64,000 bases of DNA from sequence record PQ327946.1. One strand, written 5' to 3'. Positions 1 to 64,000 of the stretch are shown here, in pieces (within the stretch, counting starts at the first letter, position 1; the number at the start of each line of letters is the position of its first letter). The stretch is from a phage. Both the position numbers and the translations under genes were made by a program. The notes under the pieces were generated by a model. The model made no database searches and was not told where the DNA came from. It was given only the letters and a program-made list of their open reading frames with translations.

Positions 1-152
1 AACCCGGCATTCAGTGCACCACCTAATGCAATATTCAACATCGGAATACGAGTAGGGACTTCATCACGATTATTAAACAGCTTAGACTTAGTCAAGTCTG
101 CAGTCATTTTAGAAGTAGAAGCTTTAATCAGACGAGATTTTAAATCAGACAT
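1..152 (-). CDS. uvsX: UvsX RecA-like recombinase, N-terminal ~50 codons; gene continues past window start
   Basis: ATG at 152..150; translation MSDLKSRLIKASTSKMTADLTKSKLF... matches the T4 UvsX N-terminus as I recall it; synteny with gene 42. Confidence 0.8.
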   Translation of the reverse strand, partial: MSDLKSRLIKASTSKMTADLTKSKLFNNRDEVPTRIPMLNIALGGALNAG

Positions 153-205
153 TGTATTTTTCCATAGGCATCATTATATTTTACTCATGTTTAAAAGATA
201 AGACG

Positions 206-233
206 ATTATATACTAAGGGTTATACAGCATTT
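206..233 (-). promoter_or_regulatory. Candidate MotA-type middle promoter upstream of uvsX
   Basis: Minus strand reads AAATGCTGTA, 12 nt, TATAAT, resembling a MotA box plus -10. Confidence 0.3.
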
Positions 234-252
234 AAAAACTTTAAACAGGCTC

Positions 253-801
253 TTAACGAGCCCATTTGATAATTTCTGTAATCAAATTATTACGTTCGCT
301 TGCATTAAATCCTATAACTTTGTTAGCACCATCATGATTAAGTAATTGATACGTTTGGATTTCGTTATGAATTGCAAACTCTTCAAAATATGAAATGACT
401 GTATTAAAACCGAATGAAGACAAAGTAATAAGGTCGTCTTCAAAACTTTCAGTCATTTCGTTACGTGTTAAAATAATTGTGAACACATCATGGTTTTGGC
501 AAAGACGAACATAATCCTGTTCATAAACGTCAAGAACCGAGTCCGCATCTTGTCGAATACGTCCATAAACCCAGTTACTAATATATCCACGGTCTAACAG
601 ATAAATCTTAGTAGGGTCTAAATAATTCAACATCGTTTCGAAACAGCCAACTTCATTTCGAGACTTAACATCGAAACGTCCATCAACTGTTCGTTTAAGG
701 AAATCAATCTTTACATATCTTTCACTAATTTCCATTATGTCATTAATGAAAGTTGTTTTACCAGCATTATCCGGGCCATCTACTAAAATAATTTTAGCCA
801 T
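253..801 (-). CDS. P-loop NTPase, small kinase-like protein
   Basis: 182 aa ORF; Walker A GPDNAGKTT near N-terminus; ATG at 801..799. Confidence 0.55.
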   Translation of the reverse strand: MAKIILVDGPDNAGKTTFINDIMEISERYVKIDFLKRTVDGRFDVKSRNEVGCFETMLNYLDPTKIYLLDRGYISNWVYGRIRQDADSVLDVYEQDYVRLCQNHDVFTIILTRNEMTESFEDDLITLSSFGFNTVISYFEEFAIHNEIQTYQLLNHDGANKVIGFNASERNNLITEIIKWAR

Positions 802-802
802 T

Positions 803-1702
803 TTATTCCTCGATTACGACATCTTCATATTTAGGTATATTATACGGTGAAGAAATTAAAGCGTTAAAGTAGATGAACTCACCAAGACCTGGATGGAATA
901 CTTCTTCAGGATTTTCGAAATATTGAATCTTCGGACGTCCTTTAAGAATTTGATAGTACTCAGTTTTAGTTGGATTAAAAATTCGAATCAGCGCTTCTTC
1001 AGGATACTTATTTCTGTCGAAACTATTATTTGGATCAGTTATATAAAGCGGTTGACCTAATTGAATTGCGCATTCAACCACTTGTTCAAAACGATAGCAC
1101 GGGTCACTAATTCGAAATGGATGAAAAATACCATCTAGATGAATAGGAGCCAAATCACCTACAAGACGCTGCATGATGGAAGGACGTATAACTTTCTGCG
1201 TTACGATAATCTTATTACCATCCGCACCAGCGTTAACCAGCACTTCCTTTTGACGTTCATTCAACACAGTAGTTTGAAGTGAACGATTAACCGACAACAT
1301 GTCGGTTTTTAAGAATTCGTCAATATAAAAACGCGGTTTATTAGGGTCTGCGGTGATATTGAAATTGAATTCTACATCAAAAGCACCATCATATCCAGTG
1401 ATATCTGTTATTAGAAAATCACAATCATAATAAGCAATTAATGAATCAACCACAAATTCATTTTCAGACCAGAAATATTTACGAGTGTTATACGCGTTAT
1501 CTTTATACCATAATGGAACAAACTTAAATTCTGGGAAAAGACGTTCACATTCTTTAATATCAGATGCATTACGTGGATATGTAATCACATCACCTGGATT
1601 AGCACGGTGCAAATGAAGTTGGAAGTTGCCATCCTTAAGGATAGCATACTGTCCAGTTTCATAAGACCGCATACTCAAGATAGGTACGCGGAAAATAGCC
1701 AT
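803..1702 (-). CDS. Hypothetical protein in the syntenic slot of T4 beta-glucosyltransferase; candidate novel DNA-modifying transferase
   Basis: 299 aa ORF between uvsX and gene 42; no resemblance to T4 beta-gt as I recall it. Confidence 0.5.
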   Translation of the reverse strand: MAIFRVPILSMRSYETGQYAILKDGNFQLHLHRANPGDVITYPRNASDIKECERLFPEFKFVPLWYKDNAYNTRKYFWSENEFVVDSLIAYYDCDFLITDITGYDGAFDVEFNFNITADPNKPRFYIDEFLKTDMLSVNRSLQTTVLNERQKEVLVNAGADGNKIIVTQKVIRPSIMQRLVGDLAPIHLDGIFHPFRISDPCYRFEQVVECAIQLGQPLYITDPNNSFDRNKYPEEALIRIFNPTKTEYYQILKGRPKIQYFENPEEVFHPGLGEFIYFNALISSPYNIPKYEDVVIEE

Positions 1703-2418
1703 TAGTCAAGGAATCCTTTAACATAATCAAAATCACGTTCAAACACATGGGCACTTACCATGGTATGAGTATAATCACCAACTTCTACACCACATTCGTT
1801 AGCGATATAATGAAGTAATTTTCCTTGGAGATAAAAATCCAACTGCATAACAACAGCACAGTTCTGAGAACGCATATGGCAGTGGGTATAAAGCTTACCA
1901 TCACGAATATAATAAGTCACCGAGTCAGTACATGGATATTCAAGCGTTTCGTCCGAATCAAGCAAAGCCTGATCAGAACTTTCTAGAATTTGGAACACAA
2001 CTCTTCGGGAGTTAGGCTTCTCTTTAAGTTCTTTTAGAAGAGCTGGTAATTGGGCCGCAATGCGAGGACCATAGAAAGTGTTGAAGTTCGCCGGCAAAAC
2101 ATCTGATTTTGGTTTAGAAATAAATTTAGCGACATTAGGATATGCCTTAAACGCTTCTTCTGCGTCAGTACCACCAGAAATCATAAACTTCCAGAAGTCT
2201 TCGGCATATTCATAAGAGATGCGGTTAATACGTGGGTCGGTCATTTTGAATGATGATGGAGTGTCAACAACTACTGTCATAGACCCAATTTCATTACAAC
2301 GTCCAATACGAGAATCAGTTACGAATTCCGGGTTTTCTAAAATTTCACGATTGACTGCTTTAAATGCGGTTTGAAAATCTGCGGCTTTGATATATTTCAT
2401 TGTGTTATGTTTTCCCAT
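1702..2418 (-). CDS. 42: dCMP hydroxymethylase (thymidylate synthase family)
   Basis: 238 aa; ThyA-family motifs YPCTDS and MRSQN; position upstream of gene 43 as in T4. Confidence 0.75.
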   Translation of the reverse strand: MGKHNTMKYIKAADFQTAFKAVNREILENPEFVTDSRIGRCNEIGSMTVVVDTPSSFKMTDPRINRISYEYAEDFWKFMISGGTDAEEAFKAYPNVAKFISKPKSDVLPANFNTFYGPRIAAQLPALLKELKEKPNSRRVVFQILESSDQALLDSDETLEYPCTDSVTYYIRDGKLYTHCHMRSQNCAVVMQLDFYLQGKLLHYIANECGVEVGDYTHTMVSAHVFERDFDYVKGFLD

Positions 2419-2696
2419 GTTTACCTCAATACAATTTATTATATACTCAATTCGTAAAGCTTATTTGAATTTCTTGACAATGTTGATATAACGTAAAGCT
2501 TCAGCATCGATACTTCCAAGAACACTATGAAGAAATGCATCAGCGTAGTATTCCAATTAAACAGGTTCTTTAATCACTTTAGCCGCTTTAGTTTCAAACA
2601 GGCCCATCAGGGCCTTTTTAAGAATTTGTTCGATGCTGTTAATTTTCATAGTCAAAATCTCTTCGTTAAGTTGGTGGTTAAAAGTTTTTCTAGAAA

Positions 2697-3857
2697 TCAT
2701 TCTGGGTACCTCAAAGCGTCGTCAGAGTTAGTTATATCAATAATAGATATAGAATTTTCTGATAACCCATTTTTAGATAACTGACGTTTATAATATCTTT
2801 CACAATATGTACACGTCGTCCCGCAGATTTCATTAGCACAATCGAAATCTGGATGTTTGAACCACCTTTTTTCTAAAAAGCCATCTAACAAAGAGGTTTC
2901 AATATTTACCGTATGTGAAAACTCGGTCTCATTTTCAAGAGTGAAAATGGTCTCTAAAGGCTTCCACAATTCCAACAAATTACCTTCAAATTTTTCGGAA
3001 GCATAAGCTTCAAGAACTTTCAAAATGTAGTCTGTGCTACCTGTACGTCCTGAAACTTTGAATTGAGTGATACCAATATCATTATAAAGTTTCAAATCTT
3101 GAGGACGAACAAAACGAGTTCTCAACCAGTTAAATGGGTCTGTATCACGAGCTTTAATACAGTGCTGCATTGGATACCCATTTAAGGATTTGGCATCATC
3201 TACTGTAACATCGGTGCTATGGAAAATATAGCAAGAGTCACGATAACTACAATGTGTTGTATACCCTTTACCAGCATTAGAACAGAACTCATTTACAAGA
3301 ACTTCAAATATTATATTGTTCTTATTACAAAACTCTGCTGCACGCTTCAGGAAAGAAACTGAACGGTTCTTATGAATTCCGCAGCAGACCTTTTTGATAT
3401 TATATTGGTCATGCAAGTATTTGATTTGAGTTACAGCATCGACATGTAGAATTGTTGAAACTTCAATCTCAATGTCTTTATTGACTTCACGAACAATTTC
3501 CATAACAACAGGGTTAGCGATAGTAATACGCCATACGCCTATTGACCAAAGATACTGAACATAATCCTGAATAGCTTTCTTCTTCCACTCAACTAGTTCT
3601 CTTTTTGAACCAGGATTTATCGTGTTGAGTGTATAGTTAAAGCAAATACCTAATTCGTTACAACGTTTAACGTAGTCTTCTAACATCTTTTTGTCAACGT
3701 CAGGAAGCCTAAAATCAGGTCTGGCTGCTACAAAAGCCATTTCTCTTGTAGAGCCATATACTTCGTTTATCAAGCTATTAGGATAGGTTTTATTGAGCTC
3801 TACGATTTTATCAAGAAGAGCTAAATCAAAATTCGTTCCGATTTTAAAAGTATTCAT
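2697..3857 (-). CDS. U32-like TIM-barrel protein with C-terminal cysteine cluster
   Basis: 386 aa; N-terminal pattern resembles U32 family; C-terminal CANEICGTTCTYC cysteine cluster. Confidence 0.45.
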   Translation of the reverse strand: MNTFKIGTNFDLALLDKIVELNKTYPNSLINEVYGSTREMAFVAARPDFRLPDVDKKMLEDYVKRCNELGICFNYTLNTINPGSKRELVEWKKKAIQDYVQYLWSIGVWRITIANPVVMEIVREVNKDIEIEVSTILHVDAVTQIKYLHDQYNIKKVCCGIHKNRSVSFLKRAAEFCNKNNIIFEVLVNEFCSNAGKGYTTHCSYRDSCYIFHSTDVTVDDAKSLNGYPMQHCIKARDTDPFNWLRTRFVRPQDLKLYNDIGITQFKVSGRTGSTDYILKVLEAYASEKFEGNLLELWKPLETIFTLENETEFSHTVNIETSLLDGFLEKRWFKHPDFDCANEICGTTCTYCERYYKRQLSKNGLSENSISIIDITNSDDALRYPE

Positions 3858-3914
3858 TTTTTTTGCATCCCACGTTAATTGATGCGATGGTTTTTGCAGG
3901 TCTTACTTAAATTA

Positions 3915-4316
3915 TTATAGATTCGGTTTATATGATTTAAATGTTTCGAATTCGCCTTTATTCATAAGAGCTTTGAATTCGTCAGGACGCATAGCTTTGT
4001 CGTCGATAATCCAATCATATACTGGTTTATGTGTTAGCAAATTATGGTACTTCAATCCAATGTTTGCCAAGTTCTGAATCAGACTTGGGAGAATGTCAAT
4101 TGCTATACGACCAGGACCGACTGACTTCATACCGCGAGCAGTGTAAAGCGTTATGGTATGCCCTGCATCATACAGGGCATTAATGGCAGATACCATTTCG
4201 ACGTCTGGTTTGAAGTTCACGTAATCACGATTGTTATTCCACTCTGTTATACAATCATCGACATCAAAACAAAGATTAAGCATGTTTTCTACACGGTGCA
4301 TTAGATTCGTTCCCAT
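3915..4316 (-). CDS. HAD-superfamily phosphatase-like protein (start uncertain)
   Basis: 133 aa ORF; FDVDDCIT fits HAD motif I (DxD); alternative ATG starts at 4301 or 4283. Confidence 0.5.
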   Translation of the reverse strand: MGTNLMHRVENMLNLCFDVDDCITEWNNNRDYVNFKPDVEMVSAINALYDAGHTITLYTARGMKSVGPGRIAIDILPSLIQNLANIGLKYHNLLTHKPVYDWIIDDKAMRPDEFKALMNKGEFETFKSYKPNL

Positions 4317-5986
4317 TGATGAGTGATATCGCCACCGATTGGACGATAAGAAACACCAGTTTCTTTATCAGTTAGTACCCATTTACCAGGATTTTTTGTA
4401 ATCAGAGTAGCCGTTACAGGTTCTGCTACATCATAACTAATAGTGCCGTCCTGAAGTACACGGCCCATGTTACGTAATTGCTTAGTCAGAAGTTCCATAC
4501 CTTTATAATATGCGGCTACCGCTTTAAGTGGATTATTCTTGAAATAACCACCTAATGCAATCCAGATAATTGCTACAGCCAAATGATGATACTCATTAAA
4601 CGAACTCATCTTTCCATATTTGTAAACTAATGGATTGATGTTAATAGTCACATTACAAGTTGTTTCATCAATAGTAAACTGACCCCAGGTCGGATTAGCG
4701 TTGAATTCATCATAACCTGAAACAGCATAAAGCACTTTAGCTTCATCATACAATTTTGGCCCATAAATCTTGGTTTCACCAAAATATCCACGAGGGTCGA
4801 TAAACTTGACTTCACCATTATCAGTAATCATAGTATTACTGAAGTTCGGGTCACCATGAATAACAGAGTACTGTCCCTGAGAACGGTTATGATAACGAAT
4901 AAGGTGTTCTAAAGCTTGTTTCAGCATTGGCTTCAGACGCCCAATCTTAGTGTAGTTCACATGTGTGATTTTACCAAATGAATCAATCAATGGTTGAATA
5001 CTTTCACAACGATCAATAACTTTCGTATAGAATTCTTTAGTGAAATCACGACGAACAGTTTCAGGACTTACAAAATAAGTGTCTGTGCTGAATTTCAGTG
5101 CGTCTAAAATTGCATCAACAATTTGTGGACGAGCAAGACTCGATTTGGATTTAATATATTCAAATGCTGGCTTACCTTTAATGCGTTCCATTTCAAAGTT
5201 ATTTTCATTAACAGAAACTAACTGAGGAACTGAATCTGATTTCACTTTAAGATACCATGAAATCTCATCTTTCTGAAGAGCTCGTCCCTGTTCGGTTAAT
5301 GCGAATTTAGTTACAGTTTCTTCACCAATTTCAACTGCATTAAAACTACGATTAAGTTCACGAACTTCATGAGCTTTTTCAAGTTTAGGCATATCACCTA
5401 AATCAATTAGATTCATAAGCTCTGATTTATTGAATGCGCTGCCGTAAAGGAATTCTACGAAATCACGTCCTTTGCAGTATTCATGAATTTCCTCATCAGT
5501 AGAACCCATATAGAATTCCCAGTCTTTGAACTGATAAATTCCTACAACATTACCACCTGTTGAACCTACGTTAGTGATATTTTCGCCGTCGAAATTATAT
5601 CGACATTCGTCACCCTTAACATAGATTGCGTTAACATTCCAAGACCATGAACCAAAATCAGGAATAATATCACACCAGTTAACAATTACATTATGACCGT
5701 CTAAATCTTTGTGTAATTTAGCAAGAGCATAAGCAGAACCGTACGCTTCATCAACTGTACGAATAGTCACATTGAACCCTTCTTGCTCACAATAAACTCG
5801 AACAGTTTCAGCAAATTTTGAATGAACTACTACAATAATTTCATCTGCGCCAAGGTCAGAATAAATTGTATACAAATTGCTCAGAATAGTGTCTTGTTTA
5901 TAGTTAACAAGCACCTTAGGAATATGATGCGTTATTGGATACAAACGAGTTGCCAGTCCAGCACCAAGAATAACAGCTTTTTTCAT
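4301..5986 (-). CDS. Bifunctional sugar-1-phosphate nucleotidyltransferase / APH-fold sugar kinase
   Basis: 561 aa; N-terminal ILGAGLATRL nucleotidyltransferase signature; C-terminal HGDPNFSN ... DPRG kinase motifs. Confidence 0.6.
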   Translation of the reverse strand: MKKAVILGAGLATRLYPITHHIPKVLVNYKQDTILSNLYTIYSDLGADEIIVVVHSKFAETVRVYCEQEGFNVTIRTVDEAYGSAYALAKLHKDLDGHNVIVNWCDIIPDFGSWSWNVNAIYVKGDECRYNFDGENITNVGSTGGNVVGIYQFKDWEFYMGSTDEEIHEYCKGRDFVEFLYGSAFNKSELMNLIDLGDMPKLEKAHEVRELNRSFNAVEIGEETVTKFALTEQGRALQKDEISWYLKVKSDSVPQLVSVNENNFEMERIKGKPAFEYIKSKSSLARPQIVDAILDALKFSTDTYFVSPETVRRDFTKEFYTKVIDRCESIQPLIDSFGKITHVNYTKIGRLKPMLKQALEHLIRYHNRSQGQYSVIHGDPNFSNTMITDNGEVKFIDPRGYFGETKIYGPKLYDEAKVLYAVSGYDEFNANPTWGQFTIDETTCNVTININPLVYKYGKMSSFNEYHHLAVAIIWIALGGYFKNNPLKAVAAYYKGMELLTKQLRNMGRVLQDGTISYDVAEPVTATLITKNPGKWVLTDKETGVSYRPIGGDITHQWERI

Positions 5987-6167
5987 GTTGTGGTCCTCAT
6001 TGGTAAGTAGGAGTATTGTACACTATTCTAGTTAAAGCATTCATACTTTGCTTGTAGTCCAATCATAATCCATCCGATTATAAGAGTCGGAATCATTACT
6101 GGAGCCGTTAAGCTCCAGTAGATAGTCATGACAAGCATCAATAGTAAAAGTCCTATTGTTATTGCTT

Positions 6168-6803
6168 TCATTGTTCGCCTCGTAACATGGCACCTAGTGC
6201 ACCGCCAGGGTGGAACTTAAGGAAGTCATTAGAGGTAAATCCACGTTCAGACGAAAGGTTGATAGCAAACGTATCGATAAGCGCTAACAACAATGTAGTG
6301 GACATAGTCGGAGCCAGAGAATTCTCATCAACCTCTACTGCGATGCCTGTACAGAACGTATAATCAAAAAGAGCTTCGTATTCTTGTGGAATGTCTGGGT
6401 TACAATGCAACAGAATCTGTTTGACGTTCGGACGAATCATTTTAAGATGCTTAGCCACGCCTATCATTTCTTCAGTTTTACCAGAACGACTAATATGAAT
6501 CAACACATCATTAGGCGCAATGAATCCTGCATCACCGTGAGAATAATGCCCGGTGTTCAAGTACATACTCGGGATACCGAGTGAAGCAAATGTCTCAGAA
6601 GCTTTAGTTGCGATATTAGCGTTCTTACCAACACCTGTAATAATTACACGACTTTCATAATTACTAAGTCCTGGGCGTCGAAGAGTTTCTAGAATAGCAT
6701 TATAACGAGCAGGGTTTTGACTAATTACTTTGGCCATAGCGGCCAAAGAAGAAGCTTGTTTTATGATTGCGTCAATAGCGATAGTAATAGGAGTAGTTTT
6801 CAT
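6168..6803 (-). CDS. SIS-domain sugar-phosphate isomerase
   Basis: 211 aa; ITGVGKNANIA ... HISRSGKTEE pattern typical of SIS domains. Confidence 0.6.
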   Translation of the reverse strand: MKTTPITIAIDAIIKQASSLAAMAKVISQNPARYNAILETLRRPGLSNYESRVIITGVGKNANIATKASETFASLGIPSMYLNTGHYSHGDAGFIAPNDVLIHISRSGKTEEMIGVAKHLKMIRPNVKQILLHCNPDIPQEYEALFDYTFCTGIAVEVDENSLAPTMSTTLLLALIDTFAINLSSERGFTSNDFLKFHPGGALGAMLRGEQ

Positions 6804-6843
6804 ATTTCTCTCATTTAATTAGTTTACCGTCCATGGCATTATA

Positions 6844-9555
6844 TCAAAAATCGAACATATCGAACAGAGATGCTTTCTTCTCGTAATCGAGTTTCGCTGC
6901 TGATGTGAATCCTTCAAGTGGTTTAATAAATGTCTTCTCAAGGAGAACAGTGTAGTCCATCCAATGAAGTACGTCGTCTTTAATTAAATCTGTGATTTCA
7001 GTACCAGAAGGCCATGCGATACATTTATCACCGAATGGGTTTCCTTCACGTAAAGGCAGAACATATACTTTTTCACCTTCTACAACTTGCGGTGCATCGA
7101 TATTACCTTTGATAGCACGGTTATACGTCAGAATTCCACGAATATGGAATGGGCATTTGGGACCAGGGAATCCACCTACATCATATTTAGCAATGTTATT
7201 CGCAGAAGATACCGACGCGATGCTAATATAATTCAATTGACGGAATTCTTTTTCAAACTCTTTAAAATATTCTTGTAATGATTCTTCACCTTCTTGAAGC
7301 ATACGACGAATACATTCTTTAAGAGCTTTCTGTACTGCTTTAGGAGTCGAAGATTTCTGAGTCTCTAGACCCATGATTTTGAGTTTAGGCTCAGCATAAC
7401 GAGTACCTTCCATATCCCACACGTTTAATGCATAACGTTTCTTACCAGTCCAGAATCCACCAATACCTTTAGAACCGAGTGGAGGCCCGGCGATAGCTTC
7501 TCGGTCCATGAACATTAAGTGTTGTTTATTGTTCATGTATTCACACATTTCACGGAAACCTCTATCAATAGCTGGTTCCATACGTTCACGTGCAAACTTA
7601 TCTAAGAAGTCTACCCAATGGTTGGTATCACGGAATTTAGATTCACCAACCTTATCGATAATTTTATCAGCAGATACGTAAATAGAGTCTGTATCACCAT
7701 AAAGAACGAAAGCTTCACCTTCTGTACCACAAACTTCATTCAGATATTCATTAACTTTACGTTCAATCCACTGTAAAGCCATTTGACCAAATGTTGTGAT
7801 TGCAGTAGCATTACGCAAATCGTAATAACGGAACCAAACGTTTCCAAGTGCACCATAAAGCGAGTTGATGAGCAATTTACGGTTAATCTGTGCAGTCATA
7901 CCTGCAACTTCAGTACGTTGAGCTCTAAACAACATTTCATTAAGAGATTTAGCAGACAACTTTTTAATCTTTTCTTTAATCTCATCACTGAAGTCGAAAC
8001 GATAATCAACATCTAATGGTTCGTCAACAGAAAGATTAGGATTATGCAATGCCTCTTTAATTATTTCACCATTACGTTGAGCCGCAAGCATATAACCTTT
8101 ATGTTCTTTACGTTGATTAAAGACTTTAGTGATTTCAGTTGGAACAACACCGTCACGGTCTTTATAATACATCATGCCGTTAGGAGAACAACTGTACACA
8201 TCAGAAGGACGTTCAGCAACAGCGTTAATATAATCATGCAATGGAGCTACTTTAAACGTTCCTGCTATTGTTTCCGGGCTAATATTCACTTGGCGAATAA
8301 TACTTGGATACAGAGATGTAAGGTCGAAACTCATTACATATTTGTATCGATTTGGAATAGGTTCCTTAACAAAAGCGCCGGGATAAGGTTGAACCGGGTG
8401 AGAACGACCTTGTGGAATCACCTTGTTCTGCTCTTTAAGGCTATTAAAAATAATAGCATCCCATGTTTTAATTGGGCTAAACACGGATTGAATCTGTATC
8501 TTAGCATAATAACCCATGTCCAAACTCAAGTTGATGAACTGACGCTTAGCATCAATTTGCAATACACGATACACGTCGATAATGTTATAAGAAATATATC
8601 GTTGGTGATTGCTTTCACGAAGCTTAGAAATAGGGCCGTCATATTTCAGTTTACCAACGTTCAATTCAAATTCTGAAATGTAATCCAGAGAATACGACGG
8701 TTGATTGGTAAAAGAGAATTTTTTGTAAAGGTCAATGTAATCAAGAACAGAGATACCGAATAATGTAATGATTTCACGAGAACCATACATGTTTTCGATA
8801 ACTTTAACACGAGTTTTACGATGTGGTGATAAACGTTTCGCAGTAGATTCGCCAAAAATATTCTTGATTCGGTTATACACATATGGAATATCAAATGACT
8901 CAACGTTCCATCCAGTCAAAATGACAGGAGTTTTCTGTTGCCAGAAATTGAGATATTCCATCAATAATTCTTTTTCGTTATCGAACGGCATATAAATGAT
9001 TTTATCGATAATTTCGGATGGAACTTCATCACCACCTTGTTCTTGAAGCTTAGCCGCAATTTCGATAGACCATTCTTCTACATTACCATATGGAGAATTC
9101 AATAGATCAAATACGTAGAACCTGTCGTCAATTGAGTCATAATGGGTGATAGCATCAATCGGATGTTTTGCTTGTGACGGCTCAGGGAACCCATCCGGAG
9201 ATGTTACTTCGATGTCGAAGTTAGCCACACGAATTTTTGTATGATCGTATTTGATTTCATAGTTATAAGTGTCAGACAAATACGCCAATTTGAAATCGTC
9301 CATGCCAAGTGCTTCAAGACCGATATCTTCCATGCGTTTAATCCATTGGGAGGCATCACGCATATTGGCGAACAACTTACGAGTACACGGCTTACCGTAG
9401 ATATCGAAATATTTCGTAGCCTGACTTTCCGGACAATGAGCAAACAGTGATGGTTTATATTCTACTTCACGAGTACGTTCACGGCCATTAGAATCGATGT
9501 AACGTTCAAAAATTGAATCACCAATCTGTTCAACCGTTAAGTAAAATTCTTTCAT
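6844..9555 (-). CDS. 43: DNA polymerase (family B)
   Basis: 903 aa; exonuclease and polymerase motifs (FDIE, YGDTDS); N-terminus matches RB69-type gp43 as I recall it. Confidence 0.97.
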   Translation of the reverse strand: MKEFYLTVEQIGDSIFERYIDSNGRERTREVEYKPSLFAHCPESQATKYFDIYGKPCTRKLFANMRDASQWIKRMEDIGLEALGMDDFKLAYLSDTYNYEIKYDHTKIRVANFDIEVTSPDGFPEPSQAKHPIDAITHYDSIDDRFYVFDLLNSPYGNVEEWSIEIAAKLQEQGGDEVPSEIIDKIIYMPFDNEKELLMEYLNFWQQKTPVILTGWNVESFDIPYVYNRIKNIFGESTAKRLSPHRKTRVKVIENMYGSREIITLFGISVLDYIDLYKKFSFTNQPSYSLDYISEFELNVGKLKYDGPISKLRESNHQRYISYNIIDVYRVLQIDAKRQFINLSLDMGYYAKIQIQSVFSPIKTWDAIIFNSLKEQNKVIPQGRSHPVQPYPGAFVKEPIPNRYKYVMSFDLTSLYPSIIRQVNISPETIAGTFKVAPLHDYINAVAERPSDVYSCSPNGMMYYKDRDGVVPTEITKVFNQRKEHKGYMLAAQRNGEIIKEALHNPNLSVDEPLDVDYRFDFSDEIKEKIKKLSAKSLNEMLFRAQRTEVAGMTAQINRKLLINSLYGALGNVWFRYYDLRNATAITTFGQMALQWIERKVNEYLNEVCGTEGEAFVLYGDTDSIYVSADKIIDKVGESKFRDTNHWVDFLDKFARERMEPAIDRGFREMCEYMNNKQHLMFMDREAIAGPPLGSKGIGGFWTGKKRYALNVWDMEGTRYAEPKLKIMGLETQKSSTPKAVQKALKECIRRMLQEGEESLQEYFKEFEKEFRQLNYISIASVSSANNIAKYDVGGFPGPKCPFHIRGILTYNRAIKGNIDAPQVVEGEKVYVLPLREGNPFGDKCIAWPSGTEITDLIKDDVLHWMDYTVLLEKTFIKPLEGFTSAAKLDYEKKASLFDMFDF

Positions 9556-9567
9556 TTAATTTCCTTT

Positions 9568-9583
9568 AGACGAGTTATTGTCT
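9568..9583 (-). promoter_or_regulatory. Candidate gene 43 translational operator hairpin
   Basis: mRNA AGACAAUAACUCGUCU (4-bp stem, 8-nt loop) directly 5' of SD AAGGAAA and ATG, the architecture of the T4 gp43 operator. Confidence 0.4.
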
Positions 9584-9602
9584 TTTGTTTGTTGATGAAC
9601 TT

Positions 9603-9633
9603 ATTATACTCCAAATGGGACCGAAGTCCCATT
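9603..9633 (-). promoter_or_regulatory. -10 TATAAT element plus UUCG-tetraloop hairpin downstream of regA
   Basis: Minus strand AAUGGGACUUCGGUCCCAUU (8-bp stem) then TTGGAGTATAAT, shared with promoters at 27553 and 28546. Confidence 0.45.
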
Positions 9634-9636
9634 GCT

Positions 9637-10014
9637 TTAATTACCAATTGTATATTTTGCTTTCAAAGTCCAGTCATCTTTCTGTTTAAAAGAGATAACA
9701 CGGAAGTTATTAGTCAGGCCAAACAGATCTTCACGAGCAGAGTCTTCAATAACAATCAATCCCCATTCTTCAAGCAACTGAGCAATCGAATCACGTCGCT
9801 GATAGTCTTCACCGTCAATATCAACCTGACGTCCGTCCATACGCAACATTTCTTTAAAGTGGACGATATAGTACTTACCTTGCTTTTGGAGGATATGACA
9901 AGACTGGTAAAGGACTTTATCTTTGTTATTAGCGATGCCCATACGAGTCAGAGTCTCTTTGACTTTCAGAAAATCTTCAGGGTTCTTCAATTTAATTTCA
10001 ATCATTTTTACCAT
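9637..10014 (-). CDS. regA: Translational repressor RegA
   Basis: 125 aa; synteny between 43 and 62; sequence resembles T4 RegA. Confidence 0.85.
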
Positions 10015-10571
10015 TCCAATGCTAATTTTTTAAATTGTTTTTGTTCTTTCACATTTTTTGTAACTTCTTTGAGAAACTCATCAGTGACCATGGCCTTCAG
10101 TTCTTTAAGGACTATTGGCAACTTGTTATTTTTTTCAAGGAGCCGCTTATACTCAGTAGCATCATTCATGTTGATTGTGTAATGTTTCATCAACAGTTTG
10201 ATAACTAGTAACTCTGAAGTGTCTTCGACTAGTTTAGCCCATTTAGAGAATCGACGACCACGTGGAATTGCCGCCATCATATAGTTGAAGTGCGCTTCAT
10301 CACTTAATTCAGAACCGACTAAGTTCATCATGTAAACGGCTGGCATACATTCTGGAAACTGGGATAATGAGTTCTCAACCATAAATTTTGAGTAGTCGAC
10401 CTGAGCAATTGACATAGATTTCTTTTCATTAATAGCATTAATGATTTTAAAGAATTCATTCTCAGGTTTTTCTTTAAACATATCAGCACATTTTTGAATC
10501 GCATCAGCGTCATTAGACTTCCATGCAATTTGGTGCTCGTTAAGCCGGACGTCATCATCGAATAAGTTCAT
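10008..10571 (-). CDS. 62: Clamp loader small subunit
   Basis: 187 aa, same length as T4 gp62; between 44 and regA. Confidence 0.85.
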
Positions 10572-10572
10572 A

Positions 10573-11535
10573 TTATTTCCAAGTCAGTTCGCAGGTCAGT
10601 TGAAGAAGCATATACATAACATGTAATTCAATATTACTTGCTAATCCATGAAACTTATTGTTTTCGCCTGCAATTTCATAAAGCGAAATAATACTTTTAC
10701 CAGGTGCAACTTGGTCATAACATTCTGAAACTAATTTATCGATGAACCATGAATAATCTGCGGCATATTTTGGAGCTAATGCACGAAGCTGTTTGATATC
10801 TTTGTTCTTCATTGCTTCGATAACATCAGAGACTGTGCCACGGTCATTAGTTACGATAGACAAAATACCCGCATCAAGAACACCTTTAGACGAGTACTGG
10901 TCTAATTGACCAATTGTGCGACGAAAGTCTGGGAAGTTCTTTTTAACCAGAGCTGCAACAACTTTCATATCAGCGATTTCGATATTTTCATTCTTACAGA
11001 TTTCAACCATACGATGAATCATTTTCTTCATCATCGAGATTTTATCTTCTTCGGTTGGACGCCCGAATTCGATAACTCGACAACGACTACGTAATGGTTC
11101 AATAATTCCATCGATGTTGTTAGCAGTAATAATAATAGAACAGTTACTAGAGAATTCTTCCATGAATGTACGAAGGTGACGTTGTGATTCGGCGAGGCCA
11201 CTACGGTCAAATTCATCGATAACAATAACTTTCGGCTTGCCTTCCATTGAGACTGAACGAGCGAATGCGGTTAACGGTCCGCGTACAAAATCAATCTTAC
11301 AATCAGAACCGTTGACGAACATCATTTCAGCGTTGATATCATTACACAATGCTTTTGCTACGGTTGTTTTACCTGTACCAGGAGAAGGAGAGTGCAAAAT
11401 AATATGAGGAAGTTTTCCTTTAGATACTAAAGACTTGAATGTTTCATGGTCATACGCTGGCAGAATACATTCGTCAATGGAAGAAGGACGATATTTCTGT
11501 TCTAGAATGTGTTCTTTGTGATTGATAGTAATCAT
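10573..11535 (-). CDS. 44: Clamp loader ATPase subunit
   Basis: 320 aa; Walker A GTGKTT and Walker B VIVIDEFD. Confidence 0.9.
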
Positions 11536-11610
11536 GTAATTTTCCTCATTATCATTAAACTGGAGGATTTCTCCTCCATAATAGTACTACATTAAACGTA
11601 AAGCTTTGAC

Positions 11611-12297
11611 TTAGAAGTCGTGAGTAGAATCGGCTTCCATCGCAATAACATAACTTACTTGAGGGCTTTCAAACTTGGCTGCAACTTTATCACCAGCTCC
11701 CCACAACATTACTTTATAATTACCCGGCTGAATTTTCATATTAGCCATATTGATTACGAAGTTAAAGTTGTTAGAACCATCATAATCGGTAAGAGTCAAA
11801 GAATACTTAGGACGAGTTAGTCCGGAATCTTCAACTTTATTATAGCCATTGATAACAATTTTACCATCTTTATTTGTAATAGCAATTGTATCAATCTGAA
11901 GACCACGTGAAACTCGAAGCAATTGTTGAAGGTCTTCAGCTTTAATTTCAGTAATCACAGAAGCCACTGGGAATTGAATTGGCTTATTAGGAAAAACAAT
12001 GGTGCTCTTGTCAGCGGCAGGCCAATAAACCGTGGAACGTGTATCTGCAATTTTAATATTGCCATCGGTGTGCATTGAAATTTCAGCATCATCAGACACT
12101 AGACTCAAAATGCTTAAGAAGCTATTCAAATCATAAAGTGCTACGTCAAAATCAATTTCATCAGAGATATTTGCTTCCGCATAAGTGGTGCCATTAACTG
12201 CACGAGTCATAATAAATTTACCTTGACTCAGCAGAATACCGGAGTTAATAGAGGCAAAGTTTTTCAGAATAGCGATAGTATCTTTAGACAGTTTCAT
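11611..12297 (-). CDS. 45: Sliding clamp
   Basis: 228 aa from ATG at 12297; MKLSKDTIAILKNF matches T4 gp45 start. Confidence 0.9.
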   Translation of the reverse strand: MKLSKDTIAILKNFASINSGILLSQGKFIMTRAVNGTTYAEANISDEIDFDVALYDLNSFLSILSLVSDDAEISMHTDGNIKIADTRSTVYWPAADKSTIVFPNKPIQFPVASVITEIKAEDLQQLLRVSRGLQIDTIAITNKDGKIVINGYNKVEDSGLTRPKYSLTLTDYDGSNNFNFVINMANMKIQPGNYKVMLWGAGDKVAAKFESPQVSYVIAMEADSTHDF

Positions 12298-12337
12298 TTT
12301 ATTTCCTTTCAAGACAATTCAAAGTTTAACAAATTTA

Positions 12338-12754
12338 TTATGCAGCAACCATTTGCTTTTTAATAGCTTCAGGCAGTGATTCAATATATTCTGGAATTTT
12401 AGAAGCAACAATTTCGCCAGCTGCAATTAGTTGTTCGTCGGCATCAACACAATAGAAATCTTCCAGACGTTCAGAACCATCTTTATCAAGAACGATTTTT
12501 CCGCCGGCTTCAATAGAATCTTTATAGTGCTTACGCATCAGATGAATCCACATATCAGATACATCATTATCAATAAAACCATAAATCATAAAACGAGTTT
12601 CTTGTGGCAAAGATTGGAGTTTTTTAGCACTTGCGTCATCACAATGCAGGACCCATGCTTTACGAACACGATTATGGTTATGTGGGTTAGCGTCAGTACG
12701 GATAGAAGTAACTTTCAGATCAGCAGCAGTGAAACCTTTAGCAGTAGTAAACAT
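12338..12754 (-). CDS. rpbA: RNA polymerase-binding protein RpbA-like (by synteny)
   Basis: 138 aa ORF in the position of T4 rpbA. Confidence 0.5.
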   Translation of the reverse strand: MFTTAKGFTAADLKVTSIRTDANPHNHNRVRKAWVLHCDDASAKKLQSLPQETRFMIYGFIDNDVSDMWIHLMRKHYKDSIEAGGKIVLDKDGSERLEDFYCVDADEQLIAAGEIVASKIPEYIESLPEAIKKQMVAA

Positions 12755-12766
12755 ATTATTTCTCTC

Positions 12767-12958
12767 TTATTCGTAGAAGTCGGTAACTGTCCATGCGGAA
12801 TTGCGATTAGACATTATTTTATTATACTCATCTTTAAAAGCAGATTTGAGCATTTGTTCGGTAACAATATGTTCTTCACCTGAAAACGTATTGGTCAAAA
12901 CATATTTTTTAATTTCAGGGACAACGAGAAGATGTTGCCCGGTTGAATACTCCGCCAT
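12767..12958 (-). CDS. 45.2: Small protein, 45.2-like
   Basis: 63 aa ORF in position of T4 45.2. Confidence 0.45.
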   Translation of the reverse strand: MAEYSTGQHLLVVPEIKKYVLTNTFSGEEHIVTEQMLKSAFKDEYNKIMSNRNSAWTVTDFYE

Positions 12959-12982
12959 TATAAATCTCCGTGTTTAAAGCAA

Positions 12983-12990
12983 TATAAATA
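12983..12990 (+). promoter_or_regulatory. Late promoter TATAAATA for the HNH endonuclease gene
   Basis: Exact TATAAATA on plus strand about 45 nt upstream of ATG 13036; SD AAGGA at about 13023. Confidence 0.5.
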
Positions 12991-13035
12991 GGTTTATCAA
13001 TTTATCTGTTGCTGTATCAAATAAGGATTTAGTAA

Positions 13036-13752
13036 ATGAATTATAACTCAATATACGAAAAGCTTATCGCCAATGCTAAATCAAGAAGTTTAGATGGTTA
13101 TACAGAACGTCATCACATTATACCACAATGTTTAGGTGGAAGTGATGATGCTTTAAACTTAGTAGACTTAACACCGGAAGAACATTATTTGGCACATCAA
13201 CTGTTGGTCAAAATCCATCCAGATAATGCCTCTTTAATATATGCCGCTCGTATGATGACAATATCATCTCCTAAAGCAGATAGAAGCAAAAACAAATTAT
13301 TTGGATGGCTTCGACGTAAGAATCAAGAAGTTCAAAAGAACAAAGAATTCACTGCTGAAACCCGTAAGAAAATGTCTGAAGCCGCTTTAAAGAGACCAAA
13401 GATTACCTGTCCACATTGTAATAAATCTGGATACGTTTCTAACATGCGTCGTTGGCATTTCGACAACTGTAAGCATGGACCCAACAAGTGTGTACATACT
13501 ATACCTGAATCACAAAAGCAAAAAATAAAAGACGGGTTAAAGAATGTGGTTCACACTATAGTCCAATGCCGGTATTGTAACATGGAAGGTATAAAGTGTG
13601 TTATAGCAGCACATGAAAAATTCTGTAAATCAAATCCCAATAGAAAGAAAAAAGAGGACAAGAAAATTCAGTGTCCTCATTGTGATAAAATAGGAATCCC
13701 TGCTAATATGTATCGTTGGCATTTTGATAATTGTAAACACAAGCCTCATTAA
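13036..13752 (+). CDS. HNH homing endonuclease with tandem C-terminal zinc-finger repeats
   Basis: 238 aa; HHIIPQCLGG ... EEHYLAHQ HNH motif; two repeats CPHC.K.G...NM.RWHFDNCKH; opposite strand to all neighbours. Confidence 0.75.
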   Translation: MNYNSIYEKLIANAKSRSLDGYTERHHIIPQCLGGSDDALNLVDLTPEEHYLAHQLLVKIHPDNASLIYAARMMTISSPKADRSKNKLFGWLRRKNQEVQKNKEFTAETRKKMSEAALKRPKITCPHCNKSGYVSNMRRWHFDNCKHGPNKCVHTIPESQKQKIKDGLKNVVHTIVQCRYCNMEGIKCVIAAHEKFCKSNPNRKKKEDKKIQCPHCDKIGIPANMYRWHFDNCKHKPH

Positions 13753-15437
13753 GAGGCTTTCATTACAGTAAATCGTCCAACTTTGCTCATTTGAAGATGT
13801 TGTCCATAACGTTGAGGGTCATGGTCTCTATGAGAGATAATGAACACGTTAGTATTTTGTAAACTGCCAAGGATGGTATCTATAGCCTTAACAGCCTCAG
13901 AATCAACAGCTCCATCAAAAACCTCATCAAGAATCAACGTGTTGATTTTAACACCAGAAACCTTTTCGGCAATATCTCGCCATGTAAACAACAATGCGAT
14001 ATCGATACGTGCCTTTTCACCTTGACTAAATGAAGCATAACTGAACTCTTCACGACCACGTGATTTTATAGATTCATTGAATTCTTCATCAATAGAAAAC
14101 ACGTAATCAGCTTCCATGATTTTAAGATAATGGTTAATCTGCTTGTTGAACAGAGGCACATATTTTTTAATGATAGCACCTTTAATACCAGAATCTTTTA
14201 ACATATCTGTGATAATACCACGATGGTATTTTTCAAGAACGATATCTGATTTTGTTTTAATGATTTTATCAAGTTCTTTTTGAAGCAAAGCTATCTCATC
14301 GGCATGGTCGATAAATTCTGCTGAGGCTTGTTCTATTGCGGCTTTAACTTTCTTAGCTTTATCAATAGTGGCAATCATTGCTTGTTTCTTGGTACGAATA
14401 TCAGATGCAAGGTCCTGTTTAGTCTTAACATTAGCTCTATATTCGTCCACTAGGACACTCAGATTATCTCTGTGACATGTAAGTTGCTCGAATGAGTGAT
14501 TACATTCGTGAAGCTTATCGGTAATCTTAGAGACAATAGGGTCACCCTGGTGCAACTGTGACGCACAAGTAGGACATGTGCCACCGTCATGATACATCTT
14601 AATAACTTTGTTATATGAGTCGATTTTAGATTTAATCAAGAATGCTTCTTGTCCGATCTTGTTGAATGCCTCAGTAGGGTCTTCATCAAGAACGATATTA
14701 AGTAGTCGCTCATTAGCTTCTTCGATTTCTGCTTTTAATGAACGAGCTTCTTTGGCTAGGTCATCATACATATTCTGTAGACGCGCTACATTATCACCAG
14801 ATAATTTCTTTTGACGTTCGATATTCTCGTTATAAATCTTAATTTGTTGGATAACACCATCTTTCTTGGCATCGAGAACTTGTCCCTGGGAATTAAGTTC
14901 TCGAACTTGAGACTTATTGATTTTATCCATTTCAGCGAGTGTGCCGACTTCTAAAAGGTCTTCGACAAGTTTTCTACGAGCAGGGGTGCTAAGAGCCATG
15001 AAAGGGGTATACCCTGCCGTCCCAAGCACAACGATTTGTTTAAAAGACGCGTATGACATTCCGATGCTACGTTCAAATTCTTCTTGGAAGTCACGACTGC
15101 TGGCAGATTCATCGAGACGAACACCGTCAACGGAGATTTCGAAAATATTGGGCTTTTGGCCACGTTTAATGAAGTATTTTTTACCATCGAATTCCATCCA
15201 AAGCTCAACTAAGAGCTCTTTCTTGTTCGTGCTATTAATGATTTGCCCTTTCTTAACATCACGAAATGGTTTACCGAAAAGTCCGAAAGTAATGGCTTCT
15301 AACATCGTAGATTTACCACCACCATTTTTACCAGTGATTAATGTCTTTTGGACTTTATCTAATTGGATGTCAATAGGATTCCCACCTACCGACATGATGT
15401 TTTGATAACGAACACGATTTAATTTAAATGATTTCAT
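13749..15437 (-). CDS. 46: Recombination nuclease subunit (SbcC/Rad50-like)
   Basis: 562 aa; Walker A GKNGGGKST, C-terminal ABC signature region; T4 gp46 is 560 aa. Confidence 0.9.
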   Translation of the reverse strand: MKSFKLNRVRYQNIMSVGGNPIDIQLDKVQKTLITGKNGGGKSTMLEAITFGLFGKPFRDVKKGQIINSTNKKELLVELWMEFDGKKYFIKRGQKPNIFEISVDGVRLDESASSRDFQEEFERSIGMSYASFKQIVVLGTAGYTPFMALSTPARRKLVEDLLEVGTLAEMDKINKSQVRELNSQGQVLDAKKDGVIQQIKIYNENIERQKKLSGDNVARLQNMYDDLAKEARSLKAEIEEANERLLNIVLDEDPTEAFNKIGQEAFLIKSKIDSYNKVIKMYHDGGTCPTCASQLHQGDPIVSKITDKLHECNHSFEQLTCHRDNLSVLVDEYRANVKTKQDLASDIRTKKQAMIATIDKAKKVKAAIEQASAEFIDHADEIALLQKELDKIIKTKSDIVLEKYHRGIITDMLKDSGIKGAIIKKYVPLFNKQINHYLKIMEADYVFSIDEEFNESIKSRGREEFSYASFSQGEKARIDIALLFTWRDIAEKVSGVKINTLILDEVFDGAVDSEAVKAIDTILGSLQNTNVFIISHRDHDPQRYGQHLQMSKVGRFTVMKAS

Positions 15438-15688
15438 ATGTATTCTCTTCGAATGAAGTCCTCTACATATTTTAACATGTCATCTCTATCAGCAAAATAT
15501 TCATCTAGTTCTGCATACATAACAACACCTGGTGCGTACTCACAGGTAACATACATTGTTCCAAAGAAACGAGGAGTTGATTCCTCGTAATTCTCAGTCC
15601 ATTCAACGATACCAATATAACCGTCACCAATACTAAATTCATGACGATGGATTTCATAATCAGTCTTCGTCATTATACGCGTCCTCAA
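15434..15688 (-). CDS. 46.1: Hypothetical small protein
   Basis: 84 aa ORF between 46 and 47. Confidence 0.45.
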   Translation of the reverse strand: MRTRIMTKTDYEIHRHEFSIGDGYIGIVEWTENYEESTPRFFGTMYVTCEYAPGVVMYAELDEYFADRDDMLKYVEDFIRREYI

Positions 15689-15917
15689 TACATGCTTCAG
15701 CCATTTTAAGAATAGAACCAGGAGTATCGTTGTCCATTATATTAAAGCTAAATTCAATAGCCCAGTCGGTGCAGACATGAACTGCTTTAACTTCATTGCC
15801 TTCAACGCGTAATGGCTCAATCCAATACTTGATAGCGTTCTCAAATCCATCATCGTCTTTAACGTCCATTTCAACTTCAAGTCCAAGCCCAGCATTGTTA
15901 AATTCATCTAAAGTCAT
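15660..15917 (-). CDS. 46.2: Hypothetical small acidic protein
   Basis: 85 aa ORF between 46 and 47. Confidence 0.45.
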   Translation of the reverse strand: MTLDEFNNAGLGLEVEMDVKDDDGFENAIKYWIEPLRVEGNEVKAVHVCTDWAIEFSFNIMDNDTPGSILKMAEACIEDAYNDED

Positions 15918-16933
15918 TGTGTTGCCTCAATATAAAGTTCGTTGGAATATTTGACCAGCGCTTCTCTGTCTTCGTCTGAGATATCTGGAATCGCGTCAAT
16001 ATATTCTTTAATGATATCTTGAAGTGATTTAATCTCGATTTCCTGGTCGTCATCAGATTCAACACTGTTATCAACTTTAGAAACCATACGAAGAGAGTGA
16101 ACTACTTTTTCAAGTTCAGATTCAAACTTAGTCAACTCTGAATCAATTTCTGATACTATAACACGTATGGCTAGATTAGTATAATCAGAATAATTGATTT
16201 TGCCTTTAAACGGATAAGTGATTCGTCGATGCCATGTTGTTTCATTAGGAATAAATTCCATACGTTCAACATCAGTGTCAAATACCCAGAATCCGCGTGG
16301 GTCGTTCTCATCACCTGCAGTAAGTGTCCACGGTGTCCCAATATATTTGACGTTAGCAGCTTCAGAGATTGTGTGGAAGTGGCCGGACCAGACTTGTTTA
16401 TAGGTCTTTAAGAAATCAGGTTCAAGCCCATGAGACTTCATTCCTTTATAGAAATAAAAGCCGTTCAGTTCCCAGTGACCAACACAATACGCCGCGGAAG
16501 AAGTCTTGATGTGCTCTAAGATTTCACCTGTATTTTCTTCACACATCCATGGAATGATATCAATCAGACATCCGTCAAAATCTACAGTAGTTGGATGTTC
16601 GTAAATAGTAAAGTTTTCAAATTGAGTTAACAATTCAGAAACAGTGTTAGGTGTTATTGTATTCTTAAACGCCATGTCATGGTTTCCTATCGTGACATGA
16701 ACGTGAATGCCTGCTTTAGAAATCATATCAACGATTTCACGATTGAATTCCATCGTACGATGTGTAATTGCTTTACGGACGTCAAACCAATCACCGTACT
16801 GAATCCAAGTTTTAATCCCGTGTTTCTTAGAGTATTCAATTGCTTGACGAATACCATCACGTTGAATATCTTGAACCCATGGGTCGTCTTGTTTGACTCC
16901 GATATGGAAGTCGCCTAAGTGCAAAATTTTCAT
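15914..16933 (-). CDS. 47: Recombination nuclease subunit (SbcD/Mre11-like phosphoesterase)
   Basis: 339 aa; calcineurin-like motifs GDFH, GNHD. Confidence 0.9.
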   Translation of the reverse strand: MKILHLGDFHIGVKQDDPWVQDIQRDGIRQAIEYSKKHGIKTWIQYGDWFDVRKAITHRTMEFNREIVDMISKAGIHVHVTIGNHDMAFKNTITPNTVSELLTQFENFTIYEHPTTVDFDGCLIDIIPWMCEENTGEILEHIKTSSAAYCVGHWELNGFYFYKGMKSHGLEPDFLKTYKQVWSGHFHTISEAANVKYIGTPWTLTAGDENDPRGFWVFDTDVERMEFIPNETTWHRRITYPFKGKINYSDYTNLAIRVIVSEIDSELTKFESELEKVVHSLRMVSKVDNSVESDDDQEIEIKSLQDIIKEYIDAIPDISDEDREALVKYSNELYIEATQ

Positions 16934-17215
16934 ATTATTTCCTCATTAGTTAATTCATTCTATCATCCGTTTATAAAGCAAAAAAGGAACTCCGAAGAGT
17001 TCCTATCCACATAGTACACCGTACAGAGGCTCATTTGAACTTTTAAATCGAATGGGCTTGTATGTAATAGTTCCTTCGGCTTTAGCTTTATCATAAGACT
17101 CTTTAAAACGTCTCATTCTTTCTGCTTTGCCTTTACGGATTTTATCGAAATTTTCAGAAGTCTGGGTGTTCGTCATGCATAATCACCTCTCAGAAAATAC
17201 CTAAATCGATTTCTC

Positions 17216-17437
17216 TCATCGTTTCCACCATTTCTTAACTTGAAATGAATCAACCCACACGAGTTGTTTTGGGTCTGCCTTTACAATAGGTGGACAAATT
17301 TCTGTAATAGAACTGTCGTGATATTCCTTTTCAGAGATTTTAACACAAAGAGGACCTCCCAATTTAATGGAGAATCCTGCGTTCAGATTAAGACGTTTAA
17401 ACTTTGTTTGAACTAGCGCCATTAATGATGTCCTCAA
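17216..17437 (-). CDS. Hypothetical protein (alpha-gt slot)
   Basis: 73 aa ORF. Confidence 0.3.
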   Translation of the reverse strand: MRTSLMALVQTKFKRLNLNAGFSIKLGGPLCVKISEKEYHDSSITEICPPIVKADPKQLVWVDSFQVKKWWKR

Positions 17438-17720
17438 TAGCCTGACGAGTAGTAATCCACTGGATTTTAATTAACTTGTCATTATATGGTTGTCGTAGAA
17501 TATCCCGAGATTTCTTAATAGCATATTCATAAGCTTCGAAGTTGTTTTGAATTGCTGCTTCTTGAGCATGAGCATAAAGACGGTTTAGTTCAAAACGATT
17601 CTTTTTAAGAATCTTTTCGGATTTTTTACGTGCTTCAGCTTCATTTTTCTTTTGGATTTCTTGTAGCATTTTAGCTACTGCATCTTCTGCTTCTTTATTT
17701 TCAATAATCTCGGTAGTCAT
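17397..17720 (-). CDS. Hypothetical protein (alpha-gt slot)
   Basis: 107 aa ORF, charged/helical. Confidence 0.4.
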   Translation of the reverse strand: MTTEIIENKEAEDAVAKMLQEIQKKNEAEARKKSEKILKKNRFELNRLYAHAQEAAIQNNFEAYEYAIKKSRDILRQPYNDKLIKIQWITTRQAIEDIINGASSNKV

Positions 17721-17721
17721 A

Positions 17722-17931
17722 TTATCTCATTAAATTAAAATAAAAACGTCCATCCTCTTCAATACAGAACTCATACTCAACCGGAGTCCCATTTATCGAA
17801 AATGACACGTCATGTGGGTTCAAAGGGTCGATGTCAAAATTAATTTTAAATTCACGACCCAACAGTTTTACCAAATAAGGGATTGCTTCGTCAAAAGGTT
17901 CTTCTAAGTAGTTAGAGATGTCAATTGTCAT
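17722..17931 (-). CDS. Hypothetical protein (alpha-gt slot)
   Basis: ORF trimmed to ATG at 17931, just after gp55 stop. Confidence 0.4.
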
Positions 17932-18496
17932 CCTCATATAAAAAATCCAAACTAGGCGAATCGCTAACAACTTCCTTCTTTTCAGCCCCAGGAGCTTTAT
18001 AAGCGGATTCTTCATAATGCGTCATTTTATCGTAGATGTCTTGAATAAACGTTTCATCTACCAACGCTACCATATCATCGTCATGACTGTCGTAGACATT
18101 ATGAACGAAGTAACTATATTTCTTTGCAACTTCCTTACGTTCTTTTTTGATACGTTGGACAAAAGCATTAAAACAAGCTCGAGTTATGTATGCATGTGGG
18201 TTATTGTACTTAGTTTCGTCGAAATTATGAAGTCCCTTAATAGAGGCTTCAATCCCATCTGCAATCATCTCCTGCTTCCAAGACTGGGTATATCCTGAAA
18301 AGTTGAAACGTTTGGACAGGCCTTCGGCGATAAGCATAATTGCTAAACCGATGGTATCATTCTGACGAATAATTTTGTTTGGGTCTTTATTATTTAAGAG
18401 CTCCTTTTTCCACTCGATTATAGCGGCGAGAAGCTCTTTATTATTCACATAGTTATTTTTAGGTTTTTGTTCAGTCATAAGTACCTCTTGGCTCAA
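17921..18496 (-). CDS. 55: Late-transcription sigma factor
   Basis: 191 aa; sequence closely resembles T4 gp55 as I recall it. Confidence 0.85.
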
Positions 18497-18633
18497 TTCA
18501 TAGGTCTATTATATCATAATATTTAGAGACCTATCTTAAAGCACGAGATACTATCAAAGATACGTAACTTTCATAAAGTTGTCGACTTAAAATTCACCAA
18601 ACTTTTCTTCGGTTATAGCGATTCAAGATAGTT

Positions 18634-18861
18634 TCATTCTATTTCCTTTGCTGCAAATAAGGCAGCATCCAACGAATCAAATTGGTCAACGAAATCAATA
18701 TTCAACGCATCGTCAACCGTAGCATATAACCACCATTGTTTGAATTCGTATTCAAGAATAAATCCGGGACCTTCAATCTGAGGAAGACCTAGGCTATTTG
18801 TACCAACTTCGTAACCAGCTAGACGCAGGTCATTAATCAAAGTTTCTGTTAATACGCTCAT
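18634..18861 (-). CDS. Hypothetical protein
   Basis: 75 aa ORF. Confidence 0.4.
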   Translation of the reverse strand: MSVLTETLINDLRLAGYEVGTNSLGLPQIEGPGFILEYEFKQWWLYATVDDALNIDFVDQFDSLDAALFAAKEIE

Positions 18862-19190
18862 TTTACCGCCTTAACAATTTTCAAGTCAGCGAATTTTTTC
18901 TTACGTTGATTTTTCATACGACGGATAGTTTTTTCAGAGATTTCATGTTTCTGATAAGCTTTAGATTCAACACCAAATGCAGCAACGTCAAATTCAGAAA
19001 GAATATATTGTACTAGAATTTCGCGAATAGAATTACGTCCAATTTTCTGGTCGTGTTTTTGCATGATTTCATAAAGACGGAATTCCCACGCGTCAAGAAC
19101 TTGAGGAGTAACAATATTGCCGGATTCAAGAAGAGCAACAACTTTATCGAAAGCGAAAGAATTAACTACGTTTTTGATTTTAGTAGACAT
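18858..19190 (-). CDS. Hypothetical protein
   Basis: ATG at 19190 with SD GAGGAAA; longer track ORF begins with TTG inside promoter. Confidence 0.45.
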   Translation of the reverse strand: MSTKIKNVVNSFAFDKVVALLESGNIVTPQVLDAWEFRLYEIMQKHDQKIGRNSIREILVQYILSEFDVAAFGVESKAYQKHEISEKTIRRMKNQRKKKFADLKIVKAVK

Positions 19191-19208
19191 ATTATTTTCC
19201 TCGGTTAT

Positions 19209-19255
19209 TTTATTATCCAATGATAGAATTATACTCTGCTCTCAAGAGTTTGTAT
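19209..19255. repeat. 47-nt promoter/stem-loop cassette repeat, copy A
   Basis: 45 of 47 nt identical to 48662..48708. Confidence 0.7.
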
Positions 19256-19256
19256 A
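19228..19256 (-). promoter_or_regulatory. Early promoter (TATACA-N17-TATAAT) with inverted repeat around -10
   Basis: Minus strand TATACA, 17 nt, TATAAT; part of 47-nt repeat shared with 48662..48708. Confidence 0.55.
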
Positions 19257-19258
19257 CT

Positions 19259-19498
19259 CTATTTTTTAAGCATGAAAAGTAAGTAATTTGTATCACGTGG
19301 AGTAATATCAACACCCATATCAAAGATGCCTTTATAGATTGGGTATTTGTTTTCGGTTGTATCGAAGCTGAAACTATTTCCATCACATCTAACAGTAATA
19401 GCATCTGTTAAAATGTCATACTCAATCCTAACAATTGAATCCCCAATTTTAACGTCGAGGTGTTTTTTGAATTTGATAAAATCTAATTCTTGTTCCAT
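19259..19498 (-). CDS. Hypothetical protein
   Basis: 79 aa ORF. Confidence 0.4.
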   Translation of the reverse strand: MEQELDFIKFKKHLDVKIGDSIVRIEYDILTDAITVRCDGNSFSFDTTENKYPIYKGIFDMGVDITPRDTNYLLFMLKK

Positions 19499-19561
19499 GA
19501 TATTTTCCTCATTTTAAGACGATAGGAAGATAATAACATGTCTTCCTATCGTTGTACATTA

Positions 19562-19774
19562 TTAACCGAACTTTTTAGCGCCTTTCCAGCCTTCGTACAT
19601 AACTGCGCAAGTCAGTAGTACAGCGTGCTGGCATTCTTTGTATTTGTAAATCCAGAACCAACGTAAAAAGTCTTCATCATCAACACCGTTGAGTTTCATA
19701 TTGGCAAAGAATTCGGCACGTTCTTCACGAAGTTGCCATGACACAATATTTTCAGGATTCATTTTGTGTTCCAC
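19562..19774 (-). CDS. Hypothetical protein
   Basis: 70 aa ORF. Confidence 0.4.
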   Translation of the reverse strand: MEHKMNPENIVSWQLREERAEFFANMKLNGVDDEDFLRWFWIYKYKECQHAVLLTCAVMYEGWKGAKKFG

Positions 19775-19893
19775 GCCCCATTTTCATCGATGAACTTAAT
19801 CCAGTCATTTACAGACCATTTAGTTGTATCACCCTTTGGATTAGCATTTAAAGTATATAATCCCTGCTTAAAAAGCATTCGTTTGATATTCAT
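19759..19893 (-). CDS. Hypothetical small protein
   Basis: ATG at 19893 preceded by SD GAGGAAA; 44 aa. Confidence 0.35.
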   Translation of the reverse strand: MNIKRMLFKQGLYTLNANPKGDTTKWSVNDWIKFIDENGAWNTK

Positions 19894-19900
19894 AATTTCC

Positions 19901-20194
19901 TCAACTGTAACGATAACATTCGTTAGCTTTACGTTTGGCTTCAGTATGAGAAGTATTATAATCATACTCTTCTTTACTGTAAACATCTTTTTTCAACTTA
20001 CGAACTTCTTTGCGGAGTTGTCGATTCATTTCATTCTTGACTTCAGAATCAACGCCTTTCATACGTTTCCATTTATCTGAGCGGAAGATGTTTTCAACCA
20101 TGTCTTTGTGGCTAACACCGTCAGGAGCTTTACGCTTACCAAAATAGTCGTAATCGCGAACTTTCAAATCTTTACGACGATATGTTTTACCCAT
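19901..20194 (-). CDS. Hypothetical basic protein
   Basis: ATG at 20194 with SD GAGGTA; lysine/arginine-rich. Confidence 0.4.
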   Translation of the reverse strand: MGKTYRRKDLKVRDYDYFGKRKAPDGVSHKDMVENIFRSDKWKRMKGVDSEVKNEMNRQLRKEVRKLKKDVYSKEEYDYNTSHTEAKRKANECYRYS

Positions 20195-20201
20195 AAGTAC
20201 C

Positions 20202-20453
20202 TCAGAGGTTGATTGATACAATGCGTTTGATAAAATTCACTTCACTTACTGAAAGGTGGTCTTTAAGACCGATTGATTCTAAACGCTGAGTAAGCGTCAA
20301 CATTGGGATATAGTCCCAATGTGTTTTAGACGTTTGATAAGTACGGACGCCATTAGCAATTTCAACGTTCAAATCGGAAATGGTAATGAATATCAGACGT
20401 TCGTTGTTTACATTAAGAGTTAGAACAACTTTCTTTGAATCTAAACCAATCAT
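20202..20453 (-). CDS. Hypothetical protein
   Basis: 83 aa ORF. Confidence 0.4.
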   Translation of the reverse strand: MIGLDSKKVVLTLNVNNERLIFITISDLNVEIANGVRTYQTSKTHWDYIPMLTLTQRLESIGLKDHLSVSEVNFIKRIVSINL

Positions 20454-20632
20454 GGCTTAATTTCCTTCGCAATTGAACAGAAGATACCACGGTCACAAAG
20501 CATTTCACCAATTTCTGGATATTTGATCGAACGGTACCAAACATCCAGGCTTGAAACTCTGGTTATCTGTACTGCACTACCGTTGACAGAATAGTACTGG
20601 TCGACCTTAATTTCTTTATCTTCAATTGTCAT
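20450..20632 (-). CDS. Hypothetical small protein
   Basis: ATG at 20632 after promoter-like GTTTAC-N17-TAAGAT. Confidence 0.4.
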   Translation of the reverse strand: MTIEDKEIKVDQYYSVNGSAVQITRVSSLDVWYRSIKYPEIGEMLCDRGIFCSIAKEIKP

Positions 20633-20797
20633 TTTATTTTCCTCTATAGTAGATGGTTTAATCTTAACACATCTATTGAGGATGTAAACTGTTTTATGAA
20701 AATATTTTCGATTTGAGAGGGGCACAAGGAGATAGTGAAGTGAAGATTCCAATGGATTATATTAGAAATGAGATAAAGAAGACCAGGCGGCACCTGG

Positions 20798-21091
20798 TCA
20801 ATCTTCTATGATATCAGAGTCATATCCTAATGAAATCAAGGACTTTTTAAACTCTGCGATATTCCTTTGTTTCTTATCATTTAAAAATATGACAGGATAA
20901 CGAATATTAAGTGAAGTGAATCCTGCACGTTTAGCAAGAGATACGATTAAAGGACGGTCATATTCAATCTTACCATTATTAGTGAGGACTTTATAAAATG
21001 TATAAGGAGCATTGAGCTCCTTTAAAAGTTTTGTAACAGTATAACATCCCGGACAACGTCCTACTTCTTCAGGGATGCCATAGATTTCAAT
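20798..21091 (-). CDS. nrdH: Glutaredoxin-like NrdH-type redoxin (start codon unresolved)
   Basis: CPGCYTV CxxC motif after KIEIYG; no in-frame ATG near expected N-terminus. Confidence 0.5.
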   Translation of the reverse strand: MEIYGIPEEVGRCPGCYTVTKLLKELNAPYTFYKVLTNNGKIEYDRPLIVSLAKRAGFTSLNIRYPVIFLNDKKQRNIAEFKKSLISLGYDSDIIED

Positions 21092-21404
21092 CTTGTTCTT
21101 TAAGTTCGAGTTTTGTTCCACGAGAAATAATTCCTTGGTAAGCCCAATATGGCGGGTTAACAGAATCATCACCGGAGTTTTCTTCAGGAAAATAAACCTG
21201 GATAACAAATCCGGATTCATCAAAGGTAAAATAAACCGTAGGCAGTTCACCTAACAATTCGGCACGAGCATTAATTTCTTCGAGATCTCGTTCACGTCCA
21301 GCCCAAAAACTAGGATTTAGATCACATTCGTAAAAATAATAGTCATTACCGAACATATCAAACCCCTTCCAACTCTCTACCACATACTGCTCAAAACTAA
21401 TCAT
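21087..21404 (-). CDS. Hypothetical acidic protein
   Basis: 105 aa ORF. Confidence 0.45.
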   Translation of the reverse strand: MISFEQYVVESWKGFDMFGNDYYFYECDLNPSFWAGRERDLEEINARAELLGELPTVYFTFDESGFVIQVYFPEENSGDDSVNPPYWAYQGIISRGTKLELKEQD

Positions 21405-21406
21405 AA

Positions 21407-21622
21407 TTAAGCCTTTTTATCAAGAACAGAATTCAGTTTATTAGTAATTTTGTCCAAACGTTCATTGAATTCGCTGGAGGATAATCCCTTTTCCGGAGAA
21501 ATTAAACTAATCAAGAAAAATACAACAGTAAAAGGAATAAGAAAAATAGCTCCAACTGCCATAAACAAAAAGAACGTTACAGTTGTAAGAAAATCAGCTA
21601 AACCTTTACGAAATTTATACAT
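21407..21622 (-). CDS. Small membrane protein
   Basis: 71 aa with a long hydrophobic helix. Confidence 0.45.
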   Translation of the reverse strand: MYKFRKGLADFLTTVTFFLFMAVGAIFLIPFTVVFFLISLISPEKGLSSSEFNERLDKITNKLNSVLDKKA

Positions 21623-21732
21623 ATTTACCCTTAATTAACTAAGCATTGATAAACACCAAACTATACTGCGAATAAAATTCTGGACCAAAACGAAAAATCA
21701 TATCATTTATAGTATCCATAATGTAATTCAAT

Positions 21733-22203
21733 TTAATCATGTTTCCACACCCCATCGGTATTTGACCAAAGTCGCTGATTATCTGATCCTCGCCACATCT
21801 TTTTAGTCGGAAGATTTTTCTCATACTTCCCATCAATAATAACATCAACATATTTAAGCATTTCTAGTTGTTTAATATCTTCAAACTTATATCCTGTCCA
21901 CAACCAAATGCTTTTATTGGGATAAAGATTTTTTACTGTTTGAGCAATGCGATGAATAACATCTCGGTTATCAGGATAGAGAGGATCTCCTCCGGTTATA
22001 GTTAATCCTTCTATATAATCATTATTCAAACATTCAATCAATTGTTCTAGTGTTTCACCAGTGAATGGAATACCATTTCTAGCGTTCCATGTTGATTTAT
22101 TATAACACCCTTCGCATTTATGCAAACAACCTGTAACGAAAAGAACGACCCTGCAACCAGGGCCATTCACAAAATCGCAAGGATAAAATCTATCATAATT
22201 CAT
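21733..22203 (-). CDS. nrdG: Anaerobic ribonucleotide reductase activating protein (radical SAM)
   Basis: 156 aa; CxxxCxxC motif GCLHKCEGC. Confidence 0.9.
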   Translation of the reverse strand: MNYDRFYPCDFVNGPGCRVVLFVTGCLHKCEGCYNKSTWNARNGIPFTGETLEQLIECLNNDYIEGLTITGGDPLYPDNRDVIHRIAQTVKNLYPNKSIWLWTGYKFEDIKQLEMLKYVDVIIDGKYEKNLPTKKMWRGSDNQRLWSNTDGVWKHD

Positions 22204-24017
22204 TGGTGTTTAACCCTATGCATGATTTCTTTATTTTTACCGAGATTAAATCCGCGTTCGTTCGGATTTCCCAAATAACCACATGTTCTTCTTATGGTGT
22301 TCATCTTTTTAGGATCACTTTCTCCACAAACTGAACAAACAAATCCGTTTTCAGTAGGAGTCATTTCATGAGTACTTCCACATGTAAAACATTTATCTAC
22401 TGGCATATTAACACCAAAATAATCTAAATGTTGTGCAGCATAATCCCAGACAGCCTCAAGACCTTTTAAGTTATTTTTCATATCTGGAAGTTCAACATAA
22501 GAAATGTGACCGCCTGTTGCAATGAAATGATATGGGGCTTCGCGAGAAATCTTTTCAAATGGAGTAATATTTTCTTCTACTGAAACGTGGAAACTGTTAG
22601 TGTACCAGCCTTTATCGGTAACATCTTTTACACTTCCATATTTCTCAGTATCAAGTTTACAGAAGCGATAGCACAGGTTTTCAGCAGGAGTAGAATACAG
22701 GCTAAAAGCAAAACCGGTTCTTTCAGTCCACTGCTTAAGACGAGCATTCATTTTAGTTAAAATTTCCTGTCCAATATCACGTCCGACAAGAATATTCAAT
22801 TCGTGAATACCAATGTATCCTAGGGACACTGAACTTCTGCCGTTTTTAAATAACTCAATTATATCGTCATCAGGTTTAAGACGAACCCCGAATGCACCTT
22901 CTTGGTAAAGAATAGGAGCAACAGTAGCTTTAACTCCTTTTAAGGAACTAATTCTGCACATCAATGCTTCAAAACATAAATCCATTCGTTCATTGAATAA
23001 TTCAACAAATTTCTGTTCATTGAACTGTGTTCCAATATAAGAATCTAACGCAATACGAGGAAGATTCAGTGTTACAACACCAAGATTATTACGTCCATCA
23101 AGAATTTCATTACCAGTCGAATCTTTCCATACGCTCAAGAAACTACGACAGCCCATTGGAGAAACAGGAACAGATGAACCAGTGATAGCTTTATTATTCT
23201 TAACTGAAATAATATCAGGATACATTCTTTTGCTTGCACACTCTAGAGCAAGCTGCTTAATATCATAATTCGGATCGTCTTTATAAAGATTAACACCTTC
23301 TTCAACGAACATAACAAGTTTAGGGAAAATAGGAGTTATCCCATCGCGACCAAGACCTTTAATACGATTTTTCAGAATTGCTTTCTGAATCATTCGTTCA
23401 GTCCAGTCAGTTCCAGTACCAAATGTAATTGTCACAAAAGGCGTTTGTCCGTTTGAACTAAAGAGAGTATTTACTTCATATTCATAAGCTTGGAATGCAT
23501 CGTATACGTCTTTTTCTGTTTTAGATTGGGCATAATTCAGCGCATCAGCGATTTGCCATTTTTCTGCATCTTCAATATGTTTTGCGTAGGTGCGTTTAAC
23601 ATAAGGAGAAAGGACTTTATCTACATTCGCAAATGTAGTTCCACCGTATTGATGGGAAGCAACCTGCGCAGTAATTTGTGCCATAATTGCAGTAGCAACA
23701 CCAATCGATTTAGGCGTTTCAATTTGAGCATTGCCTAATTTAAATCCATTCTCAAGCATCCCCTTTAAATCGACTAAACAGCAATTAGTAAATGGAAGAG
23801 CAGGAGAATAATCAATATCATGCATGTGGATAATTCCACTTTCGTGTGCTTTCATAATAAAAGACGGGACCATATTTTTGGCAATGTGCTTAGACACAAT
23901 ACCAGCCATAAGGTCCCGTTGAGTTGGAAAAACACGAGAATCTTTATTAGCATTCTCGTTCAAAAGATCTTTATTAGTTTTATGAATTAATCCTTCAATT
24001 TCTTTTTCAATTTTCAT
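22200..24017 (-). CDS. nrdD: Anaerobic ribonucleoside-triphosphate reductase
   Basis: 605 aa; C-terminal zinc-ribbon cysteines and glycyl radical motif RTCGYLG; uninterrupted. Confidence 0.93.
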   Translation of the reverse strand: MKIEKEIEGLIHKTNKDLLNENANKDSRVFPTQRDLMAGIVSKHIAKNMVPSFIMKAHESGIIHMHDIDYSPALPFTNCCLVDLKGMLENGFKLGNAQIETPKSIGVATAIMAQITAQVASHQYGGTTFANVDKVLSPYVKRTYAKHIEDAEKWQIADALNYAQSKTEKDVYDAFQAYEYEVNTLFSSNGQTPFVTITFGTGTDWTERMIQKAILKNRIKGLGRDGITPIFPKLVMFVEEGVNLYKDDPNYDIKQLALECASKRMYPDIISVKNNKAITGSSVPVSPMGCRSFLSVWKDSTGNEILDGRNNLGVVTLNLPRIALDSYIGTQFNEQKFVELFNERMDLCFEALMCRISSLKGVKATVAPILYQEGAFGVRLKPDDDIIELFKNGRSSVSLGYIGIHELNILVGRDIGQEILTKMNARLKQWTERTGFAFSLYSTPAENLCYRFCKLDTEKYGSVKDVTDKGWYTNSFHVSVEENITPFEKISREAPYHFIATGGHISYVELPDMKNNLKGLEAVWDYAAQHLDYFGVNMPVDKCFTCGSTHEMTPTENGFVCSVCGESDPKKMNTIRRTCGYLGNPNERGFNLGKNKEIMHRVKHQ

Positions 24018-24487
24018 TTTAAACTCTTTCTAAGCTGCTTTTTGAATGAAGCTATTAATTGTGTTTTGGTATCAGATTCATTATATTCAAATCCTCTTTG
24101 AAGCATCTCGGCCATCATTTCCTCTTTACCTAGTCTTGAGAACTCTTTAGTTTTGTCTGGAACAAAATTAGGATGGATATTATTATCAGAATAATCTTGT
24201 TTCAAATAAGCAAGAAGAGCTTCAAGCCATTCTAAGTAGTCAACGTTTTGTCCTTTCAAACCGGAACGGTTGAACTTATGCTTCATTTGACCTTCTGCTG
24301 CGTTGCACAGATTACAGAGTAAACCACGAACTCTACCTGCTTTTGGCCCGTTTAATTCGTGGTCGTGGTCAAGATGGTTACCTTGAACATCAGGGTCTAA
24401 TTCACGGTGGCAAATAGGACACTTACCATTCTGTGCATCATAAAATTTTTGTTTTTCTTCTTTATATTTTGCGCCTGATAATAACAT
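24014..24487 (-). CDS. 49: Endonuclease VII (Holliday junction resolvase)
   Basis: 157 aa; sequence closely matches T4 endo VII as I recall it, including zinc-binding cysteines. Confidence 0.9.
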   Translation of the reverse strand: MLLSGAKYKEEKQKFYDAQNGKCPICHRELDPDVQGNHLDHDHELNGPKAGRVRGLLCNLCNAAEGQMKHKFNRSGLKGQNVDYLEWLEALLAYLKQDYSDNNIHPNFVPDKTKEFSRLGKEEMMAEMLQRGFEYNESDTKTQLIASFKKQLRKSLK

Positions 24488-24492
24488 AATAA

Positions 24493-24524
24493 ACCCTTAC
24501 CTTAAATAGATAAGGGTATTTATA
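24493..24524 (-). promoter_or_regulatory. Gene 49 late promoter plus SD-sequestering hairpin
   Basis: Minus strand TATAAATA followed by ACCCTTA ... TAAGGGT inverted repeat whose 3' arm contains the SD. Confidence 0.55.
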
Positions 24525-24526
24525 AT

Positions 24527-24952
24527 TTAGTAAACGTTATAAAAGTCTCGATGAAAACGTCTTTCTAAATATTCAATGTATTCCGCTGCGGCTTGCATCA
24601 GATTACCTTCATAACCGTCATTATTTTCTTGGGCGGCTAATTTAGCTAGAGCATAAGAAATACGTTCACCTTCGAATTTGCCAACACAAACTACTTGGTC
24701 AATTTCTTCGAGTTCATCTATTGAATGGGATTCCCAGAAGCACCAAAGAGAAGTATCACGGTCATAGATGCAAAGTTTATCACCTGTGTTCAACATCACT
24801 TCGTTAATGCCATGGCCGCCATAACCACCTTCGGTAGTAGTACCAATTACCTTGATGAGTGTTCCTTTCTTTAATTCAGGAAACTTGACTTGTAGTTCTT
24901 CATCTTCTTTAACAATCTTGAACCATTTACCGCGAGTTTCAGAAATATTCAT
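24527..24952 (-). CDS. Hypothetical protein
   Basis: ATG at 24952 (MNISETRG...); track N-terminal extension looks like off-frame read-through. Confidence 0.5.
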   Translation of the reverse strand: MNISETRGKWFKIVKEDEELQVKFPELKKGTLIKVIGTTTEGGYGGHGINEVMLNTGDKLCIYDRDTSLWCFWESHSIDELEEIDQVVCVGKFEGERISYALAKLAAQENNDGYEGNLMQAAAEYIEYLERRFHRDFYNVY

Positions 24953-24953
24953 A

Positions 24954-25151
24954 TCAATATTCTCTATAAAAGTTACGATGAGAACGTTTAGCTTTGCGAA
25001 GCTGACGTTTAGTAGGACGAACTGTAAATGGTTGTCCAGAGAAAAAATTCGGATCGGTTTTAATAAGCAAATACCAATCATGCTTGCCATTTTTTAATAA
25101 ACGGTACAATAATTTAACTTGCATAATAATCTCTTCCCATTTCCATATCAA
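24954..25151 (-). CDS. Hypothetical small basic protein
   Basis: 65 aa ORF. Confidence 0.3.
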   Translation of the reverse strand: MIWKWEEIIMQVKLLYRLLKNGKHDWYLLIKTDPNFFSGQPFTVRPTKRQLRKAKRSHRNFYREY

Positions 25152-25252
25152 TTAATTCATTTATTGAAGGTTCATCATAACACGTTTCTTCGTCATTGTA
25201 AACTGTTTCGACGTCTGGCTCGACTGTCTCCCATCGAGCCGAATACCACGGT

Positions 25253-25609
25253 TTAACCCCGGAGTTTATTGAGCTCTTCATAATCAATCCAGGATTCTAG
25301 CCCTGAAGGCAGGTCACATTCAATGTTCCACAGAAGCTCTTCAATGGCTTGCAGGCGATTATATTCTTCAACGGTAATGGTAACCATTGGTGCAACCGGT
25401 TCTGCCTTTTTAACCATCATATCGTTCATCAGGACGTAAAGGTCATCACGAACGACAGTGTCGTTCCAACCCCATGATTTGGCTTCGTAAGCTAATGATG
25501 AAGGGAGCACATTTAAAACTTCAATAATAGTTGGAGCATCAGGACCAAGTTCATTGGCACAAACTTCGTATACATCTTGGAAATCTTTAAGATTTAATGA
25601 ATATGTCAT
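25253..25609 (-). CDS. Hypothetical protein
   Basis: 118 aa ORF. Confidence 0.45.
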   Translation of the reverse strand: MTYSLNLKDFQDVYEVCANELGPDAPTIIEVLNVLPSSLAYEAKSWGWNDTVVRDDLYVLMNDMMVKKAEPVAPMVTITVEEYNRLQAIEELLWNIECDLPSGLESWIDYEELNKLRG

Positions 25610-25869
25610 TTAAAATATTCTCGCAGTTGGTCAAATCCACCAATATGACTTCCGTCAGGAGCAAACACTTGAGGCATAGTCAATCCGATTTGTGATTCAC
25701 GTCCAAGCTTAACCAGAAGCTCAGCAATTTTCTCATCATCAAAAACACCTTTTTCCGGCATAACATTAATGAATTCGAATGGCTGTTTCTTAACGGTCAG
25801 CAATCGTTTCGCATTATCGCAATAAATGCATTTATGAATAGTAGAGTCATAACCATACACTTTAAACAT
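25606..25869 (-). CDS. nrdC: Glutaredoxin-like protein (T4 thioredoxin NrdC)
   Basis: 87 aa from ATG at 25869; CIYC CxxC motif; matches T4 NrdC. Confidence 0.85.
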   Translation of the reverse strand: MFKVYGYDSTIHKCIYCDNAKRLLTVKKQPFEFINVMPEKGVFDDEKIAELLVKLGRESQIGLTMPQVFAPDGSHIGGFDQLREYFK

Positions 25870-26275
25870 TATTTTTCCTTTCATCGATTAAATATGCAAT
25901 GCCAAATACAATACATGTAATAAAACCTGTGATACAGATAGAAACCAACAACACTGTACCAAAGAACCAAATCAAGTTATCTTTAGTAGTTTGTTTGATA
26001 TCCATCTCACGAATTTCTATAGCTATCGTATCACCTTTATTCAGAAGCGTATAAAACGATGGCGATACACGCCTGTCAAAAACTCGTCCTTGCTCATCTT
26101 TATAGACTGCAATAAATTCTAATTTAGAATATTTTCCTGTAGATTGGCCTGAGATTAATTCCACTACCTCCACAGGAATTACTTTAGTTTCCATGTAAGT
26201 ATTCTGGCTGTTCCAAATGAATGGAATGATGGCAAAAACTAAAGCTGCAATAAAGCAACGAAGGCTATATCTCAT
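25862..26275 (-). CDS. Membrane protein
   Basis: 137 aa with N- and C-terminal hydrophobic helices. Confidence 0.5.
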   Translation of the reverse strand: MRYSLRCFIAALVFAIIPFIWNSQNTYMETKVIPVEVVELISGQSTGKYSKLEFIAVYKDEQGRVFDRRVSPSFYTLLNKGDTIAIEIREMDIKQTTKDNLIWFFGTVLLVSICITGFITCIVFGIAYLIDERKNNV

Positions 26276-26580
26276 TATAATGTTCTCTCAAATTTGTGGA
26301 AGCATTTACGGCATTTCAATTTCAAGTTATCAGTGGTCCAGTTAACCAGTTGGACTTGGATAGTTCCACATTCCGGACATGGATGTTTTGCTGCCGATTT
26401 GGCAGCATTTTCACGTCGTTCAACCATTTTCATTATTTCGTTCCATGCCGGAGGAACGAACTCTTCTTCACCGTGGATTTTATCTCGCTGAACAAATTCA
26501 ATCTTTGAACTATCGTCAATAAACTTAACCAAGCCATGATTAGTGCTCATATCAATATCCTCTAAAAGACGTAGTTTCAT
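26275..26580 (-). CDS. Zinc-ribbon protein
   Basis: 101 aa; CPECG ... CRKC pairs. Confidence 0.5.
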   Translation of the reverse strand: MKLRLLEDIDMSTNHGLVKFIDDSSKIEFVQRDKIHGEEEFVPPAWNEIMKMVERRENAAKSAAKHPCPECGTIQVQLVNWTTDNLKLKCRKCFHKFERTL

Positions 26581-27524
26581 TATAACACCTCAATGGCATT
26601 TCGTAAGCCATCCGCTTTCGCATTCAGAGCTTTTAACGATTTAGTTTGTTCTGCAATCTGGGCTTCGACTTCTTTCAGACGAGATTTGAGATATTCGCGT
26701 TCTTCTCTTAAGTTATCAACTTTTTCTGCTTTAGGCTCTTTAATAGGCTTATACTCATTAGGGTTCTTCAACTTAATTTGAATGCGAGAACTGTATAACA
26801 TTGAACCGTTATCTTCGGTTTCGCTGAACATTTCAACAACATCCATAGTCTGTAATATCATACGAAGTTTATAAGACAGCGAACTAACGGTTTTGTTGCG
26901 CTTATTAATTTCTTCGGCTTTCATGGTACCGAGATTACGTGAGTAGTAATAAGGAACCTGGATATCAATTGACAATGATGCGTTACCATTACCAGTTGGT
27001 TTGAATACTGCAGTAACCCAATCTTTAACATGAACTTTATTTGTACGACCGTCGCCGCCTGTGAATAATTTACGTGAATGTTTAAAAAGCATATTCACTT
27101 GGTTATTGAATTCACAAGCAAATTTATCAGCAAATTTAGTTTCAGGAATGGTAGATAACCAATCAGCTAAATAGGTCTTTTTAACATCGTTAACAATAGT
27201 AAATTCAACCAAATCGGTTATAGATGTCGCAGTTTTAATGAATCTCGGCTTCATAAAGTTTTTAATGTTATCGCGAGCTACAGTAGAAGATAACATACGA
27301 GAACGTTTAAACCATTGAAGCAAATTGCCCAACGAATGAGAATAAGCGTTCTGTGTATCTTTACAGATATGATTTTCTTGACCTGTGTATGTACCAAAAT
27401 CGCGAAGAATACCACTTACTACAACTCGGTGTGGAACATCAAATCCTAATGAACCGGAAGCACGTTGGGCATGAACGTTAGCGATAAGACCTGCAAAATA
27501 ATCAACATAATGTGAACGTGTCAT
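26580..27524 (-). CDS. Hypothetical protein with C-terminal coiled coil
   Basis: 314 aa ORF; ATG at 27524 with SD GAGG. Confidence 0.55.
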   Translation of the reverse strand: MTRSHYVDYFAGLIANVHAQRASGSLGFDVPHRVVVSGILRDFGTYTGQENHICKDTQNAYSHSLGNLLQWFKRSRMLSSTVARDNIKNFMKPRFIKTATSITDLVEFTIVNDVKKTYLADWLSTIPETKFADKFACEFNNQVNMLFKHSRKLFTGGDGRTNKVHVKDWVTAVFKPTGNGNASLSIDIQVPYYYSRNLGTMKAEEINKRNKTVSSLSYKLRMILQTMDVVEMFSETEDNGSMLYSSRIQIKLKNPNEYKPIKEPKAEKVDNLREEREYLKSRLKEVEAQIAEQTKSLKALNAKADGLRNAIEVL

Positions 27525-27552
27525 AATATTTTCCTCTCGTTAAGATAGAAAG

Positions 27553-27581
27553 ATTATACTCCAACCATCCTTGGTTGTAAA
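27553..27581 (-). promoter_or_regulatory. Early promoter TTTACA-N17-TATAAT with hairpin in spacer
   Basis: Minus strand TTTACA, 17-nt spacer with CAACCA/TGGTTG stem, TATAAT; 27 nt identical to 28546..28572. Confidence 0.6.
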
Positions 27582-27586
27582 CTGAT

Positions 27587-28519
27587 TTATGATTTTAATG
27601 CATTCATTGCGTTAAAAAGTTTAGAGTACTGCAACTGGAGCTTGGTAACTACTTGTTGAGCATCACGAAGCTTAGCTTGTGCTTTGTCAAGTTCAACAGA
27701 CAGTTGGTCCACAGTGCCTTTGATTTGATTATAATAGTAATCTTCGGCAGGAAGAAGACCGTTAGAGATTTCCAGTTTAGTCGACGGTGTGCCGTTAAAC
27801 ATAACAGGTTGTGCTGAAGCTGCATTAATCTTACCGATAGTTGGGGCGACAATAATTGACGCTTCGAACGTTGCATTTTCCTTTTTAAGATTTTGATAGT
27901 ATTCAGAGTCTTTGTGCCACCATGGCGCAGGAACCTTTTTACCAATAGATACACGAGCCTGGATAGCGATATGGCCCTTATTCTTGATAGGGTTGATAAT
28001 ATTAAGCTCACGAGAATAAATTGCTTTAATCTGGTGAATATTATCACCTAGCACTTCCAACGCTTGGTGGAATACACGAGCAACGTTATCATTCTTAGGT
28101 TTATACGTAAGAGTGAACTCGTTCTCACTGATAACCATGATTTCCAACTTATCGTAAGTATATTTCAAATGTTTCATGTTAATTGCTTGAGGACGAATAC
28201 GAGAAGCAATGGCCATCAGATTGTTAAGGTTATTCCGGAACTGCTTAGCGAAATATTGTCCTTCATCGCCAATACAAAAATTACGAAGTTTCTGTTTGGC
28301 TAATAAACGGCTGAACTCACCATTTTTAATGAACTCTTTAACGGGTGTGTTAGTAACGCATTCAAATTGAGTAAACTTACGAGAAGTAATCCCATAATAT
28401 GAACAGATTTCCTCAATCTCTTCAGGAGTCTTTACAGGCATACGGATAGGATTAGGACCTGGGGTATATGCGTTCGAGGTAAATTCTTTGATAAGTTCTC
28501 TACGTGTAATAGAAGCCAT
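27587..28519 (-). CDS. Hypothetical protein with C-terminal coiled coil
   Basis: 310 aa ORF. Confidence 0.55.
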   Translation of the reverse strand: MASITRRELIKEFTSNAYTPGPNPIRMPVKTPEEIEEICSYYGITSRKFTQFECVTNTPVKEFIKNGEFSRLLAKQKLRNFCIGDEGQYFAKQFRNNLNNLMAIASRIRPQAINMKHLKYTYDKLEIMVISENEFTLTYKPKNDNVARVFHQALEVLGDNIHQIKAIYSRELNIINPIKNKGHIAIQARVSIGKKVPAPWWHKDSEYYQNLKKENATFEASIIVAPTIGKINAASAQPVMFNGTPSTKLEISNGLLPAEDYYYNQIKGTVDQLSVELDKAQAKLRDAQQVVTKLQLQYSKLFNAMNALKS

Positions 28520-28545
28520 TTTATATTCCTCATGTTGAAAAATTT

Positions 28546-28574
28546 ATTATACTCCAACCATCCTTGGTTGTACA
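28546..28574 (-). promoter_or_regulatory. Early promoter TGTACA-N17-TATAAT with hairpin in spacer
   Basis: Same spacer and -10 block as 27553..27581. Confidence 0.55.
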
Positions 28575-29570
28575 TCATTCCTTAAGAAGTTTTACTACTT
28601 GAATAAGATTAGCTCGTTCTGTTTTATTTTTACCGTTTAAGCCTGCTAATCGTGAGATTTCATCATCAGTCTGTTGAATAGTTACATTAAGTTCGTTAAT
28701 CAAAGCTTCAAAGTATTTGATTTGCTCAGCATGTTTTGATTCAAATTTTTGAACCGGAATAACGTCTTGGTTTAGTTCATCAATAAGGTCTTTAAGAGCA
28801 TCTTCTTGGTTGATATCATATTCAACTTCTTTTATTTCTTCAACGAGCTCGTCTTTATATCTAACGTCTTTTAGTCCTGGTGCTGGTCCTGAAATCTCTT
28901 CTTTAAGAGTACAAACATATCCAATACGGTATCCAATACCGTCTCGCTTGATAACAACTTCGTCAATAAATCCACAATGTTTAAGACCGGAGCCGATTAG
29001 GTCAAAATATCCTTGACGTCGTCCTTCAAACGTTACACGAACTACTAAGACAGTTTTACCTGCAACCTTTTGAAGCTCACATTTATAAAAGTCTGTTGAA
29101 CCTGAATAACGTGGATGAGTTTTAAAGTTCATCTGACGATCTAGGCCCATTTGTAAGCGTGCTGATACGGCCATAAAACGTGTTTGGTTCTCGTTAAGAT
29201 GAGCAACAATCCATTTCAAAGGCATTTTACACTGTTCACGACCGAACAAATCAGTACGTCCTAGATTACGCAGGATGTTGTTAGAGTTAATCATCGACAG
29301 AACGTTAAGTTTATTCAGCGCGCTGAAGATTCCATCGGCCATTGATTTTCCGTAACCTTTACACGCTTTAATAAGCGCTCGCGGTAGATTAGTATAGATT
29401 TCAGACGGCATATGAAAATCAAATTTACTAGTCAGTAATTGATGAACTTGGATAGCAATTTGCTCATAATTAAGTGCTCTGCGATCATTATGGTCTTTAA
29501 ACCACACTTTAATCTGTGAAGCACATAAACCGTTAATTTCATGTTTTACCGCATCAGATGTAATGCTCAT
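28575..29570 (-). CDS. Hypothetical protein with C-terminal coiled coil
   Basis: 331 aa ORF. Confidence 0.55.
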   Translation of the reverse strand: MSITSDAVKHEINGLCASQIKVWFKDHNDRRALNYEQIAIQVHQLLTSKFDFHMPSEIYTNLPRALIKACKGYGKSMADGIFSALNKLNVLSMINSNNILRNLGRTDLFGREQCKMPLKWIVAHLNENQTRFMAVSARLQMGLDRQMNFKTHPRYSGSTDFYKCELQKVAGKTVLVVRVTFEGRRQGYFDLIGSGLKHCGFIDEVVIKRDGIGYRIGYVCTLKEEISGPAPGLKDVRYKDELVEEIKEVEYDINQEDALKDLIDELNQDVIPVQKFESKHAEQIKYFEALINELNVTIQQTDDEISRLAGLNGKNKTERANLIQVVKLLKE

Positions 29571-29632
29571 AACTATTTCCTCAGATTGAATTGGAACTCA
29601 AAACCATTATAACCCGTCCTTGGGTAAAGCGT

Positions 29633-30160
29633 TTATGCGTGAACCGTCTTTAAACGTTCTTCAAATTTCCGAAGAGTACTAATACGTTCTGCTTTCTGTT
29701 TTGTATAGTTTGCAATACGTTCTGAAGTGAGAGCGTATCGTTCGTTTACTGTTTCTTTCATGAAGTCAGGGATTTCACGAGAAGCTTTAATTTCATCAAA
29801 CTTATCGAGTACTGCCTGGTCTTCAGCGATTAAATTTTCGTACATCTCGATATCTTTCTTGATAAACTCGATATCTTCCTGGGTTACTTTGGATAAACGA
29901 GATGCTTTATCCTTTTTGTACTGCTCGTTAGTTTCACGAGACCAGAATAATGTACGTTTTTTGTTAGTGTTTTTGTAGACTTCCACAATTCCAACTGAAT
30001 CGATGATAGCAATCCAATTCCAGCGAGATTTGAAAATCTGACCTCCGTCCACGGTAATCTCGTTACCATAAGCAACGTCATTAAAGAACTTGCTTTGTGC
30101 TTCAGATTTAAATTTACCGTCGTTATAATTTACCAGGTTGAAAATATCTTTAGCGTTCAT
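29633..30160 (-). CDS. Hypothetical protein
   Basis: 175 aa ORF. Confidence 0.5.
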   Translation of the reverse strand: MNAKDIFNLVNYNDGKFKSEAQSKFFNDVAYGNEITVDGGQIFKSRWNWIAIIDSVGIVEVYKNTNKKRTLFWSRETNEQYKKDKASRLSKVTQEDIEFIKKDIEMYENLIAEDQAVLDKFDEIKASREIPDFMKETVNERYALTSERIANYTKQKAERISTLRKFEERLKTVHA

Positions 30161-30187
30161 GTTTTACCTCCAGTAGTTGATAGGTCT

Positions 30188-30216
30188 ATAATAACATAAC
30201 CATAGACCTTGTAAAC
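30188..30216 (-). promoter_or_regulatory. Early promoter GTTTAC-N17-TATTAT within inverted repeat
   Basis: Minus strand GTTTAC, 17 nt, TATTAT; AGGTCTAT/ATAGACCT inverted repeat. Confidence 0.5.
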
Positions 30217-30218
30217 AA

Positions 30219-30506
30219 CTAAAAGAAACTTTTTTCGGTATTTTTTCCACTGAACCAAACCGATTTCGGAATTTTCTGTAATTTTTCAGATTTAAGTTTC
30301 TCTTCCTGTTCTTTCTTATATGCATCCTTGTCGTACTGGAACAACTCTAAGGCATTCTTTTGTAGACGGTCTAAGGTAATTAAGGCTTTAGTTTTTCCTT
30401 TCAAGGAAGAGTCCTGGCGAACCTCCTCGCTATATTGCATCGTAGAACTAACCATACGATGAGCATAGAGTTCTACTGCGGCTTTAATTTTTTGCATAAA
30501 ATCCAT
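30219..30506 (-). CDS. Hypothetical protein
   Basis: 95 aa ORF. Confidence 0.4.
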   Translation of the reverse strand: MDFMQKIKAAVELYAHRMVSSTMQYSEEVRQDSSLKGKTKALITLDRLQKNALELFQYDKDAYKKEQEEKLKSEKLQKIPKSVWFSGKNTEKSFF

Positions 30507-30644
30507 AACATATCCTCTTTGATTTGTACATCATTATTTTTAAATATTTCTATGCCCTCAGTAGGTTCCTGGTGTCCTTCTTTGAGGTAAGCCATATGAT
30601 TATTCATCTTTATGGCTTTTGTTACCTCAGAACTTCCTATAAGC

Positions 30645-31646
30645 TTATTTCAGTAAAGTTACTTCAGAGATTTCCTCCCAACCATCTTTATCAGTTGAAA
30701 TAAAATCTGCTACGTAAAGAGCCGTACGTAATGATACATTGCGAAGACGAGATACGTTAGCCTTCATCCAGGACAATGCTTTATACGTTTCTGCATCCGT
30801 CAGACCACGTTTCTGCATCATGTCAGTAGATAATATTACATCTTCAACTCGAACCATAATCTCTTCATTAGAGTGTACTCCAAGGTCGAGATACACTGAA
30901 CGAGATACTAAAGCTTGAAGGTGTGGGGCAAGTTTCGAACCGCGTTCTAACTCTTTATCGATATCAACGTTTGTAATGAAAACGATAGTACCTTCAAACT
31001 CAAATTCTTTATCAATACCCTTATCATCGAGATAAGATGACGCAGTGCTCCAACAAACTTTGCGTTTATCTCCAGTATCTAATGCTGCTTTAAGAAGGTT
31101 CAAGATGTCCATATCTGAGAATACGTCAACGTCGTCGATTAAGAGAACGCTGTCTGCATCACGGTTGAGCCAAAGTTGTTCGTAAAGGCCGATACCAGAG
31201 ATTTTACCATTAATGCTTTTGTATTTGATGAAACCATTATCATTAGCGTTATTAAGTGCTTTATCCAGAGAATACGTCTTACCAATACCAGCTGCACCTG
31301 AAATAATGAGTGAACGAATTTTACCATCGATAATGCCATTCGTCATCATGTTCATTACTTTAAAGCGTTTGTTGATACGAGTTTTCATATCTTCAGTGCT
31401 TTCAACGACTGCAACTGGTGATGTCTCAACTCCTTCCATTACGATGTCTGATTTGAAGACCCATACTCCACGTTCAGAACCGTCAATCATAACGAAGATT
31501 TTACCATCACCTAAGTGGGAACATTCAGGATTAAGCTTTGCCGGGAACCAGGTCTTTGTGGCAACATAAGAACCAGAGATTTCGTTATTACGATAGATAC
31601 CTTTTTTGATTTGAACGTTGAACATTTTATTCTCCAATTTACTCAT
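30645..31646 (-). CDS. AAA-type ATPase
   Basis: 333 aa; Walker A GAAGIGKT and Walker B VLLIDDVD. Confidence 0.6.
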   Translation of the reverse strand: MSKLENKMFNVQIKKGIYRNNEISGSYVATKTWFPAKLNPECSHLGDGKIFVMIDGSERGVWVFKSDIVMEGVETSPVAVVESTEDMKTRINKRFKVMNMMTNGIIDGKIRSLIISGAAGIGKTYSLDKALNNANDNGFIKYKSINGKISGIGLYEQLWLNRDADSVLLIDDVDVFSDMDILNLLKAALDTGDKRKVCWSTASSYLDDKGIDKEFEFEGTIVFITNVDIDKELERGSKLAPHLQALVSRSVYLDLGVHSNEEIMVRVEDVILSTDMMQKRGLTDAETYKALSWMKANVSRLRNVSLRTALYVADFISTDKDGWEEISEVTLLK

Positions 31647-31663
31647 TTCGTTTCGATAGGTCT

Positions 31664-31691
31664 ATAATAACATATCCTAAAAGCATGTACA
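31664..31691 (-). promoter_or_regulatory. Early promoter-like element (TGTACA-N16-TATTAT)
   Basis: Minus strand TGTACA, 16 nt, TATTAT upstream of ATPase gene. Confidence 0.4.
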
Positions 31692-31720
31692 CCACTTTTT
31701 AAAAATATTTTATCCCCCTA

Positions 31721-31738
31721 AAGGGCCTTCAGGCCCTT
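31721..31738 (-). terminator. GC-rich hairpin after nucleotidyltransferase gene
   Basis: AAGGGCC-TTCA-GGCCCTT directly after stop at 31740; weak U-tract. Confidence 0.35.
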
Positions 31739-31739
31739 A

Positions 31740-32753
31740 TCATTTATAGTACGAATTGTGGTTTTCTAAGTAAACTTGTTCAAGGAAGTCATCCCAGAAA
31801 CTCATATCTACTTTTTGCTGCATACCATTCTTAGCGGCTTGTTCTGACGCATGTTCTACCTGGTCAACAATATCTTCCAGGAATTCTTGTACAGTTTTAA
31901 ACGTATGTTTACCAAGCTTAACATCGAGAATAAATGGAGCATCTTGAAGCGGGTAAACCAGGTCGCCGGTTTTGTAAATTTCCAATAATTGAAGTCCACC
32001 ACGGCATGCATGACTCAATGCTTTCCAGTCAATACCTTCGTTAGCTTCTGCCTTACGAGCACGTTCACCGTATTCGGCATCAAGTTTATTCAAAGACTGC
32101 TTAAGCTCAATAAGAGAAAGTGTTGTCTGATATTTACGACCCAACACAGTGTAGAACGTTTGTGGGCCGGTTTTCTCATGATTATGGAATACCCATTCAC
32201 AAAACTCGTTTTCAGGGAGTCGGTGTTTGATATCTTCTACCTTAGTTCGGCGTAAACGATCTGGAATTCCCTCTTGGTAATCAACCCACTGGTCAGGGAT
32301 TTGATTAACTACTTTCAATACATCACGTAATGCGGCCAATCGAGAACCCTTGACGCCATATTTAGAAGCTTGCTTACGGACATACCCTAAATAAGATTTC
32401 ATGTTAGTAGTATAGAAACGAGACCTGTTGTCTCGAATATACTTCCACACGTCAGGCAAATCAGATTTAACTACTAAACTTGGTGGAGTGTGAAGCATAT
32501 CTAATGCGACTGTTTCACCATCTGCAGCTAGTTTAAAGAAATATTTGAGACTATACAACTCATGGTCCACGTCGTCTTTTGTGTTCTTAGAAGACGTGTT
32601 ATTCGTGTTCTTGCTCATATGTTCTTTAACGTTACCGGTCAAGATATCACGAGCATGAGGGACGTAAATTTCTTTAAAATCGACGTCAGATTCAGGAGTA
32701 GACGTTCCATAAAGGTGACTACCAAAATAAGTTTTCACAATTGTTTTCATCAT
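31740..32753 (-). CDS. Pol-beta superfamily nucleotidyltransferase-like protein
   Basis: 337 aa; N-terminal GS ... SDVDF minimal NTase motif. Confidence 0.5.
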   Translation of the reverse strand: MMKTIVKTYFGSHLYGTSTPESDVDFKEIYVPHARDILTGNVKEHMSKNTNNTSSKNTKDDVDHELYSLKYFFKLAADGETVALDMLHTPPSLVVKSDLPDVWKYIRDNRSRFYTTNMKSYLGYVRKQASKYGVKGSRLAALRDVLKVVNQIPDQWVDYQEGIPDRLRRTKVEDIKHRLPENEFCEWVFHNHEKTGPQTFYTVLGRKYQTTLSLIELKQSLNKLDAEYGERARKAEANEGIDWKALSHACRGGLQLLEIYKTGDLVYPLQDAPFILDVKLGKHTFKTVQEFLEDIVDQVEHASEQAAKNGMQQKVDMSFWDDFLEQVYLENHNSYYK

Positions 32754-33223
32754 TTAGCCTTATATTCAAGAGTAGGACAGACTTTTTCTTTACGAGCTTT
32801 AAGGTATTCACCTATTAATGATTTCTTACGTTCAATAGGCTCAAGTCCATTTTTAATTCGTTCTTGGTTTTGTGCAATGAGCTCAACTTCTTTATAATAC
32901 TTCCGCTCTCTGTATAAGTCGATTAGCCACGGTATGCCTAATACTAAAACTATAGAAATACCAACACATAATGCAATGAATAAAACACCTACGCCAATTG
33001 AGGCCGGAACTAATGACCATAAACTACTAAAGACAAAGAATTTAGTTAAAATTTCCTGGCCAACGATTGTGGCCGCTGCTAAAATCGCAAATCCAATAAT
33101 CGAAACAAACAATACCGGGAGAAACGTTTTCCAAAAATAAGCACACAACGTTTTCGGGCGATTCCATGTACTATTGAACGCGGCGTAAATTTTAAAGTGC
33201 CAAGAGTTTTCATTGATAATCAT
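32750..33223 (-). CDS. Membrane protein
   Basis: 157 aa with two to three hydrophobic helices. Confidence 0.5.
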   Translation of the reverse strand: MIINENSWHFKIYAAFNSTWNRPKTLCAYFWKTFLPVLFVSIIGFAILAAATIVGQEILTKFFVFSSLWSLVPASIGVGVLFIALCVGISIVLVLGIPWLIDLYRERKYYKEVELIAQNQERIKNGLEPIERKKSLIGEYLKARKEKVCPTLEYKAK

Positions 33224-33232
33224 AATAATTCC

Positions 33233-33763
33233 TTATTTCAAAGTTGGGATAATAGAATCGAGATAAGCTTTAAGAGCAACTGCTTCATCTTTGTCTAATG
33301 TAACGATATGCTGACGAAGGTCATCAATTTGACGAATAACTACAACATCGCCATCTTCATAAGAAGGATTAACACCTAGGATCGTTGTATAGTCAGGGCG
33401 GTCCTGATTTGTAATAAAAGCATTACGGCATTTAGCCCATTGAAGTTTGGCTTTTTTGTCTGTTTCAGATTCCATGAATTCTTTCACCTTAGTGACGAAT
33501 GTTTTCCAATTATTAATAGAAAAACATTCGTCTTCAGTTTCGATATTAACCCCACTATAAAGTCCGTGATAAAAACGAACTTGAAGGTCTTCATCAATGT
33601 TAATTACAGATGCATGGCCGGGTGGATTGAGTTTCAAAATCTTGTCCAGTTCCATAGGAAGAATAGTAGCAGCATCATCTTCTTGTGTCAGAACATACAC
33701 ATAACCACGTTTTTCGATACATAAATCACCAAACAACTCGGTTGTTTCAATTACAGTTTTCAT
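33233..33763 (-). CDS. Hypothetical protein
   Basis: ATG at 33763; track start is TTG. Confidence 0.5.
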   Translation of the reverse strand: MKTVIETTELFGDLCIEKRGYVYVLTQEDDAATILPMELDKILKLNPPGHASVINIDEDLQVRFYHGLYSGVNIETEDECFSINNWKTFVTKVKEFMESETDKKAKLQWAKCRNAFITNQDRPDYTTILGVNPSYEDGDVVVIRQIDDLRQHIVTLDKDEAVALKAYLDSIIPTLK

Positions 33764-33764
33764 A

Positions 33765-33944
33765 TTATTCACCAATTAAAGTTTCAACAAAATTCACCAA
33801 AGCATTCTGGCAAGCATCAACCTGATTTTCATAAAAGTCTCCGTTATCATTTACCGCATGATAAGCTACATCATTCAAATCTGAATCGGCTTCACGTAAG
33901 TCATGGATAAGTTCCATCAATTTATTAGCTTGTTCACGGGTCAT
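33765..33944 (-). CDS. Small ORF (59 aa) below the track cutoff
   Basis: Hand translation MTREQANKLMELIHDLREADSDL...; ATGA-type junction with downstream gene. Confidence 0.35.
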   Translation of the reverse strand: MTREQANKLMELIHDLREADSDLNDVAYHAVNDNGDFYENQVDACQNALVNFVETLIGE

Positions 33945-34108
33945 TTTACCATACTCATTTCAATAAGATTCACTATGCCGTTTACCATGTTATAAGTAAA
34001 CATCGGATAATTGTATTGTACTACAACATAAGCGATAAGCAAAAGTTTCATTTTGTTCTCCATTTGTTTTGGTAGGATTACTATATCATAGTCCTACCAA
34101 GACGTAAA

Positions 34109-34324
34109 CTACCGATTATGTTTTAAAATGCTATAAAGAGCTTCTACTTGGCTTGCATCCAGGTAAATAACATCATCATCTTGCTCAATGGAAATCCCAC
34201 CAGTATTACCTGCAACAAAATTACATTCACATACTTCAACTGGGCGGTATACGTCACCAACTGGATGCTCAGGTTCCAGAACAATCACACCATTTTCAAA
34301 ATTACCACTTGGGTCATACAGCAT
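34109..34324 (-). CDS. Small protein, MLYD family paralog 1
   Basis: ATG at 34324; MLYDPSGNFENGVIVLEPE parallels neighbour. Confidence 0.45.
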   Translation of the reverse strand: MLYDPSGNFENGVIVLEPEHPVGDVYRPVEVCECNFVAGNTGGISIEQDDDVIYLDASQVEALYSILKHNR

Positions 34325-34415
34325 TACAGTTTCCTCGCTAACCATGAAAAGAATAAACCAATTAAAACAGGCCCTATAGCCATTGTTAACCAAGCCCAAG
34401 GTTCAAGATAGTAAA

Positions 34416-34580
34416 TCATCTCATGCTCCTGTGCCAACAGTTTCTTGGTTCACGTTTAAAAATTTCATCACGCATTGATTGACAACCAACACAAAACATC
34501 ACTACCATATCATCTTCAGCGCTTTCAGGTAAAAGTTCAAGTACACCGTCTTCAGATTTTCCAGTATAATCGTAAAGCAT
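34416..34580 (-). CDS. Small protein, MLYD family paralog 2
   Basis: ATG at 34580; MLYDYTGKSEDGVLELLPE; CxxC pair. Confidence 0.45.
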   Translation of the reverse strand: MLYDYTGKSEDGVLELLPESAEDDMVVMFCVGCQSMRDEIFKREPRNCWHRSMR

Positions 34581-34587
34581 AATATCC

Positions 34588-34767
34588 TCACATAATCTCG
34601 TTAACATACATTTGCAATTCGGTGTGGGCTTCGGCCATCTTTTTCATAGCTCTGTTAATGTCGATGTCTCCATCTTCGCAACCATGAGCATTTTCCCAAT
34701 CAGATACCGCATTAGCATACTCTTCAATCAAAAACATCAACTTAGAAATCTTTTCTTTACGTGACAT
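34588..34767 (-). CDS. Hypothetical small protein
   Basis: ATG at 34767 (MSRKEK...). Confidence 0.4.
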   Translation of the reverse strand: MSRKEKISKLMFLIEEYANAVSDWENAHGCEDGDIDINRAMKKMAEAHTELQMYVNEIM

Positions 34768-34794
34768 AACGTTCTCCTCTAGTAAGTAAGGTCT

Positions 34795-34823
34795 ACTATA
34801 ACACAACCTGAGGAGAAGTAAAC
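34795..34823 (-). promoter_or_regulatory. Early promoter GTTTAC-N17-TATAGT
   Basis: Minus strand GTTTAC, 17 nt, TATAGT; flanked by TTCTCCTC/GAGGAGAA inverted repeat. Confidence 0.5.
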
Positions 34824-34833
34824 TGCTAAATGC

Positions 34834-34861
34834 AAAAAAGCCCCAACCGTAAGGAAGGGGC
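34834..34861 (-). terminator. Rho-independent terminator (repeat family copy 1)
   Basis: Minus strand GCCCCUUCCUUACGGUUGGGGC followed by U-run. Confidence 0.6.
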
Positions 34862-34868
34862 TAGTAAA

Positions 34869-35171
34869 TTAGATAGATGTAGGCTCTAATTTTATTTTCA
34901 TGAACTCGGCAAATTGTCTGGCAGTTTTTATGCCTTGTTCATGACATTCAAATGCATCATCACAGGGGCTATTTTTGTAATGCTTTGCCATATACTTATA
35001 GAATTTTTCAGAATTCTCGACATTTTGAATTTCAAACAAAGTATATACGTTTTTAATCCCTGATTCCATAAAGTTATCAAAATATGGGTCGGTGTACGCA
35101 GTACCAACGTTAGGAGTTGTTGCTGCAAAAAACCCCAGCATCGCCATGACAGCTATCGCTCTTAAGGCCAT
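34869..35171 (-). CDS. Secreted small protein
   Basis: 100 aa; N-terminal signal-peptide-like hydrophobic segment. Confidence 0.5.
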   Translation of the reverse strand: MALRAIAVMAMLGFFAATTPNVGTAYTDPYFDNFMESGIKNVYTLFEIQNVENSEKFYKYMAKHYKNSPCDDAFECHEQGIKTARQFAEFMKIKLEPTSI

Positions 35172-35183
35172 ATAGGCCTCCTG

Positions 35184-35396
35184 TTAATTTTGGCCAGTAT
35201 TTATTTTTCGCCTTTGGACGGCCTTAACATCTGTGAGGTATTTTTCCAGCTTGCGCTTGCGTGTATAATCAGCTTTAGAACCAGTTTGACGGATATCCTC
35301 GTTTAAATGAGAAATAGAATGTCCTATTTCTCTTCGGATTTCATCCAATTGGGTTACAGTAAGATTACGAAGTTGTCTTTCGTTTAATTGCTGCAT
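35184..35396 (-). CDS. Hypothetical small protein
   Basis: 70 aa ORF. Confidence 0.4.
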
Positions 35397-35420
35397 ATAT
35401 ACCTCTTGGTTAGATATTAG

Positions 35421-35428
35421 TATTTATA
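35421..35428 (-). promoter_or_regulatory. Late promoter-like TATAAATA
   Basis: Exact TATAAATA on minus strand about 25 nt upstream of ATG 35396. Confidence 0.4.
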
Positions 35429-36005
35429 ACAACCCTGTCAAATCATTCCAATGCTTCCGGCATAATGACACATATCTATCGGTATCACCAATTTCAATTT
35501 GACTGCCATCTGTAATTGGAAGTCCGTCTTCCGTGACTCTAGCTACCATTGTGGCCTTTTTACCACAATGACAGACACCTTTAAGTTCAACAAGCTTATC
35601 GGCAATAGCCATTAATGCTTGAGAACCTTCAAATAGATTACCTTTAAAATCTGTTCGTAGTCCATATGCCATTACCGGCACATTGTATACGTCAACAATA
35701 CGACTAAGTTGATACACCTTTTCAGTAGTTAAGAACTGAGCTTCGTCAACAAATACACAATGAATATCCTTTTGTGCTGCAGCCCATTTATAGAATTCAA
35801 AGATATCCATGTCTTTTGTAATTATATTGGCATCCTGACGAATACCAATACGAGAGACTATTTCACCTTTTGAATCACGAGTATCAATAGCCGGTTTAAG
35901 AACTAATACACCCATGCCACGTTCTTTATAGTTGTGTGCGGCTGTAAGTAATGAAGCAGACTTACCAGCGTTCATAGCGGCGTATGTAAAAATTAAACTC
36001 GCCAT
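35424..36005 (-). CDS. tk: Thymidine kinase
   Basis: 193 aa; P-loop AMNAGKS; zinc ribbon CHCGKKA. Confidence 0.9.
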   Translation of the reverse strand: MASLIFTYAAMNAGKSASLLTAAHNYKERGMGVLVLKPAIDTRDSKGEIVSRIGIRQDANIITKDMDIFEFYKWAAAQKDIHCVFVDEAQFLTTEKVYQLSRIVDVYNVPVMAYGLRTDFKGNLFEGSQALMAIADKLVELKGVCHCGKKATMVARVTEDGLPITDGSQIEIGDTDRYVSLCRKHWNDLTGLL

Positions 36006-36006
36006 T

Positions 36007-36195
36007 TTAATCCTTAGTTAAATTTTCTAAATATGTTTTTAAATCATTTTCAGCTTTATCGATAGATTTTACTAATTCGTAATATGTTTCGGCATCTCCA
36101 TATTCAGAAGATATTTCAAAAGACAAATCCTTTTCTAAACTAATAATTTCACCAACTAAAAATAATATTTCGTTCTTTTGTTCGCGAGTAATCAT
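36007..36195 (-). CDS. Small protein, paralog pair member
   Basis: 62 aa; similar spacing of EQK ... EY.EL.K to neighbour. Confidence 0.4.
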   Translation of the reverse strand: MITREQKNEILFLVGEIISLEKDLSFEISSEYGDAETYYELVKSIDKAENDLKTYLENLTKD

Positions 36196-36383
36196 AAGGA
36201 ATTTATATAATTAATAAGTTCTTGTTCTTTATTATCGAATTCTTTAGAAAGTTCTTCGTACTCGTTTGCACTAAAAGGACCGCATTCATTACAAACTTTT
36301 TCCAATTCACTATTTTTATCCATAACTTCGTGGATAAGAGAAAAGAGTTTGTCTTTTTGTTCTTTACTTAAACTCATAACCAT
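36192..36383 (-). CDS. Small protein, paralog pair member
   Basis: 63 aa ORF. Confidence 0.4.
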   Translation of the reverse strand: MVMSLSKEQKDKLFSLIHEVMDKNSELEKVCNECGPFSANEYEELSKEFDNKEQELINYINSL

Positions 36384-36601
36384 GTCACCTTTAAGCAGTA
36401 TTCTTCTACATGCTGTTTACGACCTTTCTTATCAATAAAGGTATATTCAACGAATGTTCCGATGTAGTCTTTATCTACATCATGTGGACTATTAATTGGA
36501 CATTTGGTACGACAAATGCGTTCCCATTGACGAATAATTACTACCTTATTCTTTGGGTCATATGGATGTGGATAATGTATATTCATAATAACGGTTCCCA
36601 A
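36374..36601 (-). CDS. Hypothetical small protein
   Basis: 75 aa ORF. Confidence 0.4.
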   Translation of the reverse strand: MGTVIMNIHYPHPYDPKNKVVIIRQWERICRTKCPINSPHDVDKDYIGTFVEYTFIDKKGRKQHVEEYCLKVTWL

Positions 36602-37080
36602 TCAACAATCACAATTTCTAGTTTAGTGGAATACGTATCTAAAATCTCTTCGATGACATCCCAGTTTCCACCACCGATACCTGCACCAATTCTTGGCATA
36701 TAAATTACAGGCTTTGTTATCTTATTCTTTCCGAATTCATTTAATTCTATTATACAATTCATTAAAGCAGAGTACTCAAAATTAGGTCCCGGCTCAAACT
36801 GCGTATAAAGATTAAAGCAATAAGCTTTATGGGTCTTAAAATATTTTTCATAAACTGAATAAGTCCCGAGTTTAGACTCGTCTCCGAATTCGGTTTGAAG
36901 TTTATCGGCTTCTAAAATTTTTGGATAAGCCTTTGCTAATTGGCCTGCTACACCGGCGCCCATTGTATGAAAACAATTACACCCATGAGCAATATTATTA
37001 CCTTTAGAAAACAGGGCGACAATATCGCCCTTGATATAGTTTTTAATCACTTGCTGCAAGTCCTCTATTATAAGAGTCAA
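36583..37080 (-). CDS. Macro-domain (ADP-ribose binding/processing) protein
   Basis: 165 aa; glycine-rich MGAGVAG and IGAGIGGG segments in macro-domain arrangement. Confidence 0.6.
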   Translation of the reverse strand: MTLIIEDLQQVIKNYIKGDIVALFSKGNNIAHGCNCFHTMGAGVAGQLAKAYPKILEADKLQTEFGDESKLGTYSVYEKYFKTHKAYCFNLYTQFEPGPNFEYSALMNCIIELNEFGKNKITKPVIYMPRIGAGIGGGNWDVIEEILDTYSTKLEIVIVDWEPLL

Positions 37081-37390
37081 CTAGACGGTCCACCATAGAA
37101 TTGCATGCTGCTTTATCTTTAGGTTCCGCCACCGAGCATTCTAATATTTGCCATTTTTTATAGTATCTTTTAATTAAGGTAGACGCCTTGAACCTACTAG
37201 ACGCCCCATCTTTTTCTCCGTCTTTATACGCATATAACAATTTTTGTGAAAAATCTACTTTACACTCTTGACTTTGACCACAATAATCAGATGCCGTTCT
37301 GTTTGTATACTCCGTTACATCAGTATATGTAGTATTAGCAAGAGCGTTAAATGAAACCAAGCCAACTATTAAAGCCAACATTTTGGTCAT
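37043..37390 (-). CDS. Secreted/periplasmic protein
   Basis: 115 aa; signal-peptide-like N-terminus. Confidence 0.5.
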   Translation of the reverse strand: MTKMLALIVGLVSFNALANTTYTDVTEYTNRTASDYCGQSQECKVDFSQKLLYAYKDGEKDGASSRFKASTLIKRYYKKWQILECSVAEPKDKAACNSMVDRLVDSYNRGLAASD

Positions 37391-37929
37391 TCTTTTATTT
37401 CCAGTAGTTTGTTTGATTTAAGGTAATTAGCCTTTTCTAGGACTTCAGAAGCATATTTACTTCCAGCACTCGTCTTCCATCCCGCATTATATGAGGATAT
37501 AGCTTTTCTTATATCCCCGTTATGTATATTTAACCAATAAGAAAATTCGATATAAGCCCATCTGGCTGAATTAGACCGCTTAGATAGCATTTTCTTAATT
37601 TGGGCATCAGACATATTATAACCAAGCCGGTTAATTCTTGCCCTCATTGTTGGTAGATAATTTTGGAACATTCCATACGCATGGTGACCTTTCTTATCTT
37701 TAAGATTAATACCAGCAGATGATTCCTGCCATAGTATTGCGGCCATTATGTATCCAAGTCCTTTCTTATGCATATTTTCATGCGTTTTAAATTTTCCATC
37801 CTTAGAAAACTGTTCCCCAAACTGATAAGCATAATTCAAGTTATCGAGTTGGACATTACTAAAAGTATGCTCGGAGCTATGTGCTGATAACGAAAGAGCA
37901 AATAGACCAGCGAGTAGTGCTTTTCTCAT
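37387..37929 (-). CDS. Secreted lytic transglycosylase-like protein
   Basis: 180 aa; signal peptide; WQESSAG ... GMFQ ... YNAGW resembles SLT-domain motifs. Confidence 0.5.
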   Translation of the reverse strand: MRKALLAGLFALSLSAHSSEHTFSNVQLDNLNYAYQFGEQFSKDGKFKTHENMHKKGLGYIMAAILWQESSAGINLKDKKGHHAYGMFQNYLPTMRARINRLGYNMSDAQIKKMLSKRSNSARWAYIEFSYWLNIHNGDIRKAISSYNAGWKTSAGSKYASEVLEKANYLKSNKLLEIKE

Positions 37930-37937
37930 GTTTACCT

Positions 37938-38396
37938 CTAGATTTTAATCACTGCTTTAGAAGCTTTTCCTGGTAGTCGTTTACTGTTAATAATAGCCAT
38001 TCTACATTGAAGAGTCTTCATTTTGAATGCTGGATTTTCGCGACAAACTGTAAGTCCTAGCCAAAGATTTCCATCAGTTATTTCTAAACGGCCTGGACGA
38101 TATTCGACACCTTCGACAAAATCTTCATCAACATCTGGACGTGCCGGCATTGATAAAAATTCTGCAACTTCTTTAACATGATTTTTTACTTTACGAAATA
38201 ATTCAAAAACGTAGTTCTCATCTATTTCTCTCTGGATAGCACGATCTAAGAGATGTTGAGAATACTTGATATGAAAGCCTGGTAGTCCAAGAGACTTTGC
38301 AGCATCTTTTATACCGGCATTTATTTTGCGGAACTCCGTTTCAAAGATTCGACGGAGTTTATTACGGCGGATAAAAACGTCAGAATTGATAGTCAT
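37938..38396 (-). CDS. regB: Endoribonuclease RegB
   Basis: 152 aa; sequence closely resembles T4 RegB as I recall it. Confidence 0.85.
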   Translation of the reverse strand: MTINSDVFIRRNKLRRIFETEFRKINAGIKDAAKSLGLPGFHIKYSQHLLDRAIQREIDENYVFELFRKVKNHVKEVAEFLSMPARPDVDEDFVEGVEYRPGRLEITDGNLWLGLTVCRENPAFKMKTLQCRMAIINSKRLPGKASKAVIKI

Positions 38397-38404
38397 TTTT
38401 GATT

Positions 38405-38454
38405 TCTCCTCTAGTTGACAGGTCTATAGTAACACAACTAGAGGAGAAGTAAAC
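38405..38454 (-). promoter_or_regulatory. Early promoter GTTTAC-N17-TACTAT inside a 13-bp inverted repeat; SD-sequestering hairpin for regB
   Basis: Arms TCTCCTCTAGTTG (38405..38417) and CAACTAGAGGAGA (38435..38447) flank the -10. Confidence 0.55.
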
Positions 38455-38753
38455 TACTCTTTGAAAGGAATTAACTTTTTAACTGCTTTAGATACTTCGT
38501 CACGAACCTGGTGGAAGTTCTTGAGCTGTTCAAGGCGTTGTTCGTAATACGCAATCTCATCTTCTTCAAGACAATCGTCAGCGTCTTCTTTCAGATATGC
38601 CTTGTACTCATTAAAGAGGGCCCATAGGCGATTCTCAAAGTCATCAAGGCTTTGAATTTTCTTGTGCTTCGGAACAAGGCCAAAAGGATTGCTTTCAGTT
38701 ATGCGTCGAGATGCTTCATAATGAGTTCCAAAGCCTGATAGGATTTGAGCCAT
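38454..38753 (-). CDS. Hypothetical protein
   Basis: ATG at 38753 overlapping upstream stop. Confidence 0.4.
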
Positions 38754-39019
38754 TAGTATTTTTCCTCTGGTCGAAATACCGCACGGCATGCCCACATGCT
38801 GGCTTCTTTTAGATGTTGCTTAGCATACTTAAGAGCCTGCACTGCATCCATATCTTCTTTGGTTTGTTGCTCTGATTCATTTTCTTTCAAGATATATGCT
38901 TCTTCAATCAGAGCATCAAACATCAATCCAAGACGGACTTCTGCGTCTTTAATAGCGTTCACTTTACTGATTTTATCATCGGTATGTGGCTTGTAGCCTT
39001 TGATGTCTTCAATCGACAT
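38753..39019 (-). CDS. Hypothetical protein
   Basis: ATG at 39019 with SD GAGGAAA. Confidence 0.4.
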
Positions 39020-39233
39020 AAGGAATTTCCTCATCGGTGGCAAGGTCATATTCAACCAATTGGATAGGCTCATTAATACCATATCCGCGTACAGTGATAT
39101 CAGTTGTCGGATATTTTCCAGTAATATCACCCGTTCTAAATGCTTCAATGAATGATTGCTCGCCTGAGCAACTAAACCAGGCGGCAAAACATTTTAAAAC
39201 ATCTTCAGACCCTTCTATAATCAATTTAGCCAT
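39009..39233 (-). CDS. Hypothetical small protein
   Basis: 74 aa ORF. Confidence 0.4.
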   Translation of the reverse strand: MAKLIIEGSEDVLKCFAAWFSCSGEQSFIEAFRTGDITGKYPTTDITVRGYGINEPIQLVEYDLATDEEIPYVD

Positions 39234-39595
39234 TATAGACTCTCAGTAAAGGTACGAGCGATAACGTCGCGCTGCTGTTCCGGAGTCAGAGAGTTAAAGC
39301 GAACTGCATAACCGGATACACGGATGGTCAACTGCGGATATTTTTCCGGATGCTTAACTGCATCTTCCAGAGTTTCGCGACGCAGAACGTTAACGTTCAG
39401 GTGTTGACCACCTTCAATTTTAACTTTAGGTTGATGTTCAATTTCAATTTCACGGGCATTCAAACCGTAGAAAATTTCCGGGTCTACAATAGCGTCTTCT
39501 TTAAAAGTCTTAGAGACAATAATCCGGGCTTGAGTACCGTCTTCAAAATAAATAGTGCCTTTGTGTGTGCCTTCAAGAATTTGATATGCTTTCAT
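39233..39595 (-). CDS. Autonomous glycyl radical cofactor-like protein (GrcA/YfiD-like)
   Basis: 120 aa; C-terminal RVSGYAVRF glycine radical motif. Confidence 0.65.
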
Positions 39596-39601
39596 ATAAC
39601 C

Positions 39602-39910
39602 TCAATTAGAAAATAAATTTATCCAAGATTTTTCTTTAATCAAAAATGGGTCGGAATTAAACGCCATTAAACTTTGAGTGATTAATCCCTTAAATGGCCC
39701 ATCAATAAATTCCATTTTGAAATGCGGAATACTAGTCATCAACCGTGCATTAGGAGCAGTACAAAGAACCTGCTGACCTGCGAACGGACCTTTAGTCAAA
39801 CGATATCGTTTAGGTTTAAAATGGTAGATCTCGTAATTTTCTACAAGAGCCCTTTTATTGCATACTGGACTGTTATAACAATACTCAAAAACTTCAATAG
39901 TGGTCATCAT
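39602..39910 (-). CDS. Hypothetical protein
   Basis: ORF trimmed to ATG at 39910/39907. Confidence 0.4.
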   Translation of the reverse strand: MMTTIEVFEYCYNSPVCNKRALVENYEIYHFKPKRYRLTKGPFAGQQVLCTAPNARLMTSIPHFKMEFIDGPFKGLITQSLMAFNSDPFLIKEKSWINLFSN

Positions 39911-40446
39911 TGCATTCCAATCACAAAAAATTGAGGACGAGCAGTACCGCCTATGCAATATTTGCTTTTGCAGCAGTGCTGTACTGATTTAATATGGACA
40001 TTGTAAATCTTATCCATATCAGGAGCTTTAATAGGCTCGTCAATTATGTATAGAATACGAGAAAGCGTTAATCCACGGAATTTAGAACCTTCATTGCCAA
40101 TAAAACTACGGACAGAATCAGTAAATAAACGGAATCGAATATCATCGCTAGAATAACGAGAAAATTCTTTTTTAATGTTGCCAGCAGAAATTTTAGCATA
40201 AGCTGAAGTATTAGAAAGAACAATAACTGTTCCATCGTCGTGCAGCCAATTAGCAGCAAAATTAGTTACTGCAGTGGATTTACCTGATTGTCTGCCACCG
40301 TCTAAACGAAGTGTACAGTACTGCTTGAGTATGTCTTCAAATGGTGGGACATAACCGTTCTTACAAATTTCTTCTACTCTAGCATCAGAATGGTGTGTAA
40401 AAGCATTCATCAGGGATAGATAAGGTCCAGTTAAAAATGTTTTCAT
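39907..40446 (-). CDS. P-loop ATPase
   Basis: Walker A GGRQSGKST and Walker B ILYIIDEP; start at 40446 or 40494. Confidence 0.5.
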   Translation of the reverse strand: MKTFLTGPYLSLMNAFTHHSDARVEEICKNGYVPPFEDILKQYCTLRLDGGRQSGKSTAVTNFAANWLHDDGTVIVLSNTSAYAKISAGNIKKEFSRYSSDDIRFRLFTDSVRSFIGNEGSKFRGLTLSRILYIIDEPIKAPDMDKIYNVHIKSVQHCCKSKYCIGGTARPQFFVIGMQ

Positions 40447-40718
40447 TTTGTTCTCTCTAAGTTTGGGCCATTCCATGGCACATGAATTGTCCATTTCTGT
40501 ATTTACCCATTACCGCACTTGGGCTCGACCTTATTACAGGTTGGCGGGAATCCCTCATAGAATCATGAGGTCCAGCTTGTTCCCATGTTATTTGAATGTA
40601 AATATTTTTGCCTTAATACTTATACCAGTGTGGCTTCATTAAAATTTTTTCATCGAGTCATTTTACCTCTCCAAGTAATTATGATTATACTATCACAATT
40701 CTAGGAGAAAGTAAACTG

Positions 40719-41021
40719 TTATTTACCTTTAATTACTTTAGCTGCTTCGATAGCCGCTTGCTGAAGGTCATCCATAGACATACCGAATTTAGAAGCAAAG
40801 TTATCAATTTTCTTTTCAACAGCATTCAAAGGCTTGGCCTGTTTACCTTCATTAGCGCCAGGAAGAGCGAGAATACGCTCTTTGTCAATATAAAGGCTTA
40901 CAAGTTTCTTACGGTCTTTATCGGACAAATCGTGAAATGAATGGGCCTTTTTATTTATAGCGGCTTCTAATTTACCTGCACTCACTCGCGCTTCAGTAAT
41001 AAATTCTTGATATGTTTTCAT
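40719..41021 (-). CDS. Internal protein candidate with capsid targeting sequence (IPII/IPIII-like)
   Basis: 100 aa; N-terminus MKTYQEFITEA matches the T4 internal-protein targeting sequence. Confidence 0.55.
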   Translation of the reverse strand: MKTYQEFITEARVSAGKLEAAINKKAHSFHDLSDKDRKKLVSLYIDKERILALPGANEGKQAKPLNAVEKKIDNFASKFGMSMDDLQQAAIEAAKVIKGK

Positions 41022-41112
41022 TTTTGTTTCCTTGTTTGTTTTGATAGAGTAATTATACCATATTAATACTTAAGCGTAAACTGTTTAAGCTTTACCATCG
41101 CAACCTTTTTCC

Positions 41113-41526
41113 TTAGTAAATTGATTTACCATAGTATTTGTACCAAGTAGGACGTTGAGCAATTTTTTCATCTAAACGAGCTTGACTTATCGCAATGGAC
41201 GCTTCGGTCGGGACATAATTATTACGAAATTCGGCAGGGATGTCGGAAATATCTTGGACAGTCGTGTCCTTGATTTTGAAACCACGTTTCAAGCATTCAG
41301 CGATTAGCTCGATTTGACGTAAACGTAAAAATTCGAGTTTGTCGTAAAAGAATGTTACATGACCTGTGCCTAAGATAAATGTCGGGGAGATTTTAAAATC
41401 CTTTACACGTTTACCGTTTTGAACATGTTTACGGACTGCACCAAATACGCGTGGTAATTCACGATACTCAGCCATAAGATGTTGGTCGGTCAGTTCAGAA
41501 ACAAGTGTTAAATTGATACGAGTCAT
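41113..41526 (-). CDS. denV: Endonuclease V (pyrimidine dimer DNA glycosylase)
   Basis: 137 aa from ATG at 41526; [12 protein letters not shown] matches T4 DenV. Confidence 0.9.
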
Positions 41527-41529
41527 AAT

Positions 41530-41583
41530 TTCCTCCAAGTAGTTGATGAATGTATAGTATCAAAACCCTTGGAGGAAGTAAAC
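41530..41583 (-). promoter_or_regulatory. Early promoter and SD-sequestering inverted repeat upstream of denV
   Basis: Arms TTCCTCCAAG (41530..41539) and CTTGGAGGAA (41568..41577) flank -10 TACTAT; -35 at about 41577..41583. Confidence 0.5.
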
Positions 41584-41584
41584 A

Positions 41585-41866
41585 CTATTTTTCTGAAGCG
41601 CCTGAAATGTATTTTTCAAGACGTTGTTTCATCAGCGAGCCGTTCTTAGCGATTTCTTCCGGTTTATCGCACATACGCAACAAGGCTTCAAGCTTAACGA
41701 TATCACTGGTGCGCTCAAATTTGCGAGTATCTATCTTACTAGCAAGTTCAGAAATACGTGCTAATAGACTTTCAGCTTCAACCAAAGCTGCACCTAGCTT
41801 AGTTGCAAATGTGTCAGTAGCTTCGTTAAGAATAGATTCTGATAAAAATTCACTATATGTTTTCAT
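41585..41866 (-). CDS. Internal protein candidate with capsid targeting sequence
   Basis: ATG at 41866 overlapping lysozyme stop; N-terminus [10 protein letters not shown]. Confidence 0.55.
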
Positions 41867-42351
41867 ATATACGCTTTCCAAGTTCCTGTTTTAAATGTTG
41901 AGATTACGCGTTTCGCGCGATTAGGTGTCTGACGATACCATTTAGATTGTGCTAGATTTACTGCCGCTTCGTCCCAACGTTTCTGTTGAAGCATACGAAG
42001 AGAATTAGTAAAACCGGCAACGCCTGCTACACCCATTTGGAAGACCATATTGACCAATGCACATCGACGAACTGCATCTAAAGAATCATACACCGGTTTA
42101 AGTTTAGCATTACCCAAGATTCCACGAACGGCTTTATCAACGTCTTCATTAAATAGCTTTTCAGCCTCATCAAGGGTAATTGTACCGTTGCATTTACGTC
42201 CGATCATTCTGTCAAGTTCAGCTTTAGCTACGGTTAAAGACGGGTTCTTTGTTACTAAATGACCTATGCCAATCGTCCAAAAGCCTTCAGTGTCTTTGTA
42301 TAAAGTCAGTCTAAGACCTTCGTCATTACGAAGCATTTCAAATATATTCAT
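41863..42351 (-). CDS. e: Lysozyme (endolysin)
   Basis: 162 aa from ATG at 42351; [15 protein letters not shown] matches T4 lysozyme. Confidence 0.93.
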
Positions 42352-42352
42352 A

Positions 42353-42378
42353 ATACCTCCCACGTTTATAGGAGGTAT
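42353..42378 (-). promoter_or_regulatory. SD-sequestering hairpin with late-promoter-like loop upstream of gene e
   Basis: ATACCTCC/GGAGGTAT arms; loop contains TATAAACG on minus strand; SD GGAGG in 3' arm. Confidence 0.5.
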
Positions 42379-42385
42379 TTATTAC

Positions 42386-42844
42386 TTATAGGATGGTAGT
42401 GAGCACCTTATATAATGATTTGCCCATTACATATTCCCATTGAGAAGGTTTAATTAAAGCGAATGCATCAAATTCAGGAATCTGTCGTCCGTCTGGGAAT
42501 GTATGATAGGAATTACAAACACTGTTTCTGAATTGCTCGTGCTCTACAGGGATGGTATATAGGAACAGATGAATATTCTTATTGTCTGAGTAATGATGTT
42601 CACCTAGGTCTTTCAGGAAGGCAGGGTCATATTGTGTAAACCCAGTTTCTTCTTCGCATTCACGAATAGCGGCTTCGATAGGAGATTCACCGGGCTCGAC
42701 ACGACCTTTAGGAATATCCCACCGATGAGCTAAAGAACCTTTAGGACGAGAACCAGTTACACGCCCCATGAATAACTCTTTATCTTTTGTCATGAAGATA
42801 ATACCGGCTGATAGTTCTTTCACTTTATTTTTCTTACTCATCAT
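42386..42844 (-). CDS. nudE: Nudix hydrolase
   Basis: 152 aa; Nudix box GRVEPGESPIEAAIRECEEETG. Confidence 0.8.
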   Translation of the reverse strand: MMSKKNKVKELSAGIIFMTKDKELFMGRVTGSRPKGSLAHRWDIPKGRVEPGESPIEAAIRECEEETGFTQYDPAFLKDLGEHHYSDNKNIHLFLYTIPVEHEQFRNSVCNSYHTFPDGRQIPEFDAFALIKPSQWEYVMGKSLYKVLTTIL

Positions 42845-43085
42845 CTCGGTCCCATGATTTAGCCATTAATTCGGACATAAATTCTTCAATGCGCGTTTCT
42901 TTAGATGGACTTTCACTATTAGAGACCGCAAGTTTGTAATCTGCAATAGGACAGAACATATCAAGGTCCATATTAAGATCGTCTTTGATTTTTTCTTCTG
43001 ACACGTCTTTATCGTATGTGTACAGATAACTATCACATGATTCTGATTTAATGTAAATTGCTATACTCATCTCAAATTCCTGCAT
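42834..43085 (-). CDS. Hypothetical small acidic protein
   Basis: 83 aa ORF. Confidence 0.4.
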   Translation of the reverse strand: MQEFEMSIAIYIKSESCDSYLYTYDKDVSEEKIKDDLNMDLDMFCPIADYKLAVSNSESPSKETRIEEFMSELMAKSWDRDDE

Positions 43086-43558
43086 TCGGTAATAAAACGT
43101 TCAACTTCATTATTCTTGGCCTTTATCTTGTCTTTACGTTCCTGTAAACTACTTTTAACAAGATTAATAGCGATGCCTACAGTACCTCCACCAATAATAC
43201 CACCAATAATACTTACAATAGTAGATGCTAATAAGATAGCGATAATATCTAGTACAGCAAAGGCACTTACTTTAGTACTAAAAAACCATACCGACGGTAC
43301 AAATATAATCCATCCTGTTATCCATTGGCACTTATTGAAAAACTTTTCAAGATCAGCTTGAGTTGTTCGTATTACTTCATCGATAGGTTGATATCCATTA
43401 ATGTATCTGTTCACAATAATACCTGCTGGCTGGTCGATTTTAAATTCTTGGCAAATATGTTTCACTAAATAGGATGGACATCCCGTCCAATCTACTGAAT
43501 AGTATGAAATACCTTCGTTGTCATCGTCTATATTAGACCAATATGTTTTGTTAATCAT
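43067..43558 (-). CDS. Membrane protein
   Basis: 163 aa; central hydrophobic helices and glycine-zipper-like segment. Confidence 0.5.
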   Translation of the reverse strand: MINKTYWSNIDDDNEGISYYSVDWTGCPSYLVKHICQEFKIDQPAGIIVNRYINGYQPIDEVIRTTQADLEKFFNKCQWITGWIIFVPSVWFFSTKVSAFAVLDIIAILLASTIVSIIGGIIGGGTVGIAINLVKSSLQERKDKIKAKNNEVERFITECRNLR

Positions 43559-44244
43559 TACCAGCCTTCCATAGGGAATTCTAGATAAACTTGAGCGTTG
43601 ACACGAATTTCATTGGTAATCTTTTTAACTCGGTCTGTATTACGAGATACACGTCCGAACCAACGCCATCCATTACTAATTGCACGAGAACCAGTGTGCC
43701 ATGTTTGCCAATCAAACTGAAGAAGAGTACGATCTGGAGCTTCCCATTTCTCTAGTTCACCTTTTTCAATTTTTTCGAGGACTTCTTTGTGCCACTGGCG
43801 ATAGATAAGTTCGCCATCAGGAATCTGACTGAACTCTGCAGTTCCTGTTGCAAAATGAGTAGGACACACATCAGCGTTAACAAGACCAAGAATATGTTCA
43901 GACAAATAACGAGGATTGTCATAATCAGGTTGTCCTGCAGTAATAAAATGTTGTCCTGTTGGAATATCTGGGCGCGGTACGTCATCATGGTGATATCCAG
44001 GAATAGCAGGGTACCAACCAGGCATCAGCATGTGGACTCGTGAATCAAATACTACATCCGAGTCTTTCCAATCGTCAGGAAGATTTTGGATAAAGCTACG
44101 AGTAATCGGGCCGCCATTATCAAAAGTAAAATTCAAATCACAGTTAAAGAACATAGGCTCGTTTTTAATCTGGTCGTTTTTAATCGCATGAGCAAAACCG
44201 CCTACTGCACGAGCTTGGCTATTAAACACTTTAGAACTATTCAT
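43558..44244 (-). CDS. Hypothetical protein
   Basis: 228 aa ORF. Confidence 0.5.
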   Translation of the reverse strand: MNSSKVFNSQARAVGGFAHAIKNDQIKNEPMFFNCDLNFTFDNGGPITRSFIQNLPDDWKDSDVVFDSRVHMLMPGWYPAIPGYHHDDVPRPDIPTGQHFITAGQPDYDNPRYLSEHILGLVNADVCPTHFATGTAEFSQIPDGELIYRQWHKEVLEKIEKGELEKWEAPDRTLLQFDWQTWHTGSRAISNGWRWFGRVSRNTDRVKKITNEIRVNAQVYLEFPMEGW

Positions 44245-44245
44245 A

Positions 44246-44551
44246 TTATTTTCCTCGACATTCTTTAATGAAATTTTCTAGATTGGTAGATTCAATAGCT
44301 TTTTTACGAGCTTCTGCGTGTTCTTCTTCAGACAATTTACATTTATAATTGACCCAGACATTATGGTCGAAACTAGTCGTGGCATATAATAACAATGCTC
44401 CGACGAATAATAAAAACGGTGATAAGAATACAAAACCAGGAACACCATCCATATCGTAAGCCTTTTGTAATACTGCAACAGAAAGAGCTGCGTAAAAAGG
44501 TGATGCAAGTATTGTTAAAAGACCAATTCGGTTGGTTTCTGTTAATTTCAT
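44246..44551 (-). CDS. Membrane protein
   Basis: 101 aa with two hydrophobic helices. Confidence 0.45.
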   Translation of the reverse strand: MKLTETNRIGLLTILASPFYAALSVAVLQKAYDMDGVPGFVFLSPFLLFVGALLLYATTSFDHNVWVNYKCKLSEEEHAEARKKAIESTNLENFIKECRGK

Positions 44552-44579
44552 AATATTCTCCTCATGTTTTAATAGGACT

Positions 44580-44609
44580 ACTATAACATAGTCCTATAAT
44601 TGTGTAAAC
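44580..44609 (-). promoter_or_regulatory. Early promoter GTTTAC-N18-TATAGT with inverted repeat
   Basis: TAGGACTA/TAGTCCTA inverted repeat around the -10. Confidence 0.45.
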
Positions 44610-44622
44610 AGTTTTTGCGAAA

Positions 44623-45579
44623 TTATTTGAAAGGTTTTACCATATGAAAGTTTTGTTTGAAACGCTTGACGTAATCGTCGTGTCCTAAGCTTTGGTACAT
44701 ACTTACTACTTTGCTATAATTTTCCCAAGCGAACTCACGGAACCAACCGGAGGTGATGCTTGTGCAGACTTTTTCTAATGCCATCATGAAACTGGCTTCA
44801 GGGTTAATTTCAAAGTTATTAGGAATCTGAGAACGTTCTAACGCTAGTACACATGATTCTTCGTATACACCGGCCAATTTGACCATTTCCGGAAGTGATT
44901 CAAACTTCTCGCGTGAGGTCATTACTTCAGAACCGTCTTTCATATAAAACGTATAAGCCGGACGGTCTGTTAGTGCAATGGCTTCATGAATAGTATCATG
45001 GTCATATGTATAGATGTCATCTTTAAAGAACGCACTTTTAGAAGTGTCAAGAATCGGGTGAGCATAGTTCAAGGTTTCTTTCTGGCGTTTCAGCATAATT
45101 TCAGTAAGTTCATCGTTCAGTGTAACACCTTTACCACGAAGATACTGAATATGGTTCATAGTCTTTAAAAAGAATGGATTATTTTTCTTGAAACGATGAG
45201 ACATCTTAATTGCAAGACATATCTCAGGAGTTGCCCAGTAAAACCCGTTCAAACGGTCTTTAGTCAAATTTTTCTTGGCGTATTTTAAAAGGTCATAAGA
45301 AGACGTGAAATCTTCAGGAGTGAGTTCACCGACTAATTCACTGACATTAGTGATTGCCGGAACAATATATGCTTCAAAATGAGTTTCGCGTCCATTATGG
45401 AAGCATTTGAAAACTTGGACATCAGGGTTATCTTGATGAACATATACACCCATCATTTGATTTTTGAATGCATTCCAAGAACCTTGGTCTGCAATAAAGT
45501 CCCAGTCACTATTTTTGATAGCGTTAGAATCAATAAGACCGTGATAGTGAAGTGCACGAGAACCAATAACTAACATCAT
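44623..45579 (-). CDS. Hypothetical protein
   Basis: 318 aa ORF. Confidence 0.5.
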   Translation of the reverse strand: MMLVIGSRALHYHGLIDSNAIKNSDWDFIADQGSWNAFKNQMMGVYVHQDNPDVQVFKCFHNGRETHFEAYIVPAITNVSELVGELTPEDFTSSYDLLKYAKKNLTKDRLNGFYWATPEICLAIKMSHRFKKNNPFFLKTMNHIQYLRGKGVTLNDELTEIMLKRQKETLNYAHPILDTSKSAFFKDDIYTYDHDTIHEAIALTDRPAYTFYMKDGSEVMTSREKFESLPEMVKLAGVYEESCVLALERSQIPNNFEINPEASFMMALEKVCTSITSGWFREFAWENYSKVVSMYQSLGHDDYVKRFKQNFHMVKPFK

Positions 45580-45604
45580 AATAATTTCCTCGAATTTAGA
45601 TTAC

Positions 45605-45856
45605 TTAAATTTCACGACATGCGATATTATATTCATCCCAGAGGTCGTCATGTGAAGCCTCTACCAATGGAACGATTGTACCGTTTATGTCTTCATTATA
45701 AGGACAAATTGTACAGTGCGCATCTTCGAATCGGATGCCTTTGTGTTCAGATTTTTTATAACGCATATCGAATATCTTTGCAAACTTTTCACGAGTAATG
45801 GTTTTACCAACCACTTTGGTTCCGATACTTTCGTAATAAATCATTGTGGACTCCAT
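45605..45856 (-). CDS. Hypothetical small protein
   Basis: 83 aa ORF. Confidence 0.4.
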   Translation of the reverse strand: MESTMIYYESIGTKVVGKTITREKFAKIFDMRYKKSEHKGIRFEDAHCTICPYNEDINGTIVPLVEASHDDLWDEYNIACREI

Positions 45857-45872
45857 TTAATTTGATAGGACT

Positions 45873-45902
45873 ACTATAACATAGCCCTATCTTGTTGTAA
45901 AC
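45873..45902 (-). promoter_or_regulatory. Early promoter GTTTAC-N18-TATAGT
   Basis: Same cassette type as 44580..44609. Confidence 0.45.
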
Positions 45903-45906
45903 TGTT

Positions 45907-46104
45907 TTAGCAAGAATAACTAGATGATACCCAGCCTTGAACAGTAATGCTATTATTGGATAATGAGATCGCGTCCTGGAGATTCAGACCTGCGTTATCT
46001 TCAATCCACAATGTAACTTCTTCGCGTTCTTCTGTTGCAATTTGGAACAGGTTTTCCAGAGCAGCTACTGCCGTACGTACAGCACAATCTAATTCACGAG
46101 ACAT
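45907..46104 (-). CDS. Small protein, tandem paralog family (C-terminal W-x-S-S-x-x-C)
   Basis: 65 aa ending GWVSSSYSC. Confidence 0.45.
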   Translation of the reverse strand: MSRELDCAVRTAVAALENLFQIATEEREEVTLWIEDNAGLNLQDAISLSNNSITVQGWVSSSYSC

Positions 46105-46113
46105 ATGGTTTCC

Positions 46114-46386
46114 TTAGCAAGTGTGAGAAGATGCGATCCAACCACCAGTTTCGAGGCTCAGGTTGTAGTCGTATTGGTAAACATCAGCCCATTCAGCATA
46201 GCCGTTTTTTGTACAACGTTCAAGATCGGCTTTAAGTTGTCCGGGTGAATGATAGGTTCCACCCATACCATAAGCTGGATACAAGTCGAATGTTGTGTTT
46301 TGTTTATCAGCAATTTCTTTGGCAGCCTCAATAGCTGCATAGATTTTTGCTACAGCTTCAGCCAGTTCGGTTTGTTCTTTAGACAT
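46114..46386 (-). CDS. Small protein, tandem paralog family
   Basis: 90 aa ending GGWIASSHTC. Confidence 0.45.
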   Translation of the reverse strand: MSKEQTELAEAVAKIYAAIEAAKEIADKQNTTFDLYPAYGMGGTYHSPGQLKADLERCTKNGYAEWADVYQYDYNLSLETGGWIASSHTC

Positions 46387-46395
46387 AATGATTCC

Positions 46396-46701
46396 TTAGC
46401 ACAACGCAGAAGACGAAACCCAAGCACCTTCAGTAATAACGTAACCATTACCTTCACGCTTAACATCGCCACCATTATTTTCAATTTCATCTTTCATCCA
46501 CTGGGATACGATTTCACCCTTAGGATAATAAGTACGACCGCTACCATAATCACCTACAGAAAATGATACGGCGTATTGGTCTGCGATCTTTGTTGCTTCT
46601 TCTTCGATACGTTCAGCTTGATTCAGAAGTTTATAAATTGCATCTGAAGCGGATTTGGCATCATTAAACTCTGGTACTTTAATTTCAATAATCTTACTCA
46701 T
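46396..46701 (-). CDS. Small protein, tandem paralog family
   Basis: 101 aa ending GAWVSSSALC. Confidence 0.45.
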   Translation of the reverse strand: MSKIIEIKVPEFNDAKSASDAIYKLLNQAERIEEEATKIADQYAVSFSVGDYGSGRTYYPKGEIVSQWMKDEIENNGGDVKREGNGYVITEGAWVSSSALC

Positions 46702-47057
46702 TTTCTACATTCCTTAATAAAGTTTTCTATTGTTTCATTTTCACGTCTAGCTAGGAGTTCATTATAACTAATCATTTGAGAAGCGTAAACCTTTTTATTT
46801 TTCTTGTTATGGCTTATAAAATCATAGTAAAAATAGACTACAGTACAAAAGGATGCGATGGATGCAAAGGCTTGGGTATACCGTAAGTCCTGCCATTGGT
46901 CTGTGAATCCACCGGTGTTCCCTATAAATCCTAACACAACGCCGTCAATAAGAAATCCAACTAATCCAAAGGCAAATCCCATGCCAATACTCATAATAAA
47001 AATTAGAATGTTCTCGCCAAGAGAAGGCCATACGGTTAAGAGTTGAGGCTTTTGCAT
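46698..47057 (-). CDS. Membrane protein
   Basis: 119 aa with hydrophobic helices. Confidence 0.45.
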   Translation of the reverse strand: MQKPQLLTVWPSLGENILIFIMSIGMGFAFGLVGFLIDGVVLGFIGNTGGFTDQWQDLRYTQAFASIASFCTVVYFYYDFISHNKKNKKVYASQMISYNELLARRENETIENFIKECRK

Positions 47058-47461
47058 CTTATTTCCTTAACGAATTCCATAGCTTCTTCATATTCATACT
47101 TTTTAACAGCTTCATCATACTGAGCTTGGGCTTTTGCGCACTGAACTTTCCATTCTCTTAATCGGGCTCTGTGATGGCGTCCTTGGTACCAATATCCCAC
47201 CCAGTTAATAGGCATTAATAAAAATGGTACAATAAACGACCCGGCTATAATAAGTAAAAACACTGCATCAGACGATATAACTTTATTGGAATCTAAAATA
47301 GCTCCTATAATCATAAAGATTAAAAATGCTAAAGCTAAAATAGGGCCAAATAGTACTTCATTTGGGATTAATTTACGCTTGTATTCATACGCCCAGGGCT
47401 TACTTGGCATGTATAGGGTTGGCTTTGACATATTCTCTACATTCCATAATAAATTGCTCAA
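47036..47461 (-). CDS. Membrane protein
   Basis: 141 aa with two hydrophobic helices. Confidence 0.45.
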   Translation of the reverse strand: MSNLLWNVENMSKPTLYMPSKPWAYEYKRKLIPNEVLFGPILALAFLIFMIIGAILDSNKVISSDAVFLLIIAGSFIVPFLLMPINWVGYWYQGRHHRARLREWKVQCAKAQAQYDEAVKKYEYEEAMEFVKEIRCKSLNS

Positions 47462-48017
47462 GGATTAAATTGTTAGTGAAATTAGGACTAACAACCATGG
47501 TTTCATAAAGCGCATCAATAGCACTTAAAGCATCAACTCTTTTAAGCAAAGGCTTGCCTTCATACATAGTTTCAGAATCGACGATTAACGTAAAGTAATA
47601 TTTTTTATTATTGACCAGAACTTCTGTATCAATATAAAACATGTTAGATCTTAAAAGCTTGTCTCTAAAGCCTACGTAATCATCTGAACGTTCGCTGATA
47701 TATTCCCATTCAGTGTTTAAACAACAAACAGACCACGTAGGAGCAACGAAATCAGTGAATCTAATATCATGGTCTGCAACTAGTTTAGCAATAGCTCCGA
47801 TATCATGAATCATAATACCTGGGGCTAATAAAGATTTTCGGCGATTTGCATATTCAGTTGTCTCATAAGAAGACGACCAGTACCATTTACGTCCAGTTGC
47901 AACATGTCGTAATGAATCAACTAAAGACGTAGGTGGATTTACCTTATCTCGGAACTCTTCGAACATTGAGTCAATATCATTATTTTGGTTTCGCATGTTA
48001 ACTCCTTTATTATCCAA
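47400..48017 (-). CDS. Hypothetical protein
   Basis: 205 aa ORF. Confidence 0.45.
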   Translation of the reverse strand: MDNKGVNMRNQNNDIDSMFEEFRDKVNPPTSLVDSLRHVATGRKWYWSSSYETTEYANRRKSLLAPGIMIHDIGAIAKLVADHDIRFTDFVAPTWSVCCLNTEWEYISERSDDYVGFRDKLLRSNMFYIDTEVLVNNKKYYFTLIVDSETMYEGKPLLKRVDALSAIDALYETMVVSPNFTNNLILEQFIMECREYVKANPIHAK

Positions 48018-48045
48018 AAGGAGGACCGGAGTCCTCCGTATTATT

Positions 48046-48639
48046 TTATTTCAAAGAGTTAATATATTCTTGTACATCAGCAGAAGTGGTTTCGACACCA
48101 GCTGGAGTGCCATTGAACGTTTCAACACGAGTCAGAGTGTCTTCGATATCAACCTTAGTCAGTGCAGCGATTTCAATTACATCATCAGCCGTAGAGATAC
48201 CAAGGGCATTGGCTGCTCGAGTTTCACGAATGTATTCGAGTTTGATTGCCAGGTTCTGACGAGCATCGTCAAGTTCAACAACCTTACGAGCAATTTCAAT
48301 TCGCATAGCGGCATACCCGTCAGCTTTTGTATTAAGTTGTTCGGCCGTTCGACGATACAGAAGACCAAGCTTAGCATGCATGGTAACATCTTGTCCTTCA
48401 GCCAGGAGCTTACGAATTTCACGTTCCTTAGAAGCGGCTTGCTTGTTCTTTTCATTAACAAGTTCGCGAATACGTTTTTCTTCATTAATAGATTTAACAG
48501 AAGCCGTTTTTAGTTCTTTGATTTGGGTAATCAACTTATCTGCAGCTGCGTTATACTGTTCTTCGACAGTCAGATTTTTAGCCATAGCAGTACCCAGTTT
48601 AGTGCGGATGAATTCAACAAGTTTCTTCAGTGTGTTCAT
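48046..48639 (-). CDS. Coiled-coil protein, possibly PspA/IM30-like
   Basis: ATG at 48639 (track start is TTG); long heptad-like helical sequence. Confidence 0.4.
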
Positions 48640-48661
48640 ATTATTACCTTTCAATTGGTGG

Positions 48662-48708
48662 TTTATTATCCAATGAGAGCATTATACTCTGCTCTCAAGA
48701 GTTTGTAA
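48662..48708. repeat. 47-nt promoter/stem-loop cassette repeat, copy B
   Basis: 45 of 47 nt identical to 19209..19255. Confidence 0.7.
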
Positions 48709-48709
48709 A
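48681..48709 (-). promoter_or_regulatory. Early promoter TTTACA-N17-TATAAT with inverted repeat
   Basis: Part of 47-nt repeat shared with 19209..19255. Confidence 0.55.
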
Positions 48710-48937
48710 TTATTTTTTAATCAAATTGACATAAAACTCGGCGTCTTCCGGGTGCATGCCTTCGCAGTATTCTTCAACCATGAACTTCTTAACAGCTTCA
48801 TAAGGACCACTCAGATTAAGCTCAGTTGTCCAGAACTTGGAATCTTGGACTGAATCGATACGAACTTCAGGGTGGCGGTTGCGAATAACTTCTTCGGTGT
48901 ATTCATAATCAACGACATCAATACTAACTGTAGCCAT
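48710..48937 (-). CDS. Hypothetical small protein
   Basis: 75 aa ORF. Confidence 0.4.
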   Translation of the reverse strand: MATVSIDVVDYEYTEEVIRNRHPEVRIDSVQDSKFWTTELNLSGPYEAVKKFMVEEYCEGMHPEDAEFYVNLIKK

Positions 48938-48966
48938 TTTGTTTCTCCTCTGTAGTTGATAAGTCT

Positions 48967-48995
48967 ATAGTATCACCATCTTTGGTGCTTGTACA
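48967..48995 (-). promoter_or_regulatory. Early promoter TGTACA-N17-TACTAT with hairpin spacer
   Basis: Spacer contains CACCA/TGGTG stem. Confidence 0.5.
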
Positions 48996-49004
48996 TCATT
49001 ATTT

Positions 49005-49310
49005 TTAATTTTTCCAACTTAACAACTTGTAGTGTCCTTCATTCATACGTGGTTTATCCCAAGAAATACTAATATATGATTCGCTGTCAATAGAAGTCGC
49101 CGGGTTTTTCTCTACCGTAAGACCTTCACTTTCCAGCCATTCAATAGTATTTGCGCATAAATCGGAAGAACACCTCATCGGAAACCTGCAAGATTTTTCA
49201 CCTTTAGATGCAGCGTTATACATCTTTTCTAAAATACGCTTTTGCACGTTTTTAAAAATAGTTTCAGCAGATTCTTCAGATTTTTTATTCAGTTCAGTAT
49301 AAAGACTCAT
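49005..49310 (-). CDS. Hypothetical protein
   Basis: 101 aa ORF. Confidence 0.45.
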   Translation of the reverse strand: MSLYTELNKKSEESAETIFKNVQKRILEKMYNAASKGEKSCRFPMRCSSDLCANTIEWLESEGLTVEKNPATSIDSESYISISWDKPRMNEGHYKLLSWKN

Positions 49311-49338
49311 AACATTTTCCTATGTGGTTGATAAGTCT

Positions 49339-49367
49339 ATAGTATCATGTCCTTAGAAGAAGTAAAC
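49339..49367 (-). promoter_or_regulatory. Early promoter GTTTAC-N17-TACTAT
   Basis: Consensus-like -35 and -10 with 17-nt spacer. Confidence 0.5.
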
Positions 49368-49400
49368 ATCTTTATGAAATATTTTTATGCCCTAGATACC

Positions 49401-49427
49401 AAAAAGCCCCAACCGTAAGGAAGGGGC
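49401..49427 (-). terminator. Rho-independent terminator (repeat family copy 2)
   Basis: Same GCCCC...GGGGC hairpin plus U-run as 34834..34861. Confidence 0.6.
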
Positions 49428-49433
49428 ATTCTA

Positions 49434-49898
49434 TTATTTAATTTGTTTAGCAGACCAGATACGGTCTTTAATAAGTTTTTGGATATCTTCAACATACTCG
49501 AGGCTATGAGCGTGAGGATTATCTTTGAAGCTATGTGCTCGTGCCAGTTTCCGGCCTTCTGTTTTGATTACTAAAAGCTCTTTAAGAATTGCTTCATACT
49601 TAGAAATAATTCCTTTGGCGATATTTTTTTCTTGAGCGGCTTTAGGGTCCGCTTTTGGCGTAGGTGCTTTACCTGTAGCTTTTTGGAACAATTCACCTGA
49701 TGCAGCTAGGCTTTTAAAAACTCGGCTAACAGTATTAGCATTAGTAAAACCTTCGGCTTTAAAATCTCTAATAAAACGGAAACGTTCTTCATCAGAGGCG
49801 TCTTTGTAAGAATATTTACCTGCTTGAATTGCTGCAATCGCAGCGGCTTTTACATCTGAACTAGATTGTTCAGTCAAAAATTCAGCGTATGATTTCAT
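49434..49898 (-). CDS. Internal-protein-like protein with capsid targeting sequence
   Basis: 154 aa; N-terminus MKSYAEFLTEQ; flanked by terminators. Confidence 0.5.
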   Translation of the reverse strand: MKSYAEFLTEQSSSDVKAAAIAAIQAGKYSYKDASDEERFRFIRDFKAEGFTNANTVSRVFKSLAASGELFQKATGKAPTPKADPKAAQEKNIAKGIISKYEAILKELLVIKTEGRKLARAHSFKDNPHAHSLEYVEDIQKLIKDRIWSAKQIK

Positions 49899-49942
49899 GT
49901 TGCTTTTCCTAAGTTAATTAACTTATCTATTTATTATTATAC

Positions 49943-49971
49943 AAAAAAAGCCCCAACCTTTCGGAAGGGGC
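49943..49971 (-). terminator. Rho-independent terminator (repeat family copy 3)
   Basis: Minus strand GCCCCUUCCGAAAGGUUGGGGC plus U7. Confidence 0.6.
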
Positions 49972-50024
49972 TATGCCTTGCGGCAACCTTGTCGGGGTTC
50001 CACCTGCTAAGGCAAGTGTTTGTA

Positions 50025-50048
50025 CGAAACGCCGGGATTCGAACCCGG
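50025..50048 (-). other. tRNA-like T-arm/acceptor remnant
   Basis: Minus strand CCGGG-TTCGAAT-CCCGG; no convincing D or anticodon arm found by hand. Confidence 0.3.
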
Positions 50049-50283
50049 TTATTAAGCAGTTGACACTACTCAATATTTTTAAAAGGCCATATCTCGACCA
50101 TATCCGAACGTTCCGTCAAAAACGCTACTCGGCTTACGGCAAAGATATTTCCTCGAATCGATAATTCTGTGCGCCGTTTCTGCTGTGATGTAAGGGGATA
50201 TTAACGAATCATAAAGATTTATTAAGACCAGTCCTTACACAGGGAACATCAGTCCGACGACTTGCCGGTAGCGACCCGGCTTC

Positions 50284-50628
50284 TTATTTTGGCATATCAT
50301 CAATTTGCTCTCGACGCCGACGCCATAGATTAATCGCTTCATAAACACATTCGGCATTTGGTATATGGCGGCAATAATATAATGATTCACGTTTCTGGAA
50401 CCGATGTTGCAATGGGATTTCGTTTAAAAGGTCTTTACGGTCAAAGTATTCAAAACTAGTTAACCCGGAACGATTTTTAATGAACTTCCAATGTCCAAAT
50501 TCATTTTGAACATAGATGTAATCGGCATGCTGATACAGCGAATTAATCAATCGATGAGAAATAACTGTATCATATTCGTTAAAATAAAACGTTAAATCAT
50601 GAACTACCAGATAAATATTGCCTTTCAT
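50284..50628 (-). CDS. Hypothetical protein
   Basis: ATG at 50628 with SD GAGGAAA; track extension would overlap tRNA-Arg. Confidence 0.45.
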   Translation of the reverse strand: MKGNIYLVVHDLTFYFNEYDTVISHRLINSLYQHADYIYVQNEFGHWKFIKNRSGLTSFEYFDRKDLLNEIPLQHRFQKRESLYYCRHIPNAECVYEAINLWRRRREQIDDMPK

Positions 50629-50646
50629 ATTTTCCTCACTTAAAGT

Positions 50647-50723
<77 letters not shown>

Positions 50724-50729
50724 AATATA

Positions 50730-50803
50730 TGACCCAGACCAGATTCGAACTGGTAACCTTTCCCTTATGAGGGGACTGCTGCTAACCATTGAGCTACAGG
50801 GCC
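50730..50803 (-). tRNA. tRNA with anticodon CAU (Met or lysidine-Ile), non-canonical D arm
   Basis: Acceptor GGCCCTG/CTGGGTC, T arm ACCAG-TTCGAAT-CTGGT, loop CTCATAA; 6 nt downstream of tRNA-Arg. Confidence 0.6.
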
Positions 50804-50882
50804 TAAATAACTTTCTATTATGAAAGGCACTTTAGAGCACCTTTGGTAATAGATGGTATGAATTAATAATAACACATAATTC

Positions 50883-51398
50883 TTAAAGCAAATCAATCAT
50901 TTTAACTGTTGGCAAAACGATTTCTTCTTCAATATAAGCAAATTCGACACGTTCAACTACACGCAAGAAATCATAATCATAATATTCAGAAGCATGGCCA
51001 AGAATATCAGTGAGACCTTCTGATACCAAATATTCATTCTCACGGAACAGGTCGAATACACGCGATTCGTCTTCTTCAGATTTATTACCGAGGTCGACTT
51101 CAATATCAAAGACCTTTTTAATGAATTCTGGATAAAGCTGGTCTGAGAACAGTCCTTCAACCAAGTATTCATAGATTAAAAGCGAGCAATCACTGAATAG
51201 TGTATTACCACAGTAACGTTCAGCTTTAGTACTAGAATGACGACTCTTAAATTTCTTCAAGAGATATTTAAACTGTTGGAGCTCATGCTCTTCTACACCA
51301 AATAATGTTTTGGTTTTATAGTTGTCACTGTCATTTTCCCAAGTAGTGACATCAATTACATAACCTTTAGGAATTGTACTGCCTAAACAAATATTCAT
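50883..51398 (-). CDS. Hypothetical acidic protein
   Basis: 171 aa ORF. Confidence 0.45.
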   Translation of the reverse strand: MNICLGSTIPKGYVIDVTTWENDSDNYKTKTLFGVEEHELQQFKYLLKKFKSRHSSTKAERYCGNTLFSDCSLLIYEYLVEGLFSDQLYPEFIKKVFDIEVDLGNKSEEDESRVFDLFRENEYLVSEGLTDILGHASEYYDYDFLRVVERVEFAYIEEEIVLPTVKMIDLL

Positions 51399-51402
51399 TT
51401 AA

Positions 51403-51693
51403 TCACCGTACCATATTAATGTAATTATATTCAATGCAACGTAATTTCAAAGGGTTCTTGAAAATATCATATTCAAGAGGGCCTGATTCAGTTTCAATAA
51501 AGAAATCAAAGTTAACTGTGTTAAATTTATCATCTTCACAGAGTAATTTAACCTGTGAAGACGAACGGTCGATGTAAACCTTTTCAACTTCAAAACATGT
51601 TAAAATGCCATAATCATCAATCAAGGCTTTAGCTGCTTCTTGATCATATTTATATCCATTTTCAATGGATGATACTTTCGCATAAAGAATCAT
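51403..51693 (-). CDS. Hypothetical protein
   Basis: 96 aa ORF. Confidence 0.4.
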   Translation of the reverse strand: MILYAKVSSIENGYKYDQEAAKALIDDYGILTCFEVEKVYIDRSSSQVKLLCEDDKFNTVNFDFFIETESGPLEYDIFKNPLKLRCIEYNYINMVR

Positions 51694-51695
51694 TA

Positions 51696-52079
51696 TTAAC
51701 CTTTATCAACAATAGTATGTGTATGGGCATTTACGATTTGCCACCAGTCAAAACTATCGCCAAATCGTTTTGATTTATTGTCTTCAATAATTTGGCGTAA
51801 TTCATCTTCAGTAGCGGCTTTCGCGATTAAATCAGCATATCCACCACGAGGATAATAATTATCACCTGCAAAAAGTAAAAAGTTTGGTTTAATATTATTA
51901 AACTCTTCAAGAGTAATAACTGTTCCACCAGGTTGAACAATATCTACATAACTATATCCTAATTTTTGAGCAGCATCTACTGCTTCAAGCAGGGTATCAT
52001 GAGCCCATCCAATTTGGCAATCTGGCTTTTCAGATGGATTAGCCTGATAATCCGCGTACACTTTATACATTCTATTCAC
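51696..52079 (-). CDS. Hypothetical protein
   Basis: 127 aa ORF. Confidence 0.45.
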   Translation of the reverse strand: MNRMYKVYADYQANPSEKPDCQIGWAHDTLLEAVDAAQKLGYSYVDIVQPGGTVITLEEFNNIKPNFLLFAGDNYYPRGGYADLIAKAATEDELRQIIEDNKSKRFGDSFDWWQIVNAHTHTIVDKG

Positions 52080-52257
52080 CTTTAGAAATTTTATCCATAA
52101 CGATAGCGATTAAACCGATTAGAAATGCTACTACCAATGAGATAGAATTTTCTGTTGTTGTCAGTAGTCCACAAATGAATCCTACAAACATCGAAAAACT
52201 AAAAGCCATTGAAGCAATTACTACAGCAACATTACGAATCAGTTCAGCGCGTTTCAT
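52072..52257 (-). CDS. Small membrane protein
   Basis: 61 aa, two hydrophobic segments. Confidence 0.4.
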   Translation of the reverse strand: MKRAELIRNVAVVIASMAFSFSMFVGFICGLLTTTENSISLVVAFLIGLIAIVMDKISKGE

Positions 52258-52287
52258 TTTATTATCCTCTCATGTTTTGATAGGACT

Positions 52288-52317
52288 ACTATAACATAGT
52301 CCTATCAGCATGTAAAC
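52288..52317 (-). promoter_or_regulatory. Early promoter GTTTAC-N18-TATAGT with inverted repeat
   Basis: TAGGACTA/TAGTCCTA repeat around -10. Confidence 0.45.
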
Positions 52318-52321
52318 TACT

Positions 52322-52609
52322 TTACAGAAGAGTTTTTGCAATAATTTTAAGCTGAGCTACAGAAATATGCTTAGCTTTAAACAGTGTAGTCTCTTCAGCC
52401 GGAGAGATAACAATAGTAGCGCCGTCTTTCTTAGCAGACCATCCATCACCTAAGTAAACAGTACCTTTTACTTCTTCGCCGTCAACCAGACTAATCATCG
52501 GTTTACCCTCACGTCCTTTATTTGCTTTAATAACTTCGGAAGTAAGAGTTGCTTCAGTCAGAGTAGAAACGTTAGCAACAGGTGATATAAATTCTTTATA
52601 GGTTTTCAT
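52322..52609 (-). CDS. ipI: Internal protein I-like (capsid targeting sequence)
   Basis: 95 aa, same precursor length as T4 IPI as I recall it; N-terminus MKTYKEFI; directly upstream of 57B. Confidence 0.6.
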   Translation of the reverse strand: MKTYKEFISPVANVSTLTEATLTSEVIKANKGREGKPMISLVDGEEVKGTVYLGDGWSAKKDGATIVISPAEETTLFKAKHISVAQLKIIAKTLL

Positions 52610-52643
52610 TTTATTTCCTTGAGGTCGTTTATTTGATAGGATG

Positions 52644-52673
52644 ATAGTAACACACCATCATCCTTATGTAAAC
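52644..52673 (-). promoter_or_regulatory. Early promoter GTTTAC-N18-TACTAT
   Basis: Cassette with GGATGAT/ATCATCC inverted repeat. Confidence 0.45.
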
Positions 52674-52686
52674 TGTTTTGTGAAAA

Positions 52687-53372
<686 letters not shown>

Positions 53373-53376
53373 TTTA

Positions 53377-54111
53377 TTACCTTAAGATTGTTTCAATTTT
53401 AGAATAAAGCTCTTCTAAAGAGCCGTCGTTTGTAATAACTAAATCGCCTTCTTCAATAGGCAACCCAGCTTCTGTAATATGTTTATCAGTGGATTCCGTA
53501 CCAGAGCGAACCACATGAATAACTGTAGCACCCATCGCTCTAGCGGTTTCCATTTCATGGACTTGGCGTGTATCGGTTACAACATAGTAATCGAAATCAC
53601 TTCCAATATAATCCATATAGTTTAATGCAAAAAGTTTAACCCAATACATACGGTCAAATAAATTAACGACAACATCCGTACCGAGGGCTTGCATAAGACG
53701 GCGGATTGACCATGTGTCGTTGATATTATTTATAGCTTCACGCAGGGCTTCATATGGTTTAATATCTAGATATGAATACCCACCTTCTAATGATGATAAT
53801 ACTTTAACATTATTAATTGGTAAATATTGACTTTGTAAATAAATTAGCGCTTCTTCCAATAATTCAATAACATCCAACTTATTGAGATTTAATGGTGTTT
53901 CACGGTCGTATCCAACACCTTCGAAGTATTCATATTTCAACTCAGTGAATACATCAGGATTTTCAGCATGCCTACGTCCCCAGGCTATTGCTAGAGCGTC
54001 TTTAATCGGATATGCCAATTGGTATTTTACGGATTTAAAGTTTGAATTGATGTAATCGGCAGTAGTGTCTTTACCACTACGTTTGATGCCGCTTAAAAAG
54101 ATTAGCTCCAT
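53377..54111 (-). CDS. 1: Deoxynucleoside monophosphate kinase
   Basis: 244 aa; P-loop SGIKRSGKDT; closely matches T4 gp1. Confidence 0.9.
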   Translation of the reverse strand: MELIFLSGIKRSGKDTTADYINSNFKSVKYQLAYPIKDALAIAWGRRHAENPDVFTELKYEYFEGVGYDRETPLNLNKLDVIELLEEALIYLQSQYLPINNVKVLSSLEGGYSYLDIKPYEALREAINNINDTWSIRRLMQALGTDVVVNLFDRMYWVKLFALNYMDYIGSDFDYYVVTDTRQVHEMETARAMGATVIHVVRSGTESTDKHITEAGLPIEEGDLVITNDGSLEELYSKIETILR

Positions 54112-54164
54112 AGGTTTTCCTCATATAATTTATGAATGATTATAACATACGGAGCTAGAAGCGA

Positions 54165-54749
54165 TTAACGCAAGGAAGGGTGTCTAGAAATGGATTTAGA
54201 TTCGACCGCTTGACGTGGCTGTTGAGATACAATGACTTCGCCATCCTTTTCTATCGTCATATACGCGTAGTGAATAGTTGCTACGCACGTAACGGCAGGG
54301 TCAGAGTCTTCGGTGTAACTAAATTCAATTTCACTCAAATCAGAAATCCATGGTTTATAGAAATTTGCCGTCAAAACTACTTCGGTCTTATTGTTGTTTA
54401 AAATGTGCAAAGTAACAAACTCAGGACCATCTGAGTGGGCCGTATTATGTCCGGTTATATAGTTATTAGTGCTGAGCATCCATTTATACATGTTCATCCA
54501 GGACGTCATGTCTTCATCAACTATAAATCGTACAACAAAAGGGTCATATTCAAATGTGGTGCCTGCACGCATTGCACGTCCTAACCCCATTGTGCCTGTC
54601 ACAGTTTCAACAACAGGAATTCTCACACCTGGCAATGGAGCCGTTTGGGCATTGAGCACAAAACCTGAAGTTCGTGTACTATCTGGGATATCCACAACAA
54701 AGTTTGTTATATTTGTTTGGTTAAAAATCTGTCTCGCTGGACGAGTCAT
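54165..54749 (-). CDS. 3: Tail completion / sheath stabilizer protein (by synteny)
   Basis: ATG at 54749 with SD GAGGTG; position between genes 1 and 2. Confidence 0.6.
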   Translation of the reverse strand: MTRPARQIFNQTNITNFVVDIPDSTRTSGFVLNAQTAPLPGVRIPVVETVTGTMGLGRAMRAGTTFEYDPFVVRFIVDEDMTSWMNMYKWMLSTNNYITGHNTAHSDGPEFVTLHILNNNKTEVVLTANFYKPWISDLSEIEFSYTEDSDPAVTCVATIHYAYMTIEKDGEVIVSQQPRQAVESKSISRHPSLR

Positions 54750-54851
54750 AAGCACCTCAAAAACGCTTTAATAAAAATGCAGTATAATGGTTTTAGGTCT
54801 CTTCCATTAATCCGGTTCAACAGAATATCAGAAGAACGGAAGAGAATAGAA

Positions 54852-55673
54852 TTAAGATTTCCAAACAGTATTCGCAGAGAAACGTTTTCCTTTTGACATA
54901 AACTGCTGAGTAGGTAACATGATTATGTTAGCCCAGTCTTTAGGAGCTATTTCTGTTATTGTTCCTCTAATGTGGCCTGGCAGGTATGCTTTAATCATTT
55001 TGTCAGCACCTTGAAATCCTTTCACCTTGCTCCAGTCTATCTTCAACTTTGTGTTATTAGTAATAGTAGTTGTGCTAGCATATTGCTTCAGCAATTCTTC
55101 AAGAAACTGTTGTCGTGCTTTAGGTGGGATATAGTGTAAGTTTAACCCATACATCAAATTATGTTTACCTAATCCTAAATAAATAATCAAAGGATATCGG
55201 TCCCAGTACGGCAGAGTATCTTTATGTTTAGCATCATACACGTAAGTATAAATTTTGCCTGGCGTAGGCTTGACTACTTTATGACCTTTTACACTTTTCT
55301 TAATTGTTTCAACAAACCACTTAGATGATTTGTTGTTTACTGCTGCGCCTTCATTTCTAATCTTTTCTCGTATTGAACTGCGAAACGAGTTTATCATCAG
55401 AAGTTGACGTTCTTGCTTATTGAGTTTATTTTTAGGTTTAGATTCAAGTGTTTCAATTTTCTGTGCAGTCTTAATAGATGATGCATATCTAGACATTGCA
55501 GATGTAAACGACGAGTATTTTATTCCTTTTGATTCTGCAAATGCTTTTGCAGTGATTCCTTTCTCTTTAGCTTTCTTGTATTCTAATCCTATCTCAATCC
55601 ATTTTCTTTCATTCATAGACTGAGCAATCTTAGGGGCTTGTACGCCTTCAGATATAATTTGGAATATGCTCAT
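54852..55673 (-). CDS. 2: DNA end protector protein (by synteny and length)
   Basis: 273 aa (T4 gp2 is 274 aa). Confidence 0.65.
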
Positions 55674-55675
55674 AA

Positions 55676-56125
55676 TTACCCCTTGTATCCGAGTTTTCTA
55701 AGACCATCCTCGGTTAGAACTCGGAATTTTATATTTCTCTTTTCAGCAACAGCTGAGGCAGCTTTCCATTTATCACAGTTCACAGACCAGGTATATATTT
55801 CATTCATATAACGTTTCTTTGCTGCAGTCGTAAGATTTGCAGGCTTAATAGGTGGTTGAGTTTCTTTCTTTGGTTTTATTTCTACAAAGAACTCTTGACC
55901 TGATGCATCCTTCATCCATATATCCATAAAGTATCGACGTTTTTTACCTTCTGCGTTACAGAAATATGGAATTACTGCTGTTTCACTACCCCATGCAATA
56001 ATTTCTGGATTTTTATCCAACCATTCGAAAAAGAATTTTTCCCAGTTTGAACGATACGTTATTTTGGTATGGTCTCCACGGTATTTTTTTAAATTTTTTG
56101 GGACCCATTTACCAGAGTAGGCCAT
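55676..56125 (-). CDS. 4: Head completion protein
   Basis: 149 aa from ATG at 56125 with SD AAGGAGG. Confidence 0.65.
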
Positions 56126-56136
56126 GTTGTCCTCCT

Positions 56137-56144
56137 TATAAATA
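56137..56144 (+). promoter_or_regulatory. Late promoter TATAAATA (gene 53 direction)
   Basis: Exact TATAAATA on plus strand between divergent genes 4 and 53. Confidence 0.5.
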
Positions 56145-56151
56145 GTATTAT

Positions 56152-56159
56152 TATTTATA
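56152..56159 (-). promoter_or_regulatory. Late promoter TATAAATA (gene 4 direction)
   Basis: Exact TATAAATA on minus strand about 27 nt upstream of gene 4 ATG. Confidence 0.5.
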
Positions 56160-56186
56160 CCAATTTCATATTGGAAGGAGACTATC

Positions 56187-56762
56187 TTGTTATTTACATT
56201 CTTCGACCCAATAGGATATAGTGCTAAAACAGTTAATAAGAATGCACCTACTATTCCTATGACAGACATATTTCGTAACTATAAAGAGTACTTTAAGCGT
56301 GTTGCTGCCAATTATAGATTACGTTCTTATTATATTAAAGGCTCTCCGCGTCCTGAAGAACTAGCAAACATAATTTATGGCAACCCTCAATTATACTGGG
56401 TCCTTTTGATGTGTAATGACAACTATGATCCGTATTATGGTTGGATTACATCTCAGGAAGCAGCGTATCAAGCTTCTATTCAGAAATATGCTAATGCTGG
56501 CGGCGACCAAGTTCTTTATCATATTAATGAAAATCGTGAGAAATTTTACAATTTGGTTTCATATCCGGACGAGCCTTTAGTGTGGTACGATAAAGGTGAT
56601 GAAGCTCGTAAGTATCCGCAATATAAAGGACCTTTAGCTGCAGTAGATACTTATGAAGCGGCAGTATTAGATAATGAAAAACTTCGTAAAATAAAAATTG
56701 TTGCAAAAGAAGATATAAACTCGTTTATCACAGATTTGATTCGTGAGATGGAGATTGCATAA
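56187..56762 (+). CDS. 53: Baseplate wedge protein
   Basis: 191 aa; LFTFFDP N-terminus matches T4 gp53; TTG start with SD GGAAGGAG. Confidence 0.8.
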   Translation: MLFTFFDPIGYSAKTVNKNAPTIPMTDIFRNYKEYFKRVAANYRLRSYYIKGSPRPEELANIIYGNPQLYWVLLMCNDNYDPYYGWITSQEAAYQASIQKYANAGGDQVLYHINENREKFYNLVSYPDEPLVWYDKGDEARKYPQYKGPLAAVDTYEAAVLDNEKLRKIKIVAKEDINSFITDLIREMEIA

Positions 56763-58495
56763 TGGAAATGATTAGCAGTAGCCTTAATTGGTTCGTGGGT
56801 GTTGTCGAGGATAGAATGGACCCATTAAAACAAGGGCGAGTTCGAGTTCGAGTCGTTGGTCTTCATCCGGCGCAGAGAACACAAGGTGATGTACAAGGTA
56901 TTCCTACAGAAAAACTTCCATGGATGACTGTTATTCAACCTATTACGTCTGCATCAATGTCAGGTATTGGTGGTTCTGTTACAGGTCCTGTTGAAGGAAC
57001 TCGAGTATATGGTCATTTCTTAGACAAATGGAAAACAAACGGGATTGTACTTGGTACATATGGCGGAATAGTACGTGAAAAGCCTAATAGACTTGAAGGT
57101 TTTTCAGACCCGACAGGTCAGTATCCGCGACGTTTAGGTAATGATACGAACGTATTAAACCAAGGTGGTGAAGCTGGTTATTATTCAAACTCTAACGTAA
57201 TTCAAGATAACAACTTGGATTATGGTATAAACCCAGATGATACAGATTTAGCAAATATTCCAGAAGATGATGACCCTAATTTTACAATAACAGAAATGTT
57301 ACGTCGTGACGAAGGTCTTCGTGATAAAGTGTATTGGGACCATCTCGGGTATCCTACAGTAGGTATTGGACACCTTATCGTAATGGAAAAGACCCGAGAT
57401 ATGTCTCGAATTAATAAATTGTTATCTGATCAAGTAGGGCGTGAAGTAACAGGAAATCCGGGAACTATTACATTAGAAGAAGCAACAGCGTTATTTGAGA
57501 AGGACCTTGCTAAGATGCAGAAAGACATTCGTTCTAATTCTAAAGTAGGTCCTGTTTATGCTAAAATGAACAGATCTCGCCAAATGGCGTTAGAAAACAT
57601 GTGCTTCCAGATGGGCGTTGGTGGTGTAGCAAAATTCAATACTATGCTTAAAGCAATGGCCACAGGTGATTGGAAAACCGCATACAAATCTGGACGCGAT
57701 TCGTTATGGTTCCAACAGACTAAAGGGCGTGCTTCACGTGTAACAACAATTATTTTAACTGGTAACATGGAATCATATGGCGTTCCTGTTAAAACACCAC
57801 CTTCACCAGGAGTTGGTGCTGATTTAGTTACTAGAAATACCGATCCAGAAGACCCAGCTGGTCCTCCTGTTCCGTTAGATTCACGCATCCTTTTTAAAGA
57901 ACCGGAATCAAGTTATCGTGGTGAGTATCCATACGTTCATGCTATGGAAACAGAAAGCGGACATATCCAAGAATTTGACGATACTCCAGGTAATGAACGT
58001 TATCGCTTAGTTCATCCAACAGGGTCATATGAGGAAGTTTCTCCGTCTGGGCGTCGTACTCGTAAAACTGTAGAAGACCTTTTTGACATCACTAATGGCG
58101 ATGGGAACTTCTTGATTTCTGGTGATAAGCTTGTTAACGTTGGTGCTAACGAAATATATTATAACATGGCAGACCGCCTCCATCAAATAGATGGCAATGA
58201 CACAATCTTTATTCGCGGTAACCAATCTAAAACTGTTGAAGGCGATGGAACTCTTTACGTTAAGGGTAATATCAAAATAGTTGTTGACGGAAATGCAGAT
58301 ATTCTTGTTAAAGGTGATGCTAAAACTCAGGTCGAAGGGAATCATGATTACACCGTCAACGGAAACGTTAAATGGACTGTTAATGGTAATGTTGATATGA
58401 CTGTTGCCGGGGATTGGGCAGAAACAATGTCTACAATGAGCTCAGTAGCTTCAGGACAATACACTGTTGACGGATCTCGTATTGATATTGGGTAA
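56762..58495 (+). CDS. 5: Baseplate hub and tail lysozyme, cell-puncturing device
   Basis: 577 aa; central T4-lysozyme-like domain; C-terminal VxGxxxxxV beta-helix repeats. Confidence 0.95.
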   Translation: MEMISSSLNWFVGVVEDRMDPLKQGRVRVRVVGLHPAQRTQGDVQGIPTEKLPWMTVIQPITSASMSGIGGSVTGPVEGTRVYGHFLDKWKTNGIVLGTYGGIVREKPNRLEGFSDPTGQYPRRLGNDTNVLNQGGEAGYYSNSNVIQDNNLDYGINPDDTDLANIPEDDDPNFTITEMLRRDEGLRDKVYWDHLGYPTVGIGHLIVMEKTRDMSRINKLLSDQVGREVTGNPGTITLEEATALFEKDLAKMQKDIRSNSKVGPVYAKMNRSRQMALENMCFQMGVGGVAKFNTMLKAMATGDWKTAYKSGRDSLWFQQTKGRASRVTTIILTGNMESYGVPVKTPPSPGVGADLVTRNTDPEDPAGPPVPLDSRILFKEPESSYRGEYPYVHAMETESGHIQEFDDTPGNERYRLVHPTGSYEEVSPSGRRTRKTVEDLFDITNGDGNFLISGDKLVNVGANEIYYNMADRLHQIDGNDTIFIRGNQSKTVEGDGTLYVKGNIKIVVDGNADILVKGDAKTQVEGNHDYTVNGNVKWTVNGNVDMTVAGDWAETMSTMSSVASGQYTVDGSRIDIG

Positions 58496-58498
58496 TAT

Positions 58499-59014
58499 AT
58501 GGCACAAATACTTCCTTTAAATACCGACTTAGGAGAAGACATGGAAGGGGCGTCTATTGACGTCCTTTTTACTCCACAGTTAGAAACAACCGAAACTTTA
58601 GTGTCAATAAATATAACAGATTATGAACCGACACAAGGCATTACGGTAGATGGTAATCGTTTATATGGAACATATGAAAGTGTGTTTAGCTTTTCTTCGG
58701 ATGCATTGAAATACCGATTAAATGATGATTTTGAAACCGCATCTTCATGGGATGATTTACCAAAAGATGAATCCACACAGTTATATTTGTGGAGAGCTCC
58801 TCAGAATCTTCGTAAAGTGTTTAGTTATACGGTTGAAATGATTTATAACTACCAAGAAGAAAGTTCATCAGGCGGTTCTAGAAGTGACTCTGGTACAGAA
58901 CCTCCACCGGCTCCAGTACAAAAAACTCTTACTAAGGTTTATACAAAAACTATAGTAGGAAATTGGAGCAAATGGGCTCAACAATTACGAAACTATGTTT
59001 ATGTGAGGCCGTGA
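58499..59014 (+). CDS. 5.1: Baseplate-associated protein
   Basis: 171 aa ORF after gene 5. Confidence 0.6.
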
Positions 59015-59016
59015 AA

Positions 59017-59310
59017 ATGTCTGGCTTAAGTTACGACAAGTGCGTTACAACAGGTCATGAAGCATGGCCTCCTACTGTAATAAATGCTTCCCAATCTAAA
59101 GTATTCACCGGTGGTATTCCTGTTCTTGTGGCAGGAGACCAAATAACACCTCATACAGAAATTAAAAAACCATACGAGACTCATGGAGGTGTTACTGAAC
59201 CTCGTACATCTAAAGTATACGTCACCGGTAAAAAGGCCGTTCAAATGGCTGACCCAATTTCATGCGGGGATACTGTTTCTCAGGCCTCGTCAAAAGTCTT
59301 TATAAAATAG
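59017..59310 (+). CDS. 5.4: PAAR-repeat spike tip protein
   Basis: 97 aa from ATG at 59017, same length as T4 gp5.4. Confidence 0.7.
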
Positions 59311-59318
59311 GAATTAAA

Positions 59319-61292
59319 ATGGCAAACACTCCTGTAAATTATCAATTAACACGAACAGCGAATGCTATTCCCGAGATTTTTATCGGGGGCACATTTGCCG
59401 AAATCAAACAGAACATTATCGAATGGCTCAATGGGCAGAATGAATTTCTTGATTATGATTTTGAAGGTTCGCGTTTAAACGTATTGTGTGACCTTTTAGC
59501 ATATAACACTCTTTACATCCAACAGTTCAGTAATAGTGCAGTGTATGAAAGTTTTATGCGTACTGCAAACTTGCGTAGTTCTGTTGTACAAGCGGCTCAA
59601 GATAACGGATATCTGCCTTCATCTAAATCAGCAGCACAAACAGAAATTATGCTCACATGTACGGATGCATTAAATAGAAACTATATCACCATTCCACGTG
59701 GCACTCGTTTCTTAGCATACGCTAAAGATACTTCTGTTAACCCGTATAACTTTGTTTCTACTGAAGATGTCATTGTAGTTAAAGACAAAAATAACCAATA
59801 TTTTCCACGTCTTCGATTAGCTCAAGGACGTATTGTTCGCACTGAATTAACATTTGATAGATTAAAACCTATCATTATTCGTGATAAGAATATTGACCGT
59901 AATTTGGTTAAGCTGTATGTTGACGGAGCAGAATGGATTAACTGGACTCGTAAGTCGATGGTTCACGCTGGTTCTACGTCAACAATCTATTATATGCGTG
60001 AAACAGTTGATGGGAACACCGAATTTTATTTTGGTGAAGGCGAAATCTCTATTAACACATCAGAAGGTGCGTTAACATCTAACTATATTGGTGGCCTTAA
60101 ACCTGTTCAGGGTTCTAAAATCGTAATTGAGTATATTTCTACTAACGGCGCAGATGCTAACGGTGCTGTAGGATTTTCTTATGCTGATACATTAGCTAAT
60201 ATCACGGTAATCGATATTAACGAGAACCCTAGCAATAACCCAGACTTTGTTGGGGCCGACGGCGGCGGCGACCCTGAAGATATTGAACGTATCCGCGAAT
60301 TAGGCACAATTAAACGCGAAACTCAACAACGTTGTGTAACCGCTTCCGACTATGACACATTCGTCTCTGAGCGGTTTGGTTCTATTATTCAAGCGGTTCA
60401 AACATTCACAGATTCATCTAAACCAGGGTACGCATATATTGCTGCTAAGCCTAAATCTGGATTGTATTTGACTTCTGTTCAACGTGATGATATCAAAAAC
60501 TATTTGAATGATTATAACTTAGGGACTATTACACCTGTTGTTATTTCGCCTGATTATTTGTTTATCAAAATGAATATCAAAGTTACGTACGCGTTGAATA
60601 AACTCCAAGAATCAGAACAATATCTTGAAGGGCAGATTATTAATAAAATTGACCGTTATTATATTGAAGATGTAGAAATTTTTAACTCATCGTTTGCAAA
60701 ATCTAAAATGCTAACTTATGTCGATGATGCAGATATTTCTATTATTGGTTCTTCAGCTACTATTCAAATGGTTCGCGAAGTACAAAACTTCTATAAAACG
60801 CCTGAGGCCGGTATTAAATACAATAATCAGATTAAAGATAGATCGATGGAATCTAATATATTCTCGTTTGATTCGCACAGACCTAATCCAGAAAATGCAA
60901 ACGAAACTATTAAATACGGTGTTCGCATAGTATCTTCTGACCGTAATGATCGTGGCATAGGTCAAGTTATTATTGGTCCATTTGCAGACGGTGATGTTGT
61001 TGAAAACGAAAATATACAACCTTATACAGGTAATGATTTTAATAAACTTACTGTTACTGACGGACGAAACAAATACTATTCAATTGGTGAAGTGAATTAT
61101 CCTGCCGATTCGATTTATTGGAACATTGCTAAAATTGACCTCACTTCAGACCGTTTTGAAGTTCAAACAATTGAACTTTATTCCGACCCTGCAGATGATA
61201 TTATTTTTACAAAGGATGGTTCTTTAATCGTATTCGAAAATGACTTACGTCCTCAGTACTTAACTATAGATTTGGAGCCTATTTCACAATGA
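59319..61292 (+). CDS. 6: Baseplate wedge protein
   Basis: 657 aa from ATG at 59319; size and position match T4 gp6. Confidence 0.8.
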   Translation: MANTPVNYQLTRTANAIPEIFIGGTFAEIKQNIIEWLNGQNEFLDYDFEGSRLNVLCDLLAYNTLYIQQFSNSAVYESFMRTANLRSSVVQAAQDNGYLPSSKSAAQTEIMLTCTDALNRNYITIPRGTRFLAYAKDTSVNPYNFVSTEDVIVVKDKNNQYFPRLRLAQGRIVRTELTFDRLKPIIIRDKNIDRNLVKLYVDGAEWINWTRKSMVHAGSTSTIYYMRETVDGNTEFYFGEGEISINTSEGALTSNYIGGLKPVQGSKIVIEYISTNGADANGAVGFSYADTLANITVIDINENPSNNPDFVGADGGGDPEDIERIRELGTIKRETQQRCVTASDYDTFVSERFGSIIQAVQTFTDSSKPGYAYIAAKPKSGLYLTSVQRDDIKNYLNDYNLGTITPVVISPDYLFIKMNIKVTYALNKLQESEQYLEGQIINKIDRYYIEDVEIFNSSFAKSKMLTYVDDADISIIGSSATIQMVREVQNFYKTPEAGIKYNNQIKDRSMESNIFSFDSHRPNPENANETIKYGVRIVSSDRNDRGIGQVIIGPFADGDVVENENIQPYTGNDFNKLTVTDGRNKYYSIGEVNYPADSIYWNIAKIDLTSDRFEVQTIELYSDPADDIIFTKDGSLIVFENDLRPQYLTIDLEPISQ

Positions 61293-64000
61293 CAGTAAAA
61301 GCGCCAGCAGTCACAAGTCTCAGAATATCCAAGTTGTCCGCTAACCAAGTTCAAATACGCTGGGATGACGTTGGTGCTAATTTCTACTATTTCGTAGAAA
61401 TCGCTGAGACTAAAACGGCAGACGGGGAAATAATTCCCCCTGCCAGCTACAGATGGACAAATTTAGGATATACTCCTAATAGCAACTGGTTCGAAAGTAG
61501 CTTAGACCCATTAACTTCTTATATTATTCGTGTATCAACTGCCGCCGAAGGCTTCGAGAGATCTGATTGGGTATATACTGAAATATTTGAATCATTTCAG
61601 ACTAACGCGTATACATTTCAACATATGATTGAAATGCAATTGGCTAACACTTTTATTAGAGAAAAATTTACAAATAACAACATGGCTTATGTCGATTTTA
61701 ATAACGACACTATAATGGCAGCTCTAATGAATGAATCGTTCCAATTTAGCCCTGCTTATGCGGATATTTCATCTATTAAAAATTTCATTATTGGCGAAAA
61801 TGAGTATCATGAAATTCAAGGTTCGATTCAACAGGTGTGTCATGATATAAACCGTGTTTATTTGATGGAATCTGAAGGAATTCTTTATTTGTTTGAACGG
61901 TATCAGCCTGTGGTTAAAGTCTCTAATGATAAGGGACAAACCTGGAAATCGGTTAAATTGTTTAATGACCGTGTAGGGTACCCTGTATCAAGAACAGTGT
62001 ATTACCAGACAGATTACACCACGTATGTTCTTGGATATGATAAATTATTTTACGGCCGTAAATCAACCGACATTCGTTGGTCTGCCGATGATGTGAGATT
62101 TAGTTCTCAAGATATAACATTTGCTAAAATTGGTGACCAATTAAATTTAGGATTTGATGTAGAAATATTTGGTAACTACGCATCATTACCTGCTAACGTA
62201 TCACGTATTGCAGAAGCTATTGTTTGCAACGACGATTATGTATACGTTGCTGCTCGAGATAAAGTTCGTTTTATTAAAACTAGTAATGCCCCTATTGATT
62301 CAGACCCGTTATCTCCGACATATTCCGAACGTTTGTTTGAACCAGAAACATTTAACATCACAGGTAACCCTAAGGCCGTTTGCTATAAAATGGATTCTGT
62401 TGGTGGTAAAATATTTGCACTGATTATCGGTGAAGTTGTTAATCTTAATGACGACCCGAGGACCACTCCTATTGTTGATTCTGTTGATAAGGGTGTTTAC
62501 GTTCTAGACCATGATGCTGGCACATTTAAACGTGTGTTTGGTAATACTGAAGAAGAACGCCGTCGTATTGAACCTGGGTACACCAGTATGTCTACTGATG
62601 GTGTTGAGTTATCTATTTCATCTAGTAATTTTAAATTTTTAGAATCAGATATTGTTGATGACCCAAAAACACAAGCCAAGTACGGTTTAATCGGTGCTGT
62701 TAAATACGAGTATCCTCGCGAATGGTTGGCTGATAAACATTATCATATGATGTCATTTATTTCAACCGAAGACTCTCAATGGGAATCGTTCACTCCTCAA
62801 CCGATGGAATACTATGCTGAGCCATTCTTTAGTTATTCTAGAAAGTCTGGTACTCGTTGTTGGATTAATAACTCAGACAAGGCCGTTGTAATTTATTCTG
62901 ATTTACTTTACACTAAGGTTATTGAGAGTCATCCACTTAGTTCTCCAGACCGTGAAGTTCATGAATATTGGAAGGACGGTGACTGTACAATAGTGATGCC
63001 TAACGTAGATTTCACCGGATTTAAAAAATATGCATCCGGCATGATTTTCTATAAAGCATCAGGTGAGATTATTTCTTATTATGATTTTAGTTACCGTGTT
63101 AGAGATAATGTTTCTATAATTTGGAAGCCTACTAATGTATTCTTAACAGCATCGTTACAAAACCAAGAAAAAGATACCACATGGTCTCCTGTGGAAGAGA
63201 ATGGTATTGCGGACCCAGATTTACGACCATTGCTCACTACAATGATGCCGGAGTCTTATCTTTTAGATAATACAAACTTCGAAGCATTCTGTGAGGCTTA
63301 TATTCAGTATCTTTCTGACGGCTATGGGACCCATTATAACAACCTTTTAAATCTTATTAAAAATCAATATCCGCGAGAAGAACATGCGTGGGAATATTTA
63401 TGGTCTGAGATTTATAAACGAAACATTTACTTAAACGCCGAAAAACGCGATTTAGTGTCTCGTTTCTTTGAATCAAGAAGTTATGACTTCTATTCAACTA
63501 AAGGAACTGAAGCATCATATAAATTCTTGTTTAAAGTGCTTTATAATGAAGATGTTGAAATTGAAATTGAATCTAGTTCCGGGACCGAATATGATATCAT
63601 CATTGAATCTGATTCGTTGACAGAAGATTTGGTCGGACAAACCATATACACCGCTACAGGACGTTGTAATGTAACGTATATCGAGAGAAGTTACTCTAAA
63701 GGTAAATTACAATGGGCTGTAACAATTCACAACCTCTTAGGTCGTTTAATCCAAGGACAGGAAGTTAAAGCTGAAAGACTCCCTGGTTTTGAAGGTGAAA
63801 TTGTTCGTGGTATTAAAGGTAAAGAGCTTTCTCAGAACAACATCGATTACATAAATCGTGGTAGAGCATACTACGTAATGAAGATTAAATCTAAACTTCC
63901 ATCATCTCGTTGGAAATCAGACGTATTACGTTTTGTTCATCCGGTTGGATTTGGATTTATCGCAATTACCCTTCTCACAATGTTTATTAACACCGGATTA
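61289..64000 (+). CDS. 7: Baseplate wedge protein, 5' part; continues beyond window end
   Basis: ATG at 61289 overlapping gene 6 stop (ATGA); frame appears open to 64000. Confidence 0.7.
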   Translation, partial: MTVKAPAVTSLRISKLSANQVQIRWDDVGANFYYFVEIAETKTADGEIIPPASYRWTNLGYTPNSNWFESSLDPLTSYIIRVSTAAEGFERSDWVYTEIFESFQTNAYTFQHMIEMQLANTFIREKFTNNNMAYVDFNNDTIMAALMNESFQFSPAYADISSIKNFIIGENEYHEIQGSIQQVCHDINRVYLMESEGILYLFERYQPVVKVSNDKGQTWKSVKLFNDRVGYPVSRTVYYQTDYTTYVLGYDKLFYGRKSTDIRWSADDVRFSSQDITFAKIGDQLNLGFDVEIFGNYASLPANVSRIAEAIVCNDDYVYVAARDKVRFIKTSNAPIDSDPLSPTYSERLFEPETFNITGNPKAVCYKMDSVGGKIFALIIGEVVNLNDDPRTTPIVDSVDKGVYVLDHDAGTFKRVFGNTEEERRRIEPGYTSMSTDGVELSISSSNFKFLESDIVDDPKTQAKYGLIGAVKYEYPREWLADKHYHMMSFISTEDSQWESFTPQPMEYYAEPFFSYSRKSGTRCWINNSDKAVVIYSDLLYTKVIESHPLSSPDREVHEYWKDGDCTIVMPNVDFTGFKKYASGMIFYKASGEIISYYDFSYRVRDNVSIIWKPTNVFLTASLQNQEKDTTWSPVEENGIADPDLRPLLTTMMPESYLLDNTNFEAFCEAYIQYLSDGYGTHYNNLLNLIKNQYPREEHAWEYLWSEIYKRNIYLNAEKRDLVSRFFESRSYDFYSTKGTEASYKFLFKVLYNEDVEIEIESSSGTEYDIIIESDSLTEDLVGQTIYTATGRCNVTYIERSYSKGKLQWAVTIHNLLGRLIQGQEVKAERLPGFEGEIVRGIKGKELSQNNIDYINRGRAYYVMKIKSKLPSSRWKSDVLRFVHPVGFGFIAITLLTMFINTGL

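Follow-up and report, generated by a model that had tools for sequence, protein, structure and literature searches.

An inverted repeat spanning the regB early promoter of a T4-like phage is predicted to mask the regB Shine–Dalgarno sequence in read-through RNA

RegB, the nuclease by which T4 early mRNAs are inactivated, is said to be under tight dosage control. In T4, the regB promoter shuts down 2–3 min after infection, the enzyme cleaves its own Shine–Dalgarno sequence (SD), and RegB production must be tightly regulated (PMC3014915). The regB locus described here raises the question of how the closing of one promoter could end RegB synthesis when RNA initiated further upstream is expected to run across the gene. 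The answer that we favor lies in the promoter itself, whose −35/−10 spacer is complementary to the regB SD.

The window, i.e. the whole stretch of 64,000 nt that was analysed (sequence record PQ327946.1), is a region of a T4-like myovirus in which the genes at the regB locus are on the minus strand. Identity is 99.6% to Escherichia phage vB_EcoM_JQD51, 98% to LF82-2 and, over regB, about 75% to T4. The ORF at 37938–38396 encodes RegB (PHROG 1323, E 3.9e-75), with 76% identity to T4 RegB, and the gene order is that of T4: e, ipIII, (denV), ipII, vs.8 to vs.3, regB, vs.1, vs. The plus strand at the regB site contains no notable ORF, promoter or terminator. Read along the minus strand, the 57-nt region between the vs.3-like ORF and regB is TAG/GTTTAC - TTCTCCTCTAGTTG - TGT TACTAT AGACCTGT - CAACTAGAGGAGAA - ATCAAAA - ATG, and the locus is composed of the following elements:

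38456–38454, minus strand: TAG stop codon of the vs.3-like ORF upstream of regB
38449–38454, minus strand: −35 element GTTTAC of a T4-type early promoter
38435–38448, minus strand: 5′ arm of the hairpin, TTCTCCTCTAGTTG, the anti-SD, filling 14 of the 17 nt of the −35/−10 spacer
38418–38434, minus strand: 17-nt hairpin loop, with TGt of the extended −10 at 38434–38432 and the −10 element TACTAT at 38431–38426
near 38419, minus strand: predicted transcription start site, placed by spacing, within the loop
38404–38417, minus strand: 3′ arm of the hairpin, CAACTAGAGGAGAA, with the Shine–Dalgarno GAGGAG and an A-rich tract after it
38409–38406, minus strand: GGAG, the core of the RegB target, within the regB SD
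37938–38396, minus strand: regB coding sequence (152 aa, endoribonuclease RegB), ATG at 38396

The vs.3-like stop codon shares its G with the −35 element and sits 5 nt ahead of the 5′ arm; a ribosome terminating there could briefly melt the lowest pairs of the stem. The original prediction placed a promoter within a 13-bp inverted repeat, with the −10 element in the loop between the arms. The 13-bp arms are exact but fall one pair short, the perfect repeat being 14 bp long, and the −10 element does lie in the loop. No other perfect inverted repeat with a 3–40 nt loop in the 64-kb window is as long. Dinucleotide shuffles yield on average 0.03 repeats of at least 13 bp, and never more than 1 in any of 60 shuffles.

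The nested promoter (GTTTAC, 17 nt, TGtTACTAT) is of the early sigma-70 type, and the late-promoter sequence TATAAATA is not found at the regB site. A generic sigma-70 scan did not call the regB promoter because GTTTAC/TACTAT score only 8/12 against TTGACA/TATAAT. The T4-type pattern (GTTTAC, N16–18, TAnnnT) picks it up along with about 17 others on the minus strand that are followed by a plausible gene. The 5′ arm is located wholly between the −35 and −10 elements and is therefore absent from any transcript of the nested promoter, as judged from the motifs and from a start site placed by spacing. An intrinsic terminator at the stem was considered on either strand and rejected: the helix is followed by AAAUCAAAAAUG with no U-run, and the terminator scan made no call. 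Rfam has no family at the regB hairpin and gave only two tRNAs (50650–50803) in the window.

Predicted folds of the two transcript forms differ sharply. The long regB RNA, taken from the −35 element to ATG+3, has a predicted folding energy of −21.6 kcal/mol (z −3.79; none of 200 shuffles did as well), and its SD is fully paired, with a predicted unpaired probability of 0.000. The short RNA, taken from the predicted start, reaches −2.1 kcal/mol, which does not exceed the stability of its shuffles. The predicted folds thus bear out both of the states first proposed for the SD, namely 100% paired in read-through RNA and open in RNA from the nested promoter. The RegB autoregulatory target at regB, GGAGAAAUCAAAAAUG (GGAG, then A-rich), is likewise predicted to be paired in the long form and open in the short one. 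When the 88 SD-bearing gene starts of the window are ranked by SD accessibility, computed in a −62 to +6 context around the gene start, the regB SD is the most strongly paired, followed by those of gene e, the textbook example, and denV (median unpaired probability 0.52). The regB and denV helices (−21.6 and −19.3 kcal/mol) are also more stable than those of e (−16.3 kcal/mol) and 49 (−13.6 kcal/mol) in the same genome, and the e and 49 hairpins, weaker than the regB helix, belong to an experimentally established class.

We propose that the hairpin probably gates regB translation according to the origin of the transcript, leaving the gene's own immediate-early RNA as the only source of RegB. 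RNA started at about 38419 would lack the 5′ arm and have an unstructured 23-nt leader in which the SD is open to ribosomes; because this SD consists of GGAG with an A-rich tract behind it, the short RNA would also be open to RegB self-cleavage. RNA reading through from vs.3 to vs.8 or from denV, whether initiated at early, middle or late promoters, would carry both arms. Once the SD had been transcribed, the 14-bp helix of about −21 kcal/mol would form and block 30S binding. RegB would then be made in a short burst that ends with early-promoter shut-off although transcription across regB continues, the helix rendering the shut-off effective at the protein level despite read-through. The helix would also protect the GGAG of read-through transcripts from RegB, an enzyme that RNA secondary structure easily inhibits (PMC1702504; PMC3014915).

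Read-through across regB would be expected from the sequence, since the upstream stop codon abuts the −35 element and no convincing minus-strand terminator was found to separate regB from the early promoters upstream (40716, 41081, 41583) or from the TATAAATA at 40959. This interval contains only a weak 5-bp terminator-like site (39951–39936), and the next strong minus-strand terminator downstream of regB is at 37031–37013, about 1.4 kb away. The repeat is confirmed and the computations support its interpretation as a gate; that the long and short RNAs would be translated differently is what we infer from them. If this is correct, the helix adds a third layer to the control of regB, beside early-promoter shut-off and self-cleavage.

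The pairing is conserved among regB orthologues. RegB loci drawn from IMG/VR provided 38 distinct upstream regions. In the 25 distinct leaders that bear a promoter, the −35 element (with G, T, T, A and C invariant), the TG and the TAnnnT are conserved, and the spacer pairs with the SD in 21 of them, reaching down to 55% RegB identity. The long RNAs of these 21 leaders are predicted to fold at −16 to −25 kcal/mol and the short RNAs at 0 to −2 kcal/mol. A CTCC/GGAG core is constant, while the remainder of the stem varies by lineage and compensates, as in the following pairs of arms:

regB stem variant: TCTCCTCTAGTTG/CAACTAGAGGAGA
regB stem variant of T4: TTTTCCTCTTGACTG/CAGTTAAGAGGAGAA
regB stem variant of leader L027: TTTCTCCTCTTTATG/CATAAAGAGGAGAAA
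regB stem variant of leader L030: ATCTCCTTTTAGT/ACTAAAAGGAGAT
regB stem variant of leader L033: ATCTCCTGTAG/CTACAGGAGAT
regB stem variant of leader L044: ATCCTCATTTG/CAAATGAGGAT

Chimeras in which the arms were swapped between lineages fold at a mean of −12.5 kcal/mol, compared with −20.3 kcal/mol for the native pairs, a loss of about 8 kcal/mol; 0 of 20000 permutations were as good as the native pairing. This arm-swap test is free of register-anchoring bias. The pair counts come from a gapless pseudo-alignment anchored on the CC/GG core, in which the choice of the best register leans towards pairing; read with that leaning, they show double changes at 10 of the 14 stem pairs, pairing in 79.5% of alignment cells (64.9% when shuffled; 0/500) and a covariation score of 0.354 (0.12 when shuffled, 0/500, and 0.05–0.10 in slid registers). 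A MAFFT alignment of the leaders was set aside for these counts, its arms being out of register. Interior G·U and C·A mismatches occur twice each, giving no strand asymmetry of the kind that would prove selection at the RNA level. Together with the arm-swap result, the counts support the view that compensatory change has kept the regB stem paired in divergent phages that encode RegB.

The lineages that have no hairpin are also informative. Four distant leaders (L058–L061; RegB about 40–43% identical) have an intrinsic terminator just ahead of the promoter, and the anti-SD arm is absent. In L045–L047, the −10 element and the hairpin have been lost and a vestigial GTGTAC is joined to an unmasked SD that is not GGAG; with its promoter lost, regB is expressible there only from read-through RNA. 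Both the terminator-bearing and the promoter-less lineages fit the predictions of the gate model. The exceptions are L052 and L053, which keep the promoter and have neither terminator nor anti-SD arm. Terminator and hairpin are thus mutually exclusive across the regB orthologues, but this rule fails at a cassette at 34823 in the window, which is directly preceded by a strong terminator and also has an SD-pairing arm, so the two are not strict alternatives.

The same design was predicted to recur at denV, gene e and gene 49, and we find related elements at these and other sites in the window:

41526–41583, minus strand: denV element, with GTTTAC at 41583–41578, an 18-nt spacer, the −10 element TACTAT at 41559–41554 and ATG at 41526
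41577–41568 and 41539–41530, minus strand: denV hairpin arms, TTCCTCCAAG within the spacer and CTTGGAGGAA over the SD
42379–42368 and 42363–42352, minus strand: gene e (lysozyme) hairpin, AAUACCUCCUAU and GUGGGAGGUAUU, masking the SD
24524–24517, minus strand: gene 49 (endonuclease VII) late promoter TATAAATA, with a stem at 24517–24508 and 24502–24493
34767–34823, minus strand: paralogue of the regB cassette ahead of a 59-aa ORF (PHROG 2758), with GTTTAC, TTCTCCTC..., TATAGT and ...GAGGAGAA
20632–20689, minus strand: early promoter with an anti-SD arm ahead of a 60-aa ORF (PHROG 2283)

At denV, the coordinates originally given (41530–41583) proved exact and the layout is that of regB. The long denV RNA is predicted to fold at −19.3 kcal/mol (z −3.5) and the short RNA at 0. 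Among denV orthologues, the spacer-arm design is built from several unrelated stems. A second geometry also occurs, in which the 5′ arm overlaps the −10 element and the discriminator (e.g. TATGATGTCTTCC...GGAGGACATCATG), and it likewise leaves the arm out of the promoter-proximal RNA. Genes e and 49 do have hairpins over the SD region together with promoters, but these promoters are of the late type rather than early. At gene e, a late-promoter-like TATAAAcg is in and beside the 5′ arm (fold −16.3 kcal/mol, z −3.5); at gene 49, TATAAATA abuts the 5′ arm (fold −13.6 kcal/mol, z −2.5).

The remaining elements have early promoters. The 34823 cassette matches the regB cassette at 24/26 and 12/12 positions; its pairing consists of the 8-bp SD core plus an AGGT/ACCT pair and nothing more, and its fold is weak (−15.2 kcal/mol, z −0.9). 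In the 20689 element, TCCTC (20682–20678) pairs with GAGGA (20644–20640), supplemented by TAGATG/CATCTA (fold −12.1 kcal/mol, z −2.3). The early-promoter cassette at 40716 is closest to the T4 ipIII promoter and has only a three-codon gene remnant behind it.

Considered over all 17 early promoters of the window, pairing between spacer and leader reaches the SD at five (denV, regB, 34823, 20689 and 40716), an inverted repeat flanks the −10 element alone at six (e.g. GATAGGACT-ATGTTATAGT-AGTCCTATC), and six have no such repeat. Native spacer–leader pairs fold at a mean of −10.9 kcal/mol, compared with −7.2 kcal/mol for swapped pairs (0/20000 permutations as good). Because six repeats flank the −10 element without touching the SD, another pressure must also create promoter-embedded repeats. 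A reference scan of T4, covering the minus strand of 1–50, 55–70 and 119–169 kb, identified 29 early promoters. The SD is masked only in the long form at eight of these (motB.2, mobD.5, regB, denV, alt.-3, 30.8, alc and ndd.4), where the long RNAs are predicted to fold at −12 to −24 kcal/mol and the unpaired probability of the SD is 0–0.22 in the long form and 0.37–0.99 in the short form. Six further T4 promoters have repeats that flank the −10 element only. Inverted repeats embedded in promoters are found genome-wide in these phages and resemble the promoter early stem-loop (PeSL) cassettes discussed below.

We tentatively extend the gate model to T4-like phages in general, which may use SD-masking early-promoter hairpins to sort transcripts by origin at roughly a quarter of their early promoters. 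Genes with such leaders would depend for translation on their own immediate-early transcript alone and fall silent after shut-off despite read-through, making the hairpins a cis-encoded part of the early-to-middle switch; at regB, the helix would in addition exempt read-through RNA from RegB. If true, this would help to explain how synthesis of early proteins (denV, alc, motB.2 and others) stops despite upstream transcription. The main value of the observation would lie in its generalization to about a quarter of early promoters, and the model can easily be tested in T4.

Another function for the helix, which we consider possible although rather unlikely as its main one, would be to hide GGAG from RegB in polycistronic read-through RNA of the delayed-early or middle period. 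The message of the downstream genes, from vs.1, vs and tk.4 onward, would thereby escape RegB cleavage and the ensuing decay, with translational silencing of regB as a side effect. RegB cleaves the SD of its own message and is inhibited by structure, and middle and late RNAs containing GGAG are resistant (PMC3014915; PMC1702504). The buried motif, GGAG plus an A-rich tract, fits the described target, and since the terminator at 37031–37013 is about 1.4 kb downstream, the genes in between share the RNA. However, the design is also found at SDs that are not GGAG (GAGGA in L044, GAGGAU at T4 motB.2 and GAGGAA at 20689 in the window), as well as at denV, where GGAG is reported to be RegB-resistant for want of an A-rich element (PMC1702504). 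As a general driver of the design, shielding from RegB can therefore be dismissed. It is compatible with the gate model, and both may act together.

The mechanism that we propose is the known occlusion of e, 49, soc and I-TevI combined with an early promoter; it also overlaps with the PeSL class. In T4 e, soc, 49 and I-TevI, the SD and/or AUG is held in a helix on upstream transcripts and a promoter at or inside the 5′ strand provides the translated RNA, an arrangement that is conserved in relatives (PMC3014915). The regB leader resembles them in that its SD is paired in the long RNA, its promoter yields RNA without the 5′ strand and the structure is predicted in relatives. It differs in the class of promoter: those of e, soc, 49 and I-TevI are late (gp55, TATAAATA) and delay expression to the late period, whereas the regB promoter is of the early sigma-70 type. 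With an early promoter in place of a late one, the temporal logic would be inverted and expression confined to the first minutes. The regB leader differs further in the use of the −35/−10 spacer as the 5′ arm, the position of the −10 element in the loop and the identity of the masked SD, which is itself the RegB cleavage site. Neither regB nor denV is among the genes listed with e, soc, 49 and I-TevI in PMC3014915. The described autoregulation of RegB involves the same GGAG SD and A-rich tract and an early promoter immediately upstream that is conserved among T4 relatives, but the control in that account is cleavage of the SD, and a masking hairpin is not mentioned (PMC3014915). A hairpin that sequesters the RBS has also been described for mobE of Aeromonas phage Aeh1 (Gibb & Edgell 2009, cited in PMC3014915), a homing-endonuclease gene inside the nrd genes; to the extent that the citing account describes it, the promoter class and geometry differ from those of regB.

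Current reviews give only late-promoter cases and do not include an SD-masking gate built on an early promoter. Fold-back inhibition in IS10 and IS50 follows a similar principle: transcripts from outside carry the complement of the RBS and are silent, while RNA initiated at the element's own promoter begins within the repeat and is translated. These are bacterial insertion sequences, however, in which the structure provides insulation from external promoters rather than phage temporal control. Liebig & Rueger reportedly compared T4 early promoters and ribosome-binding sites in 1989. Our literature search found no description of a regB or denV leader hairpin; older primary work was beyond its scope, and a prior description there is possible.

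PeSL cassettes are defined by an early promoter, a stem-loop between the −35 and −10 elements or over the −10 element, an SD and an ATG (PMC2839356; PMC4122927), with the consensus TTTACW, N17, TAYWAT in T4/PST (PMC4122927). The regB cassette has all of these parts, with the 5′ arm in the spacer and the −10 element in the loop, and reads TTTACT, 16 nt (17 nt when counted from GTTTAC), TACTAT, then GAGGAG and ATG. PeSL cassettes are repeated within a genome and are associated with gene shuffling. The regB cassette has a paralogue at 34823 and a related one at 40716, ahead of the three-codon remnant, and complementarity between spacer and leader is present at 11 of the 17 window early promoters. 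PeSL stems have been read as terminators or attenuators and as recombination sites (Arbiol 2010, PMC2839356; Comeau 2014, PMC4122927), not as SD masks. By analogy, the regB stem could serve attenuation or termination of upstream transcription and provide homology for recombination, its overlap with the SD being incidental. We regard this as improbable. The regB helix is followed by AAAUCAAAAAUG in place of a U-tract, without a call in the terminator scan, and in nearly all lineages the 3′ arm remains at the SD even as the stems turn over with compensation, which attenuation or recombination would not need. Two leaders, L035 and L054, have a stem that flanks the −10 element and yet keep an additional outer pairing with the SD. 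If masking is indeed the function, the stem-loops of at least some PeSL cassettes would have a translational rather than a terminator role.

The proximity of the vs.3-like stop codon, 5 nt before the 5′ arm, invites a further reading in terms of translational coupling, in which regB on read-through RNA would be translated only after a ribosome completing vs.3 had melted the stem at its base. The upstream stop codon abuts the −35 element in all hairpin-bearing orthologues, as this reading would have it, but genome compaction explains the tight spacing equally well. The distance from stop to arm is about 5 to 11 nt, and in many lineages the ribosome would not reach the GGAG pairs. We hold coupling to be highly doubtful and retain the gate model.

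The abrupt shut-off of T4 early promoters is not fully understood (PMC3014915), and the repeat straddles the −10 element. Even so, it is barely credible that the repeat is a DNA-level element such as an operator for a dimeric protein or a promoter-modulating cruciform, or a coincidence: what is conserved is the complementarity and not the arm sequence, which argues against a protein-recognition site, and the arms at different promoters are unrelated. A 17-nt loop disfavors extrusion of a cruciform, and chance is excluded by the expectation of 0.03 and by conservation of the pairing.

Pairing between the promoter spacer and the SD is also found in the T4 reference genome (NC_000866), where eight early-promoter leaders form the helix in the long form only, that is, in RNA started upstream. 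These leaders belong to motB.2, mobD.5, regB, denV, alt.-3, 30.8, alc and ndd.4, and the -35 elements of the eight promoters start at 8218, 58780, 62797, 65413, 123093, 130310, 136336 and 166807. A near-identical cassette is common to T4 alc and alt.-3.

A regB lineage lacking this arrangement is represented by three upstream regions (L045–L047; RegB 63% identical), which contain no -10, no hairpin and no GGAG SD. They retain a -35-like relic, GTGTAC, joined to AAGCAGGTTGAAATG. It looks as though a single deletion removed the nested promoter and the SD-masking hairpin together.

An apparent relic also lies in the window itself, at the following cassette.

40716-40495, minus strand: early-promoter cassette GTTTAC-TTTCTCCTAGAATTGTGA-TAGTAT...CTTGGAGAGG and the stretch behind it

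The cassette is followed by ATGACTCGATGA, which corresponds to the opening denV codons (MTR) and then a stop, and an ORF-free stretch of ~170 nt separates this remnant from the next gene at 40494 (minus strand). The cassette is similar to the T4 ipIII promoter and to a denV leader found in L080, and in T4 the place of the remnant (after ipII) is occupied by denV. Cassette and remnant together look like what was left behind when a gene moved at a promoter cassette.

In 6 of the 17 early promoters of the window (minus strand), an inverted repeat flanks the -10 hexamer alone. These repeats terminate at the start-site motif and leave the SD untouched; one example, TGATAGGACTA-ctataaca-TAGTCCTATCA, has an 11-bp stem.

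52278-52307: inverted repeat flanking the -10
52673, 45902, 44609, 34109 and 30216 (-35 starts), minus strand: early promoters with a -10-flanking repeat

The repeats agree with the AGNA-loop-TCNT stems described for the promoter-early stem-loops (PeSLs) of T4 and PST.

Early promoters are also found at terminator junctions. Two minus-strand loci share one strong intrinsic terminator, GCCCCTTCCTTACGGTTGGGGC with a T-run behind it, and at each of them an early promoter comes directly after the terminator, forming a repeated terminator–promoter junction.

34862-34834, minus strand: intrinsic terminator, first copy
49367, minus strand: promoter preceded by the second copy

In four denV homologues on contigs of 345-378 kb (L085, L086, L088 and L090), the -35 TTGAC forms part of the 5' arm of a hairpin that belongs to an intrinsic terminator, whose T-run provides the spacing to TATAAT, as in GGGTTGACTTCGGTCAGCCCTTTTTGCTATAAT. 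The arrangement is a compact terminator–promoter composite in the style of the RB49 PeSL.

Paired SDs occur elsewhere in the window, including one next to a late promoter in the head-completion/tail gene block.

56159-56125, minus strand: late promoter TATAAATA (56159-56152) in the loop of a hairpin

This weaker hairpin (GTCTCCTTC...AAGGAGGAC; approximately -12 kcal/mol) covers the SD of a 149-aa ORF starting MAYSGKW and may be another SD mask, of late type. The SD is strongly paired in the long context at two more gene starts: 58972 (plus strand), with a -24.9 kcal/mol structure across ~70 nt upstream, and 47996 (minus strand), where it lies right behind the terminator-like GGAGGACTCCGGTCCTCC and a T-run.

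Across the whole window, the only Rfam matches at gathering score are two tRNA genes.

50650-50803, minus strand: two tRNA genes

A middle promoter motif of the MotA-box type (TTTGCTTTA, 12 nt, TATTAT) is located just upstream of them, at 50892.

Follow-up and report, generated by a model that had tools for sequence, protein, structure and literature searches.

ROOL and GOLLD are large non-coding RNAs of phages and prophages that often lie near tRNA islands and have no known function (PMC12286853). T4 itself makes RNAC and RNAD (species 1 and 2), small stable RNAs of unknown function that are co-transcribed with tRNAs and are the only small RNAs mentioned for T4 in a time-course transcriptome (PMC9697503). 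PeSL elements, which are phage-subgroup-specific, consist of a stem-loop followed by an early promoter of the form TTTACW-N17-TAYWAT (PMC4122927). The RNA element described here resembles ROOL and GOLLD in being phage-encoded, non-coding, defined by covariation and recurrent at tRNA clusters. However, ROOL and GOLLD assemble into homo-oligomeric cages and are about 580 to more than 800 nt long, whereas our element ranges from ~50 nt (its core) to ~140 nt, lacks evidence of multimerisation and also occurs as an mRNA leader in T-even phages; the ROOL and GOLLD Rfam models found no match at any locus examined. The place of RNAC and RNAD in the tRNA cluster equals that of the element in the tRNA arrays of other phages, but they differ from it in sequence and in locus, the T4 element lying ~6 kb away between denV and vs.8. 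A relationship to rnaC and rnaD was rejected because a covariance model of the element found nothing at T4 rnaC or in the T4 tRNA region.

The locus was studied in a 64,000-nt stretch of phage DNA (the window; record PQ327946.1), in which an ORF-free gap of 272 nt occupies positions 40447-40718 between ipII and a vs.8-like gene. An earlier note, made from the letters alone, had pointed to a gap of about 270 nt with only mini-ORFs, and indeed no credible ORF lies within it. The local genes, and all features described below, are on the minus strand. Upstream, ipII (internal protein II; 40719..41021, stop codon 40721-40719) is a 100-aa ORF whose product matches phrog_7857 (internal virion protein) with an E value of 4.5e-55; homologues are labelled IpII or internal virion protein in related records. 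Downstream, the vs.8-like gene (39907..40446, ATG 40446-40444) encodes a 179-aa P-loop protein that matches phrog_1488 (function unknown) with an E value of 4e-78 and has weak, below-cut-off P-loop/terminase-N-like Pfam matches. Its homologue is named as a protein of the T4 'regB-denV intergenic region' in one related record and as vs.8 in RB32. Close relatives differ in the order and number of denV, ipII, ipIII and Ip-like genes at this plastic locus. Very probably, the gap consists of two units that adjoin each other on the minus strand, a relic of denV followed by a conserved structured RNA.

The first unit (about 40716-40588) is a dead second copy of denV with an internal deletion. At the syntenic spot between e and vs.8, phage G9062 carries an intact denV, annotated as a 138-aa glycosylase, and a global alignment to this genome (L227) shows nearly the same sequence throughout apart from one gap of 347 nt, bordered by GACTCG at either end. 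The deletion, which is not a multiple of 3, removed 347 nt of the 417-nt gene and joined its first 8 coding bases to its last ~67. In the phage studied here the SD GGAGAGG (40672-40666, within the relic segment 40650..40672) precedes the mini-ORF ATG ACT CGA TGA (40661-40650), which comprises denV codons 1-3 (MTR) and an out-of-frame stop; the GACTCG microhomology at 40659-40654 marks the junction. There follows the 3′-terminal remnant of denV (40588..40654), out of frame and ending in the original stop codon (40590-40588). The remnant, GATGAAAAAATT...TTTACATTCAAATAA, also carries a TAC-to-TAA change, such that its old frame reads DEKILMKPHWYKY*GKNIYIQI as compared with ...DEKILMKPHWYKYYGKNIYI* in the denV of G9062.

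An intact and functional-looking denV of 137 aa (41113..41526) is also present in this phage, upstream of ipII and 0.4 kb upstream of the relic; it is annotated as endonuclease V in the identical phage ZQ3, and both it and the denV of G9062 start with MTRINLT. The promoter, SD and start of the relic align to the region upstream of this intact gene, and the next ~60 nt to the denV 3′ end. As for the promoter (40684..40716), the two hexamers named in the earlier note are present (GTTTAC, 40716-40711, and TATAAT, 40689-40684), but the 21 nt between them exceed the spacing of a sigma-70 or T4 early promoter. Homology to the promoter of the intact denV gives another register, TTTACT (40715-40710)-N17-TAGTAT (40692-40687), which scores 8/12, aligns with TTTACT-N17-TACTAT upstream of the intact gene and lies in sequence nearly identical to that upstream of denV in G9062; a generic promoter scan made no call on the relic site. 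The relic thus retains homology to both ends of denV in synteny and has lost its coding capacity, differing from the intact gene in being out of frame and in its extra stop. The same deletion scar is found in ZQ3, HX01, PHB12 and SF, and because several independent genomes share the 347-nt difference, an assembly artefact is unlikely.

The deletion explains what had drawn attention to this half of the gap, since the promoter-like site, the strong SD and the 3-codon ORF are there because the denV start region was kept across it. The suggestion of a decayed gene therefore holds for the part with promoter, SD and mini-ORF, and only for that part. Alignment to relatives, proposed earlier as the check that could uncover a conserved protein-coding gene, does uncover one in the intact denV of those genomes, but in this phage the gene is destroyed. 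This half documents a microhomology-mediated deletion in a duplicated repair gene, an ordinary but useful case, and it shows that a promoter, SD and mini-ORF found together in a phage gap can be the scar of a deletion.

The second unit (about 40584-40447) is, judged by comparison of its homologues, a conserved pseudoknotted RNA structure. Its 5′ domain (40546..40584) is built from helix P1, in which GGGAA (40584-40580) pairs with UUCCC (40550-40546), enclosing the joining strand J1/2 and the P2 hairpin CCUCAUG-AUUC-UAUGAGG (40570-40553; CCTCATGATTCTATGAGG in DNA) with 7 bp, one of them G-U, and a 4-nt loop. P2 is the hairpin that had been picked out from the letters alone, here seen as part of a larger fold. 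The core (40500..40550) is a three-way junction comprising P3 (GCCA, 40545-40542, with U-[G bulge]-GGU, 40509-40505), P4 (ACCU-GUAAUA-AGGU, 40541-40528), J4/5 (CGA, 40527-40525), P5 (GCC-CAAG-UGC, 40524-40515) and J5/3 (GGUAA, 40514-40510). A pseudoknot, of only 3 bp in this phage, is formed between CUG in J1/2 (40575-40573) and CAG just after P3 (40497..40499). The remaining stretch (40447..40496) is a T-even-specific 3′ extension that reaches the vs.8 start and contains AUGGAC (40494-40489), the hairpin GCCA-UGGAA-UGGC (40479-40467), GGCCC and a weak SD, AGAGAGAA, at ~40458-40451. It is found, largely invariant, in 32/32 aligned T-even copies and is lacking in those of the rV5-like, Pylas-like and environmental types. 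No promoter lies within the element; the gap has a single promoter-like site, that of the denV relic 100 nt upstream.

A covariance model built on the conserved core matches the 40500..40550 region with 67.3 bits (E ~2e-23), and this is its single match in the 64-kb window. Covariation in the core was counted over 59 distinct homologues. The inner three pairs of P3 are unpaired in none of the 59 and occur as AU/UA/CG/UG, CG/GC/AU/UA/GU and CG/GC/AU, respectively. The closing pair of P4 is AU in 55 copies, GC in 3 and CG in 1, and the second pair of P5 is CG in 45, UA in 11 and GC in 2; P4 and the greater part of P5 are almost constant, so that their compensatory support comes from few cases. 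When pairing partners were slid, the paired fraction dropped from 79.5% to 30-40%; these controls are fairer than shuffle controls, which overstate significance among phylogenetically related homologues. Hardly any variation is seen in the junction strands C-N-A and GGUAA or at the start of the P4 loop. P1, on the other hand, covaries freely across lineages (GGGAA/UUCCC, GGGAG/CUCCC, AAAGG/CCUUU, AAAGC/GCUUU, AAAGA/UCUUU, GGGG/CCCC, GGAAC/GUUCC, GAAUG/CAUUC, GAGUG/CACUC and GCGGG/CCCGC). In the MAFFT alignment of 19 T-even copies, made blind to structure, pair 11-58 of P1 is GC in 10, CG in 7 and AU in 1, the pseudoknot pair 17-113 is CG in 10, UA in 4, AU in 3 and GC in 2 with none unpaired, and the pseudoknot pair 18-112 is GC in 13 and CG in 5. 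Longer pseudoknots could be read by eye in other copies (CGCCGA/UCGGUG, GCCAG/CUGGU, UUCCGG/CCGGAA and GGGAG/CUCCC). A crude test of the pseudoknot by shuffling each sequence did not reach significance, and counting at aligned positions was used in its place. Altogether, these comparisons establish the identity of the element and its fold.

The strand and the non-coding nature of the element are evident from the same set of homologues. Many of the pairs are G-U on the gene strand only, which fits an RNA made from that strand. No frame is open across the 59 core homologues, stops occurring in 59, 20 and 19 sequences in the three frames, and indels of 1-2 nt in the core shift the CCUG-to-GGUAA distance accordingly. 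The proposal of a small RNA is thus upheld, as a structured RNA, for this half of the gap only. The structure was recognized by comparison, the only useful route to the fold because single-sequence energies were uninformative (z = -0.7 for the window leader, with representatives folding inconsistently); RNAalifold on a raw MAFFT alignment of mixed types recovered little. At gathering thresholds, Rfam 15 identified only tRNAs and group I introns in the 64-kb window and 20 related loci, none of them on the element, and at E<=10 it gave just four chance-level matches (15-18 bits) in a 551-nt region. ARAGORN and RF00005 never called the element, and they did call the neighbouring tRNAs.

Several other pairings and likenesses were considered and set aside. 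A local hairpin that would close the AAGUGCGGUAA loop by GAGCC(C)...GGG(Y)UY is broken in Pylas (G-to-A) and in the L074 type, and it was rejected because P3, the long-range helix, compensates these very changes. A GYGC:GYGC pseudoknot linking the P5 region to the T-even 3′ extension was dropped as uninformative, all combinations being compatible. Two host RNA motifs that we took to be possible look-alikes, the 16S 530 loop (GCGGUAAU) and RNase P J11/12 (GUGCGGUAA), were discarded since the family conserves only C-GGUAA and the structural contexts differ. The idea of the P4 loop as an anticodon-arm mimic or a Tgt (UGU) site was treated as speculation, the loop having 6 nt and not 7.

The element is widely distributed among phages. 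In T-even phages, including T4, it lies just upstream of vs.8; there it begins at or inside the stop codon of the upstream gene, and across hundreds of T-even genomes it always ends 10-25 nt before a start codon. In the T4 record blastn reported matches at two places, while the covariance model found one copy, between denV and vs.8 (62.68-62.81 kb), in the 55-80 kb searched. Outside the T-evens it is carried by rV5-like, N4-like, lambdoid-like and environmental or uncultured phages, unrelated families without shared flanks, where it is found within tRNA arrays or next to them, on the strand of the tRNAs, or in a small promoter-terminator unit. At all of the ~30 non-T-even loci (~15 lineages) with a tRNA in the fetched DNA, tRNA and element are on the same strand. 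The spacing is 17 nt before a tRNA-Thr at L202 and 29-43 nt after a tRNA at L303, L222 and L198, and the element sits between tRNAs at L217, L218, L209 and L212. The T-even copies are the exception to this linkage, the tRNAs of our window lying at 50.6-50.8 kb, ~10 kb off. Being non-coding and covarying, with same-strand tRNA neighbours, the element belongs with the phage RNAs of tRNA islands as a kind, not as a homologous family.

Its immediate surroundings vary. In rV5 the element is followed by a sigma-70 promoter scoring 11/12 and is therefore no leader of the gene beyond it. At L223 a promoter-like site precedes it and a terminator called by the scan follows 50 nt downstream; terminators can be read by eye after the elements of L222 and L197, and the scan tool called neither. 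Pylas-type copies lack the P2 hairpin and have an outer helix that closes the element. In phage SF two copies flank an inserted Ip-like gene, each directly preceding a gene, and the different downstream genes share their first codons after the element (ATGAAAACAT / ATGAGAACAT). Tandem copies are seen in L171, L175 and L211. The downstream genes, which include vs.8, Ip-like genes, a 112-aa basic protein and tRNAs, have no common theme. A blastn search of 5,426 complete E. coli genomes returned no match, and an exact 17-mer search of 185,579 bacterial and archaeal species genomes gave 13 matches, all by chance and with the rest of the motif missing. A loose 15-base pattern retrieved mostly noise from viral contigs, together with 4 real new variants.

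Taken together, the best overall explanation of the gap, to which we assign a probability of roughly 0.55, is a denV relic followed by a structured RNA that acts as a stand-alone, factor-binding module. In the RNA, which would be transcribed with the early genes, P1 encloses P2, the compact P3/P4/P5 junction lies next in order, and the pseudoknot, by joining the strand just after P1 to the tail just after P3, locks the fold. From the anatomy and the genomic context we infer the following mechanism, which we advance tentatively and, taken by itself, at clearly less than even odds. The folded RNA may serve as an autonomous module whose conserved binding partner comes from the host or the phage. 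The form in most phages would be a discrete RNA of ~100-180 nt, released either by excision from tRNA operon transcripts by tRNA-processing enzymes or through its own promoter and terminator. In T-evens the module would be built into the vs.8 5′ leader, and the 3′ extension, with two GGA motifs (one of them in a hairpin loop) and then the SD, could plausibly couple the fold to vs.8 translation or processing. The placement before genes in T-evens and in SF looks like that of a cis-acting leader and runs counter to a stand-alone RNA. As the T4 time course mentions RNAC and RNAD alone (PMC9697503), the T4 element would be either of low abundance as a discrete species or never looked for.

That placement is the starting point for a cis-regulatory leader, a riboswitch-like or protein-responsive aptamer whose three-way junction would sense a ligand and whose P3 would compete with an alternative pairing of its GGG strand to a downstream CCC, controlling vs.8 translation or, elsewhere, termination. 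Nearly invariant junction nucleotides amid freely covarying helices are the classic aptamer pattern, and, like riboswitch aptamers such as those of THF-I architecture, the element has a compact junction whose unpaired nucleotides are invariant, a long-range pseudoknot and a position that can precede an SD or a terminator. One core is combined with varied downstream platforms, namely the SD-proximal extension of T-evens and the terminators of L223, L222 and L197. Read from the sequences, the P3 3′ strand of every T-even (UGGGU or GGGGU) has a possible alternative partner in the invariant GGCCC, 30-40 nt further on, as has GGGUUU of L197 and L222 in AAGCCC of the terminator; each of the duplicated SF copies is, as expected for a leader, immediately before a gene. 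However, the GGG:CCC pairing uses invariant bases and so is without covariation support, and the L222 and L197 terminators are those that the scan tool left uncalled. Copies between tRNAs, with spacers of 17-43 nt, or before a promoter, as in rV5, have no gene to regulate, the downstream genes are heterogeneous, and gene context suggests no ligand; the element also has no sequence or model similarity to any Rfam 15 riboswitch class. On balance we consider such a leader unlikely, while granting it appreciable weight. A self-cleaving ribozyme or processing signal, which would free tRNAs in arrays and split the denV or ipII message from that of vs.8 in T-evens, appears improbable. HDV-like 'theta' ribozymes have been reported in gut phages, adjoining phage tRNAs, and the element shares with HDV-like ribozymes a size of ~70-140 nt (here ~90-140 nt) and, from covariation, the nested double-pseudoknot order P1-PK-P2-P1'-[domain]-PK'; it is likewise phage-borne, has few invariant junction nucleotides and directly abuts tRNAs, and its start at or within the upstream stop codon in T-evens would suit a processing site. 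But its invariant nucleotides sit in the counterpart of P4, a domain that HDV-like ribozymes can dispense with, whereas its counterpart of their essential P3/L3, P2, is the part missing from Pylas-type copies. In rV5 the P3 3′ strand runs directly into the pseudoknot strand, which leaves no J4/2 nucleotides and hence no catalytic C; there is also no P1.1, P1 opens with G-C or A-U and not with a G-U wobble, no Rfam ribozyme family matched at E<=10, and no cleavage site could be nominated.

The two remaining readings dispense with a functional RNA fold. Conservation at the DNA level, as the boundary of a recombination cassette (PeSL-like) or a homing-endonuclease target that promotes gene shuffling, would account for the plasticity of the locus, for the SF copies that flank an inserted gene and are followed by shared first codons, and for the tandem copies. 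Like the element, PeSLs are found in the hyperplastic early regions where shuffled genes meet, and their duplicated copies flank an inserted gene. Yet a PeSL is a simple stem-loop directly before a T4-type early promoter (PMC4122927), whereas the element has no promoter and a complex covarying fold and is common to unrelated phage families without shared flanks. Its strand is fixed relative to tRNAs at ~30 loci, and its compensatory G-U pairs would be A-C mismatches on the opposite strand. Recombination where copies are repeated is more plausibly a by-product, and this DNA-level reading has a very low probability. Still less weight, close to none, can be given to a small protein or leader peptide encoded by the 3-codon ORF, by a 33-aa ORF at 40457-40558 or by the small ORFs annotated in HX01 and G9062. 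The strong SD is correctly spaced to the ATG at 40661, and ORFs of 25-33 aa are annotated here in some deposited genomes. Nonetheless, the 3-codon ORF is made of denV codons and a stop frameshifted by the deletion, every reading frame of the RNA is interrupted among its homologues, the length changes noted above disturb the spacing of its motifs, and the substitutions are pairwise-compensatory, not synonymous-biased. The leader peptide put forward at the outset is thus not supported, and the stand-alone, factor-binding RNA downstream of a denV relic remains the favoured account.

It is also possible, if rather doubtful, that the element represents a new functional RNA class in T4, either a riboswitch that would bind a small molecule or a tRNA-related ligand, or a self-cleaving ribozyme that would process tRNA operons or early mRNAs, and that it has spread horizontally. 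The spread proposed in that case takes in Straboviridae, Vequintavirinae, Schitoviridae, lambdoid-like and uncultured phages. Searches of the literature by sequence, by gene names and by phage tRNA-array RNAs returned no description of the element, and the ~140 nt between denV and vs.8 in T4 appear to have been annotated before only as spurious small ORFs. T4 is among the best-studied of genomes and yet carries an uncatalogued, covarying RNA. The element would add a small, tractable member to the phage RNAs of tRNA islands (ROOL, GOLLD, RNAC and RNAD). It is attractive for experiments, given the easy genetics of T4, a length short enough for structure determination and an invariant junction that hints at a specific partner. 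The identity of that partner could reveal a new form of phage control over the host RNA or translation machinery, or a new class of riboswitch or ribozyme.

The window belongs to a T4-like myovirus, and the 1.2 kb around the gap (40447-40718) match Escherichia phage vB_EcoM-ZQ3 (Mosigvirus JS09 group) at 100% identity. Exactly 272 nt are left between ipII (internal protein II, 40719-41021) and the vs.8-like gene (39907-40446), matching the flagged interval; both genes, like the others nearby, are on the minus strand. All features listed in the earlier note are found on that strand where it had placed them: GTTTAC (40716-40711), TATAAT (40689-40684), the SD GGAGAGG (40672-40666), the mini-ORF ATG ACT CGA TGA (40661-40650) and the hairpin CCTCATGATTCTATGAGG (40570-40553). 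The proposed promoter holds as to its hexamers; their spacing as named is 21 nt, and the register is corrected to TTTACT-N17-TAGTAT, that of the real denV promoter of the same phage. A generic promoter scan made no call on this site in the gap.

The 5′ half of the gap is a relic of denV, the gene of T4 endonuclease V, a pyrimidine-dimer glycosylase. The mini-ORF product is M-T-R and the denV N-terminus is MTRINLT; the stretch from GTTTAC through ATGACTCG aligns upstream of the phage's own intact denV (41113-41526, minus strand), and the following ~60 nt align to the 3′ end of that gene. In Tequatrovirus G9062 the lysozyme gene e and vs.8 are separated by an intact denV of 138 aa, and ipII is absent between them. 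Globally aligned with G9062, the gap shows near-identical flanks around one 347-nt deletion, whose endpoints lie within a GACTCG repeat (ATGACTCG/TATT... and ...CAACGACTCG/ATGAAAA, slashes marking the endpoints). Because this deletion is out of frame, TGA follows after three codons. The identical scar is present in ZQ3, HX01, PHB12 and SF, and is therefore not an assembly error. The old C-terminal frame of the relic reads DEKILMKPHWYKY*GKNIYIQI, and its G9062 counterpart DEKILMKPHWYKYYGKNIYI* (asterisks denoting stops). The remnant (40588-40661) has a G9062-like C-terminus, whereas the intact denV upstream of ipII has a T4-like one; in the ancestor, therefore, ipII was flanked by two copies of denV that differed in origin, one of which decayed. 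The denV scar, in itself ordinary, accounts in full for the promoter, the SD and the mini-ORF. T4, G9062, W143, phi25-307 and the present phage differ in how denV, ipII and ipIII are ordered, and the locus has undergone repeated reshuffling. 'Hypothetical proteins' of 25-33 aa, some on the opposite strand, have been deposited over the scar or the neighbouring element (HX01 gp066 and gp067, locus L002 1959-2119; G9062_00126, L227 1206-1307), and these annotations are almost certainly spurious.

The other half of the gap is of a different nature. With the gap as blastn query, its last ~100-140 nt were matched in about 1,000 phage records including T4, where the copy begins directly after the denV stop codon and finishes at vs.8. 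In rV5-like phages, a group unrelated to T4, a core of 43 nt is conserved at 95% identity. A wider census, in which pattern scans of IMG/VR and metagenomes were filtered with a covariance model, recovered the element from several T-even genera, two rV5-like groups, the N4-like Pylas and KpCHEMY26, phages of about 46 kb, a 359-kb jumbo contig, GC-rich lambdoid-like contigs and other environmental contigs. The species genomes of bacteria and archaea, 185,579 in all, yielded chance 17-mers only, and 5,426 E. coli genomes gave no match. Nor did Rfam 15, either at the gathering threshold or at E<=10. No description was found in the literature searched; papers outside that search may hold one.

The element folds on the minus strand into five helices and a pseudoknot. 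P1 pairs GGGAA (40584-40580) with UUCCC (40550-40546) and encloses both the 5′ pseudoknot strand CUG (40575-40573) and P2 (40570-40553), the hairpin of the earlier note. P3 pairs GCCA (40545-40542) with U(G)GGU (40509-40505), one G being bulged, around P4 (ACCU-GUAAUA-AGGU, 40541-40528), J4/5 (CGA, 40527-40525), P5 (GCC-CAAG-UGC, 40524-40515) and J5/3 (GGUAA, 40514-40510); the 3′ pseudoknot strand is CAG (40499-40497). A local hairpin for the GGG strand was dropped, as natural variants disrupt it yet compensate in P3.

This fold is carried by covariation. In the model-based alignment of 59 distinct copies, the three inner pairs of P3 are never unpaired (AU 29, UA 17, CG 8, UG 5; CG 41, GC 7, AU 5, UA 5, GU 1; CG 42, GC 11, AU 6), nor is the closing pair of P4 (AU 55, GC 3, CG 1), and the second pair of P5 is unpaired once (CG 45, UA 11, GC 2). 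When the 3′ partners were shifted by 1-3 columns, pairing fell from 79.5% to 30-40% and the score for covariation from 0.38 to 0.05-0.08. Since that alignment had been fitted to the model, P1 and the pseudoknot were recounted using 19 T-even copies aligned by MAFFT alone, giving CG 10, UA 4, AU 3, GC 2 and none unpaired for pseudoknot pair 17-113, GC 13 and CG 5 for 18-112, and GC 10, CG 7 and AU 1 for P1 pair 11-58; pairing collapsed likewise in the slid controls. By eye, the pseudoknot strands outside the T-evens pair via quite different sequences: GCCAG/CUGGU in rV5, GAGGG/CCCUU, CGGA/UCCG in Pylas and UUCCGG/CCGGAA in the GC-rich group, with compensatory changes between individual loci (ACCG/CGGU in L222 versus ACUG/CAGU in L197; GGGU/ACCC in L218 versus GGGAG/CUCCC in L215). 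In the window phage the pseudoknot has 3 bp only, and it was not significant in a crude per-sequence shuffle test. Shuffle counts in general cannot be read as probabilities, because the copies share descent. P4 and P5 are mostly invariant across copies.

Every T-even copy occupies the space from the preceding gene's stop codon to the start of vs.8, or of an inserted Ip-like gene that follows it in place of vs.8 in some genomes. A 3′ extension confined to T-evens consists of AUGGAY, the hairpin GCCA-NGGAA-UGGC, GGCCC and then the SD; its two conserved GGA motifs resemble CsrA sites, but that link is only an idea. Tandem copies occur in some phages (L003 2040-2160 and 2500-2660; L171 5091-5252; L175 9019-9181; L211 828-963). 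In SF two copies flank an Ip-like gene of 130 aa (N-terminus MKTYQEFITE), and the first codons after each copy are almost alike, which suggests that the gene was inserted by recombination between copies.

Outside the T-evens, element and tRNA share a strand in all ~30 loci with a tRNA in the fetched DNA, and usually lie within a few hundred nt of each other: 17 nt before tRNA-Thr in L202, 29-43 nt after a tRNA in L303, L222 and L198, and between tRNAs in L217, L218, L209, L212 and L204. In rV5 an 11/12 sigma-70 promoter is located after it; L223 has a promoter-like site before it and a terminator 50 nt after. Lambdoid-like contigs provide a third type of setting, just downstream of a lysis cassette with holin-like genes and a GH24-type lysozyme (L252, L237, L320, L223). 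A terminator, identified by eye, separates cassette and element in the three GC-rich ones, and small conserved genes follow, such as one of 49 aa (MKITDIEAF.DAQLMARIAV...). The proteins encoded downstream are Vs.8 (phrog_1488, P-loop), an Ip-like protein and, in rV5, an arginine-rich protein of 112 aa; they share nothing, and none has a known function.

Pylas-type copies are closed by an outer 7-8-bp helix and lie beside tRNAs in a 1.5-kb non-coding stretch. In Klebsiella phage Pylas this stretch (L080 ~9860-11370; MH899585 ~66.28-67.79 kb) is downstream of the tRNA array, with comparable ones in L071, L127, L173 and L183. It consists of repeated modules, the element being one, in which a long closing stem (...CACAACAGGTAATGGCATTG ... 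AGTGCCATTTCCGTTGTG...) surrounds a variable insert, once with a tRNA-like T-arm (GCGGTTCGATTCCGC); no Rfam family matches it. A ~90-nt segment beside the Pylas array (L080 ~10995-11086) recurs at 75-97% identity, in regions without annotation, among widely differing phages, including N4-like (EC1-UPM, E20), T1-like (DS8, Sa179lw), Vi01-like, HK620, Aeromonas and Cronobacter phages, and may be another mobile non-coding element. In rV5-like phages (L007 ~1425-1455; L030, L032, L037, L167) the motif CCC(U/A)UAGAGGGCUUGA(U/A)AGUGC, a hairpin CCCUUAGAGGG with a conserved tail, is repeated on either side of the element. Group I introns (L030 3115-3418; L217 4112-4333) lie within a few kb of the element and tRNA arrays in rV5-like and environmental phage loci. 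At 50022-50116 (minus strand) ARAGORN calls a 'tRNA-???' of 95 nt whose anticodon has four bases (ttta), ~530 nt from a tRNA-Arg and tRNA-Met pair (50647-50803), on which the Rfam tRNA model makes no call at the gathering threshold; similar calls (atcc) occur in rV5-like tRNA arrays (L007 2582-2680, L219 270-367).

The closest kind to the element is the phage ncRNAs of tRNA islands, ROOL and GOLLD (PMC12286853) and T4's own RNAC and RNAD (PMC9697503). It shares with them this niche and a function that is likewise not known, but no similarity in sequence, size or model. The PeSL (promoter-stem-loop) cassette of T4-type phages was ruled out as its identity.

We tentatively propose, with a probability of roughly 0.35, that the element is usually a discrete small RNA, which tRNA-processing nucleases would free from the transcripts of tRNA operons or which would be expressed as a unit of its own. 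It would bind some conserved partner through its folded, nearly invariant junction, and would have been recruited as the vs.8 leader in T-evens. The main rival, a riboswitch-like leader, is less probable: the aptamer-like conservation pattern, the variety of platforms downstream and an alternative GGG:CCC pairing that could form speak for it, but some copies have no gene to control. We consider a self-cleaving or processing element doubtful, since the HDV-like strand topology and the niche would fit but the defining HDV features are missing.

Many G-U pairs form on the gene strand only, no reading frame stays open throughout the copies, and indels of 1-2 nt occur in the core; by these signs the element is an RNA, neither a peptide nor a DNA palindrome. 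Action at the DNA level in recombination is unlikely, and a coding function is the least likely reading of all. Among the small RNA, leader peptide and decayed gene first suggested for the gap, the decayed gene thus accounts for one half, the other half is a structured RNA, and the leader peptide falls away. The gap is a denV deletion scar joined to a genuine, widely shared, pseudoknotted RNA, which looks like a well-supported and apparently undescribed RNA family carried by T4 itself.

Follow-up and report, generated by a model that had tools for sequence, protein, structure and literature searches.

The propeptides of the T4 internal proteins end in an (I/L)-x-E motif, which lies at positions 8–10 in IPII and IPIII and at position 19 in IPI. 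According to mutagenesis by Mullaney and Black, as reviewed, residues 4 and 7 of the capsid targeting sequence (CTS) matter most for targeting, and residues 8 and 10 for processing (PMC9026906). The location of T4 IPII inside the head is proven, at ≈360 copies per head (PMC9026906). T4 IpII alone, supplied in trans, abolished the fused GmrSD (BrxU-type) defense of ECOR21 and restored the plaquing of T2 and T6, which are themselves without ipII (preprint, bioRxiv 10.1101/2023.04.06.535777). A Mosigvirus is restricted by BrxU, an enzyme of the GmrSD family that cuts the arabinosylated DNA of this phage in vitro (PMC13390438).

The DNA analyzed here is a stretch of 64,000 nucleotides from a phage (sequence record PQ327946.1), referred to as the window. 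It comes from a Mosigvirus (RB69-like) with RefSeq relatives that are about 98–100% identical. Its denV gene for endonuclease V (41113–41526, minus strand; Pfam Pyr_excise, 3.3e-14; PHROG 1183, 1e-62) encodes a protein with 91% identity to that of T4 and 99% to that of RB69. The original prediction placed two internal-protein candidates around denV, and both were found there, one on either side and on the same minus strand. ORF-A (40719–41021) is an ipII orthologue encoding 100 aa, with the N-terminus MKTYQEFITEARV and a 10-residue propeptide, MKTYQEFITE, while ORF-B (41585–41866) is an Ip5-family gene encoding 93 aa and an orthologue of RB69ORF127c. The lysozyme gene e (41863–42351, minus strand; Pfam Phage_lysozyme, 6.6e-14) lies directly upstream of ORF-B, and the ATG of ORF-B shares the tetranucleotide ATGA with the stop codon of e, as read in the sequence.

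The 1.9-kb region is 98–99% identical to vB_EcoM-ZQ3 and HX01, and the former is collinear with it at 99.1%. RefSeq labels the two genes "internal virion protein" or "internal head protein" (HX01, phi25-307, RB69), and ORF-A and ORF-B are ordinary, already catalogued internal-protein genes about which little is new. Both sit in the plastic internal-protein locus e–denV–vs.8, where relatives carry between one and five CTS-bearing cassettes.

It is quite probable, in our view, that ORF-A (IPII) and ORF-B (Ip5 family) are head-packaged and injected internal-protein genes of an RB69-like T-even phage that evolve as cassettes. Following T4, the MKTYxEF(I/L)xE propeptide would dock the protein on the prohead scaffolding core, and the gp21 prohead protease would then cut behind the Glu of (I/L)-x-E, which is E10 in ORF-A and either or both of E10 and E15 in ORF-B. 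Once processed, the protein would remain in the head with the DNA and enter the cell alongside it, and could thus act before any phage gene is expressed. We found no virion proteomics for any Mosigvirus in the literature, so we infer the packaging of ORF-A and ORF-B in this lineage; their cleavage, injection and targets are likewise proposed.

The T4-type CTS that had been predicted at both N-termini was confirmed by a six-frame scan of the 64-kb window with the strict pattern M-K-[TS]-[YF]-x-[ED]-F-[ILVM]-x-[ED]. The three matches were ORF-A, ORF-B and a further ORF at 49434–49898, each at the first ATG of a real-looking ORF, where 1.2e-4 matches are expected by chance from the amino-acid frequencies and none were obtained in 40 shuffles. 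Alignment with T4 IPII and IPIII showed that M1, K2, T3, Y4, E6, F7 and E10 are common to ORF-A and ORF-B, and residues Y4, F7, I/L8 (I8 in ORF-A) and E10 are present in both. The (I/L)-x-E motif for gp21 cleavage reads ITE10 in ORF-A and occurs as both LSE10 and LNE15 in ORF-B. At the DNA level, the CTS coding sequences of ORF-A (40992–41021, minus strand, codons 1–10 of ipII) and ORF-B (41837–41866) form a direct repeat, D3, with 77% over 30 nt. The first 15 codons of ORF-B (41822–41866, minus strand) contain the CTS and a second, family-conserved cleavage motif (ILNE).

ORF-A is identical to T4 IPII at 93 of 100 aa over the full length and matches PHROG 7857 "internal virion protein" with E 4.5e-55 (1–100 of 100 covered). 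Its only [LI]-x-E site is the ITE ending at residue 10, which predicts a mature IPII* of 90 aa with a pI of 9.7. This agrees with the T4 GenBank record X04567, which gives IpII a propeptide numbered −10 to −1 and a mature protein of 90 aa. The AF2 model of ORF-A has four helices (pLDDT 85), and a fold search with it against the PDB gave no match below E = 1e-3. Sequence searches of the PDB yielded no solved structure related to IPII or Ip5, and Pfam and NCBIfam returned no significant family for ORF-A or ORF-B (sub-threshold matches only, e.g., DUF7412 for ORF-A). The IPI_T4 domain (Pfam PF11634) had no match in either ORF. By orthology, the enzymes that ORF-A would most likely block are Type IV restriction enzymes of the fused, single-chain GmrSD/BrxU type, and as BrxU cleaves arabinosylated Mosigvirus DNA, a Mosigvirus IPII would have a plausible target.

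ORF-B belongs to a family whose name, Ip5, is said to stem from Repoila et al. 1994. Its PHROG match is 3499 "internal head protein" (E 1.2e-46, 1–85 of 85 covered), and it has an end-to-end identity of 48–52% with Ip5 of T2, PP01, RB70, teqskov and RZ (tblastn over 90% of the query, and alignments). A profile search with ORF-B also recovers UniRef entries named "Ip5", including that of RB70 (Q38378). The 497 matching phage records fall into a group of 233 with at least 95% identity and a group of 258 with less than 60%, with only 6 in between, and these two bands appear to be the Mosigvirus form and the Ip5 of Tequatrovirus/Gaprivervirus. The position of the gene follows the genera: ip5 lies between 57B and trna.4 (the classic ipI slot) in Tequatrovirus and between e and denV in every Mosigvirus examined. 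An exhaustive profile search for remote Ip5 relatives among 1.84 billion representatives returned six clusters. Five of these were strong and consist of short proteins (49–94 aa), which is compatible with T-even family members or pieces of them; in the sixth, a 1212-aa protein, the match was weak (E 2.9e-5) and limited to a short stretch. Among the records searched, the ORF-B family was found only in T-even phages.

We also considered ORF-B as a possible IPIII. T4 IPIII aligns with it over the CTS only (the first ≈10 residues), and neither ORF matches PHROG 5341. Because the alignment stops after residue ≈10, ORF-B is not IPIII, and beyond that point it aligns with neither IPII nor IPIII. In the alignment with IPII and IPIII suggested in the original prediction, the resemblance is full-length for ORF-A, with 93% identity to IPII, and includes the CTS residues of both proteins, but it ends after about 10 residues when ORF-B is compared with IPIII. 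The AF2 model of ORF-B is a three-helix bundle (helices at residues 15–44, 53–65 and 69–90; pLDDT 77), and a Foldseek search with it against the PDB and BFVD returned only an Ip5 homolog below E = 1e-3.

Several copies of the ORF-B gene bear on how its product might be processed. An [IL]-x-E at residues 13–15 is kept in all seven aligned full-length phage copies, which also retain Y/F4 and F7, and in 9 of 10 sequences in a second alignment; it reads LNE in ORF-B and ITE in Ip5. The Gaprivervirus RZ copy is missing residues 8–12 through a five-residue deletion and still has [IL]-x-E15. The RB69 reference copy has a 1-nt deletion followed by a 1-nt insertion 22 nt downstream, by which residues 5–12 are scrambled (MKTYMNFYQNLSLNE), with Y4, F7 and LNE15 intact. 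Since LNE15/[IL]-x-E survives in the RB69, RZ and T2 copies, we think that E15 is the functional cleavage site, which would yield a 78-aa mature protein with a pI of 8.1. E10 may be a second site. The pI of full-length ORF-B is 5.5 and would become 6.3 after a cut at E10, so that ORF-B is near-neutral compared with the basic IPI, IPII and IPIII. LVE30 and ISE40, two more [LI]-x-E motifs that do not vary within the family, are situated within the predicted helix of residues 15–44 (pLDDT 82–87). Were they accessible, ORF-B would be cut into peptides, but cleavage at these helix-buried sites seems unlikely from the model. In phage HX01, a 13-nt frameshifting deletion disrupts the ORF-B copy. Taken with the scrambled CTS of RB69, this deletion indicates that the ORF-B gene, or its exact propeptide, is dispensable in the laboratory.

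Elsewhere in the window, the third match to the CTS pattern (49434–49898, minus strand) lies in the e.8–tRNA region and encodes a protein of 154 aa with a pI of 9.6 that starts with MKSYAEFLTE. Its only match is PHROG 2280 "unknown function" (E 6.7e-53), and it has no Pfam or NCBIfam family. An ipI orthologue (52322–52609, minus strand) starts with MKTYKEFISP and has a propeptide ending in LTE19, leaving a mature form of 76 aa. Its residues 20–95 match residues 1–76 of IPI* in PDB 2JUB (E 2.2e-41; Pfam IPI_T4, 5.7e-50), and this match to the 76-residue structure confirms cleavage after LTE19. No IPIII gene was found among the CTS-type ORFs detected in the window, and the e–denV–vs.8 slot contains only ipII and the Ip5-like gene.

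The ipII gene is 95.4% identical to that of T4 at the DNA level, compared with 79.5% for denV, 76.5% for e, 84.4% for vs.8 and 65.2% for nudE. As ipII is far closer to T4 than the flanking genes are, the comparison indicates that the cassette was passed laterally from one genus to another. With blastn, positions 40654–41033 of the window align with the T4 ipII gene and the ipII–denV intergenic region. The 3′ flank of ipII (40654–40718, minus strand) contains a second copy of a denV-type promoter, stem-loop and RBS, and ends in ATGACTCG (40661–40654), the first 8 nt of denV with a stop directly after them (ATG ACT CGA TGA). Repeats D2 and D13 in this flank match the true denV upstream region at 41533–41583. 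To judge from its sequence, 40654–40718 is a T4-type 3′ flank that travelled with ipII.

IPII was found in 198 phage records, compared with 847 records matching this locus, and its copies span phages of Escherichia, Klebsiella, Raoultella and Salmonella. The original prediction had called internal proteins hypervariable in sequence, as a possible reflection of the defense systems met by the lineage. This was not borne out for ORF-A and ORF-B, each of which changes very little wherever it occurs: identity reaches at least 90% in 186 of the 198 IPII copies, and a copy with at least 95% identity is found in 233 of the 497 ORF-B records. What varies instead is the cassette content.

This can be seen from the slot between denV and vs.8, where p125, p124 and p123 denote genes of the RB69ORF125c, 124c and 123c types. 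The slot holds ipII in this window and in HX01 (presumably also in ZQ3), p125, p124 and ipII in AV117, p125, ipIII and ipII in AV112, and p125, p124, ipIII and ipII in W143. The array is longest in phi25-307 (p125, p124, ipIII, ipII and p123), while RB69 has p125, p124 and p123, with ipII absent. Six array variants thus follow denV among the relatives, with one to five internal-protein genes each.

In the window, ipII is preceded by a leader (41022–41096, minus strand) that contains an RBS and a candidate sigma-70-type early promoter (TTTACG, 17 nt, TATAAT; TG before the −10). Comparison of the 100 nt upstream of every cassette revealed three leaders, each with differing gene bodies. The leader of ipII in the window precedes p124 in RB69, AV117, W143 and phi25-307 and ipIII in AV112. 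A second leader stands ahead of ipIII, ipII or p123 depending on the phage, and a T4-type leader is found ahead of ipII in three relatives. For each leader, the switch from shared to unshared sequence occurs at the RBS, the ATG or the first CTS codons. The presence of one leader before different genes places the breakpoints at the RBS and CTS start, and deletions or exchanges between those short conserved starts would thus be the simplest way to relate the arrays. Rather than drifting rapidly in sequence, the locus gains and loses entire cassettes as it evolves, and these break at the conserved RBS and the start of the CTS. The idea of exchange via conserved internal-protein leaders reportedly originated with Repoila et al. 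1994. A 13-nt exact repeat, AAAATGAAAACAT (D9), at the starts of vs.8 and ipII was considered as a deletion end-point and rejected, as it is just the shared RBS and Met-Lys-Thr.

The candidate ipII promoter is the best promoter-like match in the region (10/12), where the counts of promoters and terminators do not exceed those of shuffle controls. The region has only one exact late-promoter box, TATAAATA, located within the ipII coding sequence. The leaders and the denV upstream region show the early-promoter form TTTACW-N17-TAYWAT, in some cases with a stem-loop. This form was reported for the T4/PST pair and is associated with the PeSL shuffling elements of Krisch's group (Comeau 2014, PMC4122927).

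For Ip5, we found no paper in the literature that tests its function. A CTS-bearing protein encoded in the ipI slot of phage Bas37, bas37_0260, inhibits McrBC (HIDEN-SEQ preprint, 10.1101/2025.11.20.689424). We rejected this inhibitor as an Ip5, as it aligns with the family annotated ip6 (Bas37, MZ501089). The Bas37 Ip5 is its neighbor bas37_0261, which is ≈50% identical to ORF-B. In the supplementary tables to the transposon screen of Bas37 in the HIDEN-SEQ preprint, insertions in bas37_0261 are tolerated on K-12, and the gene is non-essential, with 18 of 18 sites hit. They are depleted on UPEC CFT073 (log2FC −2.09, adjusted P < 1e-5), compared with a log2FC of −0.01 on CFE299. Insertions in 57B, the gene upstream, are depleted less strongly on CFT073 (log2FC −1.56), which is compatible with polarity. 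This fitness signal is our own reading of the supplementary table and is undiscussed by the authors of the screen; we take it as no more than a hint to the function of ORF-B.

The most likely role of ORF-B would be that of another injected counter-defense factor. More specifically, and only tentatively, it could be an injected inhibitor of some host defense, with a three-helix fold for which no analogue is known; its target would be one that certain pathogenic E. coli, such as CFT073, possess. If so, Ip5 would join IPI, IPII and the Bas37 Ip6 homolog among the T-even internal proteins whose target is defined. The anti-restriction role that the original prediction ascribed to internal proteins in general is documented for T4 IpII (preprint), IPI and the Bas37 Ip6 homolog, but not for Ip5.

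Other explanations have to be weighed for both proteins. ORF-B might be a minor component of the prohead core that is degraded by gp21 to small peptides like gp22, gp67 and gp68, with a role in assembly or none. Its four [LI]-x-E motifs (E10, E15, E30 and E40), with L28/E30 and I38/E40 invariant in the family, would suit such a fate, since gp22 and gp67 likewise end up as several fragments (PMC9026906), and so would its near-neutral charge, which is unlike that of DNA-binding internal proteins. However, E30 and E40 would be shielded inside the confidently predicted helix of residues 15–44 (pLDDT 82–87), and the gene is dispensable, as seen from the HX01 frameshift and the tolerance of insertions at all 18 sites of the Bas37 Ip5. 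Moreover, Ip5 is cassette-like, being found in the ipI slot of Tequatrovirus, and its effect on fitness in Bas37, which differs between hosts, is better explained by a host-directed role than by assembly. We regard a core component as improbable. An equally doubtful candidate is an unpackaged cytoplasmic protein expressed with lysozyme, whose N-terminal similarity would be a relic of a recombination linker. Here the ATGA overlap with e hints at translation together with a non-virion protein, ORF-B has no conspicuous promoter of its own, and residues 5–12 are scrambled in the RB69 reference copy. Yet the Y4, F7 and E15 motif survives in this very copy and in the RZ copy with its five-residue deletion, which argues for selection on targeting and processing, and ipIII and ipII are also found directly downstream of e in T4.

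ORF-A, for its part, might mainly be a basic head protein that condenses DNA or neutralizes its charge, with anti-restriction secondary or not applicable to arabinosylated Mosigvirus DNA. Mature ORF-A is indeed basic (pI 9.7), and internal proteins, of which IPII reaches ≈360 copies per T4 head, bind DNA at low salt (PMC9026906; PMC3012670). On the other hand, T4 without internal proteins grows normally on standard hosts (PMC9026906), and IpII alone in trans neutralized GmrSD (10.1101/2023.04.06.535777). The occurrence of ipII is also patchy (198 phage records vs. 847 locus matches) and RB69 is without it, so that it is not a general packaging requirement. A mainly condensing role is in our judgment rather unlikely.

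In practical terms the gain is modest: the internal-protein set of a T-even phage helps to predict the restriction-type defenses that it can pass, which is relevant to the choice of therapeutic phages. For the phage studied here, this set comprises IPI, IPII, an Ip5-like protein and one unnamed CTS protein, without IPIII. Ip5 is a functional orphan that now has one unexploited genetic lead from the Bas37 screen.

Compared with known systems, the logic proposed for ORF-A and ORF-B, with a targeting propeptide, gp21 cleavage and injection, is that of T4 IPI/IPI* (PF11634, 2JUB), which inhibits the two-subunit GmrS/GmrD. Past the propeptide, IPI resembles neither ORF, and IPI* is a β-sheet with flanking N- and C-terminal helices, whereas ORF-A and ORF-B are predicted to be all-helical. 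T4 IPIII has the CTS in common with ORF-B and lies in the same e–denV neighborhood in T4, but it is twice as long. In AV112, W143 and phi25-307, IPIII is a neighboring cassette that is absent from the window.

T4 IpII is like ORF-A in its length of 100 aa, its 10-residue type of propeptide and its ITE cleavage site, and differs from it by seven substitutions. The GmrSD preprint result was obtained with this T4 protein and with glucosyl-hmC phages, not arabinosylated ones; the DNA of T4 carries glucosyl-hmC, while that of the ORF-A phage is arabinosylated. The gene order in T4 is e–ipIII–ipII–denV, with ipII upstream of denV, whereas ipII in the window is downstream of denV and, unlike T4 ipII, has a leader that belongs to another internal-protein cassette in relatives.

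ORF-B and the Ip5 of T2, RB70 and PP01 share KLG, AL-EAE, RI-EL, C66, EIAKNG and [IL]-x-E15. The C-terminus of ORF-B is 8–9 residues longer, its gene occupies the e–denV site rather than 57B–trna.4, and it has an additional LSE10 site, which T2 Ip5 is without (K at position 10). Finally, the cassettes here are flanked by the same early-promoter and stem-loop motifs as the PeSL mobile regulatory cassettes of T4-like phages (Arbiol 2010, PMC2839356; Comeau 2014, PMC4122927), but unlike in the PeSL system, the breakpoints coincide with the RBS/ATG/CTS boundary and lie outside the promoter stem-loop.

The T4 IPII orthologue (ipII, 40719–41021, reverse strand) is bounded on both sides by sequence that bears on how the internal-protein genes have been exchanged. 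Immediately 3' of ipII, a second denV-type early promoter, stem-loop and RBS are found at 40654–40718 (reverse strand), and this copy terminates in ATGACTCG, identical to nucleotides 1–8 of denV, followed by a stop. The region is a scar that marks the ipII cassette as derived from a T4-like ipII-denV arrangement. On the 5' side, comparison of the leader at 41022–41096 with genomes L002, L007 (RB69), L011, L012 and L013 showed that the gene downstream differs among Mosigvirus genomes: it is ipII in the window, the RB69ORF124c-type internal-protein gene in four relatives (RB69, AV117, W143 and phi25-307) and ipIII in AV112. One leader preceding different internal-protein genes places the breakpoints at the boundary of RBS, start codon and capsid targeting sequence (CTS).

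The reverse-strand ORF at 49434–49898 is probably another internal-protein cassette site, so far without a name. It encodes a basic protein of 154 aa that starts with a complete CTS (MKSYAEFLTE) and matches PHROG 2280, labelled "unknown function"; searches of Pfam and NCBIfam returned no family. RB69ORF149c, at the same position, has the similar propeptide MKTYAEFLTE, while the bodies of the two proteins look very unlike by visual comparison. An IPI orthologue is encoded at 52322–52609 (reverse strand), residues 20–95 of which correspond to residues 1–76 of IPI* (PDB 2JUB, E = 2e-41). Its propeptide ends at LTE19 and not at position 10.

The Ip5-like gene is altered in two relatives. In the RB69 reference (NC_004928, 7160–7204) a 1-nt deletion is compensated by a 1-nt insertion 22 nt further on, which scrambles propeptide residues 5–12 and leaves the targeting residues Y4 and F7 and the cleavage motif LNE15 intact. 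This is either a genuine change in the laboratory strain or an old sequencing error. In HX01 (NC_018855, about 4185–4231) the gene is frameshifted by a 13-nt deletion, and RefSeq carries it as two pieces, each annotated "internal head protein". The vs.8 homologue begins with MKTF at 39907–40446 (reverse strand); the equivalent of the annotated N-terminus of T4 vs.8, ∼40 residues (MRDSRQPVIRSS...), is a separate, stop-closed ORF of 33 aa at 40457–40558 (reverse strand). Either the annotation places the T4 start codon too far 5', or the window carries a split gene.

In the HIDEN-SEQ transposon screen (10.1101/2025.11.20.689424), insertions in the Bas37 Ip5 gene (bas37_0261, MZ501089 1364–1621, labelled "ipI" by the authors) were depleted selectively in UPEC CFT073 (log2FC −2.09, adjusted P < 1e-5) and not in CFE299 (Extended Data Table 7), on which the paper does not comment. 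The McrBC inhibitor published in that study, bas37_0260, is a member of the family that carries the ip6 annotation in other phages.

Near ipII and the Ip5-like gene, an exact T4 late-promoter box occurs only once, as TATAAATA at 40952–40959 (reverse strand); it lies within the ipII coding sequence and is probably coincidental. It falls on codons ∼21–23 (AINKK), whereas T4 ipII has AVNKK at the equivalent site and lacks the box.

Follow-up and report, generated by a model that had tools for sequence, protein, structure and literature searches.

Three tandem genes in the early region of a T4-type phage encode small acidic proteins that end in a common tail, and the family to which they belong very probably forms, together with a DUF7277/DUF7275 enzyme encoded a short distance downstream, an obligate two-family phage module. 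As far as the databases and the literature covered here can tell, this module has apparently not been described before. Family members carry the annotation "hypothetical" in the databases, and our literature search returned no description of the tailed family or of its linkage to the enzyme.

The window, that is, the whole 64,000-nucleotide stretch of sequence record PQ327946.1 that was analysed, originates from a Mosigvirus (RB69-like, T4-type; Straboviridae). Escherichia phage vB_EcoM_SA79RD (hereafter SA79RD) matches the region at 97.8% identity, and the other near relatives of the region are Mosigvirus genomes, RB69/JS09-like.

Three array genes share a C-terminal tail

An earlier note on this DNA, made from the sequence alone, had drawn attention to three open reading frames of 65, 90 and 101 aa with a shared tail, and all three are present on the minus strand where it had placed them (Table 1). 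Within the early region, the array belongs to the e.2-e.3 part and is flanked by ipII/denV/e/nudE on one side and by e.3-e.6 on the other. Gene 1 is the ortholog of RB69ORF139c and gene 3 that of RB69ORF136c. Gene 1 overlaps the stop codon of e.3, and 9-nt spacers separate the array genes, with the stop codon forming part of a TAAGGA Shine-Dalgarno sequence that precedes the next ATG. The promoter-like site inside e.3 is equivalent to one annotated in SA79RD as a T4-type middle promoter, and the hairpin behind gene 3 is annotated there as a terminator. The gene that intervenes between array and enzyme encodes 83 aa when read from its first ATG and 79 aa as annotated in relatives.

Table 1. Features of the array and its surroundings (positions in the window).
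Feature	Positions	Strand	Remarks
Promoter-like site TTTACG-N17-TATAAT	46761..46789	-	Inside e.3, upstream of the array; consensus match only
Gene 1, 101 aa, pI 4.6	46396..46701	-	GDYGSGRTYYP subfamily; phrog_899, E 1e-22; ends GAWVSSSALC
Gene 1 tail codons, W-V-S-S-S-A-L-C	46399..46422	-	Stop codon 46396-46398
Gene 2, 90 aa, pI 4.7	46114..46386	-	AYGMGGTY subfamily; phrog_899, E 2e-18; ends GGWIASSHTC
Gene 2 tail codons, W-I-A-S-S-H-T-C	46117..46140	-	
Gene 3, 65 aa, pI 4.05	45907..46104	-	phrog_4882, E 1e-36; ends QGWVSSSYSC
Gene 3 tail codons, W-V-S-S-S-Y-S-C	45910..45933	-	
Second promoter-like site TTTACA-N17-TATAGT	45873-45901		Overlaps the hairpin
11-bp RNA hairpin	45864..45891	-	Directly after gene 3; dG -16 kcal/mol, z -3.4; without U-tract
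Intervening small gene	45605..45856	-	Between array and enzyme; phrog_3723; without Cys tail
Partner enzyme, 318 aa	44623..45579	-	DUF7277+DUF7275 (Pfam); start 328 nt downstream of gene 3 end, same strand

Among the 542 open reading frames of at least 30 aa in the window, the ending W.{1,3}S.{0,3}C$ occurs in exactly the three array genes, and 9 terminate in Cys, which argues that the tail pattern in the array is not due to chance. The Ser codons of the tail vary synonymously among the copies (TCG/TCT/TCA/AGT), and conservation therefore acts at the protein level. Together with dN/dS values of 0.17, 0.41 and 0.20 against the Dhakavirus orthologs, these codon differences indicate that the three array genes are real and protein-constrained.

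The motif G-[GA]-W-[VI]-[SA]-S-S-x-x-C put forward in the earlier note describes the 101- and 90-aa proteins, whereas the 65-aa protein reads Q-G-W in place of G-[GA]-W. Its claim that the three are tandem paralogs likewise holds in part. Sequence comparison clearly identifies the 101- and 90-aa proteins as paralogs (HH probability between the two subfamilies 99.4%, pairwise BLASTP E 3e-6), whereas alignment of the 65-aa protein to the family profile is confined to its last 14 residues (HH probability 46%), with pairwise BLASTP E-values of 3e-4 and 4e-4 against the other two array proteins. PHROGs, too, separates this protein (phrog_4882) from its two neighbours (phrog_899). Judged from these alignments, the 65-aa protein demonstrably shares the tail only, and homology of its body to the other two is not demonstrable.

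In the AF2 model of the 101-aa protein (pLDDT 91), a compact alpha/beta domain is predicted that takes in most of the tail. The W and the first tail Ser are placed in a beta-strand, with a pLDDT of ~90 for residues 91-100, and a helix spanning residues 15-43 agrees with the helical N-terminus read from the sequence earlier.

Two annotations of the small proteins were discarded. An ESCO10 homolog is annotated as T4 Inh, the inhibitor of prohead protease; the product names of that record are out of register with its genes, and T4 Inh (226 aa) is without such a tail in its translated sequence. The Pfam matches of the 101-aa protein to Peptidase_S78_2 and E217_Gp32 (E ~0.01) fell below the cut-offs and were regarded as noise.

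The tail defines a large phage-restricted family

All three array proteins carry the C-terminal tail on a small acidic body, and the tail is kept in homologs, a conservation on which the earlier note had staked its proposal. An exhaustive profile search yielded 653 representative clusters at E<=1e-3. Of the 150 best-scoring among them, nearly all are 65-145 aa long, and the profile ends at most 1-2 residues from the last residue of the protein; a match to P0104 (1446 aa) was set aside as a repeat-protein false positive. With the 101-aa protein as query, tblastn matched 485 GenBank phage records, whose hosts comprise Escherichia, Shigella, Klebsiella, Enterobacter, Citrobacter, Serratia, Yersinia, Aeromonas, Pseudomonas and Erwinia.

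Tailed proteins have a median length of 89 aa, a median pI of 4.4 and a median net charge of -8. The bodies fall into two recognisable types, ...[FL]xxGDYGSGRTYYP... and ...AYGMGGTYY..., from which a variable acidic linker leads on to the tail. In 186 unique tails, W stands at -7 in 142 and at -5 in 41, S occupies -4 in 146 and -3 in 149, and C is last; from these counts we derived the core W-x-x-S-S-(x-x)-C-COOH. Most of the tails with W at -5 end in S-S-C, some in S-S-x-C or S-x-C, and some 74-77-aa members hold a second, internal W-x-x-S-S-C copy. Termination in Cys was found for 123 of the 127 HMM matches in the enzyme-selected loci described below, compared with a background of 4.5%, and the tail regex recovered a further 93 tail-bearing open reading frames that the profile had missed.

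The family is a large, phage-restricted one of small acidic proteins in which a constant tail sits on a fast-diverging alpha/beta body. The suspicion that it is diversifying is borne out by hundreds of divergent members, by arrays of 1-6 copies per phage (five in tandem in Dhakavirus) and by the near-constant tail on highly variable bodies. For the three small proteins, Pfam, NCBIfam and PADLOC gave no family or meaningful match, and the small proteins had no fold match in the PDB; PDB sequence searches with a small protein and with the enzyme returned nothing significant. The existing families phrog_899, phrog_4882 and DUF7277/DUF7275 already hold the small proteins and the enzyme, without annotation of function, tail or linkage, and the tail-defined family is wider than either phrog_899 or phrog_4882.

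Tailed genes and the enzyme are linked in both directions

Linkage between the two families was assessed from both sides. For the forward test, 80 IMG/VR loci were chosen solely by similarity to the enzyme. HMM-detectable tailed members were present in 69 of these loci; with the tail regex, 78 of the 80 were positive, and 79 when a near-variant in one of the two remaining loci (L075, ...WESSESSEC) is counted. Phage CC31 (L024) has the enzyme and no detectable tailed gene. The enzyme-selected loci carry 1-6 tailed genes, mostly directly upstream of the enzyme gene and on the same strand: all HMM matches lie on the strand of the enzyme (127/127) and 124 of the 127 lie upstream of it, at gaps of up to 2472 nt (median 683 nt). 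For the reverse test, 50 loci were chosen solely by small-protein patterns taken from two subfamily alignments. The enzyme was found 0.2-2 kb downstream in 48 of them, and the two exceptions are contig ends, so that the linkage held in 48 of 48 assessable loci.

When all neighbouring open reading frames were clustered, no other gene family proved to be conserved around the tailed genes and the enzyme, and the intervening 79/83-aa gene of the window was not conserved in the module of other lineages. A tailed gene adjoins a DUF7277+DUF7275 protein of ~310-320 aa in the Otagovirus PN09 (Pseudomonas), in the Phapecoctavirus ECO340P2 and in the Erwinia jumbo phage Hallingskeid, and the window shows the same pairing. 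Per genus, the counts of phage records are nearly equal for the small-protein and the enzyme families. In the genomes of 185,579 bacterial and archaeal species, the enzyme appeared on 3 MAG contigs only, and the module is therefore essentially phage-borne.

One could argue that the tail acts independently of the enzyme, for example in metal binding, in oligomerisation via the terminal Cys or as a stability or targeting signal, and that the gene linkage reflects a shared pathway or co-regulation with no direct contact. The placement of the W-x-S segment within the modelled fold would agree with this, as would the internal motif copy of some members, which suggests that the motif does not in every case require a free C-terminus. 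We nevertheless regard such a role as rather improbable, because phage families with no other synteny in common show the two-way linkage, which would be difficult to account for unless the two partners were functionally coupled in a direct way, and because the gain of Cys residues in the enzyme correlates with the presence of tailed partners (see below).

The partner enzyme is predicted to be a nucleotidyltransferase

The N-terminal part of the enzyme corresponds to Pfam DUF7277 and adopts, in our model, a pol-beta/MenT-like nucleotidyltransferase (NTase) fold with the motif G6-S7...D25-x-D27. DUF7275, a domain of very high conservation, makes up the C-terminal part (YDHDxIH, GVYEExCVLALERSQIP, KVCTSITSGWFRE). 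Between phages that are otherwise unrelated, the enzyme retains ~45% identity. In an alignment of 105 unique enzyme sequences, G6, S7, D25, D27, K125, H128, K139, R165, H194, D195, H198, E240, E241, E248, R249, G278 and R281 are invariant throughout or invariant wherever aligned; pol-beta motifs I/II (hG[GS]...DxD) are represented among these by G6-S7 and D25-x-D27, which are invariant wherever aligned.

The best structural matches of the enzyme model are MenT1, MenT3 and MenT4. The structural matches include a fungal NTase-like protein (6.9), TglT/MenT3 (6.7), MenT4 (6.6) and ANT(2'') (6.4), and JHP933, TM1012 and LnuA are also among them. Every structural match covers the N-terminal 105-147 residues of the enzyme, and its C-terminal ~170 residues, the best-conserved part, gave no convincing structural match. 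Taken together with the G-S...D-x-D motif, the model matches support assignment of the enzyme as a pol-beta-type NTase of the MenT/AbiEii/ANT kind, and some depositors have named homologs "nucleotidyltransferase". A Pfam search at E<=10 with 25 enzyme members returned nothing beyond DUF7275/DUF7277, and in particular no DUF1814 and no PF10127; K125-x-S-H128 and K139...D143 resemble DUF1814 motifs III/IV by eye only. An identity as RlaP was rejected in the absence of a PF10127 match. A general association of the enzyme with tRNA genes was likewise dismissed, since such genes lie nearby in just 7 of 44 loci outside the T4-like phages.

The enzyme occurs in 734 GenBank phage records and in more than 2,700 clusters of metagenomic protein space. 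Distant DUF7275 homologs in Streptomyces, Gordonia, Limnohabitans and Vibrio phages keep the NTase motifs and are without tailed neighbours. These unlinked homologs also lack C243 (4/4) and C272 (3/4), whereas 102 of 105 linked enzymes have retained C272; linked enzymes with Tyr in place of C243 usually have a Cys at position 221. With regard to the metal-binding role suggested in the earlier note, the one indirect hint is the conserved Cys pair of the enzyme.

The tail as a candidate acceptor site

The earlier note had raised C-terminal modification in general terms, and the obligate linkage of the genes to an enzyme with an NTase fold now makes this a specific hypothesis. Because only the tail is conserved to an extent commensurate with the enzyme, we infer that the enzyme handles the small proteins through the tail. 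The constant tail would then be the part that the enzyme recognises, docking in or beside the catalytic pocket, and would act as the acceptor of nucleotidyl transfer, most likely via a near-invariant Ser hydroxyl, while the thiol or carboxylate of the terminal Cys may help in binding or chemistry. In this way, a single enzyme would mature small effectors that are expressed early and form a diversifying repertoire, and their variable acidic bodies may engage variable host targets. We hold this reading of the tail as acceptor substrate for nucleotidyl transfer by the partner enzyme tentatively, as a possibility; we favour it because the invariant residues are Ser, Ser and Cys, and because a set of substrates would explain why each enzyme has several divergent "clients". 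In line with it, the small proteins keep little beyond the tail in phages across which the enzyme is well conserved, the conserved tail residues are small nucleophiles typical of modification sites, and the distant enzymes that are without tailed neighbours are also largely without the Cys residues of their linked counterparts.

Other observations speak against an acceptor role. Since the model puts the W and first Ser in a beta-strand, the tail may be partly structural and not a free acceptor peptide, and CC31 maintains the enzyme with no tailed gene that we could detect. Moreover, the distant homologs keep the NTase motifs without a tailed partner; the ancestral substrate of the enzyme was therefore apparently something other than tailed proteins, and the small proteins could be regulators that were added later. 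To our knowledge, protein nucleotidylation by NTases of the pol-beta fold targets Tyr, not Ser or Cys.

The main and a close rival to the acceptor reading is that the small proteins are inhibitors or regulators like MenA1, and that the real substrate of the enzyme is an RNA 3' end, for example that of tRNA, as for the MenT toxins. On this account, the small proteins would resemble nucleic acid through their acidic body, with the tail blocking the active site in the manner of an acceptor 3' end. The gene for MenA1 lies directly upstream of its toxin gene and on the same strand, an arrangement that the tailed genes repeat. MenA1 itself, a 68-aa antitoxin, blocks the active sites of MenT1 and is, in the structurally closest characterised system (MenAT1), an inhibitor and not a substrate (PMC10435456). 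The best structural matches of the enzyme, the strong acidity of the small proteins and the retention of NTase motifs in partnerless homologs, which indicates a partner-independent substrate, are all consistent with inhibition. However, an inhibitor that co-evolves 1:1 with a very conserved enzyme should itself be conserved, whereas here only the tail is, on 1-6 divergent copies. The lack of a sequence-profile match to DUF1814/AbiEii and the scarcity of tRNA genes in the loci outside T4-like phages argue in the same direction, and on balance we consider an inhibitory role unlikely.

Alternatively, the small proteins could function as interchangeable specificity adaptors, with the tail as the docking element for the enzyme and the variable body of each adaptor bringing in a host target of its own for nucleotidylation. 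A constant tail, variable bodies and several paralogs per single enzyme would suit adaptors, and the location in an early/hyperplastic genome region is typical of host-takeover and anti-defence genes. Yet invariant small nucleophiles (S, S, C) are unusual in a pure docking motif, and adaptors would need a promiscuous active site, at odds with the extreme conservation of the catalytic region; we rate this explanation as very improbable.

The acceptor reading can be extended to a "tail-tagging" system, in which a C-terminal tag routes small effectors through one NTase that covalently modifies the tag. We consider such a system somewhat unlikely. The modification would be either nucleotidylation of Ser or Cys, or an NTase-activated elimination at Ser followed by Cys addition, giving a thioether ring. 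In its strict form, the latter would be an enzyme-driven crosslink, in which Ser is activated by the NTase and converted to dehydroalanine, and the Cys thiol adds to it, so that a folded protein would end in a ring resembling lanthionine or AviCys. The spacing S-x-x-C-COOH is that of the AviCys ring in epidermin-type lanthipeptides and recurs in the tail, the tandem diverse genes beside one enzyme recall RiPP loci with their precursors, and the conserved Cys pair of the enzyme together with its His residues could hold a metal. We nonetheless judge the crosslink exceedingly improbable, as no homolog of a dehydratase, cyclase, LanD or YcaO is conserved nearby, the small proteins are confidently folded in the AF2 prediction in place of a leader plus core, and the 41 of 186 tails with W at -5 mostly end in S-S-C, a spacing poorly suited to a ring. 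We know of no precedent for the activation of Ser for elimination by an NTase.

Relation to known systems

Several known systems share features with the module. The catalytic domain of the partner enzyme model is structurally similar to MenT/AbiEii (DUF1814) without matching the DUF1814 profile. It differs from those enzymes in its additional C-terminal ~170 aa, and the module resides in lytic phages and not in cellular TA loci. MenAT1 also pairs its NTase with a small protein, whereas each enzyme here is accompanied by 1-6 divergent partners that are unified only by their C-terminal tail.

In HEPN-MNT and GlnD/GlnE, an NTase acts on a dedicated or linked partner protein, which is the mechanism favoured here. 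Those systems modify Tyr, whereas the putative target residues in the tailed proteins are Ser and Cys at the extreme C-terminus, and no sequence relationship of HEPN-MNT or GlnD/GlnE to the module was detected.

Lanthipeptide/AviCys RiPP loci (e.g. epidermin) and multi-precursor arrays resemble the module in combining tandem, diversified small genes and a Ser/Cys motif with one conserved enzyme. The organisation of the small proteins is the opposite of that in RiPP precursors, with a conserved tail on variable, folded bodies as against a conserved leader and a variable core. No LanB/M/KC/L, LanC, LanD or other known RiPP enzyme was found among the flanking window open reading frames scanned or the conserved neighbours; the flanking frames matched only PHROG families of unknown function.

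The RlaP proteins (PF10127) are, like the partner enzyme, phage NTases of the pol-beta fold with uncertain substrate. In the Erwinia jumbo phage and in a Streptomyces phage, RNA ligase or PNK genes are found no more than a few kb from the DUF7275 gene; in comparison with RlaP, this RNA-ligase linkage of DUF7275 is lineage-specific, whereas its linkage to tailed proteins is general.

Implications

The module is widespread, occurring in phages of Escherichia, Klebsiella, Enterobacter, Serratia, Yersinia, Aeromonas, Pseudomonas, Acinetobacter, Erwinia and Xanthomonas, and several of the phages that bear it are therapeutic candidates. Because the two families pair so strictly, hundreds of small genes that had been orphans now form a system open to experiment, in which the enzyme and a motif of 6-8 residues are defined and the mutants to make are obvious. 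Should the small proteins prove to be inhibitors, the module would be the first of a MenAT-like kind to be carried by phages and to have multi-paralog antitoxins. If instead the tail is a modification site, it would represent either a new protein-modification chemistry or a new phage route to effector diversification, and tail-tagging, if true, would amount to a viral pathway of post-translational maturation of a new kind.

The tail motif in linked loci

In a subfamily of 74-77 aa (loci L009-L021, L025-L036 and others; for example, 9105-9329 in L011), each protein carries the tail motif W-x-x-S-S-(x-x)-C twice, as an internal D-W-L-[NS]-S-S-C-Y-G-E and a C-terminal W-Y-P-S-S-C. Because of this internal copy, the motif does not strictly require a free carboxylate.

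In the alignment of the DUF7275 enzyme, numbered on the window protein, a Tyr at position 243 is usually accompanied by a Cys at position 221, and Cys occupancy thus appears to swap between these two alignment positions. As a result, two Cys are retained in the majority of linked enzymes: C272 and one of 243/221.

In two related contigs (L039 and L040; IMG/VR 3300031418_000008 and 3300031372_000007) the module has an uncommon, rearranged layout, with tailed genes about 5-6 kb downstream of the enzyme on the opposite strand and none upstream. The enzyme of Enterobacter phage CC31 (L024) retains both C243 and C272, and no tailed gene was detectable near it. An ORF upstream of this enzyme ends in ...VCYSSSTF and might be a degenerate remnant.

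The array and its surroundings

The RB69 reference genome contains a counterpart of the 101-aa gene (46396-46701), RB69ORF139c, which is only 71 aa as annotated and whose sequence parts ways with the window protein after ...SQW, the result of a frameshift or sequencing error. This comparison suggests that the 101-aa paralog is split in the RB69 lab strain, where it is perhaps dispensable.

The stable hairpin that follows the array lacks a U-tract and overlaps a promoter-like site; its role may lie in RNA processing or stability instead of termination.

Five array-flanking genes of the e.2/e.3/e.4/e.5 type, several of them predicted membrane proteins, share a different motif near the C-terminus, [FL]-[IV]-x-E-C-R. 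Examples read NFIKECRGK, NFIKECRK, FVKEIRCK, FIMECREY and FITECRNL, and the motif is also present in homologs from phages ESCO10 and CC31.

Features around the array (window coordinates)
Feature	Position	Strand	Remark
11-bp hairpin	45864-45891	minus	directly 3' of 65-aa gene
[FL]-[IV]-x-E-C-R gene	43067-43558	minus	
[FL]-[IV]-x-E-C-R gene	44246-44551	minus	
[FL]-[IV]-x-E-C-R gene	46698-47057	minus	
[FL]-[IV]-x-E-C-R gene	47036-47461	minus	
[FL]-[IV]-x-E-C-R gene	47400-48017	minus	

Over the array region, the GenBank records of ESCO10 (L004, OM386655), HX01, JQD51 and JK36 carry out-of-register product names: small ORFs are called 'inhibitor of prohead protease', 'helicase', 'major capsid protein', 'tail completion protein' or 'baseplate hub subunit', and e.4 is called 'sulfurtransferase' in such records. 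These shifted names are annotation artefacts that could mislead.
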